From Desulfonatronovibrio sp. (GTDB taxonomy: Bacteria > Desulfobacterota > Desulfovibrionia > Desulfovibrionales > Desulfonatronovibrionaceae), in NCBI GenBank assembly GCA_003566455.1, contig PXDF01000227.1, positions 19,250-83,249 on the forward strand: a stretch of DNA of 64,000 nt, in the 5' to 3' direction. Position numbers and translations under genes: made by a program. Under the pieces are notes generated by a model that saw nothing but the letters and a program-made list of their open reading frames with translations, made no database searches and was not told the DNA's origin. How positions within the stretch are numbered: position 1 is the first letter of the stretch; each line of letters begins with the position of its first letter. Shown piece by piece: positions 1 through 64,000 of the stretch.

Positions 1-2
1 CT

Positions 3-944
3 TACGGCGCAGTGGGATTTCTTGATGACCGTTTCTGGATAACAGCCCGTCTGGTCGATCAGGACCAAAGACAGGTATTCTCCCATATCCCCCAGTCTGA
101 TATAACCAGAAACGCGCATGAACTGCTGAAAAAATATCCGGAAAACAGACTCATCAGACATTTGGCAGGCTGCGCTTTGAATTCCTGCTGCCCGGCCGCG
201 AGAAATCTGGTCCTTGGAAGATTTGAAGCCCCTCTTCCCACATCCAGATCCTGCAACGCGAGATGTGTCGGCTGCATTTCATTTCAGCCTGATGATTCCG
301 GGATCAAGGCTACTCAAAAAAGAATTTCCTTTACTCCTGAGTCAGAGGAACTCATCCAGGTAATGAAAATTCACTGCGCCAGGGCAAAAAAGCCTGTCCT
401 GTCCTTTGGTCAGGGCTGCGAAGGCGAGCCCCTTACTCAAGCTGAACTGATCTGCGAGGCCATCTCCAGAGTTCGGAACAGCATACCTCAGGCCACAATC
501 AATATTAACACCAATGCTTCCCTGCCTGAATCAGTCTCAAAACTGGCCCGCAGCGGACTGAACTCGGTCCGGGTCAGCCTCAACAGCACTGATCCTGACC
601 TTTACCACTCCTATTACAGACCGGTTAACTACAGCTTTGATCAAGTTAAGGGCTTCATCCAGGAAGCCAGAGATCATAAACTTTTTGTTTCCCTTAATCT
701 GCTTTATTTTCCAGGAATCACAGACACGGAATCCCAGATTGGCTCAATTACGGATTTTATCCAGGATTTAAAAATTGATTTTATTCAGATGAGAAACCTC
801 AACCTGGATCCTGATATTTATCTTGCCCTGGTCAGGGATAAAGATCTGGGCCCACAGACCGGGCTCGGCAATTTTATGAAAAGGATAAAAAAGGAATGCC
901 CCTGGACAGGGTTTGGATATTTTAATCCATACCTTGGCGGCTGA
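3..944 (+). CDS. radical SAM domain protein (5' end probably off-window)
   Basis: ORF 12..944 stays open back to base 3. It has the CxxxCxxC cluster motif CNARCVGC and the glycine-rich GQGCEGEPL segment typical of radical SAM cores. Confidence 0.7.
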   Translation, partial: YGAVGFLDDRFWITARLVDQDQRQVFSHIPQSDITRNAHELLKKYPENRLIRHLAGCALNSCCPAARNLVLGRFEAPLPTSRSCNARCVGCISFQPDDSGIKATQKRISFTPESEELIQVMKIHCARAKKPVLSFGQGCEGEPLTQAELICEAISRVRNSIPQATININTNASLPESVSKLARSGLNSVRVSLNSTDPDLYHSYYRPVNYSFDQVKGFIQEARDHKLFVSLNLLYFPGITDTESQIGSITDFIQDLKIDFIQMRNLNLDPDIYLALVRDKDLGPQTGLGNFMKRIKKECPWTGFGYFNPYLGG

Positions 945-980
945 AATGTTTATTCGTCAGGCTTCACTTAATAAAACAAG

Positions 981-1168
981 AATTGGTCGACTTTCATGCC
1001 ACTTTTTAGATAAGCCTCTGATGGCAAAGGAGCGAAGCGACCCCCACTAAAGCCCTTCAAAGATCAGGGGCTTATCACCGGGGCAAGCTGAAGCAATTCC
1101 GGACAGATATAAAGACATGACCGCACTTGCGGACTCCCTCGTAATGACAGATAAAAATCGCTTATTCA
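981..1168. repeat. MITE-like intergenic repeat, family 1, copy 1 (degenerate)
   Basis: Its ends (aattggtcgactttcatgcc...gataagcct and cctcgtaatgacagataaaaatcgcttattcag) match the ends of copies at 13951..14082 and 34163..34302. Confidence 0.45.
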
Positions 1169-1182
1169 GATAAAAATCTTCA

Positions 1183-2229
1183 TCAGAATTCAAATACAAC
1201 AGACTCAGTCATCCGCTTGGATTCAAAAACCCTTCCGATATCCCAGGCCCGGCAGTCCATGGCGTCAAGCCTGGACAATACGTCTTCAATATTTTCAGGC
1301 GGTATCACTACAATAAAACCAATGCCGCAGTTAAACACCTGAAGCATGTCTTCCCAGCTCATGTCTTCCTGGTTTTTGATCCAGTTCATTACCGGAGGAA
1401 TCTCCCATGATCCGAATCTAACAGCGGCTGAAAGCTTTTTCTGGATAATCCTGGGGATATTTTCATAAAAACCTCCCCCTGTAATGTGAACCATTCCATG
1501 TACAGGAATATCGCGCATTATGCTGGAAATTTCAGCGGTATAGATCTTTGTGGGTTCCAGCAGTACTTCTTTTACTGTTTTGGCGCTTCCTGGAAATATA
1601 TCGTCAGGATTCATCCTTGAATCCCTGAAGATCTTTCTGACCAGAGAAAACCCATTGGAATGAAGGCCTGAAGAGGCAAGTCCAATGATAGCATCTCCAG
1701 GCCTTATGGTTCTTCCGTCAACAATCTCACTGTTTTCCACAACCCCTACGCAAAACCCTGAAAGGTCATACTCTCCGGGCGCGTAAAAATCAGGCATTTC
1801 AGCAGTTTCTCCGCCAAGCAGGGCGCATCCGGCCATCCTGCAGCCCTGGGCAATGCCCTCAATAACGCTCTCAGCCTTGACAGGATCGAGTTTGCTTGTG
1901 GCGAAATAATCAAGGAAAAACAGAGGTTTTGCTCCCTGGACAAGTATATCGTTTACAGACATGGCAACAAGATCAATGCCTATTGTATGGTGAACATCAA
2001 AGGCAAAAGCCAGCTTGAGCTTAGTGCCCACGCCATCAGTCGAAGCCACAAGGACAGGCTCCCTGAAATCCTGGACATCCAGCTTGAACAGTCCAGCAAA
2101 GCCCCCGATATCGGCCATTACCCCCTTGATATGAGTGCCTGCCACAAAAGACTTGATCCTTTTGACAAACTCCCCTGCCTTTTCAATATCAACCCCTGCC
2201 TTTTTATAGGACTCGCCTCTCTGCGCCAT
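1183..2229 (-). CDS. purM: phosphoribosylformylglycinamidine cyclo-ligase (AIR synthetase)
   Basis: MAQRGESYKKAGVDIEKAGEFV..., DGVGTKL and the whole length are typical PurM. Start moved to the ATG at 2229, which follows a GGGAG SD. Confidence 0.95.
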   Translation of the reverse strand: MAQRGESYKKAGVDIEKAGEFVKRIKSFVAGTHIKGVMADIGGFAGLFKLDVQDFREPVLVASTDGVGTKLKLAFAFDVHHTIGIDLVAMSVNDILVQGAKPLFFLDYFATSKLDPVKAESVIEGIAQGCRMAGCALLGGETAEMPDFYAPGEYDLSGFCVGVVENSEIVDGRTIRPGDAIIGLASSGLHSNGFSLVRKIFRDSRMNPDDIFPGSAKTVKEVLLEPTKIYTAEISSIMRDIPVHGMVHITGGGFYENIPRIIQKKLSAAVRFGSWEIPPVMNWIKNQEDMSWEDMLQVFNCGIGFIVVIPPENIEDVLSRLDAMDCRAWDIGRVFESKRMTESVVFEF

Positions 2230-2452
2230 ATTCACTCCCTGATGATCTTCTTGCAGCAACAAAACACAGAAACCGCACTTCCAGTAAAATTATAAAGCTT
2301 GAAAGATCTGCAGCACGCAATGATAATCCTGACTGAACCATTCCAGGGTATAATCCTGCCGTTAAGAACCACAATAAAAATGAATTATATTTTTTTTTTA
2401 ACAAGCTCAAGAATTTTCCTCCAGACAAAAAAACGTTCCATGGATATGGAAA

Positions 2453-3757
2453 CTAGCGAAAAATTCCTGGCAGCCAGGTGGCTATGCCCGGGACAAAAAC
2501 AAGCAGGACCAGAAGGATTAAGAAGCAGGGTATAAAAAACATTACTCCTTTGAACACATTGGCCAGAGAAGCGCCATGCCCCATGGAGGCCACAATATAG
2601 GTATTGATTCCCACAGGAGGCGTTATGGCCCCCATGGTTGTTAAAACAGTGATGAAAACGGAAAACCAGACCGGGTCATAACCCATGGACATGGCAACGG
2701 GGAAAAAAATGGGAATTGTGATGATGAGCAGGGCCAGGGCATCCATTATGGCGCCGCCCAGAATATAGATGAGTCCGATTAAAAAAATAATCATGAAAGA
2801 CGGCAGGGCCATGTCGCTGACCATGGAGGCCAGATCATAGGGAAGCCTGGTTACCGCCAGAAACCTTCCAAAAATTACCGCCCCCAGTATTATGGTCATA
2901 ATCATGGCTGATGTACGTAATGTATCTGTCAGGGCCAGATAAAAACCCTTCAAGCTCAGATTGCGGCCGGCAATCCCGATGACCAGAGCCAGAAAAGCTC
3001 CCACAGCCCCGGCCTGAGTTGGAGTAAAAAAACCTTTGATCAATCCGGTCATGATCAAAAAGAAAAGAACGGCGATCTCCACGGTTCCCTTCAGAGAAAA
3101 GACTTTCTCTTTCAGGGATGTCCTGACTCCGGAAGGACCGAAGTCAGGTTTTTTGCGGCAAACCAGAAATACAGCCCCCAGAAAAAACAGACACAAAAGT
3201 AAGCCCGGCAATAGAGCGGCCCAGAACAAAACGCCTATGGCCTGACCGGTTTGAAGGCCAATGACAATGAGGACAACGCTGGGGGGAATGAGAACCCCCA
3301 GGGTGGCTCCGGTTGCAACGCTGGAGGAGCTTAATACTGGATTGTAATTGTATTTCTTCATTTCCGGCAGAGCCACAGTACCCATGGTTGCAGCCGTGGC
3401 CGTGTTGGATCCGCAGATAGCAGCGAAGCCTGCGCAGGATAAGATTGTGGCCATGGCCATCCCTCCCCTGACCCTGCCCATCCATAAGTAGGCTGATCTG
3501 TACAGCCGTTTGTTGACCCCGGCGTGAAAACCAATCTGGCCCATGAGGATAAACATGGGAATAACAGTCAGCCCGTAAGAAGAAAAAACTTCCCAGACCT
3601 GATCCCCAATCATTCCCATGGCTGCCTGCGGGCTGACCACCCAGGCGAAGCCGGCAAAACCAACCATTGCCATGGCAAATCCAACAGGTATCCTCAGGAA
3701 AAAAATTATCAGAAGGAGAACCGTAATTCCGGTAATTCCGATCAGAGTCAGACTCAT
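2453..3757 (-). CDS. dctM: TRAP transporter large permease subunit (DctM family)
   Basis: 434-aa polytopic membrane protein with a DctM-like sequence. It lies in a Q-M-P operon layout. Confidence 0.9.
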   Translation of the reverse strand: MSLTLIGITGITVLLLIIFFLRIPVGFAMAMVGFAGFAWVVSPQAAMGMIGDQVWEVFSSYGLTVIPMFILMGQIGFHAGVNKRLYRSAYLWMGRVRGGMAMATILSCAGFAAICGSNTATAATMGTVALPEMKKYNYNPVLSSSSVATGATLGVLIPPSVVLIVIGLQTGQAIGVLFWAALLPGLLLCLFFLGAVFLVCRKKPDFGPSGVRTSLKEKVFSLKGTVEIAVLFFLIMTGLIKGFFTPTQAGAVGAFLALVIGIAGRNLSLKGFYLALTDTLRTSAMIMTIILGAVIFGRFLAVTRLPYDLASMVSDMALPSFMIIFLIGLIYILGGAIMDALALLIITIPIFFPVAMSMGYDPVWFSVFITVLTTMGAITPPVGINTYIVASMGHGASLANVFKGVMFFIPCFLILLVLLVFVPGIATWLPGIFR

Positions 3758-3806
3758 CAGGGCTGCTTATTCCTTGTGAGATAAATGATATTTTTTTTTG
3801 CCGGGT

Positions 3807-4283
3807 CTAACGTTTTTCCCTGTTCAGCAGCTGAACCACAAGAGTCAGAACCAGGGCACCGAAACCAAAAGCCAGGAAAAAAATCAGGGGATAAAAAGGA
3901 ACCCTGAGGCTTTCTGAAAGCTCTCCAAAAAGCCTCAGGGAAAGGCCAAGCAAAACAAGCTGCCGGATGATCAGAAAGAAAAAGCAGGCAAGAAGAACTT
4001 GTGCTGCCAGATTCAAAAAATGCCTAATTTTATAGGGAATAAACCTGTCAAAGATTGTAACGGTAATATGCCCCCTTACCTGCTGCGTTGGGGCCAACGC
4101 CAGGCAGGCGGCCAGTGCTCCCAGAAACCCGGTGACTTCATAGGCCCCTTTAATGGGTTGACCCATAAAACCAAAGATCATGTTGCAGGTCGCCAGGGCC
4201 ATCATCAGACACAAAATCAAAGCCCCTAATAACAGCAACAGCTTATTGAGGGAACAGGAAAGCCTGAACAAAAGGTCGATCAT
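3807..4283 (-). CDS. dctQ: TRAP transporter small permease subunit (DctQ family)
   Basis: 158-aa, 4-TM protein lying between the DctP-like and DctM-like genes. Confidence 0.8.
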   Translation of the reverse strand: MIDLLFRLSCSLNKLLLLLGALILCLMMALATCNMIFGFMGQPIKGAYEVTGFLGALAACLALAPTQQVRGHITVTIFDRFIPYKIRHFLNLAAQVLLACFFFLIIRQLVLLGLSLRLFGELSESLRVPFYPLIFFLAFGFGALVLTLVVQLLNREKR

Positions 4284-4307
4284 AACTGTAATGCGGGTTT
4301 GATAATT

Positions 4308-5321
4308 TTATTGAACGGCAAGCTCTGCCTCGTAATATTCCTTGAGTCTGAATAAATCGGCCAGGATTTCATCTGCAGGGAGATTATTTTTAGTTGCTTC
4401 TTCTTTCCATTTTTCAATAAGAAACTCGAGTTTCTCATCAATTTCCGCGTATTCCTCAGCAGCAAGCTCAAACATCTGATTATCATAGTTATCTCTTGCG
4501 TATTCCAGGGACTTTTCAACCTGGGCATCCATGTATTCTCCTGTCCAGATTGCCTGTTCCAATCTTAATTCTTCCATCACGTTCTGAACATCCTGGGGAA
4601 GACTGTTCCATTTATCCTTGTTCATGATCACGGCAAAAGGGTAAACCTGCAGATCAAGTCTGGTCTGATAGGGAGTATAAGCGGCAAAATTAAAATCCAT
4701 CAATACCTCCAGAGAAGAAAGCAGGCCTTTAACCATCCCCCTTTGCAGCGCCTCAGGGGTTTCAGACATGGGCATATCTACGGCTACAGCTCCGAGGATA
4801 TCAAGAATTTGAGAGGCTGTGCCTGAAGCCCGTATTTCCATTCCCTTGAGTTCAGCCAGATTTCTCACCGGCTGCTTGGTCATGAGGTTGGAAGGAGCGG
4901 TGCCGAACATGGTCAGAACTTTAACCTGCTCAAACTCCTGAGGCTGATACTTTTCAAAAAGCTCCCATAGAACTATGCTTGCCACCTTGGATGATGTGAA
5001 GCCCAGTGGAAGCTCCAGCACAGTGGTCATGGGAAAAACGCCAGGCTGGTAGGACATGCAGATATTCCCGATATCCGCCTGTCCCTGAATGACCCCTCTG
5101 AACATGTTTCTGGCGCCCAGCAGACTTCCTCCGGGATAAGTGTCAACCCTGACCTGCCCGTTGGTCCTTTCCTCAACCGCCTCCTTCCATCTTTCCATCT
5201 GGACCGACGGAAAAGTGCTTGCCGGCGGAAAATTGGCGTAACTGAGCCTGATGGTCTCCGCCGAAACCAGACAATAAGACCCTAAAACCAGAAAAATTGT
5301 CAAAACAAATTTCTTAATCAT
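4308..5321 (-). CDS. dctP: TRAP transporter substrate-binding protein (DctP family)
   Basis: DctP-like sequence. Start moved to MIKKFVLTIFLVLGSYCLVSA (signal peptide), preceded by a GGGAGA SD. The longer track ORF to 5489 has no signal peptide logic. Confidence 0.85.
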   Translation of the reverse strand: MIKKFVLTIFLVLGSYCLVSAETIRLSYANFPPASTFPSVQMERWKEAVEERTNGQVRVDTYPGGSLLGARNMFRGVIQGQADIGNICMSYQPGVFPMTTVLELPLGFTSSKVASIVLWELFEKYQPQEFEQVKVLTMFGTAPSNLMTKQPVRNLAELKGMEIRASGTASQILDILGAVAVDMPMSETPEALQRGMVKGLLSSLEVLMDFNFAAYTPYQTRLDLQVYPFAVIMNKDKWNSLPQDVQNVMEELRLEQAIWTGEYMDAQVEKSLEYARDNYDNQMFELAAEEYAEIDEKLEFLIEKWKEEATKNNLPADEILADLFRLKEYYEAELAVQ

Positions 5322-5683
5322 CACAGTCTCCCGGGGTAAAAATGTTGAGAAGCCGCCAAAAAAAAGGCCGCCAGACATTAGAGCCTGCGGCCTGAAAAGA
5401 AAAATCCTTTGCTTGTGTTCAAACAATGCCCTGATCTGGTTCAGGCCGAGCAATATATAATCTCCGCCACCAGTACAGAGCGTATTCATTGGGCCAAGCT
5501 GACCTGATATTAGCTTCCATTAAAATATTTTAGTTTGCCTGTAAATCTTTTGTCAAGCATTTTTGAGCCTGCTTGAAAAAATTAACAATTTTCCAGTAAA
5601 ATTTTTTTTTACTTGAAAATCACTGCTGTTGCATTATTAGTATTTTTGAAAGTCTGAACAACCTTTTGTCAAGGAGTAAACCC

Positions 5684-6697
5684 ATGTCCAACGCTATTCT
5701 CTGGAGACCACAAAAAAATTCTCAAATCCAATGTTTGGCATGCAGCCATTTTTGTCTAATTGATCCCGGCGAGGGTGGACTGTGCGGGGTAAGAGAAAAT
5801 CGGGACGGGAAAATGCACAGTCTGGTCAGAAACAAGGTTGCCGCCTTGAACGTCGACCCCATCGAAAAAAAACCCCTATTCCATTTTTTGCCGGGTACCC
5901 TGACTCTTTCCCTGGGCACAATGGGTTGCAATCTGTCATGCTCCTTCTGTCAGAACTATTCACTGTCTCAGACCCCCAGACAGAAAAAGGCCATTGAGGG
6001 CGAGGACATTACTGCTGAACAAATTATCAGGCTGGCTGGTGAATATTTCGCCGCCAGCATTTCCTACACTTATTCTGAACCCACCGTGTTTATCGAATTA
6101 GTAATGGATACAGCCAGGCCGGCCAGAGAAAAAGGTCTGAAAAACATTATTGTCAGCAACGGATTCCAAAGCCCTGACTGTCTCAAGGAGATGAACGGGC
6201 ACATCGATGCTGCCAATATCGACCTCAAGGCTTTTACTGAAAAGTTCTACCAGGAATATTGCGGAGCAAAGCTGAAGCCGGTCCTGAAAAATCTGGTTAA
6301 AATCAGAGAAATGGGCTGGTGGCTGGAACTGACCACCCTGATCATCCCCGGACTCAATGACTCATCAGAAGAATTAAACAAAATGGCTGAGTTTATTTTC
6401 ACAGAATTGGGACCAGATACTCCCTGGCATATATCGAGGTTTCATCCCACCTTTAAAATGACCAATATACATTCCACACCGGTTGAAACCCTGGAAAAGG
6501 CCTGGTCAATCGGACGTGATCAGGGGCTGAAGTTTGTTTACACCGGAAATGTGCCCGGACACGAGGCGGAAAATACTTTTTGTACGGCCTGCGGCAAACA
6601 GGTGGTCACCAGGATGGGCTTTGAGATCAAAAGTTCCCATGTCAATGACATGTTCTGTTCATTCTGCGGGGAAAAAATTCCCGGGGTTTGGAAATAG
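5684..6697 (+). CDS. amrS: AmmeMemoRadiSam system radical SAM enzyme
   Basis: CSHFC..GLCGVR N-terminal Cys motif plus the GCNLSCSFCQN radical SAM cluster. AAGGAG SD lies 7 nt before the ATG at 5684. Confidence 0.85.
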   Translation: MSNAILWRPQKNSQIQCLACSHFCLIDPGEGGLCGVRENRDGKMHSLVRNKVAALNVDPIEKKPLFHFLPGTLTLSLGTMGCNLSCSFCQNYSLSQTPRQKKAIEGEDITAEQIIRLAGEYFAASISYTYSEPTVFIELVMDTARPAREKGLKNIIVSNGFQSPDCLKEMNGHIDAANIDLKAFTEKFYQEYCGAKLKPVLKNLVKIREMGWWLELTTLIIPGLNDSSEELNKMAEFIFTELGPDTPWHISRFHPTFKMTNIHSTPVETLEKAWSIGRDQGLKFVYTGNVPGHEAENTFCTACGKQVVTRMGFEIKSSHVNDMFCSFCGEKIPGVWK

Positions 6698-6870
6698 ATT
6701 CTGCCCTTAGCCGCACATTGTCATTTTTTTCCTTTCCGCCAGGCCAGCGTATTGATTTCCTTCCATCCAGAAATATTGCCCACAATTTTTGGGGCCAGGT
6801 CTTGAACTTTTCTTTGTTTAAAAAAAAAGGTATCATTACGGAAATACCAATCAGGTTAAAGCAGAAGGAA

Positions 6871-8817
6871 ATGAATATGAACGCTGAAAGAAATATTTAT
6901 CTGCAGACCATCACTATTGATGAAGCCCTGGAGAGAATAAAGCAGACCATTGACCGTGACAGCTCCCTCGGGGTTCAATCCCTGCCCACCCAGGACGCGG
7001 CATTCAGAATCACAGCCGACCCCATCTGGGCCAGATACTCTTCGCCCACTTTTCACAGCGCAGCCATGGACGGAGTGGCTGTAAAGGCTGAAAATACCTT
7101 TCAGGCCCGAGAGGGAAATCCTGTTATCCTTAAAAAAAACACAGACTATATTGAAGTTAACACCGGAAATCCCATGCCTCTGGAAATGGACTGCGTGATC
7201 ATGGTTGAAAAGATAGTCCAGCAGGATTCAGAAAGCATCCTCATTGAAAATCCGGCTTTTCCCTGGCAAAATGTACGCCGGGTGGGCGAGGATATTGTGG
7301 CCACTGAACTCCTCATCCCCCAGAATCACGAATTGTCGCCCTATGATATCGGCGCACTTTTGAGCGCCGGCATATGGAACGTCAAGGTCAGGGAAAGAGT
7401 CAGGATTCATATTATCCCCACCGGAGATGAAGTTCTGGATTTTACCCTGAAGCCTGAACCAAGGCCGGGGCAGGTTATTGAAAGCAATTCTCAGATCCTC
7501 ATGTCCATGGCCAGACAATGGGGATGCCATACCCAAAGGACTCCGCCTGTTGCCGACGATCTCCAGCAGCTGGGAAAGGCTGTCAAAGATGCCATTGACT
7601 CCCCTGCACACATCATTGTCATCGGCGCGGGATCATCTGCGGGTACCAAGGATTATACCAGAAGAATCATGGAGGAATCAGGCCGGGTGCTTGTCCACGG
7701 CATCAAGGCCATGCCGGGCAAGCCCACGGTCATAGGCGTAGCCGGAAATAAAATCATTGTCGGCGCTCCTGGATATCCAGTCAGTTCAGTCATCTGCTTT
7801 GAACAGATACTCAAACCGCTTGTGTACTGGCTTTCAGGAAGATACCCGGAAGAACCTGAAGTTATTGAAGCCAGATTAACCAGAAAAGTACCTTCCAGAC
7901 TGGGCATGGAAGAATTCCTGAGAGTTTCAGTGGGCCGGGTCAAAGACAGATTCGTGGCCACACCTTTGGCCAGGGGCGCTGGAATGATCACCACCATGAC
8001 CAGGGCTCAGGGAATGACGCGGATCAGTCAGGATCTGGAAGGGCTGGCCATGGACAAAACAATCCGGGTTGAACTTTTGCGATCCAGAAAAGAACTGGAA
8101 CGGGTCCTGGTTGTTGTAGGCAGCCATGACAATACAATTGATCTCCTGGCCAATGAGCTCATGGGCATTGAGAACCCTGTACACCTTGCCTCCACTCACC
8201 TGGGAAGCATGGGAGGAATCACCGCGGCAAAGAACCAGGCAGCGCATATTGCCGGCATGCACCTTTTTGATCCGAATAGTGGTGACTACAACTTTCCTTT
8301 TCTGGAAAAATTTGCTCCCGGCCTGAATTTCAGGCTCATAAATCTGGCCATAAGACACCAGGGTCTGATGGTTTCCCCTGGAAATCCCAAAAACATTCAA
8401 ACGGTTCATGATCTTGCCAGAAAAGAAGTCACCTTTATTAACCGGCAAAGAGGAGCGGGCACCAGAATCCTGCTGGACCATCACCTCAAGGAAGCAGGGC
8501 TGTCCCCAGATCAGATAGCTGGATACGACAAAGAGGAATTCACCCATATGGCAGTGGCGGTCAATGTCTTGAGCGGAGCTGCTGACTGCGGACTGGGAAT
8601 AATGGCCGCGGCCAGAGCCCTTAACCTGGACTTTGTCCCCCTGGCCAGGGAAAGATACGATCTGCTCATCCCTGAGTACTCTTTTGATGATCTCAGGGTT
8701 AATCTGCTTCTTGAGCTGGTCAGATCTTCTCAAATCAAGGAAAAAATCAAGAAAATGGGGGGATACGAGGTAGATCTCACGGGAGAGGAAATGCAGCCCG
8801 GACAGGGAATCAAGTAA
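6871..8817 (+). CDS. moeA: molybdopterin molybdotransferase MoeA fused to a C-terminal periplasmic-binding-protein-like domain
   Basis: MoeA-like N-terminal ~400 aa (SPTFHSAAMDGVAV, GKPTVIG) followed by a ~230-aa PBP-like domain. The start is either ATG 6871 or 6877. The track ORF start at 6688 overlaps the upstream gene. Confidence 0.85.
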   Translation: MNMNAERNIYLQTITIDEALERIKQTIDRDSSLGVQSLPTQDAAFRITADPIWARYSSPTFHSAAMDGVAVKAENTFQAREGNPVILKKNTDYIEVNTGNPMPLEMDCVIMVEKIVQQDSESILIENPAFPWQNVRRVGEDIVATELLIPQNHELSPYDIGALLSAGIWNVKVRERVRIHIIPTGDEVLDFTLKPEPRPGQVIESNSQILMSMARQWGCHTQRTPPVADDLQQLGKAVKDAIDSPAHIIVIGAGSSAGTKDYTRRIMEESGRVLVHGIKAMPGKPTVIGVAGNKIIVGAPGYPVSSVICFEQILKPLVYWLSGRYPEEPEVIEARLTRKVPSRLGMEEFLRVSVGRVKDRFVATPLARGAGMITTMTRAQGMTRISQDLEGLAMDKTIRVELLRSRKELERVLVVVGSHDNTIDLLANELMGIENPVHLASTHLGSMGGITAAKNQAAHIAGMHLFDPNSGDYNFPFLEKFAPGLNFRLINLAIRHQGLMVSPGNPKNIQTVHDLARKEVTFINRQRGAGTRILLDHHLKEAGLSPDQIAGYDKEEFTHMAVAVNVLSGAADCGLGIMAAARALNLDFVPLARERYDLLIPEYSFDDLRVNLLLELVRSSQIKEKIKKMGGYEVDLTGEEMQPGQGIK

Positions 8818-8997
8818 CCCGTCCAGCTCCATTCATACTATGGGGTGACCCGGAAAATCCCTGAATCCCCAACTCCCTCAATTCCCGAATTCTTATTCAC
8901 TGACCACTGCCTGTCCTCATGAGAGATGAGCGGTGAGCCTCTTCCCAACTCATCTCTCACTGCTCACCGCTTCTTCTGTCATCTCTTCCCTCGGCCC
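8818..8997. repeat. composite palindromic spacer element (family 4), convergent-gene intergenic
   Basis: Interleaved complements: gagagatgag 8921-8930 with ctcatctctc 8949-8958, and gcggtgagc 8930-8938 with gctcaccgc 8962-8970. An ~80-nt block is homologous in inverse orientation to 16410..16490. The shared box ttcactgaccactg is at 8896-8909. Confidence 0.5.
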
Positions 8998-9861
8998 TCA
9001 AAAAATCATTCTCTTGGAAAATCCCTTTCCCAGCACATTAAAAGTATTCTCAATGATCACAAAGGCCTCAGGATCATTGGTGAAAATGATTTCTTCCAGC
9101 CTTTTGAGCTGGAAGTTATTGACAACGGTAAGAACAATTTTTTTGCGCTCCCCAGAATAAGTTCCTCTGCCATACAAATAGGTTGACCCCCTCTGAATCT
9201 GCTGGCCGATCAACTTGACCATCTTTTCAGGAATTTCAGTTATAATCAGAACCATCTTGCGCTGGTTGAACATGGCCATAAAATAATCGGCCACAAGGGC
9301 GGTCACAAATACGCTGGTCAGAGAATAGAGCACGATATCAGTGTTCAGAAACATAAATCCAAAGGCGAAAAGGGCCACATTAAAGTAAAAGCTGCTCTGG
9401 CCGATTCGCACATTGAATTTCTGAAATAAAATCACGCAGATTATATCCAGACCCCCGGTTGATCCAAATGACCTCAGGCCTATTCCCAGACCAGCTCCAA
9501 GGAGAATCCCATAGCTCAAAGCTGCCAGAAAGTGATCCTCAATTGGCAGCTGAAGATGTATTGTTTCCAGAAAAAAAGCTGTGGCAATCAGGCCATACAG
9601 GCTGTAAAAGAAGAATCTGCGGCTCACAAGCAAAAAGCCGGCCGCAAACACCGGGATGTTAAGAATCAACAGCCAGACGCCCGGGCTTAATAATCCCGTC
9701 ACATAGTAAAAAAGAAGGCTCAGGCCGGAAAAACCTCCGGCAATAAACTCATGATGGATGGCAATCCCGTTGATGCCTGTCGCAATTACCAGACCAGCCA
9801 CGGTAAGCAGACTAAGACACCAGAAATGCCCGTAAATAAATTTCCTGATAAATGCAGACAT
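8998..9861 (-). CDS. YitT family membrane protein (DUF2179 C-terminal domain)
   Basis: Five-TM N-terminal part plus a C-terminal soluble domain, typical of YitT. Confidence 0.85.
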   Translation of the reverse strand: MSAFIRKFIYGHFWCLSLLTVAGLVIATGINGIAIHHEFIAGGFSGLSLLFYYVTGLLSPGVWLLILNIPVFAAGFLLVSRRFFFYSLYGLIATAFFLETIHLQLPIEDHFLAALSYGILLGAGLGIGLRSFGSTGGLDIICVILFQKFNVRIGQSSFYFNVALFAFGFMFLNTDIVLYSLTSVFVTALVADYFMAMFNQRKMVLIITEIPEKMVKLIGQQIQRGSTYLYGRGTYSGERKKIVLTVVNNFQLKRLEEIIFTNDPEAFVIIENTFNVLGKGFSKRMIF

Positions 9862-10013
9862 ATGCTTTTAACTCCTGAAAAATATAATTTATTGTCCAAA
9901 GGCGCTCTTGTATCCACTTAAATCAGGCCCGGCAACTCCATACTTGCTTGACCCCCTGGACAGCCTGGACTATTTGAATGTTATTTTCTGAAGCAATATT
10001 TTAAGGAACAACT

Positions 10014-10877
10014 ATGCTATTTGAACACGTCACCCTGGACCATCAGCAAAAATTTAACAGCCTCTTAAACATCACCCCGCAGATAGCTTCTGATTTCAGC
10101 TTCGCCAATATATACGGATGGGCTGAAGAATACGGGCTGGATATAGCCTTTGACCATGGTCATGCCTGGATCAGACAGAGCAGGCCTGAAGAAGTCTACT
10201 GGGCCCCAGTAGGAGACTGGGAAACCAACTGGACGGAAATCATGGAAAAATTGCCTGCTGGAGCCAAAATCGTCCGGATTCCTGAAAAACTGGCCCTGGT
10301 CTGGAAAAAACAGCTGCCTCAAGTAAGCATTAATCCAGACAGAGACCATTGGGATTACCTTTATTCAGTGTCTGAACTCATTGAACTTAAAGGAAACAGG
10401 TTTCACAAGAAGAAAAATCTGTATAACCAGTTCATAAAAAATTATGATTTCACTTATGTAGAACTGGAAAAAAAATATATTGAAAAGGCTCTTGCCCTGC
10501 AGACAGAATGGTGTCTGTGGAAGGAATGCGACGACTCAGGCCCTTTGGAAGCTGAAAATCATGCCATAGTCAGGGTCTTTTCACGGTGGGACAATATAAA
10601 AGGCCTGTTCGGGGCTGGCCTCATGGTGGGACAGGATATGGTGGCCTATACTGTGGCCGAGACCCTGCCAGACAACACCCTTGTCATCCATTTTGAAAAA
10701 GGCTGTCCCGGTTACAAGGGAGTCTACCAGGCCATGAACAGACTTTTCCTGGAAAAATCAGCAAGCCATTTTGAAATAGTCAACCGGGAGCAGGACCTGG
10801 GGGATCAGGGGCTGAAAAAAGCCAAGGAATCATATAACCCTTTGGGTTTTCTTAAAAAATTCATTGCCAGGTTATGA
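10014..10877 (+). CDS. DUF2156 domain protein (lysyl-PG synthase C-terminal-like)
   Basis: Length and motifs (FSFANIYGW, KGNRFHKKKNLYNQF) match the DUF2156 family. Confidence 0.7.
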   Translation: MLFEHVTLDHQQKFNSLLNITPQIASDFSFANIYGWAEEYGLDIAFDHGHAWIRQSRPEEVYWAPVGDWETNWTEIMEKLPAGAKIVRIPEKLALVWKKQLPQVSINPDRDHWDYLYSVSELIELKGNRFHKKKNLYNQFIKNYDFTYVELEKKYIEKALALQTEWCLWKECDDSGPLEAENHAIVRVFSRWDNIKGLFGAGLMVGQDMVAYTVAETLPDNTLVIHFEKGCPGYKGVYQAMNRLFLEKSASHFEIVNREQDLGDQGLKKAKESYNPLGFLKKFIARL

Positions 10878-13316
10878 TTGTCTCATCTCCCGCCCGCCCT
10901 TTTTTTGTGTTTCCTGCTCCTCTAGCTCATTATCCCTGTTTTGAATTATTTCCCGGGCATCGTCGGATTCGGAAAAGTACTCAATTTGTTTGTCTTGCCT
11001 GGAGCTGTCTGAATGAGTGTCAATGGCTCTGACAGTTGACGATGATTTGCCTGACTCCCGCAGAACACGCATGGGAGGAGCGGAACCGTCCTTGTCAACT
11101 CCGAACCAGATGGTCTGATGGGGGAATGGAATCTCTATTCCGCGCTCATCAAAAATCCGCTTCATCCGCTCCAGAAAAGCCCTGCGTACTGAAAACTGAC
11201 GTCCAGGCATGGTTTTCAGCCTGACCCGGATTTCCACCGCTGAATCAGCCAGATTGTTCAACCCGAATACTTCCAGATCTCCAAGAATATCTTTCTGCCA
11301 GGTTTCATCCTGACGCAGTTCAGTTGCCACGTCCTGCAGGGCCTGAACCACCTCTCCATAACTTTCCCTGTAGGCCACCCCGGCATCCACCAAAGCGTAT
11401 CCATAATCCCGATTGTTGTTTTTAACCGTGGTCACGTCACCGAATGGTATCACATAAACAGCCCCGGACAGGTCTCGCAGGGTCAGAGTTCTGATGGTCA
11501 GATGCTCCAAAGTACCTGCGTATCCGCCCGCCTCGACCCAGTCTCCAACAGCAATGGAATCCTCCATCAGGATAAAGGCTCCAGTAATCACATCCCGGAC
11601 CAGTGTCTGAGCACCGAAGCCGATGGCCAGACCTATAACTCCTGCTCCTGCCAGCAGAGGGGCGATATTGATTCCCAGGTGGGCCAGAACACTCATTCCA
11701 GCCACAAGAACCAGGACTATCAGGACAACATTGCTCACCAGAGGCAGCAGGGTCAGAAGACGTGTGTTGGCTTTTCTTACTGCCGTGCCTTCACGCTCCC
11801 TGATCAGATAGCCTTCAATCTTCAGGCTGAACAGTTCCCAGACCACAAAGGCACCGACGATTATCAGAGTAATGACAACAAGATTGGATAAGACAGCCCC
11901 GCCCTGAGGTGTGACCAGCCAGCTCAGTGTTCCCAGACCCCAGGCCTGCATGATTGAAAAAGCTGCAACAATGTACAGCACTATCCTGACGGAATGCCTG
12001 AGAAGAGGCAGATAGCGGTTCGCTCTGGCCTCCAGCCCGGGATGGTCTTTTTTGAGTTCATCGCTGATTTTGAACAGATGATCCAGGCCTCTCTGACTCA
12101 GACGGATAAGCAGGCTCATAATGGCAATAACCATTACAGTCATGATTATGGCCCTGGCCAGATAGTGAAATCCTCCCTCGATTCCCAGAGCCCAGGTTCC
12201 GAAAATGCCCAGGGTTATCACAATGGCCCCGATATGCCAGAAATCAGCCAGACGCCGACGCAGAAGACTCACTGTCTGAATTTTATCAGGAACTGGTCTG
12301 TCCAGATCAGGTTCAGGCACATGACCTGCTCCAGCTGGTTCCTGATCTCCGCGCAGCCATGAGCTTACATCCACGCGGTTCTGCATTATGAGCATGATGG
12401 CCATCATGGTAATTATCAGCCCAAGCAGCTTGAGCAGGAAAATGTGCAGGCTCTGAGGCAGTCCAAGAATCAGGGCTGCCTCCAGGATAAAAAAGCCGTA
12501 TACCCCGATTCTTACCACCCGGCGGACCCAGATATAGAGATATTGAACCGACTCATTGTCCAGGGGCAAAAGCCTCAGGGCCGGGTTGTCAGGAACCAGA
12601 AACAGTCGGGTCAGGACCAGAATCAGCCTGACCAGAACATTGGCATTAATCAGGGTCAGGGCAACCAGCTGGGTACCGGCTCGCGGATCCAGCAACGGCA
12701 GCAGGCCGTATGCCGCGGCGGCAAAAGCGGCTATGGGAATAAGCTCAAGCAGGGTGCTGCCCATGAGCAAAAGAATTCTGACGCCCTTGTTCAAGGCTTC
12801 CTGGTCCGCCATGGATCTCCGGGCCCTGGAAAGAAAACGGTAAACTACCCACTGGGCCAGCATACCTGCAAGGAGAACCAGTAAAACCTTGCCTGCCATT
12901 TCCCCCCAGGACCTCAGCACTTCTGGATCCCTGGCCTGTTCTGCCAGATCCATTGCCAGGGAAGGAATCTGGAGTACATTCTCACCGGCTTCAGCCATGA
13001 CCTGGTTAACCTCGCGCATGTATCCGGATACGGCTGACAGCAGATGACCAACCAAACCCCTGGGCTCTGCCCTGGGCTCCTCCACAACACCCGCGCCATG
13101 AACTGCCAGGAGTGTCCTCAGATCCTGCTTCAGAGCTTCAACTCTCTCTGGATCTTCCAGGTCTTTAAGCAGTTTTTCAATCCCGGCCTGGGAATTACCT
13201 GTCCCCTGGGAAACAGATTCCTCCTGGGCGCCTGCCGGGCATGGCTGCCCAAAAAAGAAAATCAGCCCCAGAACTAGTGACATGAAAAGGCCTGACCGTA
13301 TTGTACCGAAAGGCAT
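10872..13316 (-). CDS. mechanosensitive ion channel family protein (large MscK/MscS-like)
   Basis: Signal peptide, many TM helices and a C-terminal MscS core (GAQTLVRDVITGAFILMEDSIAVGDWV). Confidence 0.85.
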   Translation of the reverse strand: MPFGTIRSGLFMSLVLGLIFFFGQPCPAGAQEESVSQGTGNSQAGIEKLLKDLEDPERVEALKQDLRTLLAVHGAGVVEEPRAEPRGLVGHLLSAVSGYMREVNQVMAEAGENVLQIPSLAMDLAEQARDPEVLRSWGEMAGKVLLVLLAGMLAQWVVYRFLSRARRSMADQEALNKGVRILLLMGSTLLELIPIAAFAAAAYGLLPLLDPRAGTQLVALTLINANVLVRLILVLTRLFLVPDNPALRLLPLDNESVQYLYIWVRRVVRIGVYGFFILEAALILGLPQSLHIFLLKLLGLIITMMAIMLIMQNRVDVSSWLRGDQEPAGAGHVPEPDLDRPVPDKIQTVSLLRRRLADFWHIGAIVITLGIFGTWALGIEGGFHYLARAIIMTVMVIAIMSLLIRLSQRGLDHLFKISDELKKDHPGLEARANRYLPLLRHSVRIVLYIVAAFSIMQAWGLGTLSWLVTPQGGAVLSNLVVITLIIVGAFVVWELFSLKIEGYLIREREGTAVRKANTRLLTLLPLVSNVVLIVLVLVAGMSVLAHLGINIAPLLAGAGVIGLAIGFGAQTLVRDVITGAFILMEDSIAVGDWVEAGGYAGTLEHLTIRTLTLRDLSGAVYVIPFGDVTTVKNNNRDYGYALVDAGVAYRESYGEVVQALQDVATELRQDETWQKDILGDLEVFGLNNLADSAVEIRVRLKTMPGRQFSVRRAFLERMKRIFDERGIEIPFPHQTIWFGVDKDGSAPPMRVLRESGKSSSTVRAIDTHSDSSRQDKQIEYFSESDDAREIIQNRDNELEEQETQKKGGREMRQS

Positions 13317-13427
13317 GTCATCTCCTGCACTGTTTGATATTTTTCTGACTGTTCAAGGGTCCGGCTTGACCCGCAAATATAACCATGAACAGACTAAACT
13401 GACTCAGAACTCAAAAGATCCTAAAAA

Positions 13428-13757
13428 TTATGTGGGATCTTTTTCTCCTGTCACATCCTTGATCCAACTCATGGCCGAAGCCACAGTGGGGAACCCGGAG
13501 GTTGAGGTAATGACAATCAGTGCATGATGGATTTCTTCAATGCTTGCTCCGGCTTTCAAAGCCCTGCGGGCATGACTGCGTACCGCCCCCTCTAGTTTAA
13601 GTCCTGCGGCCGTCACCATCTGCAGCAATTCCACTGTCTTTTCGTCCAGAGGTCCTTCCAGGCGCACTGCCCGTCCCAACTGGGAAACAGCCTTGATGAA
13701 TCCTGGATGCCGCTCCTGCAATAATTGGTAGTGTCTGGGCAAACCTTCACTGCTCAT
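13428..13757 (-). CDS. carboxymuconolactone decarboxylase (AhpD-like) family protein
   Basis: CMD-family-like sequence. Start moved to the ATG at 13757 (MSSEGL), which follows a GGAGAG SD. Confidence 0.7.
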   Translation of the reverse strand: MSSEGLPRHYQLLQERHPGFIKAVSQLGRAVRLEGPLDEKTVELLQMVTAAGLKLEGAVRSHARRALKAGASIEEIHHALIVITSTSGFPTVASAMSWIKDVTGEKDPT

Positions 13758-13950
13758 GTTTTTCTCTCCATTGTAAAATAGTTTATTGATATCAAAAGCA
13801 TTCATCTTGTAAAAAGATCTTGAACTGTCTTGAATATAAATTTCAAAACCGCATGATGACTCGGAGCTGTTATTACCTGACCTTCTTTATTCCCTTGAAC
13901 AGACCCGCTTAATACCAGCTCAGGTTAACAACCATTAATCATGTATGTGT

Positions 13951-14082
13951 ATTGAGCGACTTTTCATGTAACTGTTTGATAAGCCTGTCATGACGATAAA
14001 CCTGAGGGGAAAGGCAATCTCTTCATAACCGTCAGGGATTGCTTCGTTTCCCTCGCAATAACAGATAAAAATCGCTCAATTC
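13951..14082. repeat. MITE-like intergenic repeat, family 1, copy 2
   Basis: Ends are attgagcgacttttcatgtaactgtttgataagcctgtcatgacg and cctcgcaataacagataaaaatcgctcaat. The internal gcaatc...gattgcttcg hairpin matches the other copies. Confidence 0.55.
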
Positions 14083-14087
14083 TGGTT

Positions 14088-15263
14088 CTAGTCAAACTGA
14101 GCATCATGCAGCCGCCAGTATACATCAGAATATTGAATGTCCGGGTCTTCCCCGGCCATGTCAAAAGCTGTTTTTCCCTGGGCGTTCTTCAATTTTACAT
14201 CTGCTCCGGCATTCAGAAGGACTCCGATAACCCTGGGATCTTTATTTCTTTTGGCAGCCCACATCAGTGCTGTCTTGCCGTCTTCATCCCTGGCGTTGAC
14301 CATGGCACCGGCATTGAGCAGGGCTCTGACCACCTCATGGCTATTGAAGCCAGCGGCAAGCATCAATGCTGTCCAGCCATCCCGGTCCCTTTGATCCACG
14401 TTTGCTCCGGCGTTAATAAACGCGTAGACTACTTCCGGCCTGTTGTTGTCGCGGGCCGCGCACATGAGTGCAGTCCAGCCGAATTCATCCCTCGCGTCCA
14501 CGTCAGCTCCCGCCTTGAGCAAAACCTCAACAACCTCGCGGTCATTGTATCCGGCAGCCATCTTCAGGGCTGTCCAGCCCTTTTCATTCCTCGCATCCAC
14601 CTCAGCTCCCGCCTTGAGCAGGACCCTGACGATCTCTTGATTATTGAACATGGCAGCCGTCATCAAAGCTGTACGGCCATATTTATCTCTTGCATCCACC
14701 CTGGAGCCCACATCGATCAATACCCTGGTCACCTCCGGGTCATCATTTCCATGGGCCGCCCACATGAGCACTGTCCGACCCTCTTCATCACGAGCGTCCA
14801 CTCTTGCCCCTGCAATTAGCAAGTCCAGGACAGCATCGTAGCTGTTATAACCTGCCGCCGCCATCAGGGCTGTCCAGCCGTTCTTGCTACGGGCATCCAC
14901 TCTGGCATTGGCATCAATCAGCGCCCTGATAACTTCAGGATAAGAGTTGTTCAAAGCAGCCCACATCAGGGTTGACCGGCCCTCGCTGTCCGCGGCGTTC
15001 ACATCAGCTCCGGCATCAATCAGCGCCCTGACAATTTCAGGACCCTGGTTATCCCGGACCGCCCTCATTAAAGCGGTCCAACCTTCTTCATCCCTTGCGT
15101 CTATATGGTCTTGTGAATCCAGAACCGCTTGCACACTTAATTGGGTGTCATTTACAGTCTCTGGAACGGGCTTGACTGATACGGCGGGCTTATCCGGTGA
15201 AACACAGGAAAACAGAAAACAGGCAAAAACAACAATCAAGATAACATGGCCGGTATTTTTCAT
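14088..15263 (-). CDS. ankyrin-repeat lipoprotein (about 10 ANK repeats)
   Basis: Lipobox LFSC after the signal peptide. Tandem 33-aa repeats follow (GxTALMxAAxxN...EVVRxLLxAGAxVxARD). Confidence 0.9.
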   Translation of the reverse strand: MKNTGHVILIVVFACFLFSCVSPDKPAVSVKPVPETVNDTQLSVQAVLDSQDHIDARDEEGWTALMRAVRDNQGPEIVRALIDAGADVNAADSEGRSTLMWAALNNSYPEVIRALIDANARVDARSKNGWTALMAAAGYNSYDAVLDLLIAGARVDARDEEGRTVLMWAAHGNDDPEVTRVLIDVGSRVDARDKYGRTALMTAAMFNNQEIVRVLLKAGAEVDARNEKGWTALKMAAGYNDREVVEVLLKAGADVDARDEFGWTALMCAARDNNRPEVVYAFINAGANVDQRDRDGWTALMLAAGFNSHEVVRALLNAGAMVNARDEDGKTALMWAAKRNKDPRVIGVLLNAGADVKLKNAQGKTAFDMAGEDPDIQYSDVYWRLHDAQFD

Positions 15264-15381
15264 GATCCACTCCTTTTTATGGATATAGCAATGCTTGCCA
15301 GCCTGAAGCCATCAAAACTGAGCAACCTTTTACTAAAATTTTAGTCTGGAAACATCAAGCCACTTTTTTAGAAACCAGATG

Positions 15382-15424
15382 CTTATGTTTACACTTCGCG
15401 TCAAACGCGTTTTGTAAACATAAG
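15382..15424. repeat. REP-like palindrome, family 2, copy 1 (imperfect)
   Basis: cttatgtttacacttcgcgtcaaacgcgttttgtaaacataag. Same core as 37487..37531 and 63023..63064. Confidence 0.7.
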
Positions 15425-15492
15425 AATTTAACTGGCCTTTCCTCAAATAAAAAAAGGGCTAACATCTTTATGACGCAAGCCCTTGAATTTCC

Positions 15493-15568
15493 TGGTGCCG
15501 AGGGACGGAATTGAACCGCCGACACGGGGATTTTCAGTCCCCTGCTCTACCGACTGAGCTACCTCGGC
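15493..15568 (-). tRNA. tRNA-Phe (anticodon GAA)
   Basis: The reverse complement GCCGAGGTAGCTCAGTCGGTAGAGCAGGGGACTGAAAATCCCCGTGTCGGCGGTTCAATTCCGTCCCTCGGCACCA folds as a cloverleaf with an encoded CCA. Confidence 0.95.
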
Positions 15569-15794
15569 ACTTTGTTTTGGAAACCTGATTAATATCCAAG
15601 TGATGATTTCTTGGCAAGAACTTTTTTTTGAATTTTTTTCCATCAGCATTTTGCCGGGTTTGATGAAAATTTGAAATTTACTTTTTTGCCGAATTGGTTT
15701 AGCAGTATTTTCTGGCAGGAATTATGAAGGGGTAAAGACTTTATTTTTCAGCCCGATTTTCTCACCATCTAAAAGAATCGACAAGGAGTGAATA

Positions 15795-16394
15795 ATGGTA
15801 TCCATTGTCTGGCTAGGCTTGTGTTACATTTTCGGCTCTGTGCCATTTGGTATTCTAATAGCCCAATCCTTCTGCAAGATTGATCCAAGACAGCATGGCA
15901 GCAAAAACATCGGCGCCACAAATGTATCCAGAACATGTGGCTTCAAGTACGGACTGGCCGTTCTGATCCTTGATATCCTCAAAGGTTACCTTCCCATTGT
16001 ACTGGCTTTCAAATTCAGTTCTTCGGCAATTTTTATTTCCCTGACAGCTCTGGCTGTTATTGCAGGTCACATGTATTCGGTTTTTCTGTACGGTAAGGGA
16101 GGCAAGGGAGTAGCAACAACCGTCGGTGTTTTCCTGGCCCTGGCTCCAGGGGCGGCGGTCTGGGCAATAGGAATATGTCTGGCAGTCATTTACCTGACTG
16201 GATATGTTTCTCTGGGTTCACTGGCCCTGGTTACCTCAGCCCCGGTTATTTTCCTTTTAACCGGCAATTTTGCCTATATCCTCGTAACCCTGCTTATCAT
16301 GGGACTGGTTTTCTGGAGACACGAAGAAAATATTCACCGCCTCTTAAGCGGTGAAGAGAGCAGCTGGCGCAAGAAGGAAACTGAGGAATTGTAA
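15795..16394 (+). CDS. plsY: glycerol-3-phosphate acyltransferase PlsY
   Basis: YIFGSVPFG, GSKNIGATNV and GGKGVAT motifs. Confidence 0.95.
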   Translation: MVSIVWLGLCYIFGSVPFGILIAQSFCKIDPRQHGSKNIGATNVSRTCGFKYGLAVLILDILKGYLPIVLAFKFSSSAIFISLTALAVIAGHMYSVFLYGKGGKGVATTVGVFLALAPGAAVWAIGICLAVIYLTGYVSLGSLALVTSAPVIFLLTGNFAYILVTLLIMGLVFWRHEENIHRLLSGEESSWRKKETEEL

Positions 16395-16585
16395 AGGTGC
16401 AAGGGCCCAGGGCCAAGGGAACAGATGAGAGAAGAAGTAGTGAGAGATGAGACGGGAAGAAGCTCACCGCTCACCACTCATCGCTCATCACTCTTCGCTC
16501 ATCTAACGTCAAGAAGAGACTGGACCCTTCCCCCTTACTGATTCACTGACCACTGACTACTGATTTATCCCTTGGCCCTTGGTCC
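16395..16585. repeat. composite palindromic spacer element (family 4), convergent-gene intergenic
   Basis: Bracketed by the 11-bp inverted repeat gggccaaggga 16410-16420 / tcccttggccc 16568-16578. The inner block is homologous to the reverse complement of 8918..8997. The box ttcactgaccactg is at 16542-16555. Confidence 0.5.
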
Positions 16586-18208
16586 TTAAATCATCTTTTC
16601 CAGGACATTCACCAGAGGGTTCAGGGTGGATCTGTTCAGCGCGGATATGGGAATCCCCTGGGGAAAGATGTTCATGACCACTTCCCTTTGCTCCTGATCA
16701 AGTCTGTCCCACTTGTTCAAAGCCAGAACAACCGTCTTTTCATCCAGTTCAAGGGCACTCAGAATTTTGCCCACAGCCTCCACCTGTTCTTCCACCTCAG
16801 GATGGGAAGCATCTGCAACATGTAGCAGGAGCTGAGCCTGTGACAATTCTTCCAGAGTGGCCATGAAGGCTTCCCTCAGCTCTTGAGGCAGATCCTTGAT
16901 AAAACCCACTGTGTCTGTTAAAATGATTTCCTTGTCCTCTGGGAAACGGAGCCTGCGGCTGGTTGGATCAAGTGTGGCAAAAAGCTTGTCTTCAGCCAGA
17001 ATGGCGCTGTGGGTCAGGGTGTTCAGCAGCGTGGACTTGCCCGCGTTGGTATATCCCACCAGGGAAATTACCGGAACATCTCCCTGCTGTCTCCTGGATC
17101 TGGTGTTCTGACGATGCTTGCGCAGGCTGTCCAGATCGTCTTTGATTTTCTTGATCCTGTCCCTGATTTTGCGCCTGTCCAGTTCAAGCTTGGTTTCACC
17201 AGGCCCGCGGCCGCCGATCCCTCCGGTGAGCCGGCTCAGGGCACGATCCTGCTTGATCAGCCTTGGCAGAGTGTATTTAAGCTGGGCCATTTCCACCTGA
17301 AGCTTTCCCGCCTTTGAGGTGGCATGCTGGGCAAAAATATCCAGGATCAGCTGGGTCCGGTCCAGAATCTTCCTGTCTGTTATTGATGCCAGGTTTCGCA
17401 GTTGGGTCGGGGTCAGCTCCTGATCAAAAATGATCACCGAAGCGCCGTGCTGCAGGGCCATTACCTCCAGCTCAGACAGCTTGCCCTTGCCCAGAATATA
17501 CCTGGGATTGACCTTCGTAACCCTCTGAATCATGGAGCCGGCAATATCCAGGCCAGCGGTTCTGGCCAGGTGGGCAAGCTCAGCAAGGGACCTTTCCAGA
17601 TCCTTTCTTGCTGCTGTCCCCACACTTACCAGAATACCGCGGCCTTCTCCAGATCCGGTCTCCAGCACCGCGCCCAGGCGATCCAGCTCTTTTTCAAGCG
17701 AATCCGCGTTCTTGCTGAAATCAAAATCAACCCTGTTCCAAAAGGTTGGGTCATGTATCAGATACGGCTCGTTTTTCTGATTGGGGGGAAGCAGATGGGC
17801 CCACTGGAATTTATCAGGGCGTCCATGCTCATCCATGTTCAGAACTGACACTGAATCAAGCCGCAAAAATACCATATCCATGATATCTTCCCTGGTCAGG
17901 AAAGATGAATTAAGATGTGTATGAAACAGCCTTATCCCTCTCAACCTGCCGGAACTCTGCCTTAGCCGGTCCAGTTCCGGGATAAGAATTCCTTCATGAT
18001 CGCCTACCAGTACCATGAGTACATGACCCCGCCGGTCGATAAGAAGGCCGACCTGTCTTTTAATCTGTTGGGTTATGCCTGCGAGTTCGTGAATCTGTTC
18101 GGGGGTAAAGCCCGGAGAGGAAGGGTAAACTCTGAAATAAAGCCTGGAAAGGGACTTGAGTTGACTGGGCTTGAGCCCTGTCAGGTTGCCCTGGGGTTTC
18201 TTAGCTAT
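16586..18208 (-). CDS. hflX: GTPase HflX
   Basis: G-domain motifs GYTNAGKST and DTVGF. The track ORF starts at ATG 18016, but HflX-like sequence (AKKPQGNLTGLKPSQLKSL...) continues in frame up to 18208 with no ATG, GTG or TTG. Confidence 0.85.
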   Translation of the reverse strand: MAKKPQGNLTGLKPSQLKSLSRLYFRVYPSSPGFTPEQIHELAGITQQIKRQVGLLIDRRGHVLMVLVGDHEGILIPELDRLRQSSGRLRGIRLFHTHLNSSFLTREDIMDMVFLRLDSVSVLNMDEHGRPDKFQWAHLLPPNQKNEPYLIHDPTFWNRVDFDFSKNADSLEKELDRLGAVLETGSGEGRGILVSVGTAARKDLERSLAELAHLARTAGLDIAGSMIQRVTKVNPRYILGKGKLSELEVMALQHGASVIIFDQELTPTQLRNLASITDRKILDRTQLILDIFAQHATSKAGKLQVEMAQLKYTLPRLIKQDRALSRLTGGIGGRGPGETKLELDRRKIRDRIKKIKDDLDSLRKHRQNTRSRRQQGDVPVISLVGYTNAGKSTLLNTLTHSAILAEDKLFATLDPTSRRLRFPEDKEIILTDTVGFIKDLPQELREAFMATLEELSQAQLLLHVADASHPEVEEQVEAVGKILSALELDEKTVVLALNKWDRLDQEQREVVMNIFPQGIPISALNRSTLNPLVNVLEKMI

Positions 18209-18344
18209 TGATGATTCTCCTTTTATTTAGGGATTAAGGGATTAAGATTAAGGTCCTTCTCTTTTCGACATCCGACATCTGACGTCAGACGTCTGTTTCT
18301 TCTTGGACCTTAGTCCTTGGACCTTGCACCTATGCCCTTATCTT

Positions 18345-18935
18345 TCATTTTTTTGCCAAATAATCAGCTATCATGCGGTCATACCTGGAAGTCAGCTCAA
18401 AAGCATAACAGGCAGTCTGCTGCCTGAATGCAAGATCAACATGACCAAAATCGTCCATCTGTTTCATGAAAGAAAGGTAAAAACCGGGATCAGGAAGGAC
18501 GCACACACTGTGAAAATTTTTGGCGGCAGCGCGCAAAAGGGTTGGTCCTCCAATATCGATCTTTTCAACCGCGTCCTTGAGATCAAACTCGGCTGACACT
18601 GCTCCGGCAAAATCATAAAGATTAACACATGCTAAATCGATAAAACCGATATTATGTTCGTCAAGGGTACGCCCGTGATCTGGATTATCCTTGTCAGCCA
18701 GGATGCCTCCGTGGATATGGGGATGCAGTGTTTTTACCCTGCCGCCGAGGATTTCAGGGAATCCCGTCACATCGCTCACTTTGGTAACAGAAATATTGTT
18801 CTCCTGTAAAAGCTCAGCCGTCCCCCCGGTGGATATGATCTCCACATTCCTCCGGGCCAGGAATCCGGCCAGCTCAACAAGACCCTGTTTATGTGTAACG
18901 CTCAAAAGAGCCCTTTTCACAGGTAAAAATTCCAT
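18345..18935 (-). CDS. purH: IMP cyclohydrolase (stand-alone N-terminal MGS-like half of PurH)
   Basis: ALLSVTHKQGLVELA..STGGTA..GGRVKTLHP..GGPTLLRAAAKN is the IMPCH domain. The ORF stops after ~196 aa and no AICAR transformylase domain follows. Confidence 0.9.
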   Translation of the reverse strand: MEFLPVKRALLSVTHKQGLVELAGFLARRNVEIISTGGTAELLQENNISVTKVSDVTGFPEILGGRVKTLHPHIHGGILADKDNPDHGRTLDEHNIGFIDLACVNLYDFAGAVSAEFDLKDAVEKIDIGGPTLLRAAAKNFHSVCVLPDPGFYLSFMKQMDDFGHVDLAFRQQTACYAFELTSRYDRMIADYLAKK

Positions 18936-19042
18936 TTTCTCCCCTGAATACCTGAAATCAAAAAAACATTCCTGCCTTACAGGAATTATGTAATTGCACC
19001 TTGACCGGATGAACCAGATATAAGAATTTTTTCAAAGGGCTT

Positions 19043-19711
19043 TTAACGGGCGATCATTGATCGAAGAATCTCCACGCATTTACTGGTACTGTAACACATG
19101 ATATACATTCTTTCAACAAAGTGAATCAACTGGTAAATATCCTTAAATTCCATATCTGAGCTGTATATCTTTCCGGTCAGGGTATCCCTGAATCTTGAGA
19201 TTTCGTGTCTTTTATCCCTGATCTTCCGGTATTGTTCCTTGGTGCCTTCCCGGTCCAGATTTTCATAGTGAACCAGGGCCACAGTGTCTTTAAGGGCCGG
19301 GCCGAGGAGGTTGACCATATTTCCCACGTCATCAACCAGACAGATGAGTTCTTTCTGATAGACCTCCGGTATGATCATGGTTCTCATGGAAAGCCAGTTC
19401 AATGCTTCCTGGGCTGAATCAAGAATATTGTCCTGCGCGGTGGTATAACTCAGGAAAAGAACCTTATCCACTGGCATGAACAGGCTGCGAGGCAGATGAT
19501 TGCGTATATAGCGGATTATCTTGTCGGCCTGGGACTCAAGATCGTCAATGCTGTGCTGCATGGTCTTGAACTCAACGCATTGTCCGCCAAGAATATAGCA
19601 TTCAAGGGCATCATTGATTATATCAACTGACTGCTGAATTTTTTCATAATGCTCGAGGAGCCGTTCCATGGGGGATTTTTGGGTTAACAGCCCAAAAAAA
19701 TTAAATTTCAT
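19043..19711 (-). CDS. DUF47 / TIGR00153 family protein (PhoU-like, PiT-associated)
   Basis: Helical ~220-aa protein immediately downstream of the PiT gene, the usual pairing. Confidence 0.8.
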   Translation of the reverse strand: MKFNFFGLLTQKSPMERLLEHYEKIQQSVDIINDALECYILGGQCVEFKTMQHSIDDLESQADKIIRYIRNHLPRSLFMPVDKVLFLSYTTAQDNILDSAQEALNWLSMRTMIIPEVYQKELICLVDDVGNMVNLLGPALKDTVALVHYENLDREGTKEQYRKIRDKRHEISRFRDTLTGKIYSSDMEFKDIYQLIHFVERMYIMCYSTSKCVEILRSMIAR

Positions 19712-19781
19712 CTCGAATACCTCTTGATCAGGTGTTAATTATCCACGGCAATATCTGCTCAAATTAATCTAACGTATCAGG

Positions 19782-21020
19782 TTAATAAATAAAAATCCAT
19801 TTAAGAATCTGAAATATTACAATGGAGGTAAACGCGGCAATGGGCACGGTCAAGACCCAGTAACCCATGATTCTAAAAAGCACACCGAAATTAACCGCGC
19901 TGAATCCCCTGGCCAGACCCACCCCGGTCACTCCTCCCACACAGGAGTGAGTTGTAGACACCGGCATTCCAAGATTGGAGGCAATAAGAACAGTGGTGGC
20001 TGTACTGAAATTCACAGCAAAGCCGCGGGTATGGGTGAGAGTGGTGATCTTGTTGCCCACAGTGGCTGTAACCCAGTGCCCCAGAAGAGCAATGCCCATG
20101 GACAGGCCCACTACCCCCAGAACAAGCATGAAGAGAGGAATTTCAGCTGTTTCAATGAGTGTCTGCTGCCTGGCGATAATATAAATTGCCGCAACAGGGC
20201 CAATGGCATTGGCCACATCATTGGCGCCATGAGACAGAGCAACATAGGAAGCGGTCATAATCTGCAGGCGGCGGAATATGCCTTCAACATCTTCCACGTT
20301 CTGACTCATTTTCCGGGTCACTTTGTTGATGAAATGCCTGGATATAAGCCAGACCAGAAAAGCGATGACAGAAGTGACCAGCACCGCGCTGGAGCGGGTG
20401 AATTCAAGTTGTTTGCCTACAGGGGTCTTGTACAGAAATGAATAACCAACGATCAGGGCTGTCAGGGCTATCCATCTGGGAGCCCAGATCCTGGCCTGGT
20501 CGAGAAAATGCTGCTTATGGAAGATATATCTGCGGATATGGGTAAATATTAAATAGGCGATTGCTCCGGCAAAAATGGGGGATATAAACCAGGAAGCAAC
20601 CACACCGCTCAGAACCCACCAGTTGACTACATTGGGCCCTCCGGCCACCAGGGAAAAACCCAGAATACTGCCAACAATGGAATGGGTGGATGATACGGGC
20701 AGAGAAGTCAGACTGGCCAGCAGAACCCAGAGAGCGGCAGCCACCAGTGAAGCAAACATGCCCAGAAGCATTATTTTGGGGTCAGCGATATGTTCCGGGT
20801 TGATAATGCCTCTGGTAATGGTCGCGGTGACATGGGCTCCCAGAAAAACAGCTCCTACAAAAGTCAGAGATCCGGCGATTATTACAGCCTGACGAACAGT
20901 GATGGCCCTGGCTCCTACGGCCGGGGCCATGGAATTGGCCACATCATTGGCCCCGAGGCTGAAGGCCATTAAAAAGCCTGCTGCCATGGAAAGATATAAA
21001 AACAGATCAAAAAAATCCAC
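19782..21020 (-). CDS. pit: inorganic phosphate transporter, PiT family
   Basis: Duplicated GANDVAN motifs and a polytopic membrane protein. Confidence 0.9.
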   Translation of the reverse strand: MDFFDLFLYLSMAAGFLMAFSLGANDVANSMAPAVGARAITVRQAVIIAGSLTFVGAVFLGAHVTATITRGIINPEHIADPKIMLLGMFASLVAAALWVLLASLTSLPVSSTHSIVGSILGFSLVAGGPNVVNWWVLSGVVASWFISPIFAGAIAYLIFTHIRRYIFHKQHFLDQARIWAPRWIALTALIVGYSFLYKTPVGKQLEFTRSSAVLVTSVIAFLVWLISRHFINKVTRKMSQNVEDVEGIFRRLQIMTASYVALSHGANDVANAIGPVAAIYIIARQQTLIETAEIPLFMLVLGVVGLSMGIALLGHWVTATVGNKITTLTHTRGFAVNFSTATTVLIASNLGMPVSTTHSCVGGVTGVGLARGFSAVNFGVLFRIMGYWVLTVPIAAFTSIVIFQILKWIFIY

Positions 21021-21244
21021 TGGGTCTCAACTTTTGTTCAGGTTTGGAAATGAAAAAACAAGCATTCAGCTGCTTTTAAACTTGAAAAGTCCTGGCGCGT
21101 TACCCTTCAGAAAGCCTGTATTTAATGATCCTGACAGCTCAAAGATTCCGGATGAAAATCATGAAATTACTGTGTTTGTCTTTTGATTTTCATTGTGAGT
21201 CAACTGTTTGTAACAAAGCGATTATTTTGTCAACAAGTGAATAC

Positions 21245-21259
21245 TGGCACAAGATTTGC
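21245..21259 (+). promoter_or_regulatory. sigma-54 (-24/-12) promoter candidate
   Basis: TGGCACaagatTTGC matches TGGCAC-N5-TTGC exactly. It lies ~215 nt upstream of the YeeE-like ATG at 21472. Confidence 0.6.
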
Positions 21260-21471
21260 CTTTATGTCCTTTTCTGGTATTCATTTTTTTTGCTTGTTTA
21301 CTGAACTGGATATCTCTGTTCTGGATAAACTTTTTGAATCCTGATGTTGAACAATTTTCTCACCCTTTACATTATTTCGAGAGAGGCTTATATTAGCAGA
21401 TATTAAATACTTATGGTCCCAATTTACATATACATCCTTTTAAACAAACATGTTGGGAAAAGGAGGACGAT

Positions 21472-21984
21472 ATGCACAGTGATAAAGCATGGAGCCCCTA
21501 TCTGGCTGGGGGACTGAGCGGACTTGTTTCAATACTTTCGGTCTGGATAGCCGGACAGTATTTTGGAGCGTCCACCACTTTTGTGCGCATTGCCGGAATG
21601 ATTGAAAGCGTTTTCACCCCTGAAAGGGTGGCTCAGCTGGAGTATTTTGTCCGGGTGGCCCCAAGGGTCGACTGGCAATGGATGTTTGTTACAGGGATCC
21701 TGGTGGGGTCATTCATCGCGGCCTGGACTTCAGGGACATTCAAAAAACAATGGGTGCCCGACATGTGGAACAGCAAGTTCGGACACACTCCGGTTAAACG
21801 AGGGTTCATGGCCTTTTTCGGAGGCGCGATCGCCATGTTCGGGGCCAGGATGGCTGACGGCTGACCCAGCGGGCACGGGTTGAGCGGTACGCTTCAACTT
21901 TCTGTGAGCGGGTTTATCTCCCTGATCTGCTTTTTCGCGGCAGGCATAGTTATGGCCAGAGTCATATACGGAGGTGCAAAATGA
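21472..21984 (+). CDS. YeeE/YedE family sulfur-compound transporter subunit, probable selenoprotein (in-frame TGA at 21862)
   Basis: The track ORF ends ...ARMADG-TGA, then the same frame continues PSGHGLSGTLQLSVSGFISLICFFAAGIVMARVIYGGAK. The TGA sits where the family motif GC(T/P)SGHG has Cys. The extended frame ends at TGA 21982-21984, overlapping the next ATG. Confidence 0.75.
21879..21898 (+). promoter_or_regulatory. candidate bacterial SECIS hairpin
   Basis: gttgagcg-gta-cgcttcaac forms an 8-bp stem with one bulged T and a G/U-containing apical loop. The stem starts 14 nt after the TGA. Confidence 0.45.
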
Positions 21985-22508
21985 AACTGATCATCCTGGG
22001 ACTCATTACTGGAATTCTATTCGGTTTTCTGCTGCAAAAGGCCAGGGTCATCCGGTATGACAAACAGCTGGGCGCCCTGCGGCTGATGGACATGACCATA
22101 GTCAAATTCATGCTTTCCGCGGTCATGGTGAGCATGGTCGGGGTCTATATTCTTCATGACCTGGGCCTTGTCGAGCTTTCCATAAAAACCACCATTCTTG
22201 GAGCCAATATTGTGGGAGGCATTTTATTCGGCATAGGCTGGGGCATGCTTGGTTATTGTCCTGGAACATCTCTGGGAGCCATTGGTGAAGGCAGACTTGA
22301 CGCTTTATGGGGCATCCTGGGGATGATCTTTGGCGCTGGAGTCTTTGCTGAATTCTACCCTGCTCTAAAAAACACTGTCTATACCTGGGGTGACTTTGGA
22401 AAAATAACCCTGCCCCAGGCTCTGGGCATAAACCACTGGATAGTCATTGTCCTTTTTATTATTTTCGGGATTCTGCTTTTTCGCTGGTTTGAAAAGAAAG
22501 GGCTGTAG
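21981..22508 (+). CDS. YeeE/YedE family sulfur-compound transporter subunit
   Basis: 4-5 TM protein with a GYCPGTS motif. GGAGG SD at 21970-21974. ATGA overlap with the extended upstream ORF. Confidence 0.85.
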   Translation: MKLIILGLITGILFGFLLQKARVIRYDKQLGALRLMDMTIVKFMLSAVMVSMVGVYILHDLGLVELSIKTTILGANIVGGILFGIGWGMLGYCPGTSLGAIGEGRLDALWGILGMIFGAGVFAEFYPALKNTVYTWGDFGKITLPQALGINHWIVIVLFIIFGILLFRWFEKKGL

Positions 22509-22537
22509 GTCAGGAGCCAGGGGTCAGGAGTCAAGGA

Positions 22538-24121
22538 TCAGGAGTCCTTTTCCCGGAAATGACAGCCAAGGCTGTGTTTATTGCGCAGGGCAGAGGTGGT
22601 GATGATATAAGCTGCCTGGCAGCCATGGAAAAGTTCCACGATTGATTTGGAAATGGCGGTTTCCTTGTAAAAATCGTGCAGTCTTTTGTTCAGGTTGCGC
22701 ATATCTTCAAAGGCTCTTTTAAGCCTGGGTGAAGTGCGGTTAATGCCTACATAGTTCCACATGGTATGTCTGATGGTGGCCCAGTCCTGGGCGATGAGCA
22801 CTGGATCCTCATTTTGCTTTGATCCCAGAAATTTCCAGTCCGGCATGGACAGCCTGACCCGGCGACTGAGCCTTGACCTGGCCTTGAGCCTTCCCTGAAT
22901 ATCTCCTGCCACCGCGTGCCCCCATAACAGGCCTTCCAGAAGTGAGGTGCTGGCCAGACGGTTTGCCCCGTGCGCACCAGTACACGCGCATTCACCGGCA
23001 GCATACAGCCTGTCTATGGTTGTCCTGCCGGAAACGTCCACCATTACTCCACCGCAAAAATAATGGGCCGCCGGAACAACCGGTATTGGCTCCCTGGTCA
23101 GATCAATTCCATGTTCAAGACATTTTTTGTGTATGGTGGGAAAACGTTTTTCCGGCTGGCTTATATGGTCGCGGGCGTTCAGATAGACAAAATCCTCCTT
23201 GGTTTTAAGCATCTCCTCCACAATGGCCCTGGTCACGATGTCCCTTGGCGCCAGATCCCCTCTCTCATCGTAATCATTCATAAAGGCTTTGCCCTGGGCA
23301 TTAATGAGAATAGCCCCTTCCCCGCGCATGGCCTCGGTAATCAGAAATTTTCTGGGGCCGCGATGAAAAAGAGCTGTAGGATGAAACTGGATGAATTCCA
23401 TGTTCATCATCCTGGCCCCGGCCCGTTGAGCCATGACCATGCCTGATCCAAGAGACGATGACGTGTTGGTTGTATTCAGATAAATCTGGCCCATGCCCCC
23501 GGTGGCAATAAGGGTAAAATCAGCCATAATTCTGCGGATGTTGCCCGATTGCTGATCCAGTACATAGGCTCCCGCACACTGATTGGTCAGCTGGTATCTT
23601 ATTTCCAGCTCTGTGGAGTGATGATGAGTGGTCAGGATGTCGATTGCTGTCTGGTGGTTCATCACCCGGATATTGGGATGACTAGGAATAATTTTCAGAA
23701 ATGAGTCCATGATGCTTCGGCCGGTATAATCAGCACAGTGAAGTATCCTGGCCAGACTGTGAGCGCCTTCTCTGGTCAGATCAAAATTACCGTCTGCAAG
23801 CCTGGCAAAAGGCACGTTAAGTTTGTCAATGAGAATCTCGCGTACCACTTCAGGTCCTTTGCGGCACAGATACCGGACCGCTCTGAGGTGATTGTGCCCG
23901 CAACCTGCGTCCAGAATGTCCTTTTCCAGGATTTTGGGATCATCCTCTGCGGCCCTGTAAACTATTCCCCCTTGGGCCAGGGCGGTGTTCCCGTCATCCA
24001 GGGAACCTCCTGAGGATATTAAAAGCACCTCCAGTCCCGCCTCAGCCAGGCTCATAGCGGCGCATGAACCGGCTATGCCTGAACCGATTATTAGAACCTG
24101 GGTATAAATGGAGTCTGTCAT
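22538..24121 (-). CDS. nadB: L-aspartate oxidase
   Basis: N-terminal FAD fold IIGSGIAG and overall NadB/succinate dehydrogenase flavoprotein similarity. 4-nt overlap with nadA. Confidence 0.95.
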   Translation of the reverse strand: MTDSIYTQVLIIGSGIAGSCAAMSLAEAGLEVLLISSGGSLDDGNTALAQGGIVYRAAEDDPKILEKDILDAGCGHNHLRAVRYLCRKGPEVVREILIDKLNVPFARLADGNFDLTREGAHSLARILHCADYTGRSIMDSFLKIIPSHPNIRVMNHQTAIDILTTHHHSTELEIRYQLTNQCAGAYVLDQQSGNIRRIMADFTLIATGGMGQIYLNTTNTSSSLGSGMVMAQRAGARMMNMEFIQFHPTALFHRGPRKFLITEAMRGEGAILINAQGKAFMNDYDERGDLAPRDIVTRAIVEEMLKTKEDFVYLNARDHISQPEKRFPTIHKKCLEHGIDLTREPIPVVPAAHYFCGGVMVDVSGRTTIDRLYAAGECACTGAHGANRLASTSLLEGLLWGHAVAGDIQGRLKARSRLSRRVRLSMPDWKFLGSKQNEDPVLIAQDWATIRHTMWNYVGINRTSPRLKRAFEDMRNLNKRLHDFYKETAISKSIVELFHGCQAAYIITTSALRNKHSLGCHFREKDS

Positions 24122-25137
24122 TGCAAGCTTACCTTAAGCATGTTTTCAACTGCCTTTCGGGCATGGGGCGCCAGCTTTGGGTCCACCTGGACCGCTTTTT
24201 CCGGAATCATGGATCCCAGACACCGGGCAAGGAGCTGGGGTGTGATTTTTGCCATATTGCTGCAATATCCGGCTCCAAGAGGAATTATATTCTTGTCCGG
24301 AAATTCCTTTTTTAACCGCAGGACCAGATTGTCCTCGGTTCCGATAAAAACTGTGCTTCCCGTGGGTGCTTCTTTGGTAAAGGAAATAATCCTGGATGTT
24401 GACCCTGCTTCATCGGCAATGGCCACAACTCCTGGATGGCTCTCAGGGTGGACAACAATAAACGCCCCGGGGTTGTCCCTTCTGACACCCATGACCTGCT
24501 CCGGCTTGAGGCGGAAATGGACAGCGCATACGCCGGGCCACAAAAGCAGCTTTTTGTCAGCCAGATCACCGGCCTGAATATTATTTCCGTTATTTCGGAT
24601 ATCCAGGATATGTATTTCCCGGGGATTAATACCGGACAAATTCGCGGTATTACGGCCCAGATTTTTATCCGGAAGAAAAAGAACCCTGTCACCCTGGCTT
24701 AATGCCCATTTGAGCATGCCGGGAGCGTTTGAAGAGGTGCAGACACTGCCCCCGTATTCACCACATATGGCTTTAACGCCGACTGATGAATTCACGTAAG
24801 ACAAAGGAATAACCTTTCCTGAAAGGCTGACTTTTTCCAGGATCGTCCTGACCAGAGAATGCGGGGCCATATCAGCCATGACGCAGGTGGCTTCAGGGTC
24901 GGGCGAAAATATCAGCTGATGCCTGGATGCCAGAACAGCCGCGGTCTCAGCCATGAAATCAACCCCGCAGAAGACTATGAACCGGGCTTTAAGTTGAGGT
25001 ATAGACGCTGCCAGCTGAAGAGAATCGCCCACAAGATCAGCGTGTTCAACTATTGAATCCTTTTGATAATGATGAGCCAGCACAGCCAGTTCGCTGCCCA
25101 GTTTTTTCTTTATGTCTTGAATCAGCTCTGAATACAC
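24118..25137 (-). CDS. nadA: quinolinate synthase
   Basis: NadA-like over the full length (AHHYQ, FCGVDFMAE, HPE). Confidence 0.95.
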   Translation of the reverse strand: MYSELIQDIKKKLGSELAVLAHHYQKDSIVEHADLVGDSLQLAASIPQLKARFIVFCGVDFMAETAAVLASRHQLIFSPDPEATCVMADMAPHSLVRTILEKVSLSGKVIPLSYVNSSVGVKAICGEYGGSVCTSSNAPGMLKWALSQGDRVLFLPDKNLGRNTANLSGINPREIHILDIRNNGNNIQAGDLADKKLLLWPGVCAVHFRLKPEQVMGVRRDNPGAFIVVHPESHPGVVAIADEAGSTSRIISFTKEAPTGSTVFIGTEDNLVLRLKKEFPDKNIIPLGAGYCSNMAKITPQLLARCLGSMIPEKAVQVDPKLAPHARKAVENMLKVSLQ

Positions 25138-25140
25138 TTA

Positions 25141-26007
25141 TCATACCTCGATTTTCATGCTGAAATCAGCAGGCCTTGCTGAATGAGTCAATGCGCCTGA
25201 AGATATAAAGGTGGGCTTCAGGGAGGCCAGTGTCTCAATATTGTCAAGATCAACCCTTCCGCTGATTTCAGAATCAATATGTCCGGGTATGATTTTCAGT
25301 GCGTCTCTCATTTCTTCAATATTCATATTGTCAAGCATTATTCTCTGCACTCGAGCGCCCACCGCTTCCCGCACATCTGAAACGCTGCGGCATTCCACCA
25401 CGATGGACGGGCATGGGGAATAAGCTCTTTTCAGCGCCAGCACAGCTTCCGGTATGCTCCCGCACTGATCAATATGATTGTCCTTGAGCATGAGCATGGA
25501 TTCGAGGTTCAGGCGGTGATTGCGACCCCCTCCCATGAGGACGGCGTACTTTTCCGGATACCTGAGCCCGGGAGATGTTTTTCTTGTGTCCAGAATCCTT
25601 ACCCCGGAACCTTCCAGCATTCTGCAGAATTTTTGGGTCAGGGTGGCAATGCCGGATAATCTGGAAAGGAAATTTAAGATTACCCGCTCCGCCTTTAAAA
25701 TTTTTCTGGTCCCGCCCTGAATAAGGGCAATTCTCTTTCCTGATCTGACAGAGAAGCCTTCTGCGGCCATGAAGGTTACCGCTGCCTTGCCCGGTATCCT
25801 GTCAAGAACCTGAATAATCAGGGGGAGTCCGGCGATGCAGCAGTCCTGTTTAACCAGAATAATTGCTTTGGCTGTATTTTCAGGAGAAAAAACCGCGTTA
25901 GAAGTCAGATCTTTTCCGTCTTCCTCCAGCGACAGATCAATAATCCTGTGCAGGAAATCCAGGGCTTTTCCCTGAAAAAAACCGTCAAAAGTCGCAAATT
26001 CGTTCAT
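25141..26007 (-). CDS. nadC: nicotinate-nucleotide diphosphorylase (carboxylating)
   Basis: NadC motifs RKTSPGLR, LKDNH and MLDNM. Confidence 0.95.
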   Translation of the reverse strand: MNEFATFDGFFQGKALDFLHRIIDLSLEEDGKDLTSNAVFSPENTAKAIILVKQDCCIAGLPLIIQVLDRIPGKAAVTFMAAEGFSVRSGKRIALIQGGTRKILKAERVILNFLSRLSGIATLTQKFCRMLEGSGVRILDTRKTSPGLRYPEKYAVLMGGGRNHRLNLESMLMLKDNHIDQCGSIPEAVLALKRAYSPCPSIVVECRSVSDVREAVGARVQRIMLDNMNIEEMRDALKIIPGHIDSEISGRVDLDNIETLASLKPTFISSGALTHSARPADFSMKIEV

Positions 26008-26076
26008 GGGTATTGTTATACATTACTCAGACCAGGATAAGATGTAAAGAAGGGAAGATTGTGAATTATGTAACGC

Positions 26077-26114
26077 AAAAAAACAGGGGCGCCTGAAAAT
26101 ATCAGGCGCCCCTG
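26077..26114 (-). terminator. rho-independent terminator after SRP RNA
   Basis: On the minus strand, caggggcgcctgatattttcaggcgcccctg is followed by a run of 7 T. Confidence 0.75.
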
Positions 26115-26115
26115 C

Positions 26116-26204
26116 AAGGGAAGCCAGGCACCCGAAAACAACTGTTGCCGCTGCTCCCTTTCGGGCCTGACGGGATTGGCAGCGTTTCCGCCGCCCGGCT
26201 CCCC
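26116..26204 (-). ncRNA. ffs: signal recognition particle RNA (small 4.5S type)
   Basis: The minus strand reads GGGGAGCCGGGCGGCGGAAACGCUGCCAAUCCCGUCAGGCCCGAAAGGGAGCAGCGGCAACAG...GGUGCCUGGCUUCCC. The conserved domain IV core GUCAGGxCCGxAAGGxAGCAGC carries a GNRA tetraloop. The 5' and 3' ends pair. Confidence 0.8.
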
Positions 26205-26238
26205 TGAAAAATAGAACATATTGCAATGACTAAATAAA

Positions 26239-26330
26239 TGGCGGAGAGGGAGAGATTCGAACTCTCGGCGCGGGATTAGCGCGCACACGATTTCCAATCG
26301 TGCTCCTTAGGCCAGCTCGGACACCTCTCC
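26239..26330 (-). tRNA. tRNA-Ser (anticodon GGA)
   Basis: The reverse complement GGAGAGGTGTCCGAGCTGGCC...CACGATTGGAAATCGTG...long variable arm...GAGAGTTCGAATCTCTCCCTCTCCGCCA is a class II tRNA cloverleaf. Confidence 0.95.
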
Positions 26331-26756
26331 AGAAAGAGTGGATCAATAAATTATTAATCCAGGGATTGCAAGTCAAAAAATCCGGTTCTGTGCGGTATAG
26401 AATCACTTTTCAGAGCCAGGCCCGGATCTCAGTAACGCGTCCAGATAGACTCCGCCTAGGATTTTTTGTCCCTGTCACTGGAAATATCGCACTGCTGCTC
26501 ACGGCAGCTGGTGTCCTTCCTGGCACCTCAGCCTTCCAATCCCAGTCTGGGAAAAATGTATTTCGCGATTATCACCCATATAGCGATAATGATTATAAGC
26601 CATATTATAATATTCATAATATTTCCTGGTTCTGTAAAAAATTTTCATTTTAACGCTGCCCCATGGCAGAACACAATTCCTGTCAAACATTTAATCTGGG
26701 GAACTGAACACGGCAAAAGCCTGCTTAAACCAGGCCCGGAAAATTTCAATGTTCGG

Positions 26757-27527
26757 CTATATTCCCATAATATTGTATCCGCAATCAACATAAAGAACTT
26801 CACCAGTGGTGCCGGAAGAAAGATCAGAAGCCAGAAAAAGGGCTGCTTTACCCACATCTTCCTGATCCACGTTTCTTTTCAAAGGGGCTTTCTCCTCAAT
26901 GGTGCTCAGAATTGTCTTGAAGCCTGTAATGCCTGAAGCTGCCAAAGTCTTGATGGGTCCTGCGCTTATGGCGTTCACCCTGATGCCCCTGGGACCCAGG
27001 TCCACGGCCAGATAACGTACTGATGCCTCAAGGGCTGCCTTGGCCACGCCCATGACGTTATAGTTGGTGATGGCCTTTTGTGATCCGTAATAGGTCATGG
27101 TCATGACCGAGGCATCCCTTGAAAACAAAGGCTCAAAGGCGTGACAGACAGCGGCCAGGGAATAGGCGGACACATCCAGGGCCAGGCTGAAGCCCTCCCT
27201 GGAGGTGTCAATAAATCTGCCCTGAAGGTCATCCCTGTTGGCAAAAGCCACAGAGTGAACCAGAACATCCACCTGCCCCCACCTGCTTTTAACCAGATCT
27301 GCAGCTACGCTTATCTGTTCATCGCTGGTCACGTCACAATCAAAAATAAAGTCCCCGCCCAGCTCCTGACTGATGGGTTCCACTCTTTTTTTCAAGGGTT
27401 CGCCCACATAACTGAAGGCCAGGGAAGCCCCGTTTTTTTTAAAAATATCAGCCACCCCGTAAGCAATACTTTTATTATTGGCTACACCAAGTATTAGGGC
27501 TTTCTTGTCTTTTAAAAGCATTGTCAC
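26757..27527 (-). CDS. fabI: enoyl-[acyl-carrier-protein] reductase (NADH) FabI
   Basis: GVANNKSIAYG, the Y..MGVAKAALE catalytic region and SAGPIKT. Confidence 0.95.
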   Translation of the reverse strand: MTMLLKDKKALILGVANNKSIAYGVADIFKKNGASLAFSYVGEPLKKRVEPISQELGGDFIFDCDVTSDEQISVAADLVKSRWGQVDVLVHSVAFANRDDLQGRFIDTSREGFSLALDVSAYSLAAVCHAFEPLFSRDASVMTMTYYGSQKAITNYNVMGVAKAALEASVRYLAVDLGPRGIRVNAISAGPIKTLAASGITGFKTILSTIEEKAPLKRNVDQEDVGKAALFLASDLSSGTTGEVLYVDCGYNIMGI

Positions 27528-28426
27528 CCTCCCTGAAGAAGTTCTTTACCGGTTAAGAGTCTGTAAGCCAGAAGGTATCTGTTTTTGGTTTCTTCGATGA
27601 TCTCCCCGGGCAATGCCGGAGCAGGCGCTTTTTTATCCCAGCCGGTGGTTTCCAGCCAGTCTCTTAAATACTGTTTGTCAAAGCTAGGCTGTCCTTTGCC
27701 CGGCTCATATCTGTCCGCGGGCCAGAACCTGGAAGAATCAGGGGTAAGAACCTCGTCAATAAGCTTGATCCTGCCGTCAATTTCACCGAATTCAAACTTG
27801 GTGTCAGCCACTATTATGCCTTTAGAGGCGGCGTAATCCCTGGCCTGATTATAAATGGCAAGGGATATTTCTTCGGCCTTTTTGGTCAGGACACTTCCCA
27901 CGCGCAACCTGGCCTCATTCAGGGTTATATTTTCATCATGATCGCCTGTTTCAGCCTTGGTGGATGGAGTGAAAAGAGGCTGTTCAAGTTTTTGTGATTC
28001 AGCAAGACCAGGAGGCAGGGTATAACCGCATAACTGGCCGGTTTTCTGGTAATCCTTCCACCCTGAACCCGCTAAATAGCCCCTGACAATACATTCAATG
28101 GGCAGAGGTCTGGCCTTCTCTACCAGAACAGACCTTCCCTCAAGCTCATCCCTGTACGGGATCAGATTTTCAGGAAATTCATCAACATCAGCGGTTATGA
28201 GATGATTTTCTATCATATCCTTGAACATTTCCATCCAGAACAGGGTTATCTGATTAAGGACCACGCCTTTGAAGGGAATGGGCTCGTTCATGACCATATC
28301 AAAAGCGCTCATGCGGTCCGTTGTCACAATGAGCAGAGTATGCTCATCTATTTCAAAGATATCCCGGACTTTTCCTCTGGAAAAAAGGGGATATTCCGCG
28401 ATGTTTGATCTGGACACTATTTTCAT
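27524..28426 (-). CDS. purC: phosphoribosylaminoimidazole-succinocarboxamide synthase
   Basis: SAICAR synthetase motifs GKVRDIF, TDRMSAFD and ADTKFEFG. Confidence 0.95.
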   Translation of the reverse strand: MKIVSRSNIAEYPLFSRGKVRDIFEIDEHTLLIVTTDRMSAFDMVMNEPIPFKGVVLNQITLFWMEMFKDMIENHLITADVDEFPENLIPYRDELEGRSVLVEKARPLPIECIVRGYLAGSGWKDYQKTGQLCGYTLPPGLAESQKLEQPLFTPSTKAETGDHDENITLNEARLRVGSVLTKKAEEISLAIYNQARDYAASKGIIVADTKFEFGEIDGRIKLIDEVLTPDSSRFWPADRYEPGKGQPSFDKQYLRDWLETTGWDKKAPAPALPGEIIEETKNRYLLAYRLLTGKELLQGG

Positions 28427-28546
28427 TACAATTGATCTCCCTCGACTTTGAATTATTGATAAGGCCGGGCTGATTTTTCAGGTACTATTGCTATTCGTTC
28501 TGGAGACACAGGCAAGCCCAAAGCTAAAAATATCTCAGGATAATGA

Positions 28547-29854
28547 TTATCTGTCCAGCCGCTGTTCAACACTTCTGGCATGGGCTTCCAGACCCTCCAG
28601 CCTGGCCATGCGCGCGATCTTTGGACCATGTTTGTCAAGATAACGCTTATTGGTTGATAGAATGCTGATATTTTTCTGAAAAGCTTGCACTGACAGGGCC
28701 TGGGAAAACCTGGCCGTGGTCAGGGTGGGCAGGACATGATTAGGTCCGGCAAAATAATCCCCAACAGGCTCAGGAGTGTTGCTGCCCATGAACACCGCTC
28801 CGGCATTCCGGATCAATCCCAGACAGGACCACGGATCTTCAACGCACAGCTCAAAATGTTCAGGGGCGATGCCATTGGCAAGCTCAAGTCCAGTTTCCAG
28901 ATCAGGAACCAGAAAGGAAGCGCCCCAGTCATTGAGGGCCTTGCGGGCGATATCCCCTCTGGGAAGAAGACCTGTCTGTTTTTCAAGCTCTTCCCGGGTG
29001 TTATTGATAAGCCTTTCTTCCGTTGATATCAGATAAGTTCCGGCCAGAGGATCATGTTCCGCCTGAGAAAGCAGGTCCATGGCAATATAGTCCGCCCTGC
29101 CGGTATGATCAGCCAGAACCGCCACCTCGCTTGGACCGGCAATCATATCTATGCCCACCAGGCCCACCAGCATCTTTTTGGCCATGGTCACAAAAATATT
29201 GCCCGGTCCGGCAATTATGTCCACCTGATTGATGGTTTCAGTGCCATAGGCCATGGCGGCGACAGCCCAGGCAGAACCGCACAGATATATTTCATCAATG
29301 CCCAGAATGTGAGCTGTGGCCAGGATATAAGGATTCAGGGTTTTGTCATTTCTTGGAGGTGAAATCACGCATATGGACTCAACCCCTGCCACCCGGGCCG
29401 GGATGGCATTCATGAGCAGACTGGAAATTAGGGGCGTCTCTCCACCCTGTCCGCCGGGCACATAAAGCCCTGCCCTGCCGACAGGAGCCACCATCTGCCC
29501 CATAATGGCCCCGTCAGAATCAGGAAAAAACCAGGAGTTCTGTTTCTGACGCTCATGAAAGGCCCTGATTCTGTCAGCTGCCTCTCGGATTATATCCAGG
29601 TCTTTTTCGTCGACCTCCTGGAGTGATTTTTCAATCAGAGCGGGATCAAGGGATATGTCTTCAGCCTCAAAACCCTCACAGTCAAACTTTTTTGTATACT
29701 CAACAATGGCCCGGTCTCCACTTTCCATGACCTTTTGAAGAATTTCCCGGACAGGTCCTTCTACTGACGGATCAGATTCCATTCTTCCCAGCAGCCACGA
29801 CTTTATAGGTGGCCAGTCGCTTCCTGATGAGTAAGAAAAATTTCTGCCAAACAT
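28547..29854 (-). CDS. hisD: histidinol dehydrogenase
   Basis: HisD motifs (PGGQGGETPLISSLLMN, AGPSEV, SQAEHD). Start moved to the ATG at 29854 after a GGAGAT SD. Confidence 0.95.
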   Translation of the reverse strand: MFGRNFSYSSGSDWPPIKSWLLGRMESDPSVEGPVREILQKVMESGDRAIVEYTKKFDCEGFEAEDISLDPALIEKSLQEVDEKDLDIIREAADRIRAFHERQKQNSWFFPDSDGAIMGQMVAPVGRAGLYVPGGQGGETPLISSLLMNAIPARVAGVESICVISPPRNDKTLNPYILATAHILGIDEIYLCGSAWAVAAMAYGTETINQVDIIAGPGNIFVTMAKKMLVGLVGIDMIAGPSEVAVLADHTGRADYIAMDLLSQAEHDPLAGTYLISTEERLINNTREELEKQTGLLPRGDIARKALNDWGASFLVPDLETGLELANGIAPEHFELCVEDPWSCLGLIRNAGAVFMGSNTPEPVGDYFAGPNHVLPTLTTARFSQALSVQAFQKNISILSTNKRYLDKHGPKIARMARLEGLEAHARSVEQRLDR

Positions 29855-30009
29855 ATTATCTCCGGAACAAAATGTTGTGATATTGGGGGGACAGGTCGAA
29901 GCAAAAAGCACAATATCGAACTATAGGATGGATCAAAATATTAATCAAGAAAAAGGAGCCTGTCTGATATTTTTCTTATCTGTCCTGAGATAACGATTGC
30001 AAATTCCAA

Positions 30010-31965
30010 CTAAAAACCGGTTTTTGCCAGCACAGCACTCTTCCCGGGAACATCCGGCATAAGAGAAGTTATCCTGGTGGGCTGAATCCCAAGGCGCTTT
30101 TCATAAATCACCTTGTAGGTAAATATCTTTTCCACGTAATCTCTTGTTTCAAAAAACGGGATATTCTCAACCCAGATATCAGCGGCAATGGTCTGGTCAT
30201 CAGGCAGCCATGAACTGACCCTGTTTGCTCCGGCGTTATAAGCGGCAGTTGCCAGTACCGGATTTCCCTGGAACTCATCCAGGCGTTTCTTCAGGTAAAA
30301 GGTCCCGAAACGGATATTGGTTTCCGGGCTCAGAAGCATGTTAGGATTCCTGAAAGCTTCTCCCATGATGGATGCAATCAGCCTGCCCGTGGCTGGCATT
30401 ATCTGCATGATCCCCAGGGCACCTGCAGGTGAACTGACATCGGGCATGAACATGCTCTCCTGTCTGATCAGGGCAAATACCCAGGTGGGCTCAAGGTCTC
30501 TCAACCTGGAATAATTGATTATAAAATCGGGATAGGAAACCGGAAATCTGAGAATGAGATCAGCAAATTCACGGGCATTGGCTGCGGCAACTATTGCCCG
30601 GTCATGCCAGCCCATGTCGTGGGCCAGCAAAGCCGCGGCCCGCATATTTTCCGGGCTCTTGCCGGAAAGAGAGCTGTTCCATTCCCTTCGCGCGTCAACC
30701 ATACGTTCCAGATAAAATAATTCCCTGGCCCTCATTATTCCCGGCTCTCGCTTTATGTTCAGGACATCATTTTCATGGGATGAAATAGGCCTGTGCTCAA
30801 TGCGGTAGGACTGGTCAACCCTGTCCGCTGCCAGCAGGGAAAAGTAATTCTGCCTGCCCAGTATGCTCTGATAAAGGGCGGCAGCTTCATGCGCCAGCCC
30901 CATTTCCTCAAGAATCCTTCCTCGCCAGTAAATCCAGCGCGCAGAGTTTTTATCTGAATCATCCAGACTTTCCAGGGCAGATAAAGCCTCCTGCCAGTTC
31001 TTCTGATAAAGGGCGTTTCTGACATGCCACTGTCTGAGTCTTGAAGTGACAATATCAGCATCCAGACTGTTTATATATTCCAGGGTTTCAGGGTGCTTTC
31101 TCAGGGCAAGGTAAATGGCAAGTTCCTGTTTGACCGCGGACGTGTCCATGGATTCAAGATCATACCTTTTCTCCAGTTCCCCCCACTGCTCAAGTGCCTT
31201 TTGGGTGTCCCCCCTTATGAGGATGCTCATTCCCTGGAAAAGAATCTTTTCCGCGACGAAATGATCCTTGTCCGGCCAGTTGACTTCCAGGGTTTTTATT
31301 GGCCGGTTGATTACTTCCAGCCAGAGATCAAGCCAGGGCTGTTCCTCGCCGGGCAAATATCTTTTCAGGTATGCAGCCAGTGATGTCCGGCCCTGGTCAA
31401 TAGCCAGTTCAATCCTTTGCCAGACCAGACCGGTTGTAAGATTGCCGCTGCTTCTCCAGCCGTCAAATACCGGATCGCATTCCTTGGGCCTGGAATTTCC
31501 GTGCAGCCAGAGCCTTTCTGCCTCTTTCCATGCTTTTTCGGTCCGGCCTGTTTCCATTAGAGCTCTGGCGTATGAGCATTGCAGGGATTGCGTGGGATGA
31601 CCGCGGTAATCCCTGGCCAGCTTATGCCAGTGCCTGTCTGCGGCCAGATGGGCCAGCCAGTCCTGTCTTAATCTGTCTGCCAGCGGAGTTGAGCTGTATT
31701 CGTCCAAAAACGCCAGGATCCGTTCTTCATGCTCAAGAGAGACATTTTTGCGGATCTGCTCATATACAAGATATGGATATAGAGGATAATCAGCAAGCTT
31801 TGCAAGGAGCTCATTGAATTCCTGAATGCGGCCTTTTTTCAAAGCCTTTTCAGCAGCCAGAAAATCCTGCCTTTGCTGTTCAAAATCTGCTCCTGCGGGG
31901 TGTGAAATTATTAAAGTCAAAAGCGCCACTGAAAGTACAAAAAGAATAGAAAGCCTGTTCAGCAT
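30010..31965 (-). CDS. slt: soluble lytic murein transglycosylase (Slt70-like)
   Basis: Signal peptide, a long superhelical N-terminal region and a C-terminal SLT domain (IRQESMF...GIMQIMP...AAYNAG). Confidence 0.85.
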   Translation of the reverse strand: MLNRLSILFVLSVALLTLIISHPAGADFEQQRQDFLAAEKALKKGRIQEFNELLAKLADYPLYPYLVYEQIRKNVSLEHEERILAFLDEYSSTPLADRLRQDWLAHLAADRHWHKLARDYRGHPTQSLQCSYARALMETGRTEKAWKEAERLWLHGNSRPKECDPVFDGWRSSGNLTTGLVWQRIELAIDQGRTSLAAYLKRYLPGEEQPWLDLWLEVINRPIKTLEVNWPDKDHFVAEKILFQGMSILIRGDTQKALEQWGELEKRYDLESMDTSAVKQELAIYLALRKHPETLEYINSLDADIVTSRLRQWHVRNALYQKNWQEALSALESLDDSDKNSARWIYWRGRILEEMGLAHEAAALYQSILGRQNYFSLLAADRVDQSYRIEHRPISSHENDVLNIKREPGIMRARELFYLERMVDARREWNSSLSGKSPENMRAAALLAHDMGWHDRAIVAAANAREFADLILRFPVSYPDFIINYSRLRDLEPTWVFALIRQESMFMPDVSSPAGALGIMQIMPATGRLIASIMGEAFRNPNMLLSPETNIRFGTFYLKKRLDEFQGNPVLATAAYNAGANRVSSWLPDDQTIAADIWVENIPFFETRDYVEKIFTYKVIYEKRLGIQPTRITSLMPDVPGKSAVLAKTGF

Positions 31966-32178
31966 ATTTTTTTTCTCCAGTGATGAATGCCTTTATCAAC
32001 TATCGTAAACATCTCACACAGCACCCTGAAAAGCAAGGATGATTATGGCTGATCTCAAAGGTACAGGCCTGGAAAAAACCTCTAAATAGAGGCGTTTCTT
32101 ACGGATCTGAACCTGTAATTCAAGGTGAATGCCCGGACTCAAATGGCGGGCGGGCGGAAATAACTCTTCTGGCTTGCT

Positions 32179-32775
32179 CTATGGCTTGAATTGACCGCAA
32201 AAACAGCAGATTTCTTGATTGTTCAACCTGTGCAGATAAAGCATCCGGGCTATTCTGAAAACAGTATCATTATCTTTTGGATCAAAAAAATACCTGGTTC
32301 TGTTAGGGTCTATCTCGGCTTCCCGAAGAATTTTATGCACAGCGCTTTTACTTATCTTTTGCAGGGAGGGATGACCCTGCTTTATGCAGTTTCTGCGGAT
32401 ATATGAGGCAAGCCGGGAAAATGTCCAGCGCTGAACATCATAACCCAGATCTGAGGGTCTGGAACATGCAAGATCAATCACCCAGGCTTTGTCTTGGTCA
32501 CTTATCAATGGAGGCCGGCCCGGTCGAGGCAGATCAAACAGAGCGGTCATGACACCTTCGGACAAAGCTTTATCAATACATCGCCCAATTGTTGGCCGGC
32601 TTGTCTGTTCATTTTTTGCGATACTGTTTATACTCTCATTTCTGGAATATCGCAACAGAATACTGGCCCGCTTAACCTGTGCAAAAGGGGCGGTCCGGGA
32701 CTTGCTGATGGATTCCAGTTCCTGGAGTTCATCCGGCTCCAGGTTCAGGGGATCTCTTTTCCTGAAAGATGACAT
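32179..32775 (-). pseudogene. IS630-family transposase remnant (N-terminal HTH part only, no DDE domain)
   Basis: RASILLRYSRNESINSIAK...PRPGRPPLISDQDK...WTFSRLASYI...SKSAVHKILREAEIDPNRTRYF matches the IS630 HTH/winged-helix N-terminus. The ORF ends where the catalytic domain should begin. Confidence 0.65.
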
Positions 32776-33236
32776 GATTGATTTCCTCCTGTTTTTTGGG
32801 TTTACTCCTTCCTATAACCTTATCTTTTGGAAAATGAATCAGGATTAAATGGTCTTGAGCCAGTGTCATGAAATTCTCTTGTCATGAGAAAAACCTGATT
32901 AGTTTGATAAAAAAATAAAGCAAAGCGAGGGTTAAAAGCAGGCTAAACAACGCGATGTCTTTATTTCAGACGCCTGGTCATGCAGGCCAATAATTGATCG
33001 TGAGTGCCGGTTTTTCCAGAACTTCGCAAGGGTCATTGGATACATCTTCAGAAAAGTCCTGTCCGGGTGAAGCTCAATAGATGTTCAGCAACCAAATCAA
33101 TTTGACCAGGCCTTTATTTAGTGTAGTTAATAAAATTTGTGCCTGACTCTTTTATTTATGTCAATAATAAATCTTATGCAGGATCAAGTCCGCCTGGCAG
33201 CACCGGTTTCATTTCCAATGCCCGGTGGAAGTCCAA

Positions 33237-33273
33237 GAAAAAGTCCTGTCTGCAGCTTTATTCTCCAGACAGG
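33237..33273 (-). terminator. rho-independent terminator candidate
   Basis: On the minus strand, cctgtctggagaataaagctgcagacagg is followed by actttttc. It lies 27 nt after the stop of the 33300..33956 ORF. Confidence 0.55.
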
Positions 33274-33299
33274 GCAGTCCCTGGATTGCCCCGTTCCTT

Positions 33300-33956
33300 T
33301 CATTTCAATACCCGTCCGCCGGGTTCTTTCATCTTATGCCTGCCGAGTCTGAGCTCCAGATCAAGCTGTTTCTGATATGATACGGTAAAAATCTCTTCGT
33401 CAAGCCACGGCTTTTTCCTGGTCATAACCCTCTGCCAGCCCGGGGTATTTTCCTGGTACTCCTGATAACCTCTGGCATGCTTGTGCAGAAAGTCAAGCAG
33501 GGCCTGGCGCGGCTTCAGGGTCCGGTCGTCAAGAGTGGTGAGCTGTTTCTGGTTAAGAACAAAAATCAGGCATTTGGCCACAGAGATACTGTCGCAATCA
33601 TTTATCTCCTCACAGGCCCGGGCCATTCTCCGGGTCAGAAATTCAGGTATAGACAGGGCAAGCCCCCAGGTGGTTTTTGTGGAGTCCGGATCAAATACCG
33701 CGTAATACGCCAGGTCATCTTCAGGGAAAAGATCAACTATGGCCGCGATGACCGCCTTTTCCGGATCCTCGTCTGGCTCCGCCAGGACCAGATAGCCAAA
33801 CTCCAGCATCCCCAGGAGCAGAACAGTCTGTCCAGCCGCGGTTGCCCGGGCAGTGTACCATTTAAAACGGATAAGGTCTTTAAAAGGCCTGGACTGGAGA
33901 TAATCTCTGAACTCTTCTTCCAGGTATCCGGGGATAAAAATATGATGTCTGATCAT
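33300..33956 (-). CDS. hypothetical protein (218 aa, no recognisable domain)
   Basis: A long ORF with no competing ORF and a terminator downstream. I see no motif I can name. Confidence 0.5.
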   Translation of the reverse strand: MIRHHIFIPGYLEEEFRDYLQSRPFKDLIRFKWYTARATAAGQTVLLLGMLEFGYLVLAEPDEDPEKAVIAAIVDLFPEDDLAYYAVFDPDSTKTTWGLALSIPEFLTRRMARACEEINDCDSISVAKCLIFVLNQKQLTTLDDRTLKPRQALLDFLHKHARGYQEYQENTPGWQRVMTRKKPWLDEEIFTVSYQKQLDLELRLGRHKMKEPGGRVLK

Positions 33957-34162
33957 GGCTTTTACTCCTGCTGTCAGGAAAATCTTCTATATTGAAAACT
34001 AATCAAAAAACTTCAGAAATGTTATCAGCGGAATCCCCGGGGCTTTTAAGCCTGCGACAGCATTGCTCACGACGATAAGGCTTCAGTATTGGCAGGGAAA
34101 CGGGCTGCATGGTTTTGCCTGAAGGTCTTATGATTCAATGCTAAACTGGTTCATGATTATTG

Positions 34163-34302
34163 CCTGAATTGAGCGATTTTTCCTTTAACTGTCTGATAAG
34201 CCTGTTATTGCGAGTGAGTCTTCGAGCGCGGCAATCTCATAATAAATGGCTGAGATTGCTTCGCTTACCTCGCAATGACATAGAAAAATCGCTCAATTCA
34301 GG
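34163..34302. repeat. MITE-like intergenic repeat, family 1, copy 3 (perfect 20-bp terminal inverted repeats)
   Basis: cctgaattgagcgatttttc at 34163-34182 is the exact reverse complement of gaaaaatcgctcaattcagg at 34283-34302. It has an internal gcaatctca...tgagattgc hairpin. Confidence 0.7.
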
Positions 34303-34308
34303 TATTGG

Positions 34309-35067
34309 TTATGTCGGTTTGACTCCGGCAAATACCTGCATTGGATATTCACCCTCTCCCATGATAAAAGATTCATAAACATTGTCCAGCCCAAACTGTC
34401 TTACTTTAAGGCCAGCGTCCCTGAACAGGTAAAGCCATTGCTCCCGGGAGAAAAGTCCCAGCTTGTGAACATCGTTATAAATGCTCAGCCGGCCGGCCTG
34501 CCTGATCAGATAGACAATAGTGGCTTCATAGGTACAAGGGTCATGCTTCGGGATATAGTTATTCTCAAAAATGGTGACTTCCTTGTCCCCTTTAGTGCCG
34601 GTATAACAAAAATTGTTTTCCCGGAACTCCTCCTGGATTTTTGCCGTGATCAGGAGGACCCCGCCGGGATTCAGATGCCTGTTGGCGGTTTCAATGGCCA
34701 TTTTAAGTTCAGGAAGCGTGGACATGTAGTCAATGCTGTCCGGAATAACAACAGTGTCAAAGCATTCCTTGAGATCAACGCTTCTCATGTCACCCAGCAC
34801 ATAGGCTGCTTCCGGGTTGGTATGCCGGGCGATTTCAAGCATTTTTTCACTGATGTCCACTCCAGTGACTTTAAAGTGTTTCTTGAAGACATAGTCATTA
34901 ATGCCTGCTCCGCAGGCCAGATGAAGCAGTGTTTCCGGCTCAATCTCAGAATGTTCTTTAATGAGTCTGACATAAAATTCTGTTTCCCGGGCATAGTCGC
35001 CTGGAGAAGAAATAATGGATTCAGTCCAGGCAAGATCTCCATAACTGAGCCAGTTATTATTTCGCAT
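34309..35067 (-). CDS. class I SAM-dependent methyltransferase (small-molecule type)
   Basis: Motif I LLHLACGAG and motif post-I VTGVDIS. Start moved to the ATG at 35067 after a GGAGAA SD. Confidence 0.8.
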   Translation of the reverse strand: MRNNNWLSYGDLAWTESIISSPGDYARETEFYVRLIKEHSEIEPETLLHLACGAGINDYVFKKHFKVTGVDISEKMLEIARHTNPEAAYVLGDMRSVDLKECFDTVVIPDSIDYMSTLPELKMAIETANRHLNPGGVLLITAKIQEEFRENNFCYTGTKGDKEVTIFENNYIPKHDPCTYEATIVYLIRQAGRLSIYNDVHKLGLFSREQWLYLFRDAGLKVRQFGLDNVYESFIMGEGEYPMQVFAGVKPT

Positions 35068-35361
35068 TAATTTTCTCCGGTTTTTTGTATGACCAGCTGT
35101 TTTTTGCACGGATATTTTCACTAATAACCACCTGTCCTCTGAATTATATCTTTGTTGCTGCACATTATCCATGATTTTCTCCTGGCGCAAAACTATTTCC
35201 AGCCGGCTGATGGCAGGCTGAAACTGCTCCAGCCATCCGCCTGATCCAGGATATCGACATGAGGGGCATTGTTGACAGTAAACAAAACCTGGATAATAAA
35301 AAAAGTACTCCTTCTGAATTAGCCAGTCATAAACACCAAAAACTAAACAGAATAAATCACC

Positions 35362-37392
35362 ATGGCAAAAATAGAAAAAAGGCTTTCACTGATTCCTTCC
35401 AAAGCGGCTGAACCCCGAACACTATATCTGCAAAAACCCAAAGACTTTGAAAACCTGATATCAGGCTACACAAACATCAAAGCTGTATCATACGTGGCTT
35501 CCCCCAGCCTGGTCTTGTCCATATTTGAAAAGTACGGTTTCAGAAAAATGCTGCTTCTGGTCGGGGAAAACATATCCATCAATCACTATAAAAAGGAACT
35601 GGGCAGCAAACAGATGGACCTGATCAAAAAAATGATGCACCTGGTTCGCGCCCAAAAGCTCACCGTCTATTTTCCCAAAAACAAGACCATCCATTCCAAA
35701 TTCTATATTTTGAACAATGGCGACAACCACAGAGTAATCGTTGGCAGCCCGAATTTCAGCGAAACAGCAAAAAAAGCCATAAAGCAGCACAATTACGTGG
35801 TGTATTGGGATTTAAAATCAAAAGACCAGCTGCTGGAAGCTTTTAACAAGGATTTCACAGCCCATTTAAAAAACTCGGTTCTTTTCCTGGACGATCTGCT
35901 CAAGCTCATCGAAAACCGGGACGAGCCTGAAGAAAAGATCATCCGGACGTGGATTTCTCAAGACGTCGGTGAAATTGCTGACATTGTCGAATCTGAAACC
36001 TCCAGGATATTGTCGGATCTTACCCGGCAAGCCTTGAAGTCTGTTGAGGACCCGGAATCCTCAGGTCAGCAGGAAGCACAGACAGTCGATGAAAAAGGGG
36101 AAATCAGAGTTATCATCCCTTCCGATATTCGGACCAGAGACGGAATAGAAAAAAAGCTCTACCCGCTGAATCCCACAATAGTTGATTCTGAACTGAGACT
36201 GAAACCCAATGTTTTCTCCAGCTTCGTGAAAAAATCATGCGGCATTCCCCTTATGGGCGTGGATAGGCAACTCAAAAAGGTATACCTGCATATGGGCGAC
36301 CATCAGGACCTGTTGTTCATGCCTCCAGAGGACAGAAGCCTGGTTGATCAGGGCCTTGAGTATATTGAAAGCTATGTTGAATCCTACAGGCTGGGCGAAT
36401 GTCTGGATTACAATAAAATTCAGATGAATGTGTTTGAGGCGATTTTATACGTGTTATCCGCCCCCTTCGCGCACGAATTCAAAACAATGAAGAAACAGGT
36501 GGATATGTACTCTCGTGGACCGGAATATCTTTATCTTTACGGACCTTCCTTCAACGGCAAGACAAACTTCCTGCGTTTCTGCCTCAAGCTTGTCACCGGC
36601 AAGAATCTGGAACCCATTTCTCAGGAACATTTCAATAAGTCCAAAATAATGGGCGCCAAGACCTTTGCCACTGTTTTTCCGCTCATGTTCGACGACGTCA
36701 CCATAGGATCCAATCCAACCATTGAAAAAGTCCTTAAAAATTATTGGGAGGTGTGGTGGACGTCTGATCATCCTGTGCCTCAGATAATCATGACCACCAA
36801 CAAGCCCAATCCTCCTGAGTGGGCCAAGACCAGGATCAAGAGAATCAATTTTGATGTCAAATTTGACCAGAAGAACGTTCAGGCCAGCGAAACACTGAAC
36901 CGGATTTTGAATACCCGCTGTGGCTTCTTTAAATTATTTGCCTGGAAATACCTTGATAAACTGAACCAGCCGCTTGATTCCATCAAGGAGTACCTGCTTG
37001 TAGATGAATTAAGTCTGGCCAGAACAGTTTTCAGGGAACTTTATGAATTCACTGACAGGCCAGTGCCGGAATATTTCCCCAGCGTTCCAGTAGATAACAT
37101 TTACGACACAGACAAAATGGAATGGATTGAACTTTTCAGAAACAACGTCCTGACCGAGAACCAGCAGGCCAATAAAGTTATTGTCCAGGCAGATAAAAAT
37201 ATAGCCACCTATGAAGTGGAAAAATTTATGGCCTACCTTCCCCAGGGAGTAAAAGCCAAAAGAAGCGGTCACGTGATTATTATTGAAGGTCGGGAAAAAT
37301 ACCTGGAATGGATGAACCTGTCTCAAAAGGAAAAAGGATTGTGGAAAAGATTTCTGGATAAGTTCACCCCCGCTCGCACCGGTAGATCATAA
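35362..37392 (+). CDS. PLD/HKD-family nuclease domain fused to SF3-helicase-like P-loop NTPase (orphan)
   Basis: The HKD motif H111-S-K113 ...VIVGSPNFS (aa 111-133) is Nuc/NgoFVII/BfiI-like. Walker A is LYGPSFNGKT (aa 392-401), Walker B is LMFDD (aa 441-445), and the SF3 motif C is IIMTTN (aa 475-480). Confidence 0.75.
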   Translation: MAKIEKRLSLIPSKAAEPRTLYLQKPKDFENLISGYTNIKAVSYVASPSLVLSIFEKYGFRKMLLLVGENISINHYKKELGSKQMDLIKKMMHLVRAQKLTVYFPKNKTIHSKFYILNNGDNHRVIVGSPNFSETAKKAIKQHNYVVYWDLKSKDQLLEAFNKDFTAHLKNSVLFLDDLLKLIENRDEPEEKIIRTWISQDVGEIADIVESETSRILSDLTRQALKSVEDPESSGQQEAQTVDEKGEIRVIIPSDIRTRDGIEKKLYPLNPTIVDSELRLKPNVFSSFVKKSCGIPLMGVDRQLKKVYLHMGDHQDLLFMPPEDRSLVDQGLEYIESYVESYRLGECLDYNKIQMNVFEAILYVLSAPFAHEFKTMKKQVDMYSRGPEYLYLYGPSFNGKTNFLRFCLKLVTGKNLEPISQEHFNKSKIMGAKTFATVFPLMFDDVTIGSNPTIEKVLKNYWEVWWTSDHPVPQIIMTTNKPNPPEWAKTRIKRINFDVKFDQKNVQASETLNRILNTRCGFFKLFAWKYLDKLNQPLDSIKEYLLVDELSLARTVFRELYEFTDRPVPEYFPSVPVDNIYDTDKMEWIELFRNNVLTENQQANKVIVQADKNIATYEVEKFMAYLPQGVKAKRSGHVIIIEGREKYLEWMNLSQKEKGLWKRFLDKFTPARTGRS

Positions 37393-37486
37393 ATACCTCA
37401 AGGTCTGTAACATTCTTTAATCTCCAGAGGCACAAGGCGCTGAAGATCCCAGACCATAGAAGCTGAATTGATATTCTTCATCCGAG

Positions 37487-37531
37487 CTTATGTTTACACT
37501 TCGCGTCAAACGCGAAGTGTAAACATAAGCA
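37487..37531. repeat. REP-like palindrome, family 2, copy 2 (perfect)
   Basis: gcttatgtttacacttcgcg-tcaaa-cgcgaagtgtaaacataagc has 20-bp perfect arms and a 5-nt loop. Confidence 0.85.
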
Positions 37532-37655
37532 GTTATGCCGGGGAATAATCCGTTCTGATTCTTATTTGTTTTGCCTGAATATAAACTGGTCCGCCCCCGG
37601 ATCAGAAGATATGCATCCCTGGTTATTCTGAAGCTGTTTATTTTAACCGTTTGTT

Positions 37656-37709
37656 GAAAAAGTCCTTATCGACAGGTGTTCAAAGATTCTCACGCCTTGG
37701 CGTGGAAAG
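37656..37709. repeat. intergenic repeat family 3, copy 1
   Basis: gaaaaagtccttatcgacaggtgttcaaagattctcacgccttggcgtggaaag has the same core as 58531..58585 and contains the hairpin cacgcc-tt-ggcgtg. Confidence 0.55.
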
Positions 37710-37748
37710 TAGCAATTGGGAGATTTTCAACGGTTCTGTCAAGATGCC

Positions 37749-38174
37749 TTACGAGTCTGCCTGATCCGGCTCAACAGGCTTTCGCATCTTTTTTATCCGG
37801 CTCCTTCTGGCCTTGGTGTCCAGGCGTTTCTGCCGTGCTGAACTGGTCGGGATCGTGGGCCTGCGTTTCTTCTTTTCCCTGGTCACGCTTATAATAATCT
37901 CCCTGAGCCTGTTCAGGGCATCTTCCCTGTTTTTCTCCTGCGATCTGCTCCTGCTGGACTTGATGACCACCACACCGTCACTGGTTACCCGCCTGTCCTT
38001 GAGTCTCAAAAGCCTCTGCTTGTAGACCTCGGGCAGGGAGGACGAGCTTATGTCAAAGAAAAGCTGTACAGCTGACGAAACCTTGTTCACGTTCTGTCCG
38101 CCCGGCCCCCGGGACCGGACTGCCTGAAACCTTATTTCAGATTCGCTGATGAATACGTGGTCGGTGATTTTCAC
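37749..38174 (-). CDS. arfB: alternative ribosome rescue factor ArfB (peptidyl-tRNA hydrolase, YaeJ)
   Basis: GGQ motif RSRGPGGQNVNKV plus a basic C-terminal tail. Confidence 0.9.
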   Translation of the reverse strand: MKITDHVFISESEIRFQAVRSRGPGGQNVNKVSSAVQLFFDISSSSLPEVYKQRLLRLKDRRVTSDGVVVIKSSRSRSQEKNREDALNRLREIIISVTREKKKRRPTIPTSSARQKRLDTKARRSRIKKMRKPVEPDQADS

Positions 38175-38349
38175 GGCATTTTATCTCTGCTGGAGCATGT
38201 TCAAAAACCTTTTTGAAAATCAGATCCTGGCAAGCCCTGGAAATTTCTTCCTTCATAAAGACTTTAAGTCAGTTCCCGGATTCATCCGGAATCCATGCGC
38301 AAAAGGATCAACCAGGCAGGGAAAAGATACAACTATCAAAATCCGCGAT

Positions 38350-38770
38350 TTAACCCAGGTAACGTTTGAGGATATCTCCGGCGGCAAGTCGATTTTTCCG
38401 GGTCAATGACCTGTTCTGAAGACGGCGTCCCAGATTGTTCAGCTGCAGGCTCATGCGCGGGTTATCCTTAAGCCTTTGGGCGTGCCGGTCCAAAAAATCC
38501 CAGTACAGTGTGGAAAACGGACAGGCATCCGCACCGACGCTTTGTTCAGGATCAGGTTTCGCATTATTTTTCCATGTTTCAGTTCAGATTCATACCCGGC
38601 CGATGCCTGCTGAAAAGGTTAGACAAATGAACGGGCTCTGTTTTCCCTTTGCCGGGATCCTGGCACTCTGACTCATGGGGCCGGACCTGAATGAACTGCT
38701 TCAATCCAGATTTCTGCAGCAGCATGCACCATGTGGGATCTAGTGTCCAGAGAACCCCGCAAAGCTGTCA
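38350..38770 (-). pseudogene. remnant of FeS-type (6-4) photolyase / CryB-PhrB family gene (C-terminal ~130 codons, frameshifted)
   Basis: The minus-strand frame ending at TAA 38350-38352 reads ...[37 protein letters not shown].... This is the PhrB-type C-terminal Cys-cluster region. Upstream pieces (GPMSQ...) occur in other frames and there is no N-terminal 350 aa. Confidence 0.6.
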
Positions 38771-38890
38771 GACAGACTTCTGAATATGTTTCAGGGCCGT
38801 TGAGACTTACCTCTCAGCCTGGGAAAAAGATTGATTTAAAGCCTGAGCCGGCAGATACCCTTGATTTCTTCTTCAAACAGGGGGCCGTCC

Positions 38891-39940
38891 TCAATGGGCC
38901 GCAGACAGCAGGTAGTGGGAAACGAACCATGAATTGCCGCGATTCCAGGCAAACAATTCCGAGCAGGCCATCAGAAAAATCCGCCAGCGCTGAAGCAGTA
39001 CCTGCCCGGAATCTCTGAAATCCCGGGGCAGTGCATTATCCAGCACCTTCAAGGCGTCCCGGCTGTTGCTGTCCAGGGTCCTCAGCCAGGCCTCCAGGGT
39101 GCGGGCATAATGCAGCCCGTTGATCCGCCAGTGGCCCTCCAGCCTTAACTGATCCTGGAAATAAAGCATGAGATCGTCGGAAGGCATCATGCCTCCGGAA
39201 AAAAAATGTCTGCCCATCCAGTCTCCAGGACCCTGTTTGAAAAAATACGCGTACTTTTCATGCGCAAAAACGTGCACAAAGACTGCCCCGGAGGGTGTGA
39301 GCCAGCCGGCAATACGTTTGAGCAGACGGCGCCAGTTACGCATATGTTCAAACATTTCCACGCTTACAATCCGATCAAACAAAACCCGGGGGTGAAAATC
39401 GTTCATGTCGGCACGTCTGGCCTGAAGATTGCGGAGGGAGTCTTCCGCGGCCTTACGGTTGATGTAGTCCACCTGGTTTTGAGCGTTGGATACAGCCATG
39501 ATTTTTGAATCAGGGTGCTTTCGGGCCAGCCACAGGGAAAGCGAGCCCCATCCGCAGCCAAGATCAAGGACGTTCATCCCGTTCTCCAGGCCAGCTCGCC
39601 TGGACACAAGGCAGAGCATAGCCTCTTCTGCAGCTCCAAGGTCATCTCCCGGCCCGGGTTTGTCTTGAAAGAGGCAGCAGCTGTACTTCATGGCCGGACC
39701 AAGCATTAACCTGAAGAATCCCGGGGGGACTTCGTAATGCTGAACATTGGCCAGATCAGGAACAACAGCAATAGGACAGGAATCCATTTCCCGGATGAGA
39801 GCCTTTTTCTGATCCAGATCAAGACTTGCTTCTTTAGTGCACAGCCCCTGCAGAACCCTTGCATGCCTCAAACGAATGCCCTGGCGGATCAGTAGGTCAG
39901 GAAGCAGTCCCTGTTCGGCCAGTTTGATGATAAGATACAT
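38891..39940 (-). CDS. cyclopropane-fatty-acyl-phospholipid synthase family methyltransferase
   Basis: HYEVPPGFF, YSCCLF, VLDLGCGWGSL and SVEMFEHM motifs of the CFA/mycolic acid methyltransferase family. Confidence 0.85.
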   Translation of the reverse strand: MYLIIKLAEQGLLPDLLIRQGIRLRHARVLQGLCTKEASLDLDQKKALIREMDSCPIAVVPDLANVQHYEVPPGFFRLMLGPAMKYSCCLFQDKPGPGDDLGAAEEAMLCLVSRRAGLENGMNVLDLGCGWGSLSLWLARKHPDSKIMAVSNAQNQVDYINRKAAEDSLRNLQARRADMNDFHPRVLFDRIVSVEMFEHMRNWRRLLKRIAGWLTPSGAVFVHVFAHEKYAYFFKQGPGDWMGRHFFSGGMMPSDDLMLYFQDQLRLEGHWRINGLHYARTLEAWLRTLDSNSRDALKVLDNALPRDFRDSGQVLLQRWRIFLMACSELFAWNRGNSWFVSHYLLSAAH

Positions 39941-40253
39941 AATTGTTTAGCCAATTGAAGTCTTCCTGAACAGGACCAGGCCAGGGACATTATCCCCTGC
40001 CAGGAGGTTAAACAAGCATTGAATGCTCATACCCCGCCCCAGCAGCCCTTGCAATGAAATTTCAGCTCCGGCCCTGGTCAGATTAAAGTCTATATGGTCA
40101 TATTAAGACCCGGAAAAATCAGAAGGGACTTATTTACGCTACTTTAAAAAATGTTATAAGCCGAAAAGGTTGTCAAGAAAAACCCGCCCTGCAGAATATG
40201 TCGGGTATTGTGCATCAGCACTTGATCATAACTGCTGCAGTTCTTATAATAAC

Positions 40254-41240
40254 ATGATGAATTCCCGAAAGATGAGTTTAACAGAGGCTGAATCACTTTT
40301 CAAAAAAAGCCTGGACAGCAGCAGAGGGTTTTTAGAAATTTTTTCCCAAAAAGCCCGAGCCTGGTTTCAGGCTGCCAGAATGCCTTCCCAGATTTACATT
40401 TTCCTGCCCCTGCTTCTGGGCCAGTCCATGGCCTATGCTCAGGGCTCCTTTTCCTGGGAAATTTTTTTCCTTTGTCATATCTATGGCTTGTCTGTTCAGC
40501 TTTTCATTGTTTTTGCCAACGATATCGCTGATGTGGAAACTGATATCAAAAACAGGACCCATAATATTTTTTCCGGTGGATCCAGGGTCCTGGTGAATAA
40601 TGCACTGTCAGTCAAGAGCCTGGCCCTGGCGGCTTGCTTTTTTGGGATTGTGTGCTTAGTCACAGGTCTTGCCCTGGGATGGACCGGCCGGAACTGGGGA
40701 CCGCTGATGCTTATTCTGTGCGGTCTGGCATTATTTTGGGCCTACAGCTACAGACCCTTGCGTCTCTCTTACAGGGGCGGCGGTGAATTTCTGCAGATGG
40801 CTGGAGTCGGGGGTTTGCTTCCGGTTATTGGCTACCTGGCCCAGCATGGGAGCCTGGACGGAATCTCGTGGCCTCTGATGGGCCTGATGCTTCTGCTGGC
40901 CTTTACCTGCGCCATGAGCACTTCCCTGCCTGATGAACCTTCGGACAGATTGAGCTCAAAAAGAAGCAGTGCCGTCATTTTTGGAAACCGGATCAACCAG
41001 AGAATAATCCTTGCCCTGAACGGAACTGCACTGCCTGTTCTGCTGCTCATGCCGGCAGCAGGGGTCAGAAGTGCAGATCTTGTTTTCATTTTCCTGGCAT
41101 GTTTTGTATTGTGGTTTTCAGGATTCCTGTTTCTGGACAACAGACCGGGCAGCCGGGGACTTCTGATCTTTGTCGCCTTGAACGTCGGCTTCAGCATGAC
41201 TTTCATGGCCGGGTTGTCTCTGGCCCTGTTCTTCAGGTGA
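40254..41240 (+). CDS. UbiA family prenyltransferase
   Basis: Polytopic membrane protein with the Asp-rich motif FANDIADVETD. The start is uncertain (ATG 40254 or 40272; the track ORF begins at TTG 40170). Confidence 0.8.
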   Translation: MMNSRKMSLTEAESLFKKSLDSSRGFLEIFSQKARAWFQAARMPSQIYIFLPLLLGQSMAYAQGSFSWEIFFLCHIYGLSVQLFIVFANDIADVETDIKNRTHNIFSGGSRVLVNNALSVKSLALAACFFGIVCLVTGLALGWTGRNWGPLMLILCGLALFWAYSYRPLRLSYRGGGEFLQMAGVGGLLPVIGYLAQHGSLDGISWPLMGLMLLLAFTCAMSTSLPDEPSDRLSSKRSSAVIFGNRINQRIILALNGTALPVLLLMPAAGVRSADLVFIFLACFVLWFSGFLFLDNRPGSRGLLIFVALNVGFSMTFMAGLSLALFFR

Positions 41241-41307
41241 CCTTTCAGCCGGTTAAAACTTTAAGAACCTTTATCCTGAAAAGGCTGTGGTGTATAGAAG
41301 TGATGCC

Positions 41308-43452
41308 ATGAAAAGATTTATTGCCTTAGAACATATTGATCCAGCTCAAGCCGGAAGGTTTGGCGCAAAGACCTGTTCCCTGGCATTTCTAAGCGGCCAG
41401 GGTCTGAAAGTGCCCCGTTCATTTGCCCTGGGCAGTGAAATTTTCCTTGAGTTCATGAAAAAAACAGGACTTGGCAGGACTATAGAAAAAATTATTAAGA
41501 CCCATTCCCTGGATGAAATGCGCTGGGAAGCCATCTGGGATATTTCCCTGCGCATAAGAAACCTTTTCTTGAAAACCAGGCTGCCGCCTGAGCTGGAAAC
41601 CCTGGGGCAGGAGGTCTCAGGCCTGCTGGCAGAAACTTCTTTCCTGGCCGTGCGCTCTTCGGCTCCGGGTGAAGACGCCGGGGCAACCTCCTTTGCAGGA
41701 CTGCATGAATCCCATGTACCAGTTCAGGGAAGCGAGGCTGTTCAGGAGGCTATTATACAGGTCTGGTCCTCGCTTTGGTCTGACCGGGCTCTTCTTTACA
41801 GACGCGAACTAGGGCTTGATCCCCTTACAAGCACCATGGCCGTGCTGGTTCAGGAATGCATCCAGGGAGAATACTCAGGGGTCGCTTTCAGCATTGATCC
41901 CACTGATGAAACCAGGATGGTCATAGAATCAGTTTCCGGGTTGAACGCGGCCCTGGTGGATGGTTCCACCCCCCCTGCCCGCTGGGTCCTGGACAGAAAG
42001 TCAGGCCGGATGATTTACCATGATCCCGGCCCCTGGGATACTGATAAAGCCGCCCTGCCGGACTCTGAGGCTGTGGATAGAGTACGGGACCTGGCGATAC
42101 ACTGCGAAAAGCTTCTGGGCAGGCCGCAGGACGTGGAATGGACCATGCGCGGAGGAATTCTTTATTGCCTTCAATCCCGGCCGGTAACTACATCTGCTGA
42201 CAATCATGACCCGCAAGAGATCCAGGACAAAAGGCCCTGGTATCTCAGCCTGCACCGCAGCTTTGAAAACCTGAAGACCCTTGGAAAAGAAATTGAGGAA
42301 GGGCTTTTGCCGGCCTTGGAAGAACTGAGCTCGGAAATGGCCGGAACAGATTTGTCCCGGATGAACATTGACGCGCTGACCAGGGAGGTAATCTCCAGAC
42401 ACACCCAGATGCGCAAATGGAGAGAAGTCTACAGTACCCGCTTCATTCCAATGGCTCATGGCGTAAGACTTCTGGGCATGGTCTATAATGATGCTCTCAG
42501 GCCTGATGATCCCTTTGCCTTTACAGATCTTTTGCGCGGCAGTGACCTGGAGGCTTTGCGCCGCAACCAGGCCCTGGAGAACCTGGCAGATCTGGTTCGC
42601 GGTAACCCGGTTCTGAGTGGTATGCTGGAAAATGGCCGGGATCCTTTGTCTGAACTCAACAATCAGGAATTTATTGATCTTTTTGAAAGATTTGTCCAGG
42701 ACCATGGATCACTTCTGTGCTCATCTGCCTGGTGCACAGAGGGACATCACGGTCTGCTCTCACTTATCCTTGAAATGGCCAAAAAAAGTCCTGCCGGAAA
42801 CTTAACAGACCAGAAAGATCCCGGTCTTCTCCTTGAACAGGATTTTCTCAGAGCCTTTCCCCTGGAACGGCGTGAATTTGCCCGTAGCATCCTGGAACTT
42901 GGCCGCGCCTCTCACCGCATCCGTGATAATGACAACCTGGCCATGGGCCGTCTTCAGGCGGAACTGATCCGGGTTGTTGATGAAGGACGGGCAAGACTGG
43001 CAATGAAAGATATTCCGGCATTAAGGGCTGCTCTTGAGGATATCCCTCAAGAATACCTGGATGTTACCAGCCCGGCAGGCAGAAGTTCCTACAGCAGCTC
43101 CGAGGTTCAAGATGAAGCCGAGGGGATTTTCATCGGACACCCGGCAGGTCCCGGGCTGGCCCGTGGACCAGCCCGGGTAATTAACGAACCCTCGGAACTT
43201 TTCCAGTTCCGGCAGGGCGACATCCTGGTATGCCAGGCCATGGACCCAGGAATGTCTTTTGTGGTTCCCCTGGCAGCGGGCATTGTTGAAGCCAGGGGAG
43301 GAATGCTGGTCCATGGAGCGATTATTGCCAGGGAATATGGTCTGCCCTGCGTAACCGGCCTCAATAGATCCCTGAACCTGATCAGCAGCGGTGACCTGCT
43401 CCTTGTGGACGGCTATAAAGGCATTGTTTCACGTCAGCTGAAACAGAACTGA
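41308..43452 (+). CDS. PEP/pyruvate-binding (ATP-grasp) plus PEP-utilising mobile His domain protein (PpsA/rifampicin-phosphotransferase-like dikinase)
   Basis: N-terminal GAKTCSLAFL..., VAVRSSAPGED and FAGLHES (PPDK_N type). C-terminal swivel domain GGMLVHGAIIAREYGLPCV. Confidence 0.8.
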   Translation: MKRFIALEHIDPAQAGRFGAKTCSLAFLSGQGLKVPRSFALGSEIFLEFMKKTGLGRTIEKIIKTHSLDEMRWEAIWDISLRIRNLFLKTRLPPELETLGQEVSGLLAETSFLAVRSSAPGEDAGATSFAGLHESHVPVQGSEAVQEAIIQVWSSLWSDRALLYRRELGLDPLTSTMAVLVQECIQGEYSGVAFSIDPTDETRMVIESVSGLNAALVDGSTPPARWVLDRKSGRMIYHDPGPWDTDKAALPDSEAVDRVRDLAIHCEKLLGRPQDVEWTMRGGILYCLQSRPVTTSADNHDPQEIQDKRPWYLSLHRSFENLKTLGKEIEEGLLPALEELSSEMAGTDLSRMNIDALTREVISRHTQMRKWREVYSTRFIPMAHGVRLLGMVYNDALRPDDPFAFTDLLRGSDLEALRRNQALENLADLVRGNPVLSGMLENGRDPLSELNNQEFIDLFERFVQDHGSLLCSSAWCTEGHHGLLSLILEMAKKSPAGNLTDQKDPGLLLEQDFLRAFPLERREFARSILELGRASHRIRDNDNLAMGRLQAELIRVVDEGRARLAMKDIPALRAALEDIPQEYLDVTSPAGRSSYSSSEVQDEAEGIFIGHPAGPGLARGPARVINEPSELFQFRQGDILVCQAMDPGMSFVVPLAAGIVEARGGMLVHGAIIAREYGLPCVTGLNRSLNLISSGDLLLVDGYKGIVSRQLKQN

Positions 43453-43468
43453 CACCCGGATCAGAAAG

Positions 43469-43876
43469 CTAACTGATCCATTTAGCCGCCTTGAAACTCA
43501 AAGCGGCAACCGTGGCGCACAGAAAAAACCCCCAGGCTACATCAACAATCACCACCTTAAGGGGCCAGCCCTTGATCAGAGCCATGTTGGTCAGTTCATA
43601 GGTAGCGTAGGTAAAGAAACCAAACAGACCGCCCCAGACAACTGCCCTTGCCAGGGAATCCTTTTCAATGGCCGGGACCACGGCAAAGAAAATAATCCCG
43701 ACTATGTATATGAGATAAAAGATAATGGCCGCTGCCCAGTTGACTTCCGGGCTCAAGATGAAGCCCAGGTTCTTTTGGTAGAAATTCCTGGCTATGAGTC
43801 CAAGCCAGACCATGTCCACCAGGAAAAAAACAGGTACAGTCACGAGGTAGAGTTTGATATAGAACAAAATGTTCAT
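43469..43876 (-). CDS. DUF2177 family membrane protein
   Basis: 135-aa, 4-TM protein whose sequence pattern I recognise as DUF2177. Confidence 0.65.
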   Translation of the reverse strand: MNILFYIKLYLVTVPVFFLVDMVWLGLIARNFYQKNLGFILSPEVNWAAAIIFYLIYIVGIIFFAVVPAIEKDSLARAVVWGGLFGFFTYATYELTNMALIKGWPLKVVIVDVAWGFFLCATVAALSFKAAKWIS

Positions 43877-44106
43877 GTATGTCCTCCTGAAGCAGTCATA
43901 AAAATTAAATACTTATGTAAATATTTAAGTGAAGGCCACTGTAAGTCAATATGAAAACCTGCTTTATCAGGGAAAATCAATTAATAGCATAATCTTCTTG
44001 CAAAAAACAGGGGATCACCGGGCCCTGCCTGGAGCGGATTTTTCCGGATTTATCTTTGTGTCGCTGAAAATTTTTCCCCAATCTAAGCCTGACAATTACA
44101 AAAAAT

Positions 44107-44739
44107 CTATCTCGTCTCCAGCTCGTCAAAACAGGATATGCACAATACCTGCTCATTGAACCTGCGGGTCCTGGTTTCCATGGTCTGCTCACCGCAGGAT
44201 TCGCAGACAATGCTGGAGAATATGCGGGCCTTTTTGGGTAACCCTTCCCTAGGCGCTTTGACTTCAAACACCTCGCTCAGGTCAGACTCCATTATTCTTC
44301 TGGAGATTTCCTGCCGGGTCTGTTTCCACAGGTTTTCTTCCTCATTGGTCAGTCCCTGGTTCTGCATCTTATGATGCAATTTGCCCAGGATGGCTGAGCT
44401 GTCACCATATATTGAAGGGCGCAGCACCAGGCGGGCTGATTTGTTGTCTCTTCTGCGGAAGAAGGTGAAGGCGTTTTTGCCCAGGTCCTTATGGATCAGG
44501 TTGCCCTTTCCAAAGGTACACCCTGTCAGGTACTGGATGGCGTCCACCCCGCACATGTCTGTTTCAACAACTGCCACGATTTCTTCGTCAGGCGATTTGC
44601 CCAACTCGGCCAGGGCCCATTCCGCGGCCCGGATGCCGATGGCCAGACCCGGGCACCAATGGCCGTGAAACCCGGTTGTTTTTTTAATGGTTTCCTGATC
44701 GATCCTTTCATGCTCCATAATATCCTCCATATTAATCAT
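44107..44739 (-). CDS. FmdE family protein with C-terminal zinc ribbon
   Basis: FHGHWCPGLAIGIRA motif and a C-terminal CESCGE...CISC ribbon. Confidence 0.85.
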   Translation of the reverse strand: MINMEDIMEHERIDQETIKKTTGFHGHWCPGLAIGIRAAEWALAELGKSPDEEIVAVVETDMCGVDAIQYLTGCTFGKGNLIHKDLGKNAFTFFRRRDNKSARLVLRPSIYGDSSAILGKLHHKMQNQGLTNEEENLWKQTRQEISRRIMESDLSEVFEVKAPREGLPKKARIFSSIVCESCGEQTMETRTRRFNEQVLCISCFDELETR

Positions 44740-44833
44740 CTTTTGAATAGTTGTAACTGTTCACCATTTTCGCGGCCTGCCTTTGACGCTGAGGTTAACC
44801 AAAAACCATGGTGAATAAAGACGAATAGTTTAT

Positions 44834-46771
44834 TTAAATCAATGGGAAATGACACCTGACAAAATGAGCTCCCTGGCCGGTTTGCCGCGTTTCCGGATTG
44901 TCTTTTACGCATAAATCTCTTTTCCGGCCGCACCTTGGGACAAAAGGGCAGCCTTTGCGCGGGTCGGGTTTCAAACTGACAGTTCCTTCATGGACCCTTG
45001 GTCCGGCTCCATTCATGAGCAGCCCGGTATATGGATGGGCAGGCTTGTTTAAAATCTGCGCAGCTGAACCACTCTCAACCATCCTCCCGGCCAGCATCAC
45101 CCCGATGCGGTCCCCGATTTTTCTGGCCAGTCCAATGTCATGGGTCACAAAGAGCATGGTCAAACCTTTTTCGATCTGAAGGTCAAGAATCATCTTGAGA
45201 ACCTTGGCCTGAACACTTGGATCAAGAGAGCTGGTGGGCTCATCAGCTATGAGCAGGGAAGGACCTGTCACCAGCGCCCTGGCAATACATATTCTCTGCA
45301 GGGCTCCCATGTTCAGTTCATGCGGATAACGACGCAGAAATTCCGGTTCAGTGGACAGGTGCACGTCCTTAAGAGAGCTTAGTACTTTTTCCTGGATTTC
45401 CTGTCTGCTGTAATGTCCTTGAATTTTCAAGGGTTCTGCAACGATCTCGAAAACCGAAAACCTGTGGCTCACCGCCTGGGCAGGATGCTGATGAACCAGA
45501 CCGATCTGTCTGGCCAGGGAAAGGTAGTCCTGCCTGATCCATTGATCCATGTCCCGCTGGTTGTAAATCAGGGTGCCGCTGTCCTGCTCAAGCAGAGCCG
45601 CTCCGATCATGGCCAGAGTGGTCTTGCCAGAGCCTGACTCGCCCACAAGACAGAATGTCTCCCCGGCCTTGAGTTCCAGGTCTACGAGATGCACGGCGGT
45701 CTTGCCGGCATAGCTTTTGGAAATGCTTTTCAGCCTGAGCAAAGTAGCTATGCCTCCCCGGACGCACCTGAGCTCATGGCCGTCATCTTTCCGGAGGGCA
45801 ACTTCCTTTTCCCGGCACTCAGGTATGGCCTGGGTGCATCGGTCCACGAACAGGCAGCCCCCGGGAGTCGCGTGACTGTGCTCATGCTCCTGGTCGGGGC
45901 CGATAAGATGAGAATGAGACCGGATATTCCCGTTTTCCTCCCTGTGACGGTGAACCATGCGGTAAAACGCGTCTCCCCTGATTCCGCCGAGGTCGCGGTG
46001 GGTATCCAGGGCCGGATAGGACCTGGCAAGGGCCAGGGTATAGGGATGCCTGGGAGAAAGGAAAAGCTCCCCGGCCGGAAGGACCTCCATGACTTGACCC
46101 AGATAAAGGACCACGGCTTCATCAGCCGTATCACGCGCCAGGTCCAGGTCATGCGTAATGACCAGAACGGCCTGTCCATTATTTTTGGCGCCAAGGATGA
46201 CCCGGCGGATGATGGCCTTGTTCATGGAGTCCAGGGACGCAGTGGGCTCGTCCAGGATGATGATTTCAGGGTTCATGATCAATGCCATGGCCAGAAGGCA
46301 ACGCTGTATTTCACCGCCGCTGACCTGGTGTGGAAAGCGGCTTCCAAGACCAGGATCCAGTTCCATTTGTTCCAGGGCCTTTTGGGTCTGGATTCGGGCA
46401 TCTTTCCTGTTGCAACCCTGCTTCTGAACCAATGGCTCGGCAACCTGGTCGAGTATCCGTTGCACGGGGTTCAGGCTTTCCGCGCCGTTCTGAAAGAGCA
46501 TTGATATTTTGGACCAGCGGATATTGTTCATTTCCGGTGCAGGCAAAGACAGCAGTTCCAGGTTGTCCAGATTCACACTGCCTTCTAACCGGGCATAATC
46601 AGGCAGCAGTCCCATGACGGCTTTTCCCAGGGTGGTCTTGCCTGAGCCGGACTCGCCCACCAGGGCAGTGACTTTACCCGGGGTCAACTCCAGACACAGT
46701 CTTTCCAGGGCCAGAAGCATGTGTTCGTTGGAGACGTAAGTAACGCTTAGATTTTTGATTGTCAGGTTCAC
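44834..46771 (-). CDS. fused double ATP-binding subunit of an Opp/Dpp/Nik-type ABC transporter, with a His-rich linker
   Basis: Two Walker A sites (GESGSGKTT twice), two LSGG-type signatures and a linker HRHREENGNIRSHSHLIGPDQEHEHSH. Confidence 0.9.
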   Translation of the reverse strand: MNLTIKNLSVTYVSNEHMLLALERLCLELTPGKVTALVGESGSGKTTLGKAVMGLLPDYARLEGSVNLDNLELLSLPAPEMNNIRWSKISMLFQNGAESLNPVQRILDQVAEPLVQKQGCNRKDARIQTQKALEQMELDPGLGSRFPHQVSGGEIQRCLLAMALIMNPEIIILDEPTASLDSMNKAIIRRVILGAKNNGQAVLVITHDLDLARDTADEAVVLYLGQVMEVLPAGELFLSPRHPYTLALARSYPALDTHRDLGGIRGDAFYRMVHRHREENGNIRSHSHLIGPDQEHEHSHATPGGCLFVDRCTQAIPECREKEVALRKDDGHELRCVRGGIATLLRLKSISKSYAGKTAVHLVDLELKAGETFCLVGESGSGKTTLAMIGAALLEQDSGTLIYNQRDMDQWIRQDYLSLARQIGLVHQHPAQAVSHRFSVFEIVAEPLKIQGHYSRQEIQEKVLSSLKDVHLSTEPEFLRRYPHELNMGALQRICIARALVTGPSLLIADEPTSSLDPSVQAKVLKMILDLQIEKGLTMLFVTHDIGLARKIGDRIGVMLAGRMVESGSAAQILNKPAHPYTGLLMNGAGPRVHEGTVSLKPDPRKGCPFVPRCGRKRDLCVKDNPETRQTGQGAHFVRCHFPLI

Positions 46772-47607
46772 ATTATTTCCTTGAGTCTCGGATCAAAAAC
46801 CTTCTCCAGGCTCAGGGCCAGAAAGGTTACGCCCATGATCAGCAGGGTCAGGCAGACGACCGGGGGCAAAAGCCAGTTCCACCATATGTCCAGGTAGTAA
46901 TACCTGAGGGCGTAATTGATCATCATGCCCAGAGACTTCCTGCCGGGATCAAGAAGCCCCAGAAAACTCAGGGACACTTCCATGAACATGGCCATTCTTG
47001 CCTTGGAAGCAAAGCCGATGAGATACAGGGGATAGAGTTCAGGCATGAGATGTGTGCGGATGATGTACAGTCCGGAAGCCCCCATCTGGCGTGATGCATG
47101 AATGTGCAGCCCAGTCTTGACCGCCAGGGTCTGGGCGCGGACCACCTTGGCTATGGTCGGCCAGGACAGGGCAGCCAGGATCAGGGCCAGGTACAGGGGC
47201 GTCGGCCTGAAAAAGGCGGCCAGGAGAATTAGGATCATGACGGCTGGAACAGCCAGGAGAACATCAGACAGCCGCATTATGACCAGATCCGGAATTCCGC
47301 GGAACCAGGCGCTGAAAAGCCCGGCTCCCGAGCCGATTACTAAGCAGACCAGGCCGGTGAAAAGACCGAAATACAGAGTATTCTTCATCCCGGCCAGGAG
47401 TTCTGAAAAAATATCCATGCCTCCATCGTTTACTCCCAGCCAGTGCTCAGCTGAAGGAGGGCTGAATGGGGTAAAGGCCATGTCGTGAGGGTCATGGACA
47501 ACCAGCACGGGAGATAACAGAAGAAAAATCAATATGAAGGCTGAAACTGCCCCCCCGGAAACAAACCACGGGTCACGAAGGAGTCTTGTTTTGAAGTTAA
47601 GATGCAT
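46768..47607 (-). CDS. ABC transporter permease (DppC/NikC-like)
   Basis: BPD-type permease. Start moved to the ATG at 47607 (MHLNFKTRLL), overlapping the upstream stop. Confidence 0.85.
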   Translation of the reverse strand: MHLNFKTRLLRDPWFVSGGAVSAFILIFLLLSPVLVVHDPHDMAFTPFSPPSAEHWLGVNDGGMDIFSELLAGMKNTLYFGLFTGLVCLVIGSGAGLFSAWFRGIPDLVIMRLSDVLLAVPAVMILILLAAFFRPTPLYLALILAALSWPTIAKVVRAQTLAVKTGLHIHASRQMGASGLYIIRTHLMPELYPLYLIGFASKARMAMFMEVSLSFLGLLDPGRKSLGMMINYALRYYYLDIWWNWLLPPVVCLTLLIMGVTFLALSLEKVFDPRLKEIM

Positions 47608-48562
47608 GACGCACCCTGGGATCAAGGAACCCGTAAGCTGATTCCAGTGCAATGTTGATCAGAAGAATGGCCAGTGAGGAAAAGAGCACAATACCCTGGA
47701 CCAGAGGCAGGTCGCGCTGGGAAATTGCGTTGAACAAAAGGGTCCCCAGGCCCGGGTAGGAATAGATGGTCTCGATGACCAGTGCGCCGGTAACCATGAA
47801 AGCGATGCGCAGTCCAAACCTGGTAACCATGGGCAGAAGGGCGTTTCTGGCTGCATGGGCGTAACGCACTCGCACGGAAGGCAGCCCCTTGGCTCTGGCT
47901 GTTTCCAGATACTGTTTCTTAAGAATCATGACCATGCTGGCCCTGGTCAGCAGAAAGTTTCCCGGAAAATACGCCAGAAAAAGGGTGGTAAAAGGAAGGG
48001 CCAGGTGTTTGAGAATGTCAGTGAAGCGCGCCAGGCCTGAGAGTTCAGCATAGGCTGTTTCTCCGCCCACGGCTGGAAACCAGCCCAGATAAAAGGCAAA
48101 AACCATAAGCAGGATAACCCCTGTTCCAATTTCAGGGATCCCCTGAAGCACGGTCATAATCCCGACCCCGGATTTTTCCGCGGCGCTCCCCCGTCTCCAG
48201 GCCGCTTCCACCCCGGCTAAAAAGCCCGCAATCATGGACAGGACATGGGCGCTGCCCATGAGCAGAAGGGTCCAGGGCAGGGCCTGCAGGATCAGCCGGG
48301 AAATGGGAGACAGAAAAGCATAAGAATATCCCCATTCGAGGGTAACAAGGTCTTTCAGATACCGGCCAAACCCATCCTGAGCCGTATAGTATGACCTGAG
48401 TTCCTGCTCCTGGGCAGCACTCAAGGTTACATGGGAGCTGGAGTATATGGCTGAGACAAAATCGCCGGGCAGCATCCGGGGCAGAAGATAACCCGCGTGC
48501 ACCATGACCAATGCGGCCAGGGCGTATGCGAGCAAATTAGATCCAGGACCGGTCCGGCGCAT
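47597..48562 (-). CDS. ABC transporter permease (DppB/NikB-like)
   Basis: BPD-type permease with the EAA-like region ETARAKGL. Confidence 0.85.
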   Translation of the reverse strand: MRRTGPGSNLLAYALAALVMVHAGYLLPRMLPGDFVSAIYSSSHVTLSAAQEQELRSYYTAQDGFGRYLKDLVTLEWGYSYAFLSPISRLILQALPWTLLLMGSAHVLSMIAGFLAGVEAAWRRGSAAEKSGVGIMTVLQGIPEIGTGVILLMVFAFYLGWFPAVGGETAYAELSGLARFTDILKHLALPFTTLFLAYFPGNFLLTRASMVMILKKQYLETARAKGLPSVRVRYAHAARNALLPMVTRFGLRIAFMVTGALVIETIYSYPGLGTLLFNAISQRDLPLVQGIVLFSSLAILLINIALESAYGFLDPRVRHAS

Positions 48563-48563
48563 A

Positions 48564-49505
48564 TTACCTGATCAGAGCCATCTTGTTCTGGGGGATGGGA
48601 ATGCCCTTGCTTATGCCGCCCCTGGTATAAAACCACTCAATGCCTTTATCCGGGTTATACGCGGCATAGGAATCAGGATAGTACAGGGAAATGGCCGGCA
48701 GATCACGGGCGTAGACTTCCTGGATTTTGTAGACCAGCTCTTTTCTGCGCTCATGGTCCATTTCCAGCATCTGCTCTTTTATCAAAGCGTTGAGTTCAGG
48801 GTTTTCATCAAAGCGGGCGCTGTTCACCGAACCGGCCCCATACTCGGATGAAATCATCTCGTTGAGGATTCTGGGGTCTCCGGAAATGCCCCCATGTCCG
48901 GATATGGCCAGGTCAAAATCCCAGTTCCGGACCTTGCTGTCCGTGGTGGTCTGCTCAAGGCTGACCAGCTCCACAGTTATCCCGGCGTTTTCCAGCTGCC
49001 TTCTGATGACTTCGCCGTCCCTGTCAGGTACGCTTTGCCCGCCCACGGTAATGGTTGAGGCGAGCAGCTCGACCTTCAGGGGCTGACCGTTCTTATGAAA
49101 AAAACCATTGCTGTCTTCCTGAAAGCCCATGGCCCTGATCAGCTCTCTGGTTTTGACCGGGTCAAAGCTGTAGGAAGGAGTGTCTGGGTTGTACATTTCA
49201 TGATCAATGGACAGCAGTCCATACGAGGCAGGGGTCCCGAAACCCCTGTGCGACTTGTCGATAATTTCCTGCTGGTCTATGGCATGGGCCAGAGCCTGGC
49301 GGAATTTTCTGTCGCTGAAAGGAGCCTTTCTGTGATTGATCATGAGTTTTTTGTTCCATCCCGGCTCATCCCTGATGACAACGAATCCTTGTTTTCTCAG
49401 GGGTTCGGCCATGTCCGGCTGAATATTGGAAAGGTCCGCCTGGCTGGCCGGGAGGGTGACCATACACTGAATTGTCAGGCCTGTATCCTGATTGTGGCAA
49501 ATCAA
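48564..49505 (-). CDS. family-5 ABC substrate-binding protein, N-terminally truncated (possible pseudogene)
   Basis: Only the C-terminal ~310 aa of a ~520-aa family are present (INHRKAPFSDRKFRQALAHAIDQ...). There is no signal peptide. The frame is open upstream into the next gene but has no start. Confidence 0.65.
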   Translation of the reverse strand: MICHNQDTGLTIQCMVTLPASQADLSNIQPDMAEPLRKQGFVVIRDEPGWNKKLMINHRKAPFSDRKFRQALAHAIDQQEIIDKSHRGFGTPASYGLLSIDHEMYNPDTPSYSFDPVKTRELIRAMGFQEDSNGFFHKNGQPLKVELLASTITVGGQSVPDRDGEVIRRQLENAGITVELVSLEQTTTDSKVRNWDFDLAISGHGGISGDPRILNEMISSEYGAGSVNSARFDENPELNALIKEQMLEMDHERRKELVYKIQEVYARDLPAISLYYPDSYAAYNPDKGIEWFYTRGGISKGIPIPQNKMALIR

Positions 49506-49678
49506 CTCAAGCGATTCATCATAATTGGTGTTAATCAGGGCCTGAAGTGACCACTGACTTCTGGATGTCCTTAAGGATAGAACGGTAATCGGGTATAGCC
49601 CCTGAACAACTTTATCTGAAAATCTGCCATAAACTTTTCCCTTTTTTGTGTGCAGCCAGATCTTATAATTGCCGGCAT

Positions 49679-50284
49679 CTAATTTTTCTGGAAAAACAAT
49701 CTCAGCTCTTCCTTACGCAATACCTCGCAATAATGTTCGATCTTCCTGGCCACTATTCTGGAATCCTCAGATCTGTGAAAATTGTCCATCAGGTACAGGA
49801 TGACCTCTTTTTCCTTGTAGGCAAGCCTTTTTAAAAAATAACGATACGCTTCAGGACCTGGATAAACCTTCCTGATCAACTCTACAAGAGTATTTCCATG
49901 CTTTAAAAGCATGGGCCGGTAATGATCCTCCAGGATCTTAATCACCTTTATCTCTTTTTGGGCCAGGATAGTCTCCTCTGATGTAGCCAGGGAGACCTGG
50001 GGAAAATAATCCTCAACATCATAACTTACTTTCTTTCCGGACTCCGCTTCGATATAAGCTTTGTCCAGGGCCTTTTGCTTTGTGCTCAAGATGCTCTCAG
50101 CAAATGTACGTACCCCGATTTTGTAATGTTTGATTATCATGAAGTGATGGACAAAAAGTATGGGAATTAAAATCATCCAGGCAGAGGCTTCAGGCTTTTC
50201 CACTACATTTCTGGCCAATGCGTAGGCGAATTGTTCTTCATGACTAAGAATCATTTCGTATTTTCTTATGAGATCAGAAGACAC
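49679..50284 (-). CDS. hypothetical membrane-anchored protein (201 aa)
   Basis: A long ORF with one central TM segment (AWMILIPILFVHHFMII). I recognise no family. Confidence 0.45.
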   Translation of the reverse strand: MSSDLIRKYEMILSHEEQFAYALARNVVEKPEASAWMILIPILFVHHFMIIKHYKIGVRTFAESILSTKQKALDKAYIEAESGKKVSYDVEDYFPQVSLATSEETILAQKEIKVIKILEDHYRPMLLKHGNTLVELIRKVYPGPEAYRYFLKRLAYKEKEVILYLMDNFHRSEDSRIVARKIEHYCEVLRKEELRLFFQKN

Positions 50285-50978
50285 TCTTCAGCTCCTTAAC
50301 ACCTTGTTATCATGAAAGAAGACCTGAATAATAGCGTATTTTTAAATGTCTGTTTTCCACAGCTTATGAATTAATCAAAAAGCCTTGATCAGATCTTCAG
50401 GTTTCTGAAAATATTTACTGTTTCCTGAACCTCCTGGTCAATTTCCAAACTTTTTTATGTGGTTGAGTACAGGCTGTATGACAGAACAGAATCCAGGCTG
50501 AGCCCTTTATGTGTTTATTGCCAGGGTTGTAATGCATGACATGGAGTCATCCGGCATTAGCCAGAATCAAAAGCTTTTTTCTCTTTTTTCGTAATCGGCA
50601 GACGGTTTTTTACAAAAATAAGAGAAAGGTTCGCGGGTTATGTTCTTGTTACTAAAAACAAAAAAACCGCCTCCGCCAGGCAACGGAAAACGGCACAATT
50701 ATCACTGTTGTTTTTGAGACCGAGATAGTTTCAGCCAGGGCCAGTACACATCCGGCAGTAATGGGAGGAGAATGATTAGTAGCCATAATCCGTTAGGAAT
50801 AAATATTAAAGTGTTAAATTAAAATTGTATGTTAATTTGTTAATAATGTTATCATTATTTTTATAAAACTGTAAAGCTTTTTTTCATTTTTCAGATGTCA
50901 AAAAAAGACCACTCCCAAGATTTTGATGTCGCACAGGATAATCCCCAAACGCTCTGAAACAAAAAAACTCTGGCCAGT

Positions 50979-51287
50979 CTAATTATCAATGGTCAACCGG
51001 GCACTGGCCATTTCAATACCGGGCACTTCAAGTCCCTCAATGCCAAGGTTGTCTGCCAGGTCCTGGCTCATGGAGCGATACATGAGACGTACAGTGACTT
51101 GATGCTTGCCGTTGCCCAGCCTGTCCCGCAGTATTTCAAATACCTGTTCATCAGCTCCCTTTGCCGGCATCCTGCGTTCATAAGCGATCTCCTGTGCCAG
51201 CCAACTCTTGGGGGTCAAGTTGCCTTCAGCATCCCTGAACACCTTGCGGTAGAATACCGTTTCCGGATGGACATGGTTACCCTCCAC
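50979..51287 (-). CDS. hypothetical protein; possibly the C-terminal fragment of a multihaem cytochrome c
   Basis: GTG-initiated 102-aa ORF. The pattern YRKVFRDAEGNLTP..W.A.EIAYERRMPAKG...VTVRLMYRS resembles tails of multihaem cytochromes from memory only. No CxxCH motif is present. Confidence 0.3.
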   Translation of the reverse strand: MEGNHVHPETVFYRKVFRDAEGNLTPKSWLAQEIAYERRMPAKGADEQVFEILRDRLGNGKHQVTVRLMYRSMSQDLADNLGIEGLEVPGIEMASARLTIDN

Positions 51288-51617
51288 AACGTGCCCTGAC
51301 TCAAAAACTGTCCGGCGGAGACAGCTGGCCGGCGTGCTTTTGTTTTTGATGTATTACGGGCATTATTTTTCATGGATTGGCTTCTTTTCTAAGCAACAGC
51401 AGTGCAGTTAAGGGTTAAACATACAGAGAAGAGGTCTTCAACCATCACTTTAGCTTTTGTGCATATCTCAAAAATGAAATTTTGCACAAAACATAGTCTG
51501 CGACCGTAGAAAATAAAAAACCGCTTCCTGACTTTTAATAAAACACTAACAGCCTGAGGCTTGAGATAATAATCTGATCTGATTGTCTTAAAATCATGGT
51601 CATATATCCGGTTTTCA

Positions 51618-52697
51618 TTAAAACTGAGGACTGTTTAAGATTACAGAATAGGCTCCAAACAATGCCCACGCCTGATCACCTGTCTGCAGGCCCATGCGTT
51701 TCTGGCTGGCTGTTGTGACTATTGCACATAATTCAGTACCTTCTTCCAGGGTCAGTATCACCTCGGTATTCACCCGCCCGGAACAGATTCCGGCAACAGT
51801 TCCCTGTATCCGGTTCTCCGCACTGATATGGCCCGCTCCTTCAGAACAGGCAATGAATACTGTGGGCGCCTTGATTTCTGCTGTAACTAATGAACCCTTT
51901 CTCAGGCGCATCTTTTTCAGGCTGCCGTTGGTAATGATTGAAGAGATGCTTATACCTCCAAGAGTAAGCAGAACTATCCCAGCCTGAATATCACCCTTGA
52001 TTATATTGATTATTTTGCCGAAAAATATATTTCGGGCACTGGTCCTGCGACTGCTTTCACGGTCCATGTGCCTTCTTAAAATGTGCTGAATATCCTCGTC
52101 AGAAAATTCAAGCAGAGTCGAGGCTGAGCTGGGCCTGGAATGACCAAGCAGCTTTTCTATAACCGGGAAAGGTAAATTGGCCCGCAACAACTCAACGGAT
52201 CTTGAGCGACGCAAAGTACTGGGGTTACCAAAATCTCTGGGAAATCCACAGGCTTGTGCGCGTTCATAAAACTTTCGACGGACATGGCCCGGGTCAATGT
52301 GAAACAGTGAATTATCATTATTAAGCCTGTATCCTTTGACATATGAATGAAGGTCTTTTACCAGATCCTCCGGTATCTCTATTGATCTTGAGCTTCCTAA
52401 AAAGTTTGAACCCAGTCTGACAATCCGGTCTTCAAAGATAATAGCATCAGATTTCAGGTTCAGAATTTCATGCAGCCTGGCTCCTGTATGGCGGATCAAC
52501 AGGAATATAAGCAGGATTCTTTGTCTTGATCGGCGAATGTCGGGCCTTTGTGAATCCCGCGCCCATTTTCGAAATGATTGTTCCATTTCTGCGAGCTGGA
52601 CCATGTCCAGAACCTTTGCCCCGGGGGAAAGGGCAAAAACGTTGCTTCCGGGTGTCTTTCTATCAAAACGGCAGTTCTTGGAAGAAGGGTTGGTCAT
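51618..52697 (-). CDS. TunR-like regulator: tyrosine-recombinase-fold domain fused to tandem TOBE/Mop oxyanion-binding domains
   Basis: Integrase-like HTGARLHEIL...LRRSRSVELL...LLGHS, with F (LLEF) where the catalytic Tyr is expected. Two Mop/TOBE repeats follow (ARNIFFGKIINI..., AENRIQGTVAGI...). Confidence 0.7.
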   Translation of the reverse strand: MTNPSSKNCRFDRKTPGSNVFALSPGAKVLDMVQLAEMEQSFRKWARDSQRPDIRRSRQRILLIFLLIRHTGARLHEILNLKSDAIIFEDRIVRLGSNFLGSSRSIEIPEDLVKDLHSYVKGYRLNNDNSLFHIDPGHVRRKFYERAQACGFPRDFGNPSTLRRSRSVELLRANLPFPVIEKLLGHSRPSSASTLLEFSDEDIQHILRRHMDRESSRRTSARNIFFGKIINIIKGDIQAGIVLLTLGGISISSIITNGSLKKMRLRKGSLVTAEIKAPTVFIACSEGAGHISAENRIQGTVAGICSGRVNTEVILTLEEGTELCAIVTTASQKRMGLQTGDQAWALFGAYSVILNSPQF

Positions 52698-52816
52698 TGA
52701 TGATCTCTTGCAATTCTAAAAAACATTCAGGTTTGACAACTATCTGTCAATATATACTTTGTTATTCATTCACTTAAGACTTGGCAAGAAAAATTCAATC
52801 CTGCCGAATCCTTTGC

Positions 52817-52845
52817 TTGACTTGAACATATGTCAGGGATAAAAA
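52817..52845 (+). promoter_or_regulatory. sigma-70-like promoter candidate for the TauE-like gene
   Basis: TTGACT at 52817-52822, a 17-nt spacer and TAAAAA at 52840-52845. Confidence 0.35.
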
Positions 52846-52847
52846 TT

Positions 52848-52879
52848 ACTGACACGAAATAAAAATATTTCGTGTCAGT
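52848..52879. promoter_or_regulatory. perfect 14-bp inverted repeat (operator or leader hairpin)
   Basis: actgacacgaaata-aaaa-tatttcgtgtcagt lies immediately downstream of the -10 candidate and 85 nt before ATG 52964. Confidence 0.6.
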
Positions 52880-52963
52880 TTACCATTTAACACCTTGATA
52901 TCATATAAAATAACCGGCAAGGGCAGTGTAAAACCCTCTCAACTTTACTAATGGAGGCCAGTC

Positions 52964-53911
52964 ATGTTTTTTCCGGTTGCAGGAATTGAAGTAGCTCCAT
53001 GGATACCTTTTGCTGCGGGTTTTGCGGTAGCTTTTGTATGCTCCATGGGAGGAGTGTCAGGAGCCAATCTTCTTTTGCCTTTTCAGGTCAGTGTGCTGGG
53101 TTTTGTCTCTCCAGCGGTAAGCGCCACCAATCATCTGTTCAATATAGTAGCCATCCCAAGCGGGGTCTACAGGTATATCAGGGAAGGGAGGATGGTCTGG
53201 CCCCTGACCTGGATAGTTATAGCCGGGACCGTGCCCGGGGTTTTCATCGGCGTTTTTTTCAGGATTCGTTATCTTCCTGATCCCACCCATTTCCGGGTCT
53301 TTGCCGGAATTGTTCTTCTATATATCGGTTATGTCATGGTCCGTTCCCTGATCAAGGGTCCACCCCCGGGGACGGACAAAGCCTCTTCTGAAAAACGTTT
53401 TCAGGAACTGGTAAGCCGTTTTCAAAAAATGGACGCAGCCACCAGGGAGCCCCTGCCCAGAGTCCAGCTCAGACATTTTGGCCTGAAATCAGTGCAGTAT
53501 TCATTTTACGGAGAAAACATTTCCGCTCCCACCATGGGCATCCTCATCCTGAGCGCCATAGTCGGGGTCGTGGGAGGCATGTACGGGATCGGCGGCGGGG
53601 CCATTATCGCGCCCTTTTTCGTGGCCGTGTTTCATCTGCCGGTTTACACCATTGCCGGAGCCTGCCTCATGGGGACATTCATAACCTCAGTGGTGGCAGC
53701 CCTGTTTTTCCAGTTCCTTGCCCCTTTTTATCCGGACATGGCAGTCGCTCCGGACTGGATGCTGGGAATCCTGATGGGTGCAGGGGGAATGATAGGCATG
53801 TACATCGGCGCCAGAGTCCAGAAATTTGTTCCGGCCAAGGTCATCAAGTGGATACTGGCCTTTATCCTTGTGTTTACTGGAGGCAGATACGTGCTGAGCT
53901 TTTTGTTTTAA
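52964..53911 (+). CDS. TauE/SafE family anion exporter-like permease
   Basis: Two 4-TM halves separated by a ~60-aa hydrophilic loop, with TauE-like glycine-rich helices. Confidence 0.8.
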   Translation: MFFPVAGIEVAPWIPFAAGFAVAFVCSMGGVSGANLLLPFQVSVLGFVSPAVSATNHLFNIVAIPSGVYRYIREGRMVWPLTWIVIAGTVPGVFIGVFFRIRYLPDPTHFRVFAGIVLLYIGYVMVRSLIKGPPPGTDKASSEKRFQELVSRFQKMDAATREPLPRVQLRHFGLKSVQYSFYGENISAPTMGILILSAIVGVVGGMYGIGGGAIIAPFFVAVFHLPVYTIAGACLMGTFITSVVAALFFQFLAPFYPDMAVAPDWMLGILMGAGGMIGMYIGARVQKFVPAKVIKWILAFILVFTGGRYVLSFLF

Positions 53912-54316
53912 AATCTTATACTGGTGCTGACGAAGTCTCATTATTGCCTTTCAACTTAAAAATCCTGCACAGAACAGCCGCGATAGCTGGTCCTGCGGCC
54001 AGAACGTTTGAAGATAAGCCATGCCTGGAAGGAAAAATGATAAAGTCAAAGTGGTTATGGTTTACTGAGGTAGTATAAAAGAGGCAAAAACCGCTAAATT
54101 ATAAGAAGTCTTGTTGACACAGCCTCATGCAGAGCATATCAGACAGATTGTCAAAGATCGATCCTCCGGGCTTTTTATCTGCTCTGAATATTAAGATGGG
54201 TGTTTGAAAAACCAAACAGACTTATCTGGTGCTAATCTGCAATGAAATAATATGATCCCTGCAGGCTGATCAACACTGAACTTTTTTTAAAAATCTCCAA
54301 GGATAATTTACGGAAA

Positions 54317-55384
54317 ATGCCTTTTACAGCCAAAGACCTTCAGCCATCAGCAATGATGTTTACATTGCTTTGCCTTGCATGTTTATGGTTCCTTAGTTCT
54401 TGCTCGAACCAGACAGGCGAAGCTAACCCCATTGAATCATCTCAGCCCAGGCGTATAAATGTTTTGGTGCAGGAAATCATTCCTGTCACAGTAAGGGATG
54501 TTGTTTTGCTGCCAGGAGTTGCCCATGCCTGGTTTGAGGTCCGACTGGCCTCAGAAACATCAGGAAGGGTGGAAAAACTGCTGGTGCGGGAAGGAAGTGA
54601 AGTCAGTAAAGATCAGGTACTGGGGCATATAGACGTCACCCCTCTCAGTGCGGGTCTGACCCGGGCCAGGTCCGCCTTTGAGCTGTTGGAAGAACAGCTG
54701 CGCAGACGTGAAAACCTTTTTCAGGAAAGAATTATCTCTGAAGAAGAACTGGACAGAGTTCGGGCTGAAAAGGTGCAGGCCCGCGAAGTCCTGCGTCAGG
54801 CTGAGATTGAATACAACAGGGGGCTTGTGCGGGCGCCGAGCAAGGCAAGGGTTAACACCCTGCTTGTTGAAGCCGGGGAATTTGTGGACCGGGGAGAGGT
54901 TATGATTGAGCTGGTGAATATTGAAAAAATCAAGTTCCAGGTCCAGGTTCCGGAAATGGATGTCCGCTTCCTTAAAACAGGTCAACCAGTCCAGGTCATG
55001 GTTGACGCCTATCAGGATCAGCTCTTTGCGGGAACAGTTGATTTCATATCCTTTAAGGCTGATCAATCCACAAATACCTTCCGCACCCAGGTTGTGGTTG
55101 ACAATCCTCAAGCAACAATCCGCCCCGGGATGATTGCAAGGGTGGCTTTTGAGCGCCGGGTCATCTCCGATACTGTAGCTGTTCCTCTTTCAGCCCTTAT
55201 CGATCGGGGCGGGGAACGCCTGGTTTATATTGAGGAAGATGGAGTGGCCTGGTCCAGGCAGGTCCGTATAGGCATCATTGAGCGCGACCGGGTTCAGATC
55301 CTTGAGGGACTGAAACCCGGAGACAGACTTATCATTGCCGGACAGCGCGAAGTTGAAGACGGAACCCTGGTGCTGGTGCAATGA
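54317..55384 (+). CDS. efflux RND transporter periplasmic adaptor subunit
   Basis: Lipoprotein-type signal (LSSCS), a coiled-coil hairpin and a barrel domain pattern. 4-nt overlap with the RND pump gene. Confidence 0.9.
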   Translation: MPFTAKDLQPSAMMFTLLCLACLWFLSSCSNQTGEANPIESSQPRRINVLVQEIIPVTVRDVVLLPGVAHAWFEVRLASETSGRVEKLLVREGSEVSKDQVLGHIDVTPLSAGLTRARSAFELLEEQLRRRENLFQERIISEEELDRVRAEKVQAREVLRQAEIEYNRGLVRAPSKARVNTLLVEAGEFVDRGEVMIELVNIEKIKFQVQVPEMDVRFLKTGQPVQVMVDAYQDQLFAGTVDFISFKADQSTNTFRTQVVVDNPQATIRPGMIARVAFERRVISDTVAVPLSALIDRGGERLVYIEEDGVAWSRQVRIGIIERDRVQILEGLKPGDRLIIAGQREVEDGTLVLVQ

Positions 55385-58300
55385 TCATAAACCAGTGGGC
55401 ATTGCGCCGACAGGCATCAGTTCTGACTCTGCTGGTGATCCTGGTCATAGTCGGCGTCTATTCTTACATGACCCTGCCCAGGGAGTCCTTTCCAGATATC
55501 ACTATTCCCTACGTGTTTGTGACCACCACCTATGAAGGTGTGTCTCCGGAAGACATGGAAACCCTGATTACCATACCCATTGAGCGCAAGCTCAAGGGTC
55601 TGGCCGGGGTGGAGGAGATCCGGGCCAGCTCTGCTGAAGGTTTATCCACAGTTGCAGTCAAATTCATGCCCACAGTGGACATTGACGATGCCCTGCAGAA
55701 GGTGCGGGTCAAGGTTGACCAGGCCAAGGCTGATCTGCCGGCGGAACTCGAAGATGATCCGTTGGTGGAAGAGGTCAATTTTTCAGACATCCCGGTGATA
55801 CGGGTGGTGCTTTCAGGTCCATACTCTCTGGCCAGGCTCAAGAGCTGGGCCGAGGACCTCAAGGACCAGATCGAAACCATTCCCGGCGTGCTCAATGTCC
55901 TGGAAAGCGGTGGCCTTGAGCGCGAAATCAGGGTGGAATTCGACCTGGATCGCCTCAGGGCCTACAACGTGCCTTTTTCCAGCATGATCCAGGCTGTGAC
56001 CCAAAGCAATGTTAACATGCCCAGCGGAAGCATGGACATCGGACAGACACGCTACCTGGTGCGCGTCCCGGAAGACTTCAAACATCCTTCGGAAATTTTT
56101 TCAATCGTGGCTTTTGTCCGCGATGGCAGACCAGTCTACCTGCGGGATGTGGCCAGAATCGAGGACACGCACAAGGACCCCCTGACCCGCAGCCGGATCA
56201 ATGGAAGCCCCAGCGTGACCCTGTCCGTGCAGAAACGAAGCGGAGAGAATATTGTCCGGATCTGCGACGAGGTGCGGGCTGTGGTGGATGAGGCAAGACC
56301 TCTGCTGCCTCAAAATCTGCAGATGGACATCACTTCGGATATGTCCAAAAACGTCCGGCTGATAGTCTCAGAACTGGAGAACAGCATCCTTACAGGGCTG
56401 ATTCTGGTGCTTGCGGTGATTCTGATATTCATCGGCGGCCGTTCAGCCGTGTTTGTGGCCATGGCCATTCCCTATTCAATGTTTATGGGGTTTGCCCTGC
56501 TGGCCGGGTTCGGAATAACCCTGAATATGGTGGTGCTCTTCTCTCTGATCCTGGCCCTGGGCATGCTCGTGGACAACGGCATCGTGATCGTGGAGAATAT
56601 ATACCGGCACATGCAGGACGGCCAGCCAAGGGAACTGGCCGCGCGTATCGGCACTGACCAGGTGGCCTGGCCGGTGACCACGGCCACCTTGACCACCCTG
56701 GCCGCGTTCATTCCCATGCTTTTCTGGCCCGGGATCGTTGGTGAGTTCATGATGTTCCTGCCCAAAACCCTGATCATGGTCCTGTCCGCGTCTCTATTCG
56801 TGGCCCTGGTGGTCAACCCTGTACTTTCAGCCCGTTACCAGACAGTCCGCAGGATCATACCCCCTGACCCTGACCAGCCTGTTCGCCAGGCATGGATCAA
56901 AAGAATTTATCTGCATGTTCTTAAGTGGTCTCTTAACCACAGGTTCATTGTCCTTGCTGCTGCTTTTCTGCTCCTGCTGGCCTCAATTACGGGTTTTCAA
57001 ATCTGGGGCAAGGGTGTGGAATTTTTTCCTGAGACCGATCCCAACAGGGCTTTTGTGCATATCCGGGCGCCCGAGGGGACCAGCCTGGAGGCTTCAGACA
57101 GCCTTGTGGCCCGGGTGGAATCCATTGTCATGGAGTATGATGATATTGAACATGTCATTGCCAATATCGGCTCCGCCGGTGGAGATCCTTTTGCGGCAGG
57201 CGGTCCTGGCACTCATCTGAGCCGCGTAATTCTGGATTTCAATGATTTTCATGAACGCTTCCAATCCTCCGCAAAAACCGTGGACGAAATCCGGGAACGG
57301 GTTTTGGATGCTATTGCCGGAGCCGAGCTGCAGGTGGAAAAAGAGGAAGGAGGCCCGCCAACAGGTCCGCCGGTGAACATGGAGATCACTGGAGTGGATA
57401 TCCGGGTGCTTGGCGAGTTGGCCGCGGAAGTACGGCGAACCATAAAAGATATTCCCGGGCTGGTTGACCTTAAGGACAATTTCGTGCACGGAAAGCCTGA
57501 AATACGGATCAATGTGGACAAGGAAAAAGCCGCGCTCCTTGGCCTGGACACCTATTCCATCGCTTATACTGTCAAGGCAGCCATCGGCGGAGTAAGAGTC
57601 GGAGTACTGCGGGACGACCGTGACGAATACGATATAACAGCCCGCCTGCCCGAGGAAGCCAGAAATTCTCTGGAATCCCTGAACCGTCTGACAGTCTCAG
57701 GACCACAGGGCGAACCAATCCCCCTGACCAGTGTGGCTCAGGTGGAGTTGTCCAGTGGAGTGGGAGACATCATGCGCCTGAATCAACGCCGGGTGGTCAC
57801 GGTTTCCGCATCTGTATCCGGGCGTCTGGCCAATGACGTGCTGCAGGATATTGAAAGTGTCCTGGCCGGCTTTGAGTGGCCGCGCGGTTATTCCTATCAG
57901 TTCACAGGTGAGCAGGAAGAGCAGGCCAAGGCCAGGGATTTTCTGAGTAAGGCTTTTATAGCGGTGCTCTTGCTGATTTTCCTGATACTTATCACCCAAT
58001 TCAATTCCGTCATACCTGGCCTGATCATTCTGACCTCGGTCCTGCTCTCATTGATTGGAGTATTCTTCGGTCTGCTGGTCACTGGGATGGCTTTTGGAAT
58101 TATCATGACAGGGATCGGAGTCATAAGTCTTGCCGGAGTGGTGGTGAACAACGCCATCGTGCTCATCGACTATTATATGCAGCTTCTGGGCCGGGGGATG
58201 GAACGCGGCGAGGCACTGCTCAGAGCCGGAATGATCCGGTTCAGGCCTGTAATGCTCACGGCCATCACCACAATCCTGGGTCTCATGCCCATGGCCACTG

Positions 58301-58524
58301 GAGTCAGTTTTGATTTTAAAAGCCTGTCCTGGAGCATTGGCGGAGAATCCGCGCAATGGTGGGGGCCCATGGCTGTGGCTGTGGTTTTTGGACTGGCCTT
58401 TGCTACCCTGTTGACCCTGATAGTAGTCCCGGTCCTGTGCTCACTTTCTAAGACCCTGCCCTCGGTTGCCCTTAAACTTTACGGTGACAGAAAAAGCATA
58501 ACGATACAGCAATCAAAACCTTAA
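55381..58524 (+). CDS. efflux RND transporter permease subunit (AcrB/CzcA superfamily)
   Basis: 1047 aa with 12-TM topology, two large periplasmic loops and conserved GMLVDNGIVIVENI. Confidence 0.95.
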   Translation: MIINQWALRRQASVLTLLVILVIVGVYSYMTLPRESFPDITIPYVFVTTTYEGVSPEDMETLITIPIERKLKGLAGVEEIRASSAEGLSTVAVKFMPTVDIDDALQKVRVKVDQAKADLPAELEDDPLVEEVNFSDIPVIRVVLSGPYSLARLKSWAEDLKDQIETIPGVLNVLESGGLEREIRVEFDLDRLRAYNVPFSSMIQAVTQSNVNMPSGSMDIGQTRYLVRVPEDFKHPSEIFSIVAFVRDGRPVYLRDVARIEDTHKDPLTRSRINGSPSVTLSVQKRSGENIVRICDEVRAVVDEARPLLPQNLQMDITSDMSKNVRLIVSELENSILTGLILVLAVILIFIGGRSAVFVAMAIPYSMFMGFALLAGFGITLNMVVLFSLILALGMLVDNGIVIVENIYRHMQDGQPRELAARIGTDQVAWPVTTATLTTLAAFIPMLFWPGIVGEFMMFLPKTLIMVLSASLFVALVVNPVLSARYQTVRRIIPPDPDQPVRQAWIKRIYLHVLKWSLNHRFIVLAAAFLLLLASITGFQIWGKGVEFFPETDPNRAFVHIRAPEGTSLEASDSLVARVESIVMEYDDIEHVIANIGSAGGDPFAAGGPGTHLSRVILDFNDFHERFQSSAKTVDEIRERVLDAIAGAELQVEKEEGGPPTGPPVNMEITGVDIRVLGELAAEVRRTIKDIPGLVDLKDNFVHGKPEIRINVDKEKAALLGLDTYSIAYTVKAAIGGVRVGVLRDDRDEYDITARLPEEARNSLESLNRLTVSGPQGEPIPLTSVAQVELSSGVGDIMRLNQRRVVTVSASVSGRLANDVLQDIESVLAGFEWPRGYSYQFTGEQEEQAKARDFLSKAFIAVLLLIFLILITQFNSVIPGLIILTSVLLSLIGVFFGLLVTGMAFGIIMTGIGVISLAGVVVNNAIVLIDYYMQLLGRGMERGEALLRAGMIRFRPVMLTAITTILGLMPMATGVSFDFKSLSWSIGGESAQWWGPMAVAVVFGLAFATLLTLIVVPVLCSLSKTLPSVALKLYGDRKSITIQQSKP

Positions 58525-58530
58525 CAGCGT

Positions 58531-58585
58531 GAAAAAGTCCTTATTAGACAGACCTTTCAAAAATTCTCACGCCAAGGCGTGACAG
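58531..58585. repeat. intergenic repeat family 3, copy 2
   Basis: gaaaaagtccttattagacagacctttcaaaaattctcacgccaaggcgtgacag matches 37656..37709, with a compensatory change in the hairpin loop (tt to aa). Confidence 0.55.
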
Positions 58586-58642
58586 GGAACAATCCGGCAG
58601 CCAGGATAACCAGAGACATGAACAGCAGTAAGTATTTCTGGT

Positions 58643-58950
58643 CTACCGCACCGGTGGCCATGGCTCCTGCAGGGGCGGCTCAAAAAATAGACGGATCTTT
58701 TTCTGCCACTTTTTCAGGGTGTCATTATCGGCCCTGTAATGGACATAATATCCCCTCTTTTCCCCCTTGCCAGGCCGCTGTCTCTCAGCACCCGCAGATG
58801 CTGGGAAACGGCAGCCGGACTCATGCCCAGCTCCTTGGCCAGGATGCTCACGCACAGAGATCTGTTCTTGATCAGCTCAAGCATACTGACCCTGGCCGCC
58901 GAGGACAGGACCTTGAATAATTCTGAAAGTTCCTGAGAATTATTAATCAT
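58643..58950 (-). pseudogene. ArsR/SmtB family transcriptional regulator, interrupted by a 1-nt frameshift
   Basis: Frame 1 (58714..58950) gives ...LSSAARVSMLELI...LAKELGMSPAAVSQHLRVLRDSGLARGKRG then nonsense. Frame 2 (58643..58855) supplies the expected continuation GEKRGYYVHYRADNDTL.... The junction is at the ggcaaggggg run near 58762-58772. Confidence 0.7.
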
Positions 58951-59091
58951 GACCTTTTCGCCTGTTTAAGTTTATGCATGATTACTTAATAGGAACTGCG
59001 TAAAAATTCATCCTTGTTTTAATCAGCGTTCAGTAAAACCAACAACCTTAAAAAAACTGAAAGTAAGCAAATTATGAATGCGGTCTCAAGA

Positions 59092-59616
59092 TCAGCGAAC
59101 AGCCCGGGCTATTATCATGTCCACCTCCTGGTCGGACGCGGACATGACCTCAGCCACCTCAGGAGGCATCATATCTGTAAAAGCACTGGTGTTCATCCGG
59201 GCGACAAAGACTTTTCCGTCAGCTGTCTGGTAAATGCTCACCCGGCACGGCATGAACGCGGAGACGGGTCGATAATCGTCGTTACTCAGTATCCGGGCGC
59301 TGTACTGGCCGCTGCACACATCCAGAATCACCACGGGATCCAGGGTAAACCCGCGCACAGACAAGACCCCTGCCATGTTGTTTTCATTAAGTATACTCCA
59401 GCCGGCCTTGCCGGCTTCTTCCCTGAAGGCCCTGAGTGTCTCGGAAAAAGACTTGCTGCTTTGAATAACCTGGACCAGTTGCGGCTGCTCATCTCCGATA
59501 TTCTGGGCCATGGCCGGCCCGTACAGAATACACAACGCAAAAAGCATTACCATTGATTTGAACATCAGGGACTGGACTCCAGGTCCAGACATCAGGCATG
59601 TGGTTTGTTTTCTCAT
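59092..59616 (-). CDS. DUF302 domain protein (secreted)
   Basis: Signal peptide followed by a DUF302-like core (PVVILDVC...PCRVSIY). The true start is possibly the internal M at 59565. Confidence 0.75.
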   Translation of the reverse strand: MRKQTTCLMSGPGVQSLMFKSMVMLFALCILYGPAMAQNIGDEQPQLVQVIQSSKSFSETLRAFREEAGKAGWSILNENNMAGVLSVRGFTLDPVVILDVCSGQYSARILSNDDYRPVSAFMPCRVSIYQTADGKVFVARMNTSAFTDMMPPEVAEVMSASDQEVDMIIARAVR

Positions 59617-60257
59617 GACAACCCTCCTTTATTTCGGATTTGTTTACTGCTCCATTATTACAAACGTTGACCAGTTCAGAGTTTCAAAAAAAATTCAGTA
59701 AATGTCAAAGAGGTGTCCGTCACAAGTATTGAGACAATTGCTGCCTGAAAAAGAGGGACGGGAATTTTTTCATCTTGAACAAGCGTCATTTATTTCAGAA
59801 TTGTTAGATTGTTATCCGGGATATATGATGTCTGGAAGTATGTCATCAAAATAACTTATCAATATCTTTGTTTGACAGCATATTCAGATTTATTTTCTGT
59901 AAATGATTTTAAAAATAACCGCAACTTTTTTGCTAATATGAAAAATAATAAATAAATAACTGCAGATTATAGTAACAATTTATCAGTGATCATTTATTTT
60001 TTTTCTCAAGATAAAAAACAGCAATCATATGAAGATAATTCCCCAATTTTTATTTGACTTATTAAGAATACGGGTTAAGATTTATAATATTGTAAATTCA
60101 TGAAAGTCATCTAATAAGCAGTTGACCCGGGAGATTCTAATGAGTGAGAAGAGGGACGCCTTTGTGAAAATAATTAAATCAAAGCAGCCATGGCCATCCA
60201 TAAACTTATTGATGGTCTTTAACCAGTAAAACAACTTTTATTTATGGAGGACATGAA

Positions 60258-60659
60258 ATGGGACTTAAAAGATTTGTGCTGGACAGAAGGATTTGCGGGT
60301 TTGTTCTGGTGTTCTATTTTTTTGTGGCCCTGTTACCTTCCACCGGTGAAGCATCGCTGATTGAAAGCCGTCTTTCAACAGGCGAACAAATGTCCGAGCG
60401 GGCTGAAAAAATTGAGTCCGTCAGAAAGGCTCTTGAGCATAAGGTGGTGGCCCAGCGACTGGAGGATTACGGTCTTTCCCAGGAAGAAGTAATGGCAAGA
60501 ATGAACAGTCTGGACGACAAGCAATTACACCAACTGGCGTCTCTTTCCGATGAAATTGGCGGTGCTAATGGAGTAGGGCTCGTCATCGGGGTGTTACTGG
60601 TAGTATTATTGGTAGTTATAATACTGAAAGTTGCCGACAGAAGAGTTGTTGTCCATTAA
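60258..60659 (+). CDS. PA2779 family protein (signal peptide, helical region, C-terminal TM anchor)
   Basis: The pattern VAQRLEDYGLSQEEVMARMNSLDDKQLHQLAS followed by a hydrophobic tail matches my recollection of the PA2779 family. GGAGGA SD. Confidence 0.5.
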   Translation: MGLKRFVLDRRICGFVLVFYFFVALLPSTGEASLIESRLSTGEQMSERAEKIESVRKALEHKVVAQRLEDYGLSQEEVMARMNSLDDKQLHQLASLSDEIGGANGVGLVIGVLLVVLLVVIILKVADRRVVVH

Positions 60660-60922
60660 TCTACAATTCTATTGCTGCCTTCATTGTCCTTCCTGCCTGG
60701 TTCGGCATTTAAAATCATTGTCAGGACAAATCTTGGCAGTGATAACTCAAGAAGGCTGGAAGTGTCGTCTGCGCGCCAGGATTGGGACAATGAATGATGT
60801 CCTGTAAAACTTTGAGGCGCAACCTCAAAATGCGGTTTGTTTAAAATCCGTGGTTGTGTGTTATTGTAACAGGTTAAGATTATTCTGTTGCTTTTAAAAC
60901 GATAGGTTGAAGGAGATATCAC

Positions 60923-61147
60923 ATGAGTTATTACAGAAGTCCGCTAATGTTTTTTACTGCCCTGTGCCTGGCAATGATCCTGGGTTGTTCAGATCCGGGA
61001 CCTGCCGAAGAAGCCGGAAAAAAAGTCGACGAGGCCGTTGAGTCGGTTGAAGAAGCCCTGGATCCGGCAGGACCCGCGGAAAAGGCGGGCAGAAAAATAG
61101 ATGAAACAATGGAAGACATGGGCGAGGCTTTGGAATCTGAAGATTAA
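60923..61147 (+). CDS. small acidic lipoprotein with internal duplication
   Basis: Strong SD (GAAGGAG), lipobox ILGCS and a duplicated segment PAEEAGKKVDEAVESVEEAL / PAEKAGRKIDETMEDMGEAL. Confidence 0.6.
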   Translation: MSYYRSPLMFFTALCLAMILGCSDPGPAEEAGKKVDEAVESVEEALDPAGPAEKAGRKIDETMEDMGEALESED

Positions 61148-61221
61148 TTTAACCCTGTGTTTTTTTCTGTTGATCCTTTATGCAATGATGAAAAGAGATT
61201 AACATCTGATGGGAGTTTAAT

Positions 61222-61398
61222 ATGCTTCATTGGGCATTGATATTTTTTATAGTTGCCATAGTGGCCGGCCTCCTTGGCTTTACTGGTATCGCCGGAGCTG
61301 CTGCGGAAATTGCAAAAATCATATTTTTCGTTTTTTTGGTTCTGCTTGTGATTTCACTCTTAGCCAATGCTCTGAGAGGAAAAAGACCCCCAACTTAA
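61222..61398 (+). CDS. DUF1328 (UPF0391, YtjA-like) small membrane protein, 58 aa
   Basis: Not in the ORF track because it is under 60 aa. [47 protein letters not shown]... closely parallels E. coli YtjA. GGGAG SD lies 6 nt upstream. Confidence 0.9.
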
Positions 61399-61579
61399 AT
61401 CTGTACATACTCATTGAGAACAGGAAAAAGAGCGGGTTTAAAAGCGGGTGTCCAGGAAAAAACAGGCTGAATCGGCCTGGTCCTCTTTCTGAATCATAAT
61501 TGAAAACGTGACTTCTTTTTAAGGTCTTGGTCTCTTTTTTAGAATCAGCTTTTTTGAGCCATATATTTTTCCTCGATTT

Positions 61580-62023
61580 TTAATCAGGCCTTATAGTCAG
61601 AACAGGCACTCTGGATGACTTGACGACCTTTTCAGCTACTGAACCAAAGACAATCCTGTTTACTCCCCTTCTGCCATGGGTGCCCATTGTGATCAGATCA
61701 ATATTTTCAAGCCGGGCAAAGTCGAGGATAATCTCAGCGGTATAACCGGATAATATTTTTCCTGAAACATCTGTTATGAACCTGAAATTTTCCTGTATAA
61801 ATTTCTCCATGGTCTGCTCAGCGTCGGCTACAGCATCATCTAAAAATTCCTGGAATTCATTCGGCAGCATGCCAAAATACGGAAACTGGTCATAGCCCGG
61901 AACTACATAAAGGACATGAACATTGGCGCTCAAGGCTTCAGCCAGAGTCTGGGCATAAGATGCCACTTTGGGGCTGATTATTGAAAAATCAACAGGGCAA
62001 AGGATGTTTCTGATCTTAACCAT
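61580..62023 (-). CDS. universal stress protein (UspA family)
   Basis: ILCPVDFS..., GTHGRRG and FGSVAEKVV motifs. Confidence 0.9.
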   Translation of the reverse strand: MVKIRNILCPVDFSIISPKVASYAQTLAEALSANVHVLYVVPGYDQFPYFGMLPNEFQEFLDDAVADAEQTMEKFIQENFRFITDVSGKILSGYTAEIILDFARLENIDLITMGTHGRRGVNRIVFGSVAEKVVKSSRVPVLTIRPD

Positions 62024-62149
62024 ACAGTGTCGACCCTGAAAAATTCAAATTTTAGCCTGTAAGGCGTGGTTAAGTCTTTTATTGAAGTTGAACATGGTAA
62101 ATTTGAGATACAAATAAAAATCAAGTAATTATTAACTGGATTAAAGCCC

Positions 62150-62848
62150 ATGGAAGTTTTAGACATTGTTCAGGCAACCTTTACTTATCTGCTCATTACC
62201 ATAGCCGGCATTTTTGTCATCGTAAACCCTTTGACCACCGCGTTCGCCTTTATGTCGCTGACAACCAGGATGCATGAAAAACAGAAAAAGGCAATCGCGT
62301 TAAAAGCAACAAAAATATCTACAAGCTTATTCTTTGTTTTCGCCCTGCTGGGTGGAGTTATTTTTCAATTGTTCGGCATTACTCTTGCTGCCTTTCGGAT
62401 TGCCGGGGGCATCATTCTTTTTGGAATTGCCATGGGCATGATAAGAAGTCGAAACGGCCGGGAAGACAAAACAAAAACCGAGCCAGAAGGGGATATAACT
62501 GATGATATATCCGTAATACCCCTCGCCATTCCGTTTATCAGCGGCCCTGGATCCATCGCTACCGTCATGATATTAACAAGCGAAGCGCCTACTATTTATC
62601 ATACCGTAATTGTTTTTTTCGCCGTGCTCATAACCACAGTCAGCTGTTATTATTCCATGGTATACTCCAGGGTGATCGTCAGGTATCTTGGGGAATCCGG
62701 CAAGCAGATCATTACCAAAGTGTTTGGTCTTATCCTCTCGGTAATTGCCGTCCAGTTTGTAATCAACGGCATTGCCAGTGTTGCGGTTGATTTCGGAATC
62801 TTTGAAATTCCCGGCATTGAACCGGGGCCTGGATTCGAAGCAGAGTAA
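62150..62848 (+). CDS. MarC family (UPF0056/NAAT) membrane protein
   Basis: FVIVNPL start motif and a six-TM pattern typical of MarC. Confidence 0.9.
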   Translation: MEVLDIVQATFTYLLITIAGIFVIVNPLTTAFAFMSLTTRMHEKQKKAIALKATKISTSLFFVFALLGGVIFQLFGITLAAFRIAGGIILFGIAMGMIRSRNGREDKTKTEPEGDITDDISVIPLAIPFISGPGSIATVMILTSEAPTIYHTVIVFFAVLITTVSCYYSMVYSRVIVRYLGESGKQIITKVFGLILSVIAVQFVINGIASVAVDFGIFEIPGIEPGPGFEAE

Positions 62849-63022
62849 TGTGGTATCAGGCACATTCTTAATCCTGAATTCATGGCCCAGCTCAATCCAA
62901 AAAAACATCATCAGATCCTGGGCAATAAAATTGCCTGCAGGAAATTTAAACAGGCCTTCATTGTCCTTTTTGCTTCCCTGCCCCGGAAACCGAACCACCC
63001 TTCAGGACGAGGTCATCCGAGT

Positions 63023-63064
63023 CTAAGTTTACACATTGCGTCAAACGCGAAATGTAAACATAAG
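63023..63064. repeat. REP-like palindrome, family 2, copy 3 (imperfect)
   Basis: ctaagtttacacattgcgtcaaacgcgaaatgtaaacataag has the same loop, tcaaa, and arms as the other copies. Confidence 0.65.
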
Positions 63065-63469
63065 GGCTTTTTCTAACGTAACAACTTGATATTTATTGTC
63101 ATTCAAAAAATACCGGATAGATTACATACCTGATTACTGCCATGGCCAGGATTTCCACAAACATGAGACCCTCCTTGAGATTAGACAGTGTTTAGTGGTC
63201 ATTTCTAATCAAGAAATCCGGAAAGGCTATCGGTCTGCTGCTCTGGTCCGATCCCTAATCCCAATGCCGATTGTTTTCCTGGTTGCTGGACCGGCTAAAA
63301 GCGTTTACTAATTATCTCAATGAATATTCACTTATCACTTGCTCATATTCCCCTGCTCATCTGCAACTATTTATTTGTCATGGCCTGACCGGAACGACAA
63401 AAAGACAACCCTTTGATTTAGACAACTTGATTTGTACCGAACTGAAAAATCAAACCTCAAGGAAGGTCA

Positions 63470-63664
63470 ATGATGAATAGAGTGCTTATATCCATCCTGG
63501 CCGGGGCTGCAGTGTTTGGCCTGCTGCTCCTCTTTAAAGGCCCGGACATATCCTGACTGTTTATTTACGGCTCGCTGGGAGCGGGCCTGTTAACTTATTA
63601 CCTTTCAGGAAAAATTCTCAAACAACCTGATAAGCGGGATGAAACTCATGGCCCCAAAACTTGA
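63470..63664 (+). CDS. small two-TM ORF interrupted by an in-frame TGA (28 + 35 codons)
   Basis: AGGAAGG SD before ATG 63470. MMNRVLISILAGAAVFGLLLLFKGPDIS-TGA-LFIYGSLGAGLLTYYLSGKILKQPDKRDETHGPKT. An 8-bp hairpin lies at 63569-63587. Confidence 0.3.
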
Positions 63665-63830
63665 CCCTTAAAAAGAACTCACCAACTGAGCAGAAATTTC
63701 ATATTCCAGCATGATCCAGCATGTGATCCTTTTGTTCCTGCCGCTTTATAAAAGAATAGTGACCCGGGAAAATATATCTTGAAAGGGTCAGGTTGATTTA
63801 CTGTCAGTTTAAGGAGAGATAGTCCAAGTA

Positions 63831-64000
63831 ATGCCAGAACGCAAAATATTCGAGAAAATCGTGTCCGGCGGCCAGACCGGGGCGGACCAGGGAGCCCTGG
63901 ACGCCGCCATGGCCCTTAACCACCCCTGCGGAGGCTGGTGTCCAGAGGGCCGTTTGTCTGAAACCGGCCGCATAGCTGACAGATACCCTGTTACTGAACA
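63831..64000 (+). CDS. putative molybdenum-cofactor-carrier / YpsA-like SLOG family protein (3' end off-window)
   Basis: [32 protein letters not shown] is the characteristic N-terminus of this family. AAGGAGAG SD is at 63811. Confidence 0.7.

What the first reader, a model, noticed from the sequence alone, without database searches (positions are those of the whole stretch)
21472..21984. In-frame TGA at the conserved cysteine of a YeeE/YedE transporter motif: probable selenocysteine
**Evidence for read-through**
- The 130-aa track ORF stops at TGA 21862-21864 in the context ...FGARMADG-TGA-PSGHGLSG.... The YeeE/YedE (DUF395, thiosulfate uptake TsuA) family has a conserved G-C-(T/P)-S-G-H-G motif there, and the Cys is functionally essential.
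- The same frame stays open for 38 more hydrophobic codons (a plausible TM helix).
- It ends at TGA 21982-21984, which overlaps the ATG of the second YeeE-like gene in an ATGA junction with a GGAGG SD. Without read-through, this coupling geometry would be coincidence.

**SECIS**
- A hairpin (21879..21898, 8-bp stem with one bulge, G/U-containing loop) starts 14 nt after the TGA. That is within the window where bacterial SECIS elements sit.

**Significance**
- A Sec in the substrate-relay position of a sulfur or selenium transporter would be mechanistically interesting. I cannot say from memory whether this Sec form has been catalogued.
Basis: partly seen in the sequence, partly recalled or inferred. 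Interest (0 to 1): 0.7.

Follow-up and report, generated by a model that had tools for sequence, protein, structure and literature searches.

The report
Selenocysteine in a split YeeE/YedE transporter
The in-frame TGA is very probably a real selenocysteine codon in one half of a two-gene YeeE/YedE-type sulfur transporter, with a conserved RNA hairpin to direct its decoding, but this selenoprotein family is already listed in published catalogues.

Summary
ORF 21472-21864 ends at TGA 21862-64. The frame then stays open for 39 codons to TGA 21982-84, which overlaps the ATG of the next gene.

- **Cys column:** the TGA aligns with an invariant Cys (ADG-C-PSGHG) of full-length homologues, and with Cys293 of S. 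thermophila TsuA. Cys293 is the essential outward-facing thiosulfate site.
- **Conservation:** the same TGA occurs in at least 114 species genomes (Thermodesulfobacteriota, Synergistota, Nitrospirota, Negativicutes). The downstream codons are under purifying selection.
- **SECIS:** the hairpin at 21878-21899 (loop GUA, 22 nt after UGA) meets the published bacterial SECIS model. Two of its pairs covary at synonymous sites. Cys-encoding homologues lack both the hairpin and the synonymous-site constraint.
- **Architecture:** the two genes form a PmpA/PmpB-like split pair. Gene 1 resembles the C-terminal half and carries Sec131. Gene 2 resembles the N-terminal half and carries Cys93, equivalent to TsuA Cys91.

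Sec machinery could not be checked, because the window holds no selA, selB, selC or selD and the rest of the genome is out of reach.

A "YeeE/YedE family" selenoprotein (motif GUxSG) already appears in Peng et al. 2016 and in reviews of 2022 and 2026. This is a well-supported but ordinary member of a known, experimentally uncharacterised family. The substrate is unknown.

The parts
21366..21394 (+). Promoter-like site (TTTACA-17-TATATT) about 78 nt upstream of gene 1. This is a weak consensus match only.
   Evidence: 10 of 12 matches; 5 such sites in the region against 2.0 expected. Function is not shown.
21460..21466 (+). Shine-Dalgarno sequence AAGGAGG of gene 1, 5 nt before ATG 21472.
   Evidence: Read directly from the sequence.
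21472..21984 (+). Gene 1: a PmpA-like half-size YeeE/YedE protein of 170 residues, with selenocysteine at position 131. It resembles the C-terminal half of full-length YeeE/TsuA.
   Evidence: PF04143, 74.4 bits, profile positions 174-309; aligns to TsuA residues 231-328.
21862..21864 (+). In-frame TGA read as selenocysteine (U131). It occupies the column of the invariant Cys of ADG-C-PSGHG, equivalent to TsuA Cys293.
   Evidence: TGA is otherwise an ordinary stop in this window (13 of 35 genes).
21878..21899 (+). Bacterial SECIS hairpin: a 9-pair stem (21878-21886 with 21890-21892 and 21894-21899), a bulged U at 21893 and the apical loop GUA at 21887-21889, which lies 22 nt after the UGA.
   Evidence: MFE structure; 90.7% of cells paired, covariation at pairs 18-37 and 19-36; local MFE -9.0 kcal/mol here; mean -11.4 in Sec forms against -5.7 in Cys forms; model criteria from PMC13188914.
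21865..21981 (+). The 39 codons after the Sec codon, which complete the G-U-P-S-G-H-G motif and encode the last hydrophobic helix.
   Evidence: conserved in 114 genomes; pN/pS 0.07-0.19, the same as the upstream 130 codons.
21970..21984 (+). Coupling junction: GGAGG (21970-74), ATG of gene 2 (21981-83) and the true stop TGA of gene 1 (21982-84), overlapping as ATGA.
   Evidence: (a start/stop overlap in 102 of 111 related loci).
21981..22508 (+). Gene 2: a PmpB-like half-size YeeE/YedE protein of 175 aa. It resembles the N-terminal half of YeeE/TsuA. Cys93 (codon 22257-22259, motif GYCPGT) is equivalent to TsuA Cys91.
   Evidence: PF04143, 57.8 bits, profile positions 18-149; aligns to TsuA residues 2-124; GYCPGT in 89 loci.

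Best explanation
Genes 21472-21984 and 21981-22508 form a two-gene operon for a split YeeE/YedE-family membrane channel of the PmpA/PmpB type.

**Decoding.** Gene 1 is a selenoprotein. UGA 21862-64 is decoded as selenocysteine when SelB and Sec-tRNA(Sec) bind the SECIS hairpin at 21878-21899. Translation continues for 39 more codons. It stops at UGA 21982-84, where ribosomes re-initiate on the overlapping AUG of gene 2.

**Placement of the residue.** By homology with TsuA, the two half-proteins would pair into one pseudo-symmetric pore. Sec131 would sit at the outward-facing substrate-capture site (TsuA Cys293, position I). Cys93 of gene 2 would sit at the central site (TsuA Cys91).

**Function.** The likely job is passage of a sulfur or selenium anion, such as thiosulfate, sulfane sulfur or polysulfide, or a selenium species. 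The selenol, which is more nucleophilic and has a lower pKa, would replace the thiol in the relay.

**What is shown and what is inferred.** Shown here: the TGA-to-Cys column identity, conserved translation past the TGA, the conserved and covarying SECIS, and the split-gene architecture. Inferred: actual Se incorporation, heterodimer formation, and the substrate.
For: - **Family and halves:** Pfam PF04143 hits for both genes, to complementary halves of the profile.
- **Residue equivalences:** U131 corresponds to TsuA Cys293 and gene 2 Cys93 to TsuA Cys91. Both TsuA cysteines are essential, and Cys293 contacts bound thiosulfate (PMC7449682).
- **Architecture:** the PmpA (C-terminal half, Cys293) / PmpB (N-terminal half, Cys91) heterodimer proposal is published (PMC11582611).
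- **Cys column:** invariant Cys in 12 full-length homologues; the four closest homologues were all called as 130 aa ending ...MADG.
- **Breadth:** the same TGA with 38-46 conserved in-frame codons after it in 114 species genomes from selenoprotein-rich phyla.
- **Translation past the TGA:** pN/pS after the TGA is 0.07-0.19, equal to the upstream part.
- **SECIS:** meets all four criteria of the published bSECIS model. These are a 3-nt loop starting G-U, a 9-bp stem, 22-nt spacing and -9.0 kcal/mol.
- **Covariation:** pair 19-36 is CG 81 / UA 27 with 4 non-pairs. Pair 18-37 shows four Watson-Crick types.
- **Control with Cys forms:** third-codon positions 21, 24, 27 and 30 are nearly invariant in Sec forms (entropy 0.13, 0, 0.34, 0.35). 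They are free in Cys forms that encode the same Leu-Ser-Gly (1.70, 0.71, 1.91, 1.0). Columns 19 and 36 vary independently in Cys forms.
- **Interchange:** Sec and Cys forms are intermixed on a tree, with at least 26 switches.
- **Literature:** a YeeE/YedE selenoprotein with motif GUxSG is already listed.
Against: - No selA, selB, selD or tRNA-Sec lies in the 64-kb window. The rest of the genome could not be inspected.
- No second selenoprotein gene was recognised in the window.
- The folding energy of the single sequence is not significant against shuffles (z = -1.44).
- There is no experimental evidence of Se incorporation for any member of this family in the papers found.
- The substrate is unknown. 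Scores against the TsuA and YedE equivalog models are far below their cut-offs. No TsuB/YeeD, TusA or YedF partner gene lies next to the pair.
Confidence: 0.9

Rival explanations
1. The TGA is a genuine stop. Gene 1 yields a truncated 130-residue protein, and the 117-nt stretch before gene 2 is untranslated or a decaying remnant (a pseudogene or a split gene).
For: Gene callers annotate exactly this in every assembly (130-aa products P0001, P0016, P0026, P0028 and P0082). TGA is a normal stop in this window. Sec machinery was not seen.
Against: The downstream frame stays open and is conserved at the protein level in 114 species, with mostly synonymous change (pN/pS 0.07-0.19). A truncated product would lack the SGHG part of the motif and the last helix. 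Gene 2's start abuts the end of the extension, not the TGA. The hairpin covaries only in TGA forms.
Confidence: 0.03
2. UGA is read through as a standard amino acid (Cys, Trp or Gly), either by near-cognate or suppressor decoding or by Cys-charged tRNA(Sec), rather than as selenocysteine.
For: Cys is the residue at this column in homologues. Sec incorporation was not demonstrated. The UGA-C context is known to be a leaky termination context in E. coli (my own knowledge, not tested here).
Against: A SECIS-type hairpin with the G-U apical loop at the canonical distance is conserved and covaries specifically with TGA. That is the signature of SelB-dependent decoding. The taxa that carry the TGA are the known selenoprotein-rich phyla (PMC13188914). 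TGA is not reassigned in this window.
Confidence: 0.05
3. The C-terminal helix is made as a separate micro-protein from the internal TTG at 21880 (ORF 21880..21984, 34 aa), giving a three-piece transporter.
For: the ORF listing reports a 34-aa TTG ORF in the same frame.
Against: That codon is CTG in 82 of 113 relatives and TTG in only 28, so it is not a conserved start. No Shine-Dalgarno sequence precedes it. The TTG/CTG choice covaries with the paired base 36, as expected for an RNA stem and not for a start codon.
Confidence: 0.01
4. A sequencing or assembly error turned TGC or TGT into TGA.
For: It would take only a single-base difference from a Cys codon.
Against: The identical TGA occurs in independent assemblies from JGI, Logan/SRA and NCBI and in 114 species genomes.
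Confidence: 0.005

Closest known systems
YeeE/YedE family selenoprotein (motif GUxSG; representative WP_012471001.1), as listed in Peng et al. 2016 ISME J Suppl. Table S3 and in the reviews PMC9312934 (2022) and PMC13188914 (2026)
   Same: PF04143 family, one Sec, and the motif G-U-x-S-G (here D-G-U-P-S-G-H-G). It is found in Thermodesulfobacteriota and other anaerobes.
   Different: Nothing essential differs. The catalogue gave 5 sequences in 5 organisms in 2016 and says nothing on SECIS structure, the split-gene architecture or the structural position of the Sec. Here at least 114 species were found and those features were worked out. I could not retrieve WP_012471001.1 itself to align it.
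PmpA/PmpB short YeeE/YedE proteins (Serratia sp. ATCC 39006; analysed in PMC11582611)
   Same: Two adjacent half-size genes. One matches the C-terminal half of YeeE, with a Cys at the Cys293 position. The other matches the N-terminal half, with a Cys at the Cys91 position. A heterodimer has been proposed.
   Different: Here the Cys293-equivalent is Sec. The proteins are 170 and 175 aa rather than about 130 aa. Direct homology to Serratia PmpAB was not tested.
TsuA/YeeE thiosulfate transporter of Spirochaeta thermophila and E. coli (PDB 6LEO, 8J4C)
   Same: The same fold family. The conserved GGC/GxC loops align, and U131 corresponds to Cys293, the periplasmic thiosulfate-binding site I.
   Different: TsuA is a single 330-350-aa chain with three conserved Cys and a TsuB/YeeD partner. 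Here there are two chains, no Cys22 equivalent (Ile24 in gene 2), and no TsuB neighbour. NCBIfam scores are 39-51 bits against cut-offs of 400-645.
YedE/FdhT selenium-metabolism membrane protein (TIGR04112, NF033796)
   Same: The same superfamily, and a link to selenium biology.
   Different: YedE is proposed to transport selenium and is usually next to YedF. Here the scores are 26-35 bits against cut-offs of 200-350, there is no YedF neighbour, and selenium is in the protein itself.

Membership tests
Bacterial selenoprotein gene (SelB/SECIS-dependent UGA decoding) | In-frame UGA at a position occupied by Cys in homologues | tested here: met
   Invariant Cys column in 12 full-length homologues; TsuA Cys293.
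Bacterial selenoprotein gene (SelB/SECIS-dependent UGA decoding) | The reading frame continues past the UGA and is conserved as protein | tested here: met
   38-46 conserved codons in 114 genomes; pN/pS 0.07-0.19.
Bacterial selenoprotein gene (SelB/SECIS-dependent UGA decoding) | [quoted passage not shown] | tested here: met
   Loop GUA, 9-bp stem, 22-nt spacing, -9.0 kcal/mol. 97% of 113 Sec forms pass the energy criterion, against 20% of Cys forms. Covariation.
Bacterial selenoprotein gene (SelB/SECIS-dependent UGA decoding) | The genome encodes selA, selB, selD and tRNA-Sec (selC) | not testable with these tools
   None lies in the 64-kb window (the AIRS-domain ORF 1183..2262 is PurM).
Bacterial selenoprotein gene (SelB/SECIS-dependent UGA decoding) | Selenium demonstrated in the polypeptide | not testable with these tools
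   Needs 75Se labelling or mass spectrometry.
YeeE/YedE family (Pfam PF04143 Sulf_transp) | Significant match to the family profile above the gathering score | tested here: met
   74.4 and 57.8 bits against a cut-off of 27.
PmpA/PmpB-type split YeeE/YedE pair | Two adjacent short genes: one matches the C-terminal half with a Cys at the Cys293 position, the other the N-terminal half with a Cys at the Cys91 position (PMC11582611) | tested here: met
   Caveats: Sec replaces the first Cys, the proteins are 170 and 175 aa rather than about 130 aa, and the helix count was not determined.
TsuA thiosulfate transporter (NF041049 / NF052577) | Score above the curated equivalog cut-off, a single chain of about 340 aa with three conserved Cys, and an adjacent TsuB/YeeD gene | tested here: not met
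   31-51 bits against cut-offs of 400-645. Split genes; Ile at the Cys22 position. No TusA-like neighbour in the window or recurrent in 116 related loci.
YedE selenium transporter (TIGR04112 / NF033796) | Score above the cut-off and a YedF neighbour | tested here: not met
   26-35 bits against cut-offs of 200-350. The neighbours are the PHO4/PhoU and nadB-nadA-nadC genes.
Catalogued YeeE/YedE selenoprotein family | PF04143 protein with the Sec motif GUxSG | tested here: met
   The sequence reads ADG-U-PSG-HG. Motif taken from PMC13188914.

The most novel reading that the evidence does not exclude
The Sec at the outward-facing entry site (TsuA position I) may change the chemistry of the pore rather than simply replace Cys. 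Under this reading the PmpAB-type channel would use a covalent selenenyl-sulfide or selenenyl-selenide intermediate. That intermediate would capture sulfane sulfur, polysulfide or selenide, instead of the hydrogen-bond relay proposed for TsuA. The channel could then act as a dedicated importer of zero-valent sulfur or of selenium in anaerobes. The recurrent CoA-disulfide-reductase-like gene directly downstream in the Syntrophorhabdus clade would fit a persulfide-handling pathway. At least 26 inferred Sec/Cys switches argue that the two residues are largely interchangeable, which weighs against a qualitatively new mechanism.
Probability: 0.12. Interest if true: 0.6.

Novelty: already known. Interest (0 to 1): 0.25.

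Why it matters
**Annotation.** Gene callers truncate this gene at 130 residues in every assembly examined. The essential SGHG part of the motif and the last helix are therefore lost from databases. The SECIS consensus and the ADG-TGA-CCN-WSN-GGN-CAY-GG signature derived here would let the family be annotated correctly.

**Biology.** This is one of the few selenoproteins that is an integral membrane channel. The Sec sits at the position that captures substrate in the only solved structure of the fold. That makes it a convenient natural test of whether YeeE-type pores use thiol or selenol chemistry or only hydrogen bonding.

None of this is unexpected to a selenoprotein specialist, because the family is already in published catalogues.

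Tried and rejected
- **Rfam.** A scan of the window at gathering thresholds found only two tRNAs and SRP RNA, and nothing at the hairpin.
- **Single-sequence folding.** Not significant (z = -1.44), so I relied on comparative analysis instead.
- **A possible SelD.** ORF 1183..2262 has AIRS and AIRS_C domains. NCBIfam identifies it as PurM at 432 bits, so it is not SelD.
- **A second selenoprotein in the window.** I searched for ORFs ending in TGA with an extension of at least 25 codons. There were 94 candidates, nearly all in non-coding frames or shadow ORFs. The ten that lie in gene gaps do not look like proteins, apart from an ArsR-like regulator that simply ends at TGA. None was accepted.
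- **The window's own contig.** The look-up of encoding contigs found no record for the window's own protein, so the source genome and its Sec machinery could not be reached.
- **Primary references.** The main texts of the references cited for the family (PMC2398784, PMC5029168) do not name it. It appears only in a supplementary table of Peng et al. 2016. The one 'YedE' match in the supplements of PMC2398784 is a string inside an unrelated sequence alignment, not a mention of the family.
- **Sec in gene 2.** I looked for relatives with Sec also in gene 2 (G-Y-U-P-G-T) and found none.
- **Conserved partner genes.** I looked for a universally conserved neighbour such as TusA/YeeD, YedF, a rhodanese or a regulator around 116 TGA loci. 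Only the two transporter genes are universal.

Full report
**1. The observation**

- ORF 21472..21864 (130 aa) stops at TGA 21862-64 in the context FGARMADG-TGA-PSGHGLSG.
- The same frame continues for 39 sense codons (PSGHGLSGTLQLSVSGFISLICFFAAGIVMARVIYGGAK) to TGA 21982-84.
- That stop overlaps ATG 21981-83 of a 175-aa gene as ATGA, and GGAGG lies 6 nt upstream of the ATG.
- Both genes match Pfam PF04143 (Sulf_transp, the YeeE/YedE family) above the gathering score.
- The two genes match complementary halves of the profile. Gene 1 matches positions 174-309 and gene 2 matches positions 18-149.

**2. Which residue the TGA replaces**

A database search with the read-through product found about 2,500 homologues.

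- Twelve full-length homologues (about 172 aa, 62-68% identity) have an invariant Cys in ADGCPSGHGLSG exactly at the TGA column.
- The four closest homologues (84-89% identity) were all called as 130-aa proteins ending ...MADG. They carry the same TGA.
- Against solved structures, the TGA column aligns with Cys293 of Spirochaeta thermophila TsuA/YeeE (PDB 6LEO; I counted the residue number from the alignment).
- In that structure Cys293 is one of three residues surrounding the bound thiosulfate at the periplasmic 'position I'.
- C293A and C91A abolish complementation, while C22A does not (PMC7449682).
- Gene 2 aligns with TsuA residues 2-124. Its Cys93 (GYCPGT, codon 22257-59) falls on TsuA Cys91, and the Cys22 position is Ile.

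This is the split architecture described for PmpA/PmpB. PmpA matches the C-terminal half with a Cys at the Cys293 position. PmpB matches the N-terminal half with a Cys at the Cys91 position. A heterodimer has been proposed (PMC11582611).

**3. Is the TGA translated?**

I fetched the DNA of the close relatives from JGI, Logan and NCBI assemblies.

- In all ten loci, which represent four distinct homologue clusters, the TGA is present and 39-40 in-frame codons follow.
- The differences among them are mostly synonymous.
- Against the window, pN/pS over the first 35 codons after the TGA is 0.07-0.19. Over the 130 upstream codons it is 0.12-0.13.

- 114 of the 119 are true members. Where the contig allows, they have 38-46 further conserved codons.
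- The other 5 are chance hits.
- The carriers are Thermodesulfobacteriota (Syntrophia, Syntrophorhabdia, Desulfobacterales, Desulfuromonadales, Desulfovibrionales), Synergistota, Nitrospirota and Negativicutes.
- The review literature names Thermodesulfobacteriota and Synergistota among the most selenoprotein-rich lineages (PMC13188914).
- In 102 of 111 loci the second gene's start overlaps the true stop of the extension, 71 of them as ATGA. It is never near the internal TGA.

TGA is not reassigned in this organism. It terminates 13 of 35 well-supported genes in the window.

**4. The SECIS element**

Its parts are:

- a stem formed by 21878-21886 pairing with 21890-21892 and 21894-21899;
- a bulged U at 21893;
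- the loop GUA at 21887-89, which lies 22 nt after the UGA.

It satisfies all four criteria of the published bacterial SECIS model (PMC13188914). [quoted passage not shown]

The fold of the single sequence is not significant on its own (z = -1.44). The comparative evidence is strong. On 113 distinct sequences (alignment A2):

| Measure | Result |
|---|---|
| Hairpin cells paired | 90.7%, against 26-50% when the 3' partners are slid |
| Pair 19-36 | CG in 81, UA in 27, GU-type in 1, non-pairs in 4 |
| Pair 18-37 | GC 74, AU 14, UA 8, CG 6, GU 3, non-pairs in 8 |

In most sequences the varying bases of these pairs are synonymous choices. Examples are the first base of a Leu codon, the third base of a Gly codon and the third base of a Gln codon.

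Two structural subtypes exist.

- The first has a G-U-N triloop with a one-base bulge. It accounts for 80 sequences, including the window.
- The second has a GGUCUG hexaloop without a bulge. It occurs in variants whose protein reads GLSGLAQ, so the hairpin is kept despite an amino-acid change.

**5. Control with Cys-encoding homologues**

A metagenome scan with the same pattern but TGY gave 99 distinct Cys-form sequences. They encode the same Leu-Ser-Gly at nt 19-27.

| Measure | Sec forms | Cys forms |
|---|---|---|
| Entropy at third positions 21 / 24 / 27 / 30 | 0.13 / 0 / 0.34 / 0.35 | 1.70 / 0.71 / 1.91 / 1.0 |
| Columns 19 and 36 | Covary | Vary independently (CG 50, CA 21, UG 19, UA 7) |
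| Hairpin cells paired | 90.7% | 61% |
| Mean local MFE (kcal/mol) | -11.4 | -5.7 |
| Share with MFE <= -7.5 | 97% | 20% |

Third positions outside the hairpin are about equally variable in both sets. The RNA constraint is therefore tied to the TGA, as expected of a SECIS. One caveat applies. The Cys sample is dominated by a somewhat different subfamily (GLSGMMQL), so only the Leu-Ser-Gly codons are strictly comparable.

**6. What could not be shown**

- The window contains no tRNA-Sec, selA, selB or selD. An AIRS-domain ORF that might have been SelD is PurM.
- No second selenoprotein gene was recognised in the window.
- The closest named genome for the gene pair is a Desulfonatronovibrio sp. 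MAG at 78.6% nucleotide identity.

**7. Function**

The pair stands alone, between a divergent PHO4/PhoU phosphate-transport unit and a convergent nadB-nadA-nadC unit.

- This synteny is kept in most of the close relatives (L001-L004, L007-L010). It says nothing about the substrate.
- Across 116 TGA loci only the two transporter genes are universal.
- In about 13 Syntrophorhabdus-clade loci a CoA-disulfide-reductase-like flavoprotein follows on the same strand. It scores 439 bits, just below the equivalog cut-off of 458. This hints at persulfide or disulfide chemistry.
- Scores against the TsuA and YedE equivalog models are far below their cut-offs, and no TsuB/YeeD or YedF partner is adjacent.
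- The gene pair should therefore not be filed as TsuA or YedE.

My best inference is a heterodimeric PmpAB-type pore for a sulfur or selenium anion. A selenol would sit at the outer capture site and a thiol at the centre.

On a rough NJ tree of 193 Sec and Cys forms, at least 26 Sec/Cys switches are needed. The two residues are therefore functionally interchangeable, as in most selenoprotein families.

**8. Novelty**

- A 'YeeE/YedE family' selenoprotein is listed with 5 sequences in 5 organisms in Supplementary Table S3 of Peng et al. 2016.
- It also appears in the catalogues of two reviews. There it is given as PF04143, with representative WP_012471001.1; the 2026 review also gives the motif GUxSG (PMC9312934 and PMC13188914).
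- The 2026 review mentions it in one sentence among predicted Sec-containing transporters.
- No experimental work and no description of its SECIS, of its split-gene nature or of the structural position of the Sec was found.

The finding is therefore correct but already known in kind. This analysis adds four things:

- the equivalence with TsuA Cys293;
- the PmpAB-type architecture;
- a well-supported SECIS consensus with a Cys-form control;
- a much wider distribution, of at least 114 species.

Noticed in passing
L057:about 4376-5806 (+) and the equivalent position in L029, L030, L039, L044, L048, L055, L068, L078, L081, L096, L126, L129: In the Syntrophorhabdus clade a roughly 476-aa CoA-disulfide-reductase-like flavoprotein lies directly downstream of the Sec-containing gene pair on the same strand. 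It scores 439 bits against NF007123, just under the cut-off of 458. This may be a functional link to persulfide or disulfide reduction. It is not present in the window.
   Followed up: partly
Alignment A2 (113 TGA loci), nt 17-38 after the T of TGA: The SECIS comes in two structural subtypes. One has a G-U-N triloop with a one-base 3' bulge (protein GLSG[ST]LQ). The other has a GGUCUG hexaloop without a bulge (protein GLSGLAQ). The hairpin is kept across an amino-acid change.
   Followed up: partly
window:48564-49505 (-) and 49679-50284 (-): The substrate-binding protein of an Opp/Dpp-type ABC operon matches only profile positions 169-365 of SBP_bac_5, so its N-terminal third is missing. The operon comprises the ATPase 44834-46771 and the permeases 46768-47652 and 47597-48562, next to an FmdE-like gene at 44107-44739. 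The open frame runs upstream without a start into an unrelated 201-aa ORF. This could be a truncated gene or a frameshift.
   Followed up: partly
window:58717-58960 (-): A short ArsR/SmtB-like helix-turn-helix ORF (…LCVSILAKELGMSPAAVSQHLRVLRDSGL…) lies just after the AcrB-type efflux gene. It sits at the start of a 3.6-kb stretch (58.5-62.1 kb) that has no ORF of 200 aa or more. It was identified by eye only.
   Followed up: no
window:51618-52697 (-) and 52964-53911 (+): A protein combining a phage-integrase-like region with two TOBE domains lies divergent from a TauE/SafE sulfite-exporter-family gene. This is another sulfur-anion membrane protein in the window, 31 kb from the finding.
   Followed up: no
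window:6688-8817 (+): A MoeA (molybdopterin molybdenumtransferase) fused to a C-terminal PBP-like periplasmic-binding-type domain. It is preceded by an AmmeMemoRadiSam-system radical SAM gene (5666-6697).
   Followed up: no
window:14088-15263 (-): A 391-aa protein made almost entirely of ankyrin repeats (Ank_2, 347 bits), which is unusual for a bacterial chromosome. It lies next to tRNA-Phe (15493-15568).
   Followed up: no
window:21021-21471: A 450-nt AT-rich intergenic region separates the divergent PHO4 gene from gene 1. No Rfam family matches it at gathering score, and only a weak promoter-like site (21366-21394) was found.
   Followed up: partly

Follow-up and report, generated by a model that had tools for sequence, protein, structure and literature searches.

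In the APAP system of haloarchaea, a long-A pAgo is paired with AgaP, which serves as PLD effector (Cheng et al. 2024, mLife, PMC11442185). The system restricts plasmids and an ssDNA virus; AgaP is toxic on its own via its HxK/GSxN residues, is required for plasmid restriction and boosts immunity to the ssDNA virus, and in haloarchaea it is tethered and restrained by the long-A Argonaute (PMC11442185). In that account AgaP is treated as an N-terminal PLD protein only, and its ATPase half is unmentioned (PMC11442185). It is the sole studied member of its family and has so far been regarded as nothing more than a PLD nuclease, made safe and useful by an Argonaute.

A single-HKD PLD nuclease is also combined with an NTP-driven motor in SauUSI (type IV; PDB 7clg) and in NgoAVII/CglI (4rct plus a separate ATPase), and the general logic of these enzymes is that of a translocating or NTP-gated nuclease acting against foreign DNA. 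The protein analyzed here would resemble them in both respects, whereas its predicted motor is AAA+/SF3-like rather than an SF2 helicase and it carries no recognizable SRA-like or B3-like DNA-recognition domain. DISARM DrmC and the PLD components of Mokosh likewise have a nuclease domain of the PLD family and act in defence. DrmC is a small PLD-only protein within a multi-gene operon.

A bacterial relative of AgaP

The complete ORF at positions 35362..37392 on the plus strand of the 64-kb window (the whole stretch of DNA that was analyzed) encodes 676 aa, and its product is an AgaP-family (Pfam PF27394 "Aq_aa27") fusion of a PLD nuclease with an AAA+/SF3-like NTPase. A preliminary description of this DNA had located the same ORF correctly, yet had considered the gene an orphan with an architecture unlike that of any named defence system. 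Neither view can be maintained: by its sequence the gene is a member of a family with 1100 clusters at 50% identity and a Pfam entry, and AgaP of APAP is a full-length homologue.

When the protein was compared with Natrinema pellirubrum AgaP by BLASTP, the alignment covered query aa 11-667 of 676 (E 3e-67, 25% identity) and spanned HxK, GSPN, Walker A, Walker B, motif C and R491. Both proteins have the domain order PLD, connector, NTPase, C-terminal domain, and Pfam PF27394 is common to them. They differ in that the HKD motif is contiguous in the window protein (17 residues from H to G), whereas that of AgaP is split, HxK(x)~49GSxN; in an acidic insert of ~35 aa, present in AgaP and missing from the window protein; in Walker A, which is a canonical GKT here and GKG in AgaP; and in the host, which is bacterial (Desulfohalobiaceae-like) in one case and haloarchaeal in the other.

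A Pfam scan of the ten largest ORFs elsewhere in the window revealed no Piwi among them, and three haloarchaeal pAgos used as tblastn queries found no match in the window or in the 65 related bacterial and archaeal loci L001-L065 (~10 kb around the gene, where contigs reach). Judged from these sequence comparisons, the window gene is a bacterial, Argonaute-less relative of AgaP, and because the homology with APAP's PLD effector is full-length, the interpretation as a defence gene gains real support. The identity of only 25% to AgaP and the differing HKD arrangement were counted against that interpretation.

The N-terminal PLD nuclease domain

An AlphaFold model of the whole protein (pLDDT 84) was searched with Foldseek. 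The PLD-fold nuclease domain lies at 35416..35886 on the plus strand (~aa 19-175), and this N-terminal part matched the NgoAVII R-protein (4rct), Nuc (1byr), FAM83, SauUSI, PLD3 and Tdp1, all with a probability of 1.00; the match to Nuc had a TMt of 0.63 and an rmsd of 5.2. The top whole-chain matches were SauUSI (E 1e-8) and NgoAVII-R (E 7e-7), and the Tdp1 structures, at E ~2e-4 to 5e-4, ranked below the nuclease-type PLDs.

Pfam PLDc_2 matched at E 2.4e-4 and 21.4 bits, below its 27-bit gathering cut-off, and precomputed PF13091/PF09565 matches exist for some homologues. PADLOC REase_II, DrmC and ZacB and the NCBIfam models gave insignificant matches (E 7.7e-4 to 0.075, 12-16 bits), among them PADLOC DrmC at E 0.003 and NCBIfam DISARM_DrmC_I at 12.6 bits where the cut-off is 133, and we found no DrmA/B/D, Mko genes or DISARM/Azaca/type II REase partners near the window gene. 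Across Pfam, NCBIfam, PADLOC, PHROGs and PDB sequences, a search with the whole protein returned sub-threshold PLD matches and nothing for the ATPase half. Foldseek on the AlphaFold model thus upholds both domain calls of the preliminary description, the SF3-like one through remote similarity, but sequence profiles uphold neither; the assignment of the N-terminus to the PLD-superfamily nucleases (Nuc / BfiI / NgoAVII type) holds for the predicted fold and the catalytic motif.

The single HKD motif, H111-S-K113 ... G128-S129-P-N131, is encoded at 35692..35754 on the plus strand, where it had been expected together with VIVGSPNFS (aa 125-133), and H111, K113, S129 and N131 are invariant in an alignment of 26 homologues. 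It is contiguous, but relative to the canonical HxK(x)4D(x)6GSxN its spacer has three extra residues and the D is replaced by N118; no distance from H to GSxN is more frequent in the family than the 17 found here (90/157 full-length members). Only one conserved HxK/GSxN set per chain is evident from the alignment. Tdp1 has two HKN half-sites per polypeptide, whereas the window protein carries one HKD only.

The NTPase module and the C-terminal domain

A helical connector (aa 176-226) and a short, acidic stretch modelled with low confidence (aa ~227-247) follow the PLD domain at 35887..36102 on the plus strand. The helices span residues 177-226, pLDDT falls below 50 solely at 202-205 and 232-245, and the region varies in length across the alignment. 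The featureless linker of ~220 aa proposed earlier shrinks accordingly to these few residues, since aa 248-380 are both folded (pLDDT 80-98) and conserved. Within this segment, an alpha/beta domain preceding the NTPase (aa 248-345; 36103..36396, plus strand; pLDDT 80-95, strands in 248-317) is covered by the Foldseek alignments of ~400 columns with Cch and with D5-type primase-helicases and may possibly serve in DNA binding or oligomerization.

The P-loop NTPase core of AAA+/SF3 type occupies aa 346-505 (36397..36876, plus strand). Its Foldseek matches comprise SCCmec Cch (5dgk, E 4e-6), PriRep1 (7pds), the JCV/SV40 T-antigens, MPXV E5 and NrS-1, as well as proteasomal AAA+ proteins, RuvB, viral D5-like primase-helicases and parvovirus NS1. 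For T-antigen, E5, NrS-1, PriRep1 and B19V NS1 the probability was 0.8-1.0, but TM just 0.22-0.34. Proteasome, p97 and RuvB, which are classical AAA+ proteins, scored on a par with the SF3 helicases.

The motifs of this core are where they had been placed before. Walker A, LYGPSFNGKT (aa 392-401), is encoded at 36535..36564, Walker B, LMFDD (aa 441-445), at 36682..36696, and IIMTTN (aa 475-480) together with R491 at 36784..36834, all on the plus strand. G394, G399 and K400 are invariant, as are P440 and D444, N480 and R491, and D445 is conserved in at least 90%; among the 157 full-length family members, Walker A reads GK[TS] in 132 and GKG in 20. Walker A, Walker B and motif C follow each other in SF3 order within ~100 residues, and from this order IIMTTN is a candidate motif C/sensor-1 and R491, 11 residues past it, a candidate arginine finger. 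Between motifs B and C there is a conserved K459-x-x-W-E-x-W-W, which is modelled as helix and coil, with no clear beta-hairpin like that of SF3 motif B'.

With the SF3/AAA+ replicative helicases of mobile elements (Cch, PriRep1, T antigen, D5/E5, NrS-1 and NS1) the protein has in common how its three NTPase motifs, the last ending in TTN, are arranged and spaced, and the conserved arginine behind them; the structural similarity, remote by TM-score, runs over ~300-460 aligned columns that include domains beside the ATPase. In contrast to these helicases, the window protein has no primase, HUH or origin-binding domain, its N-terminus being a PLD nuclease, and most loci of the family are without accompanying replication genes. 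The C-terminal half has no Pfam, NCBIfam or PDB-profile match, curated SF3, D5 and primase-helicase families included, and a PHROG "DNA primase" match (E 1e-3) appeared in just one of 26 members. The assignment of an AAA+/SF3-like NTPase is based on the motifs and on a remote structural similarity (TM 0.22-0.34) that Pfam, PHROGs and PDB profiles do not detect.

The protein continues with a helical domain with a small beta-hairpin (aa 506-650; 36877..37311, plus strand; pLDDT 85-97). It is conserved family-wide, with F526, D548, R554, P569, F572, P573 and W650 invariant.

Family, selection and distribution

The full-length architecture is constant throughout the family, in which we counted the 1100 clusters at E<=1e-3 and 309 at E<=1e-30 (50% identity). 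Precomputed matches to PF27394/PF09565/PF13091 are available for 56 homologues of 640-680 aa; PF27394.1 in particular is recorded for the window protein and nearly all homologues, while a local hmmscan of the window protein gave no PF27394 match. A literature search on PF27394 / Aq_aa27 and on the combination of PLD with an SF3 helicase found nothing relevant.

Purifying selection on the gene is strong (dN/dS about 0.05-0.08). The catalytic residues of PLD and NTPase are invariant or near-invariant in 26 diverse members and present in most of the 157 full-length representatives, and the conservation of both residue sets at a dN/dS of 0.05-0.075 argues that the two activities are selected together.

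The distribution is patchy: 54 loci were found among 185,579 species of multiple phyla, with hosts that include Desulfohalobiaceae, Dehalococcoidia, Elusimicrobia, Methanoperedens and Bacillota. Only one copy was found in the window and in each locus, and the copies in L033, L038, L064 and L065 are decayed. By tblastn, a homologue is present in 30 plasmid records and in none of 50,697 phage records, and IMG/VR scans with narrow peptide patterns (from the family alignment and two single homologues) confirmed no relative.

Genomic surroundings

The ORF is solitary, with no companion gene on the same strand, in line with its earlier description as monocistronic. All-vs-all clustering of the ORFs within 7 kb at 66 loci gave no family in more than six of them, and thus no conserved partner gene; histidine kinases and MNT nucleotidyltransferases made up the biggest neighbour groups. 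Nor is there synteny between the window and its relatives, even at 77% amino-acid identity. In the two pairs whose gene copies are ~90% identical in DNA (L012/L015 and L036/L064) the flanks are unrelated, and in the closest pairs DNA similarity stops 1-4 bp from the ORF ends. With no conserved neighbour family in 65 loci and differing flanks around the closest copies, the proposal of a single-gene module holds, and the missing synteny, unrelated flanks and decayed copies together form the pattern of an accessory, often-exchanged gene.

The homology boundaries at the exact ORF ends were considered as a sign of an ORF-sized mobile unit and this was rejected, because most pairs are saturated at synonymous sites (dS 0.9 to >2), so that outside L012/L015 and L036/L064 neutral saturation is enough to account for flanks that no longer resemble each other. 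A shared flank motif was absent from 18 loci, and neither the window nor these 18 loci contain inverted or direct repeats bracketing the gene, conserved termini, hairpins or a target-site pattern. The suggestion of a mobile-element module has no support from conserved ends. Many metagenomic contigs do end at or within the gene.

The defence-island signal is weak for the bacterial clade, where 97 immediate neighbours classified with Pfam and PADLOC were mostly housekeeping genes and few were of defence type (type IIG R-M, MNT nucleotidyltransferase, AAA_14/DUF4143 and PD-Lambda-2). The suggested defence module is backed by the full-length homology to AgaP and only weakly by defence-island enrichment. 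Some of the PADLOC "mad2" neighbour matches are generic SAM methyltransferases and inflate the weak signal in part. Most bacterial loci are ordinary chromosomal neighbourhoods. Elsewhere, the homologue adjoins parA/parB and rep/dnaB on an 83-kb Arcobacter plasmid and a helicase / DNA-methyltransferase / helicase cluster on Athalassotoga pATS1, is flanked by VirB8/VirD4 genes and ribonucleotide reductase in L006, and lies in L005 within what resembles a phage or plasmid backbone. On haloarchaeal plasmids it adjoins a Piwi gene in 7/10 loci and otherwise stands among helicase, nuclease and restriction genes; in Halobaculum it is upstream of a metallophosphoesterase / SMC ATPase / NurA / ATP-binding cluster.

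In the window itself, PADLOC found no specific match in the seven flanking ORFs (32179-39940). An adjacent methyltransferase was considered as a restriction-modification partner and rejected, as it matches generic SAM-methyltransferase families and no DNA-methylase family. The gene is A/T-richer than its surroundings, as had been noticed by eye (GC 44.1% vs 48.5% for the window), but the bias is modest, since its GC3 of 53.6% falls within the host range of 51-64%. The IS630-like stub (ORF 32179-32775) has HTH_32/HTH_29 matches only, consistent with its earlier designation, whereas the terminal repeats of the MITE-like element are not perfect as claimed: its arms (34152-34182 / 34283-34313) are 84% complementary across 31 nt, with a one-base mismatch within a 21-nt core. 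A perfect palindrome does exist downstream of the gene (37486-37530, 21-nt arms). It was rejected as a gene-specific element because it belongs to a dispersed genome-wide repeat untied to the gene, with further copies near 15381 and 63045; its sole Rfam match was a chance miRNA hit.

Discussion

We favour, with a probability of roughly 0.55, the interpretation that the gene encodes a stand-alone, self-contained, NTP-dependent PLD DNA nuclease against foreign DNA (plasmids, possibly phages), a role in defence suggested by the homology with AgaP. In the protein, a single-HKD PLD nuclease is joined by a short acidic hinge to a ~430-aa AAA+/SF3-like NTPase module. In the mechanism we envisage, this module may oligomerize on DNA, by analogy with the ring helicases Cch, T-antigen and D5/E5, and, fuelled by NTP hydrolysis, would bind or translocate along ssDNA or replicating DNA as its presumed target. 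Two PLD domains would pair, like those of Nuc and BfiI, and share a single active site, which would then cut the DNA metal-free via a phosphohistidine intermediate. Since no Argonaute was found in the window, control of the nuclease must be intrinsic (NTP- or DNA-gated) or achieved through low expression. The toxicity of AgaP without its Argonaute was counted against this interpretation, as a version that has no partner would have to be tolerated.

Lone genes with this architecture, without Argonaute, are widespread in bacteria and some archaea, and a conserved helicase-like ATPase module, overlooked in the published work on AgaP, makes up about two thirds of the protein. If the stand-alone form defends alone, it would represent a compact, single-protein, NTP-driven and metal-independent nuclease system, and would hint at a route by which an effector that already worked autonomously was taken up into Argonaute systems. 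For APAP, we hypothesize that long-A pAgos, which lack unwinding on double-stranded DNA, may obtain it from ATP hydrolysis by AgaP.

The nearest structural relatives of the NTPase, namely Cch, PriRep1, T-antigen, E5 and NrS-1, are replicative helicases of mobile elements, and a helicase-nuclease might aid the replication, processing or competition of such an element, the latter for instance through breakdown of host DNA or of competing plasmids, with chromosomal copies as remnants of integrated elements. The 30 plasmid records, the partition and replication genes around the Arcobacter homologue, VirB8/VirD4 in L006, the phage- or plasmid-like backbone of L005, and the IS630-like stub and MITE-like repeat that the window copy adjoins would all fit. 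We nonetheless consider this function unlikely, given that the carrier plasmids have annotated replication initiators of their own, that the 50,697 phage records and the limited peptide patterns used on IMG/VR yielded no match, that bacterial loci are mostly ordinary chromosomal neighbourhoods, that conserved ends were not found, and that the one tested homologue acts in plasmid and virus immunity (PMC11442185). Repair of the Tdp1 type, in which DNA ends would be cleared of protein or other adducts by the PLD domain while the ATPase unwinds or remodels the substrate, strikes us as quite improbable. It draws on the name "tyrosyl-DNA phosphodiesterase" given by NCBI to several haloarchaeal homologues, on precomputed PF06087 (Tdp1) matches in a few family members, on the Tdp1 structures among the Foldseek matches and on the gene cluster downstream in Halobaculum; set against this are one HKD where Tdp1 has two HKN half-sites, the better matches to NgoAVII-R, Nuc and SauUSI, a rare, patchy and non-syntenic spread with pseudogenized copies that is unlike a housekeeping repair factor, and an AgaP that is toxic and restricts plasmids.

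BfiI-like PLD nucleases form a covalent intermediate and are capable of transesterification. A self-mobilizing "PLD-Rep" analogous to HUH plus SF3 Rep can be imagined, in which the PLD domain nicks DNA and stays bound via phosphohistidine while the helicase unwinds, giving the gene a mobility of its own of the rolling-circle or Helitron kind. The order of nuclease and SF3-like helicase mirrors that of parvovirus/CRESS Rep, parvovirus NS1 is among the structural matches, similarity in the closest pairs is lost 1-4 bp from the ORF between unrelated flanks, and the gene is where many metagenomic contigs come to an end. Even so, we regard such self-mobilization as very improbable: terminal repeats, conserved termini, hairpins and a target-site pattern are lacking in the window and 18 loci, the downstream palindrome is a genome-wide repeat unrelated to the gene, only one copy was found in the window and in each locus, a unit consisting of the ORF alone would be without promoter or ribosome-binding site, dS saturation alone accounts for the flank loss outside the two closest pairs, and AgaP has an immune phenotype. 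The extension of this idea to the whole AgaP/Aq_aa27 family, as a PLD-Rep that copies or mobilizes its own gene and whose Argonaute-linked immunity in haloarchaea is a later exaptation, appears just as improbable; it would fit the helicase of mobile-element type, the unrelated flanks and the contig breaks, but no conserved ends, repeats or genomes with several copies speak for it.

With regard to sequences upstream of the gene, the likeness seen between L044 and L032, which is nothing more general, consists of ~55 bp of promoter-like sequence in common.

Domain architecture and conservation

The gene (35362-37392, + strand; 676 aa) is the sole long ORF on its own strand in the local stretch. 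Its motifs lie where the preliminary description had placed them: H111-S-K113, VIVGSPNFS, Walker A LYGPSFNGKT (nt 36535-36564), Walker B LMFDD and motif C IIMTTN. Across 26 aligned homologues spanning 22-77% identity, residues H111, K113, S129, N131, G394, G399, K400, D444, N480 and R491 are invariant. Pfam PLDc_2 matched the protein at E 2.4e-4, under the model's cut-off; PADLOC and NCBIfam returned only insignificant matches, to DrmC, ZacB and REase, and the C-terminal half had no match in profile searches that included Pfam, NCBIfam and PADLOC.

An AlphaFold2 model computed from the 26-sequence alignment was confident (mean pLDDT 84.4). In Foldseek searches against the PDB its N-terminal part matched SauUSI, the NgoAVII R-protein, Nuc (TMt 0.63), FAM83, PLD3 and Tdp1, and its C-terminal part matched SCCmec Cch, SV40/JCV T-antigen, B19V NS1, MPXV E5, NrS-1 and classical AAA+ ATPases; a structure search against viral models returned D5-type primase-helicases together with parvovirus and adomavirus helicases. 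When residues 246-660 were modelled alone (pLDDT 87.8, pTM 0.86), the best match was Cch (E 4e-6), followed by PriRep1, T-antigen, E5, NrS-1, RuvB and proteasomal ATPases, all at low TM-scores (0.22-0.34). The two domain calls made earlier, a PLD nuclease and a P-loop NTPase, are borne out by Foldseek on the models, the fold similarity of the NTPase being remote. We regard the predicted N-terminal PLD nuclease as a solid assignment; the predicted NTPase is assigned to the AAA+/SF3 type from the order of its motifs and its remote similarity of fold, and we would not class it as a proven SF3 helicase. What had been read as a featureless 220-aa linker is mostly folded in the model, with pLDDT below 50 just at residues 202-205 and 232-245, and alignment and models alike delimit a conserved alpha/beta domain (residues 248-345) and a conserved helical/beta domain (506-650).

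The orphan label does not hold: a word-indexed search yielded 56 relatives, almost all of 640-680 aa, with Pfam assignments to PF27394 ('Aq_aa27'), RE_NgoFVII, PLDc_2 and Tdp1, and an exhaustive profile search against 1.84 billion cluster representatives recovered 1100 proteins with E<=1e-3, of which 780 had E<=1e-10 and 309 reached E<=1e-30; full-length proteins within the top 150 of these matches align over nearly the whole profile. Most of 157 full-length members keep both the HxK...GSxN pair (spacing 17-21 in 133/157) and Walker A (GK[TS] in 132/157, GKG in 20/157). Pairwise dN/dS is 0.05-0.075, and selection maintains the nuclease and NTPase halves together.

Relationship to the haloarchaeal Argonaute-associated protein AgaP

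A tblastn search of 72,556 plasmids gave 30 records, 21 of them with query coverage of at least 80%, mostly haloarchaeal megaplasmids at 23-27% identity; other carriers include an Arcobacter 83-kb plasmid and Athalassotoga pATS1. No match was found in 50,697 phage records. At seven of the ten haloarchaeal loci inspected, a ~840-aa Piwi-domain gene adjoins the homologue on the same strand, the two overlapping by 8 bp at one extreme and lying 139 bp apart at the other; in one locus, H12, a small hydrolase gene lies between them. Helicase, nuclease, restriction or NurA/SMC genes surround the homologue at the remaining three. The homologue-Piwi operon has been published as the APAP system (Cheng et al. 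2024, PMC11442185): of 63 haloarchaeal ago genes, 28 have as partner 'AgaP', a protein described as carrying an N-terminal PLD domain. On its own, N. pellirubrum AgaP is toxic to Haloarcula hispanica, an effect that needs H105, K107, G157, S158 and N160 and is suppressed by Argonaute; plasmid restriction requires the catalytic residues of AgaP, but not those of Argonaute. AgaP also strengthens immunity against the ssDNA virus HHPV-2, and does so without abortive infection (PMC11442185). The words 'ATPase' and 'Walker' are absent from the text of PMC11442185. As far as we searched the literature, the family's conserved helicase-like NTPase module is undescribed, and the carriage of a family member as a lone gene by a large bacterial clade is new.

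The N. pellirubrum AgaP ORF (plasmid locus L075, 6989-9142; 717 aa) is intact in DNA, and its product aligns with residues 11-667 of the window protein (E 3e-67), and the aligned stretch takes in the positions of Walker A, Walker B, motif C and R491. The preliminary description, largely right in its observations, therefore erred in naming no defence system with this architecture. While AgaP forms an operon with pAgo in haloarchaea, the window gene has no detected Argonaute in the window: the ten largest ORFs of the 64 kb contain no Piwi domain, and tblastn with three haloarchaeal pAgos gave no match in the window or in 65 related loci. Moreover, the HKD motif is contiguous in the window protein but 'split' in AgaP by a ~35-aa acidic insert, and Walker A is a canonical GKT in the former and GKG in the latter. 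Within the AgaP family the gene represents a stand-alone variant that lacks Argonaute.

A ~560-aa 'AAA family ATPase' lies beside the pAgo-AgaP operon in six of six loci (L068, L071, L073, L074, L075, L077). In the pNATPE02 record's gene table, three small 'hypothetical protein' features, not one gene, cover the AgaP ORF. Other genes noted in these plasmid loci are an MBL-fold hydrolase near the operon in L068 and L075, a UvrD / PD-(D/E)XK / large-helicase trio in L077, the same trio beside the AgaP homologue of L070, which lacks pAgo, and PD-(D/E)XK and UvrD genes after pAgo in L076. The APAP genes may belong to a larger conserved island.

Distribution, exchange and decay

A single pattern scan covering 185,579 species, each represented by one genome, found 54 loci, a lower bound. 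The closest relatives (57-77% identity) belong to Desulfonatronovibrio, Desulfohalobiaceae and Desulfovermiculus, which points to this group as the likely origin of the window; further carriers among the 54 are Dehalococcoidia, Elusimicrobia, Methanoperedens, Bacillota, Ignavibacteriales, Gemmatimonadaceae, WOR-3, Paceibacterota and Actinomycetota. Neighbour clustering across 66 loci revealed no conserved neighbour family, the biggest clusters being histidine kinases (6/66) and MNT-type nucleotidyltransferases (5/66). The 97 immediate neighbours are mostly housekeeping genes, with a few type IIG R-M, MNT, AAA_14/DUF4143 and PD-Lambda-2 genes. Only the ORF is common to the window and related loci, even in comparison with a Desulfonatronovibrio locus at 77% amino-acid identity. 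In the pairs L012/L015 and L036/L064, whose genes are ~90% DNA-identical, similarity breaks off within 1-4 bp of either ORF end, with unrelated genes on each side; in more distant pairs flank similarity is lost because synonymous divergence is saturated. Decayed copies carry premature stops or frameshifts (L033, L038), a ~320-bp internal deletion (L064) or are reduced to a 160-aa fragment (L065), and many metagenomic contigs break off at or within the gene. The family gene behaves as an accessory, often exchanged gene. No repeats or conserved termini of the sort expected of a transposon were found around the gene in the window or in 18 compared loci.

Two Dehalococcoidia copies have ~55 bp upstream in common (L044, 9890-9946; L032, 2545-2598; …GATGTTATACAATAA…), which resembles a promoter travelling with the gene; beyond the ORF, no other pair has anything in common. 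On L001, a Desulfohalobiaceae-like metagenomic contig, a 305-aa Y1_Tnp (IS200/RAYT-like) protein with a C-terminal HTH (624-1541) is encoded on the same strand as the homologue, 94 bp upstream.

Proposed function

We propose, with a probability of roughly 55%, that the product is a stand-alone NTP-driven PLD nuclease acting on foreign or extrachromosomal DNA. As modelled, the protein joins a single-HKD PLD fold to an AAA+/SF3-like NTPase, and conservation extends to all its catalytic residues; by sequence alignment it is homologous to an experimentally validated immune effector, AgaP; and the gene is solitary, exchangeable and patchily distributed. By analogy with its structural relatives, the NTPase module would gather on DNA, probably as a ring, and spend NTP on binding, unwinding or translocation. 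It would bring two PLD domains together into one active site of the kind typical for Nuc and BfiI, and this site would cut DNA without needing metal ions, the targets probably being extrachromosomal or replicating DNA. As there is no Argonaute, the nuclease would have to be held in check by the protein itself, through NTP or DNA gating, or by low expression.

A function in the maintenance or competition of mobile elements would suit the plasmid-borne homologues, the par/rep and T4SS neighbourhoods and the mobile-element flavour of the helicase matches, but the carrier plasmids have their own Rep and the loci are mostly chromosomal, and we consider it unlikely. Less probable still is Tdp1-like repair, to which the NCBI names of homologues and one NurA/SMC neighbourhood point; it fits neither the single HKD nor the distribution. 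A self-mobilising 'PLD-Rep', for which there is no positive evidence, seems the most improbable of these readings.

Neighbourhood in the window

The gene is preceded, all on the minus strand, by hisD (28547-29911), a lytic transglycosylase gene (30010-31965), an HTH-only IS630-like stub (32179-32775), a 218-aa ORF of no family (33300-33956; no Pfam or PADLOC match) and a generic SAM methyltransferase gene (34309-35190); an arfB-like RF-1 domain gene (37749-38174, −) follows it. The 218-aa ORF, between the stub and a MITE-like repeat, falls in a lower-GC stretch (32.0-37.7 kb; 44.9% vs 48.8% elsewhere). The gene itself is A/T-richer, as had been remarked (GC 44.1% vs 48.5% for the window), although the anomaly is mild because its GC3 (53.6%) falls inside the range of neighbouring host genes. 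No evident Shine-Dalgarno precedes it, and an upstream scan found no consensus promoter, only TTGACA at 35272-35277 and then an A/T-rich stretch.

The supposed MITE with perfect TIRs proved to be a MITE-like inverted repeat (34152-34313) whose 31-nt arms are just 84% complementary; another small palindrome (34225-34265) sits in its 100-nt core, the element runs into the 3' end of the methyltransferase ORF, and its terminal sequence has one further similar occurrence (14066-14086, 3 mismatches). The perfect palindrome after the gene (37486-37530) exists as described, yet it is not gene-specific: it is one copy of a dispersed ~45-nt hairpin repeat (GCTTATGTTTACACTTCGCGT-CAA-ACGCGAAGTGTAAACATAAGC) whose other window copies, at 15381-15425 and 63023-63065, are imperfect palindromes. 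The repeat looks like a REP-like intergenic element of the host genome. One copy lies ~70 bp from tRNA-Phe (15493-15568).

Elsewhere, the ~700 bp between the arfB-like gene and a CMAS-like methyltransferase gene (38200-38890) hold only 78-95-aa ORFs, with no Rfam match; the stretch may represent the remains of a decayed gene or an extended regulatory region. A 391-aa protein (14088-15263, −) consists nearly entirely of ankyrin repeats (Ank_2 E 1e-105, 7 stretches), which is unusual for a free-living sulfate-reducer-like genome, and a 359-aa ORF (51618-52697, −) has an odd domain pairing, matching Phage_integrase weakly (E 6e-9) and carrying two TOBE domains at its C-terminus.
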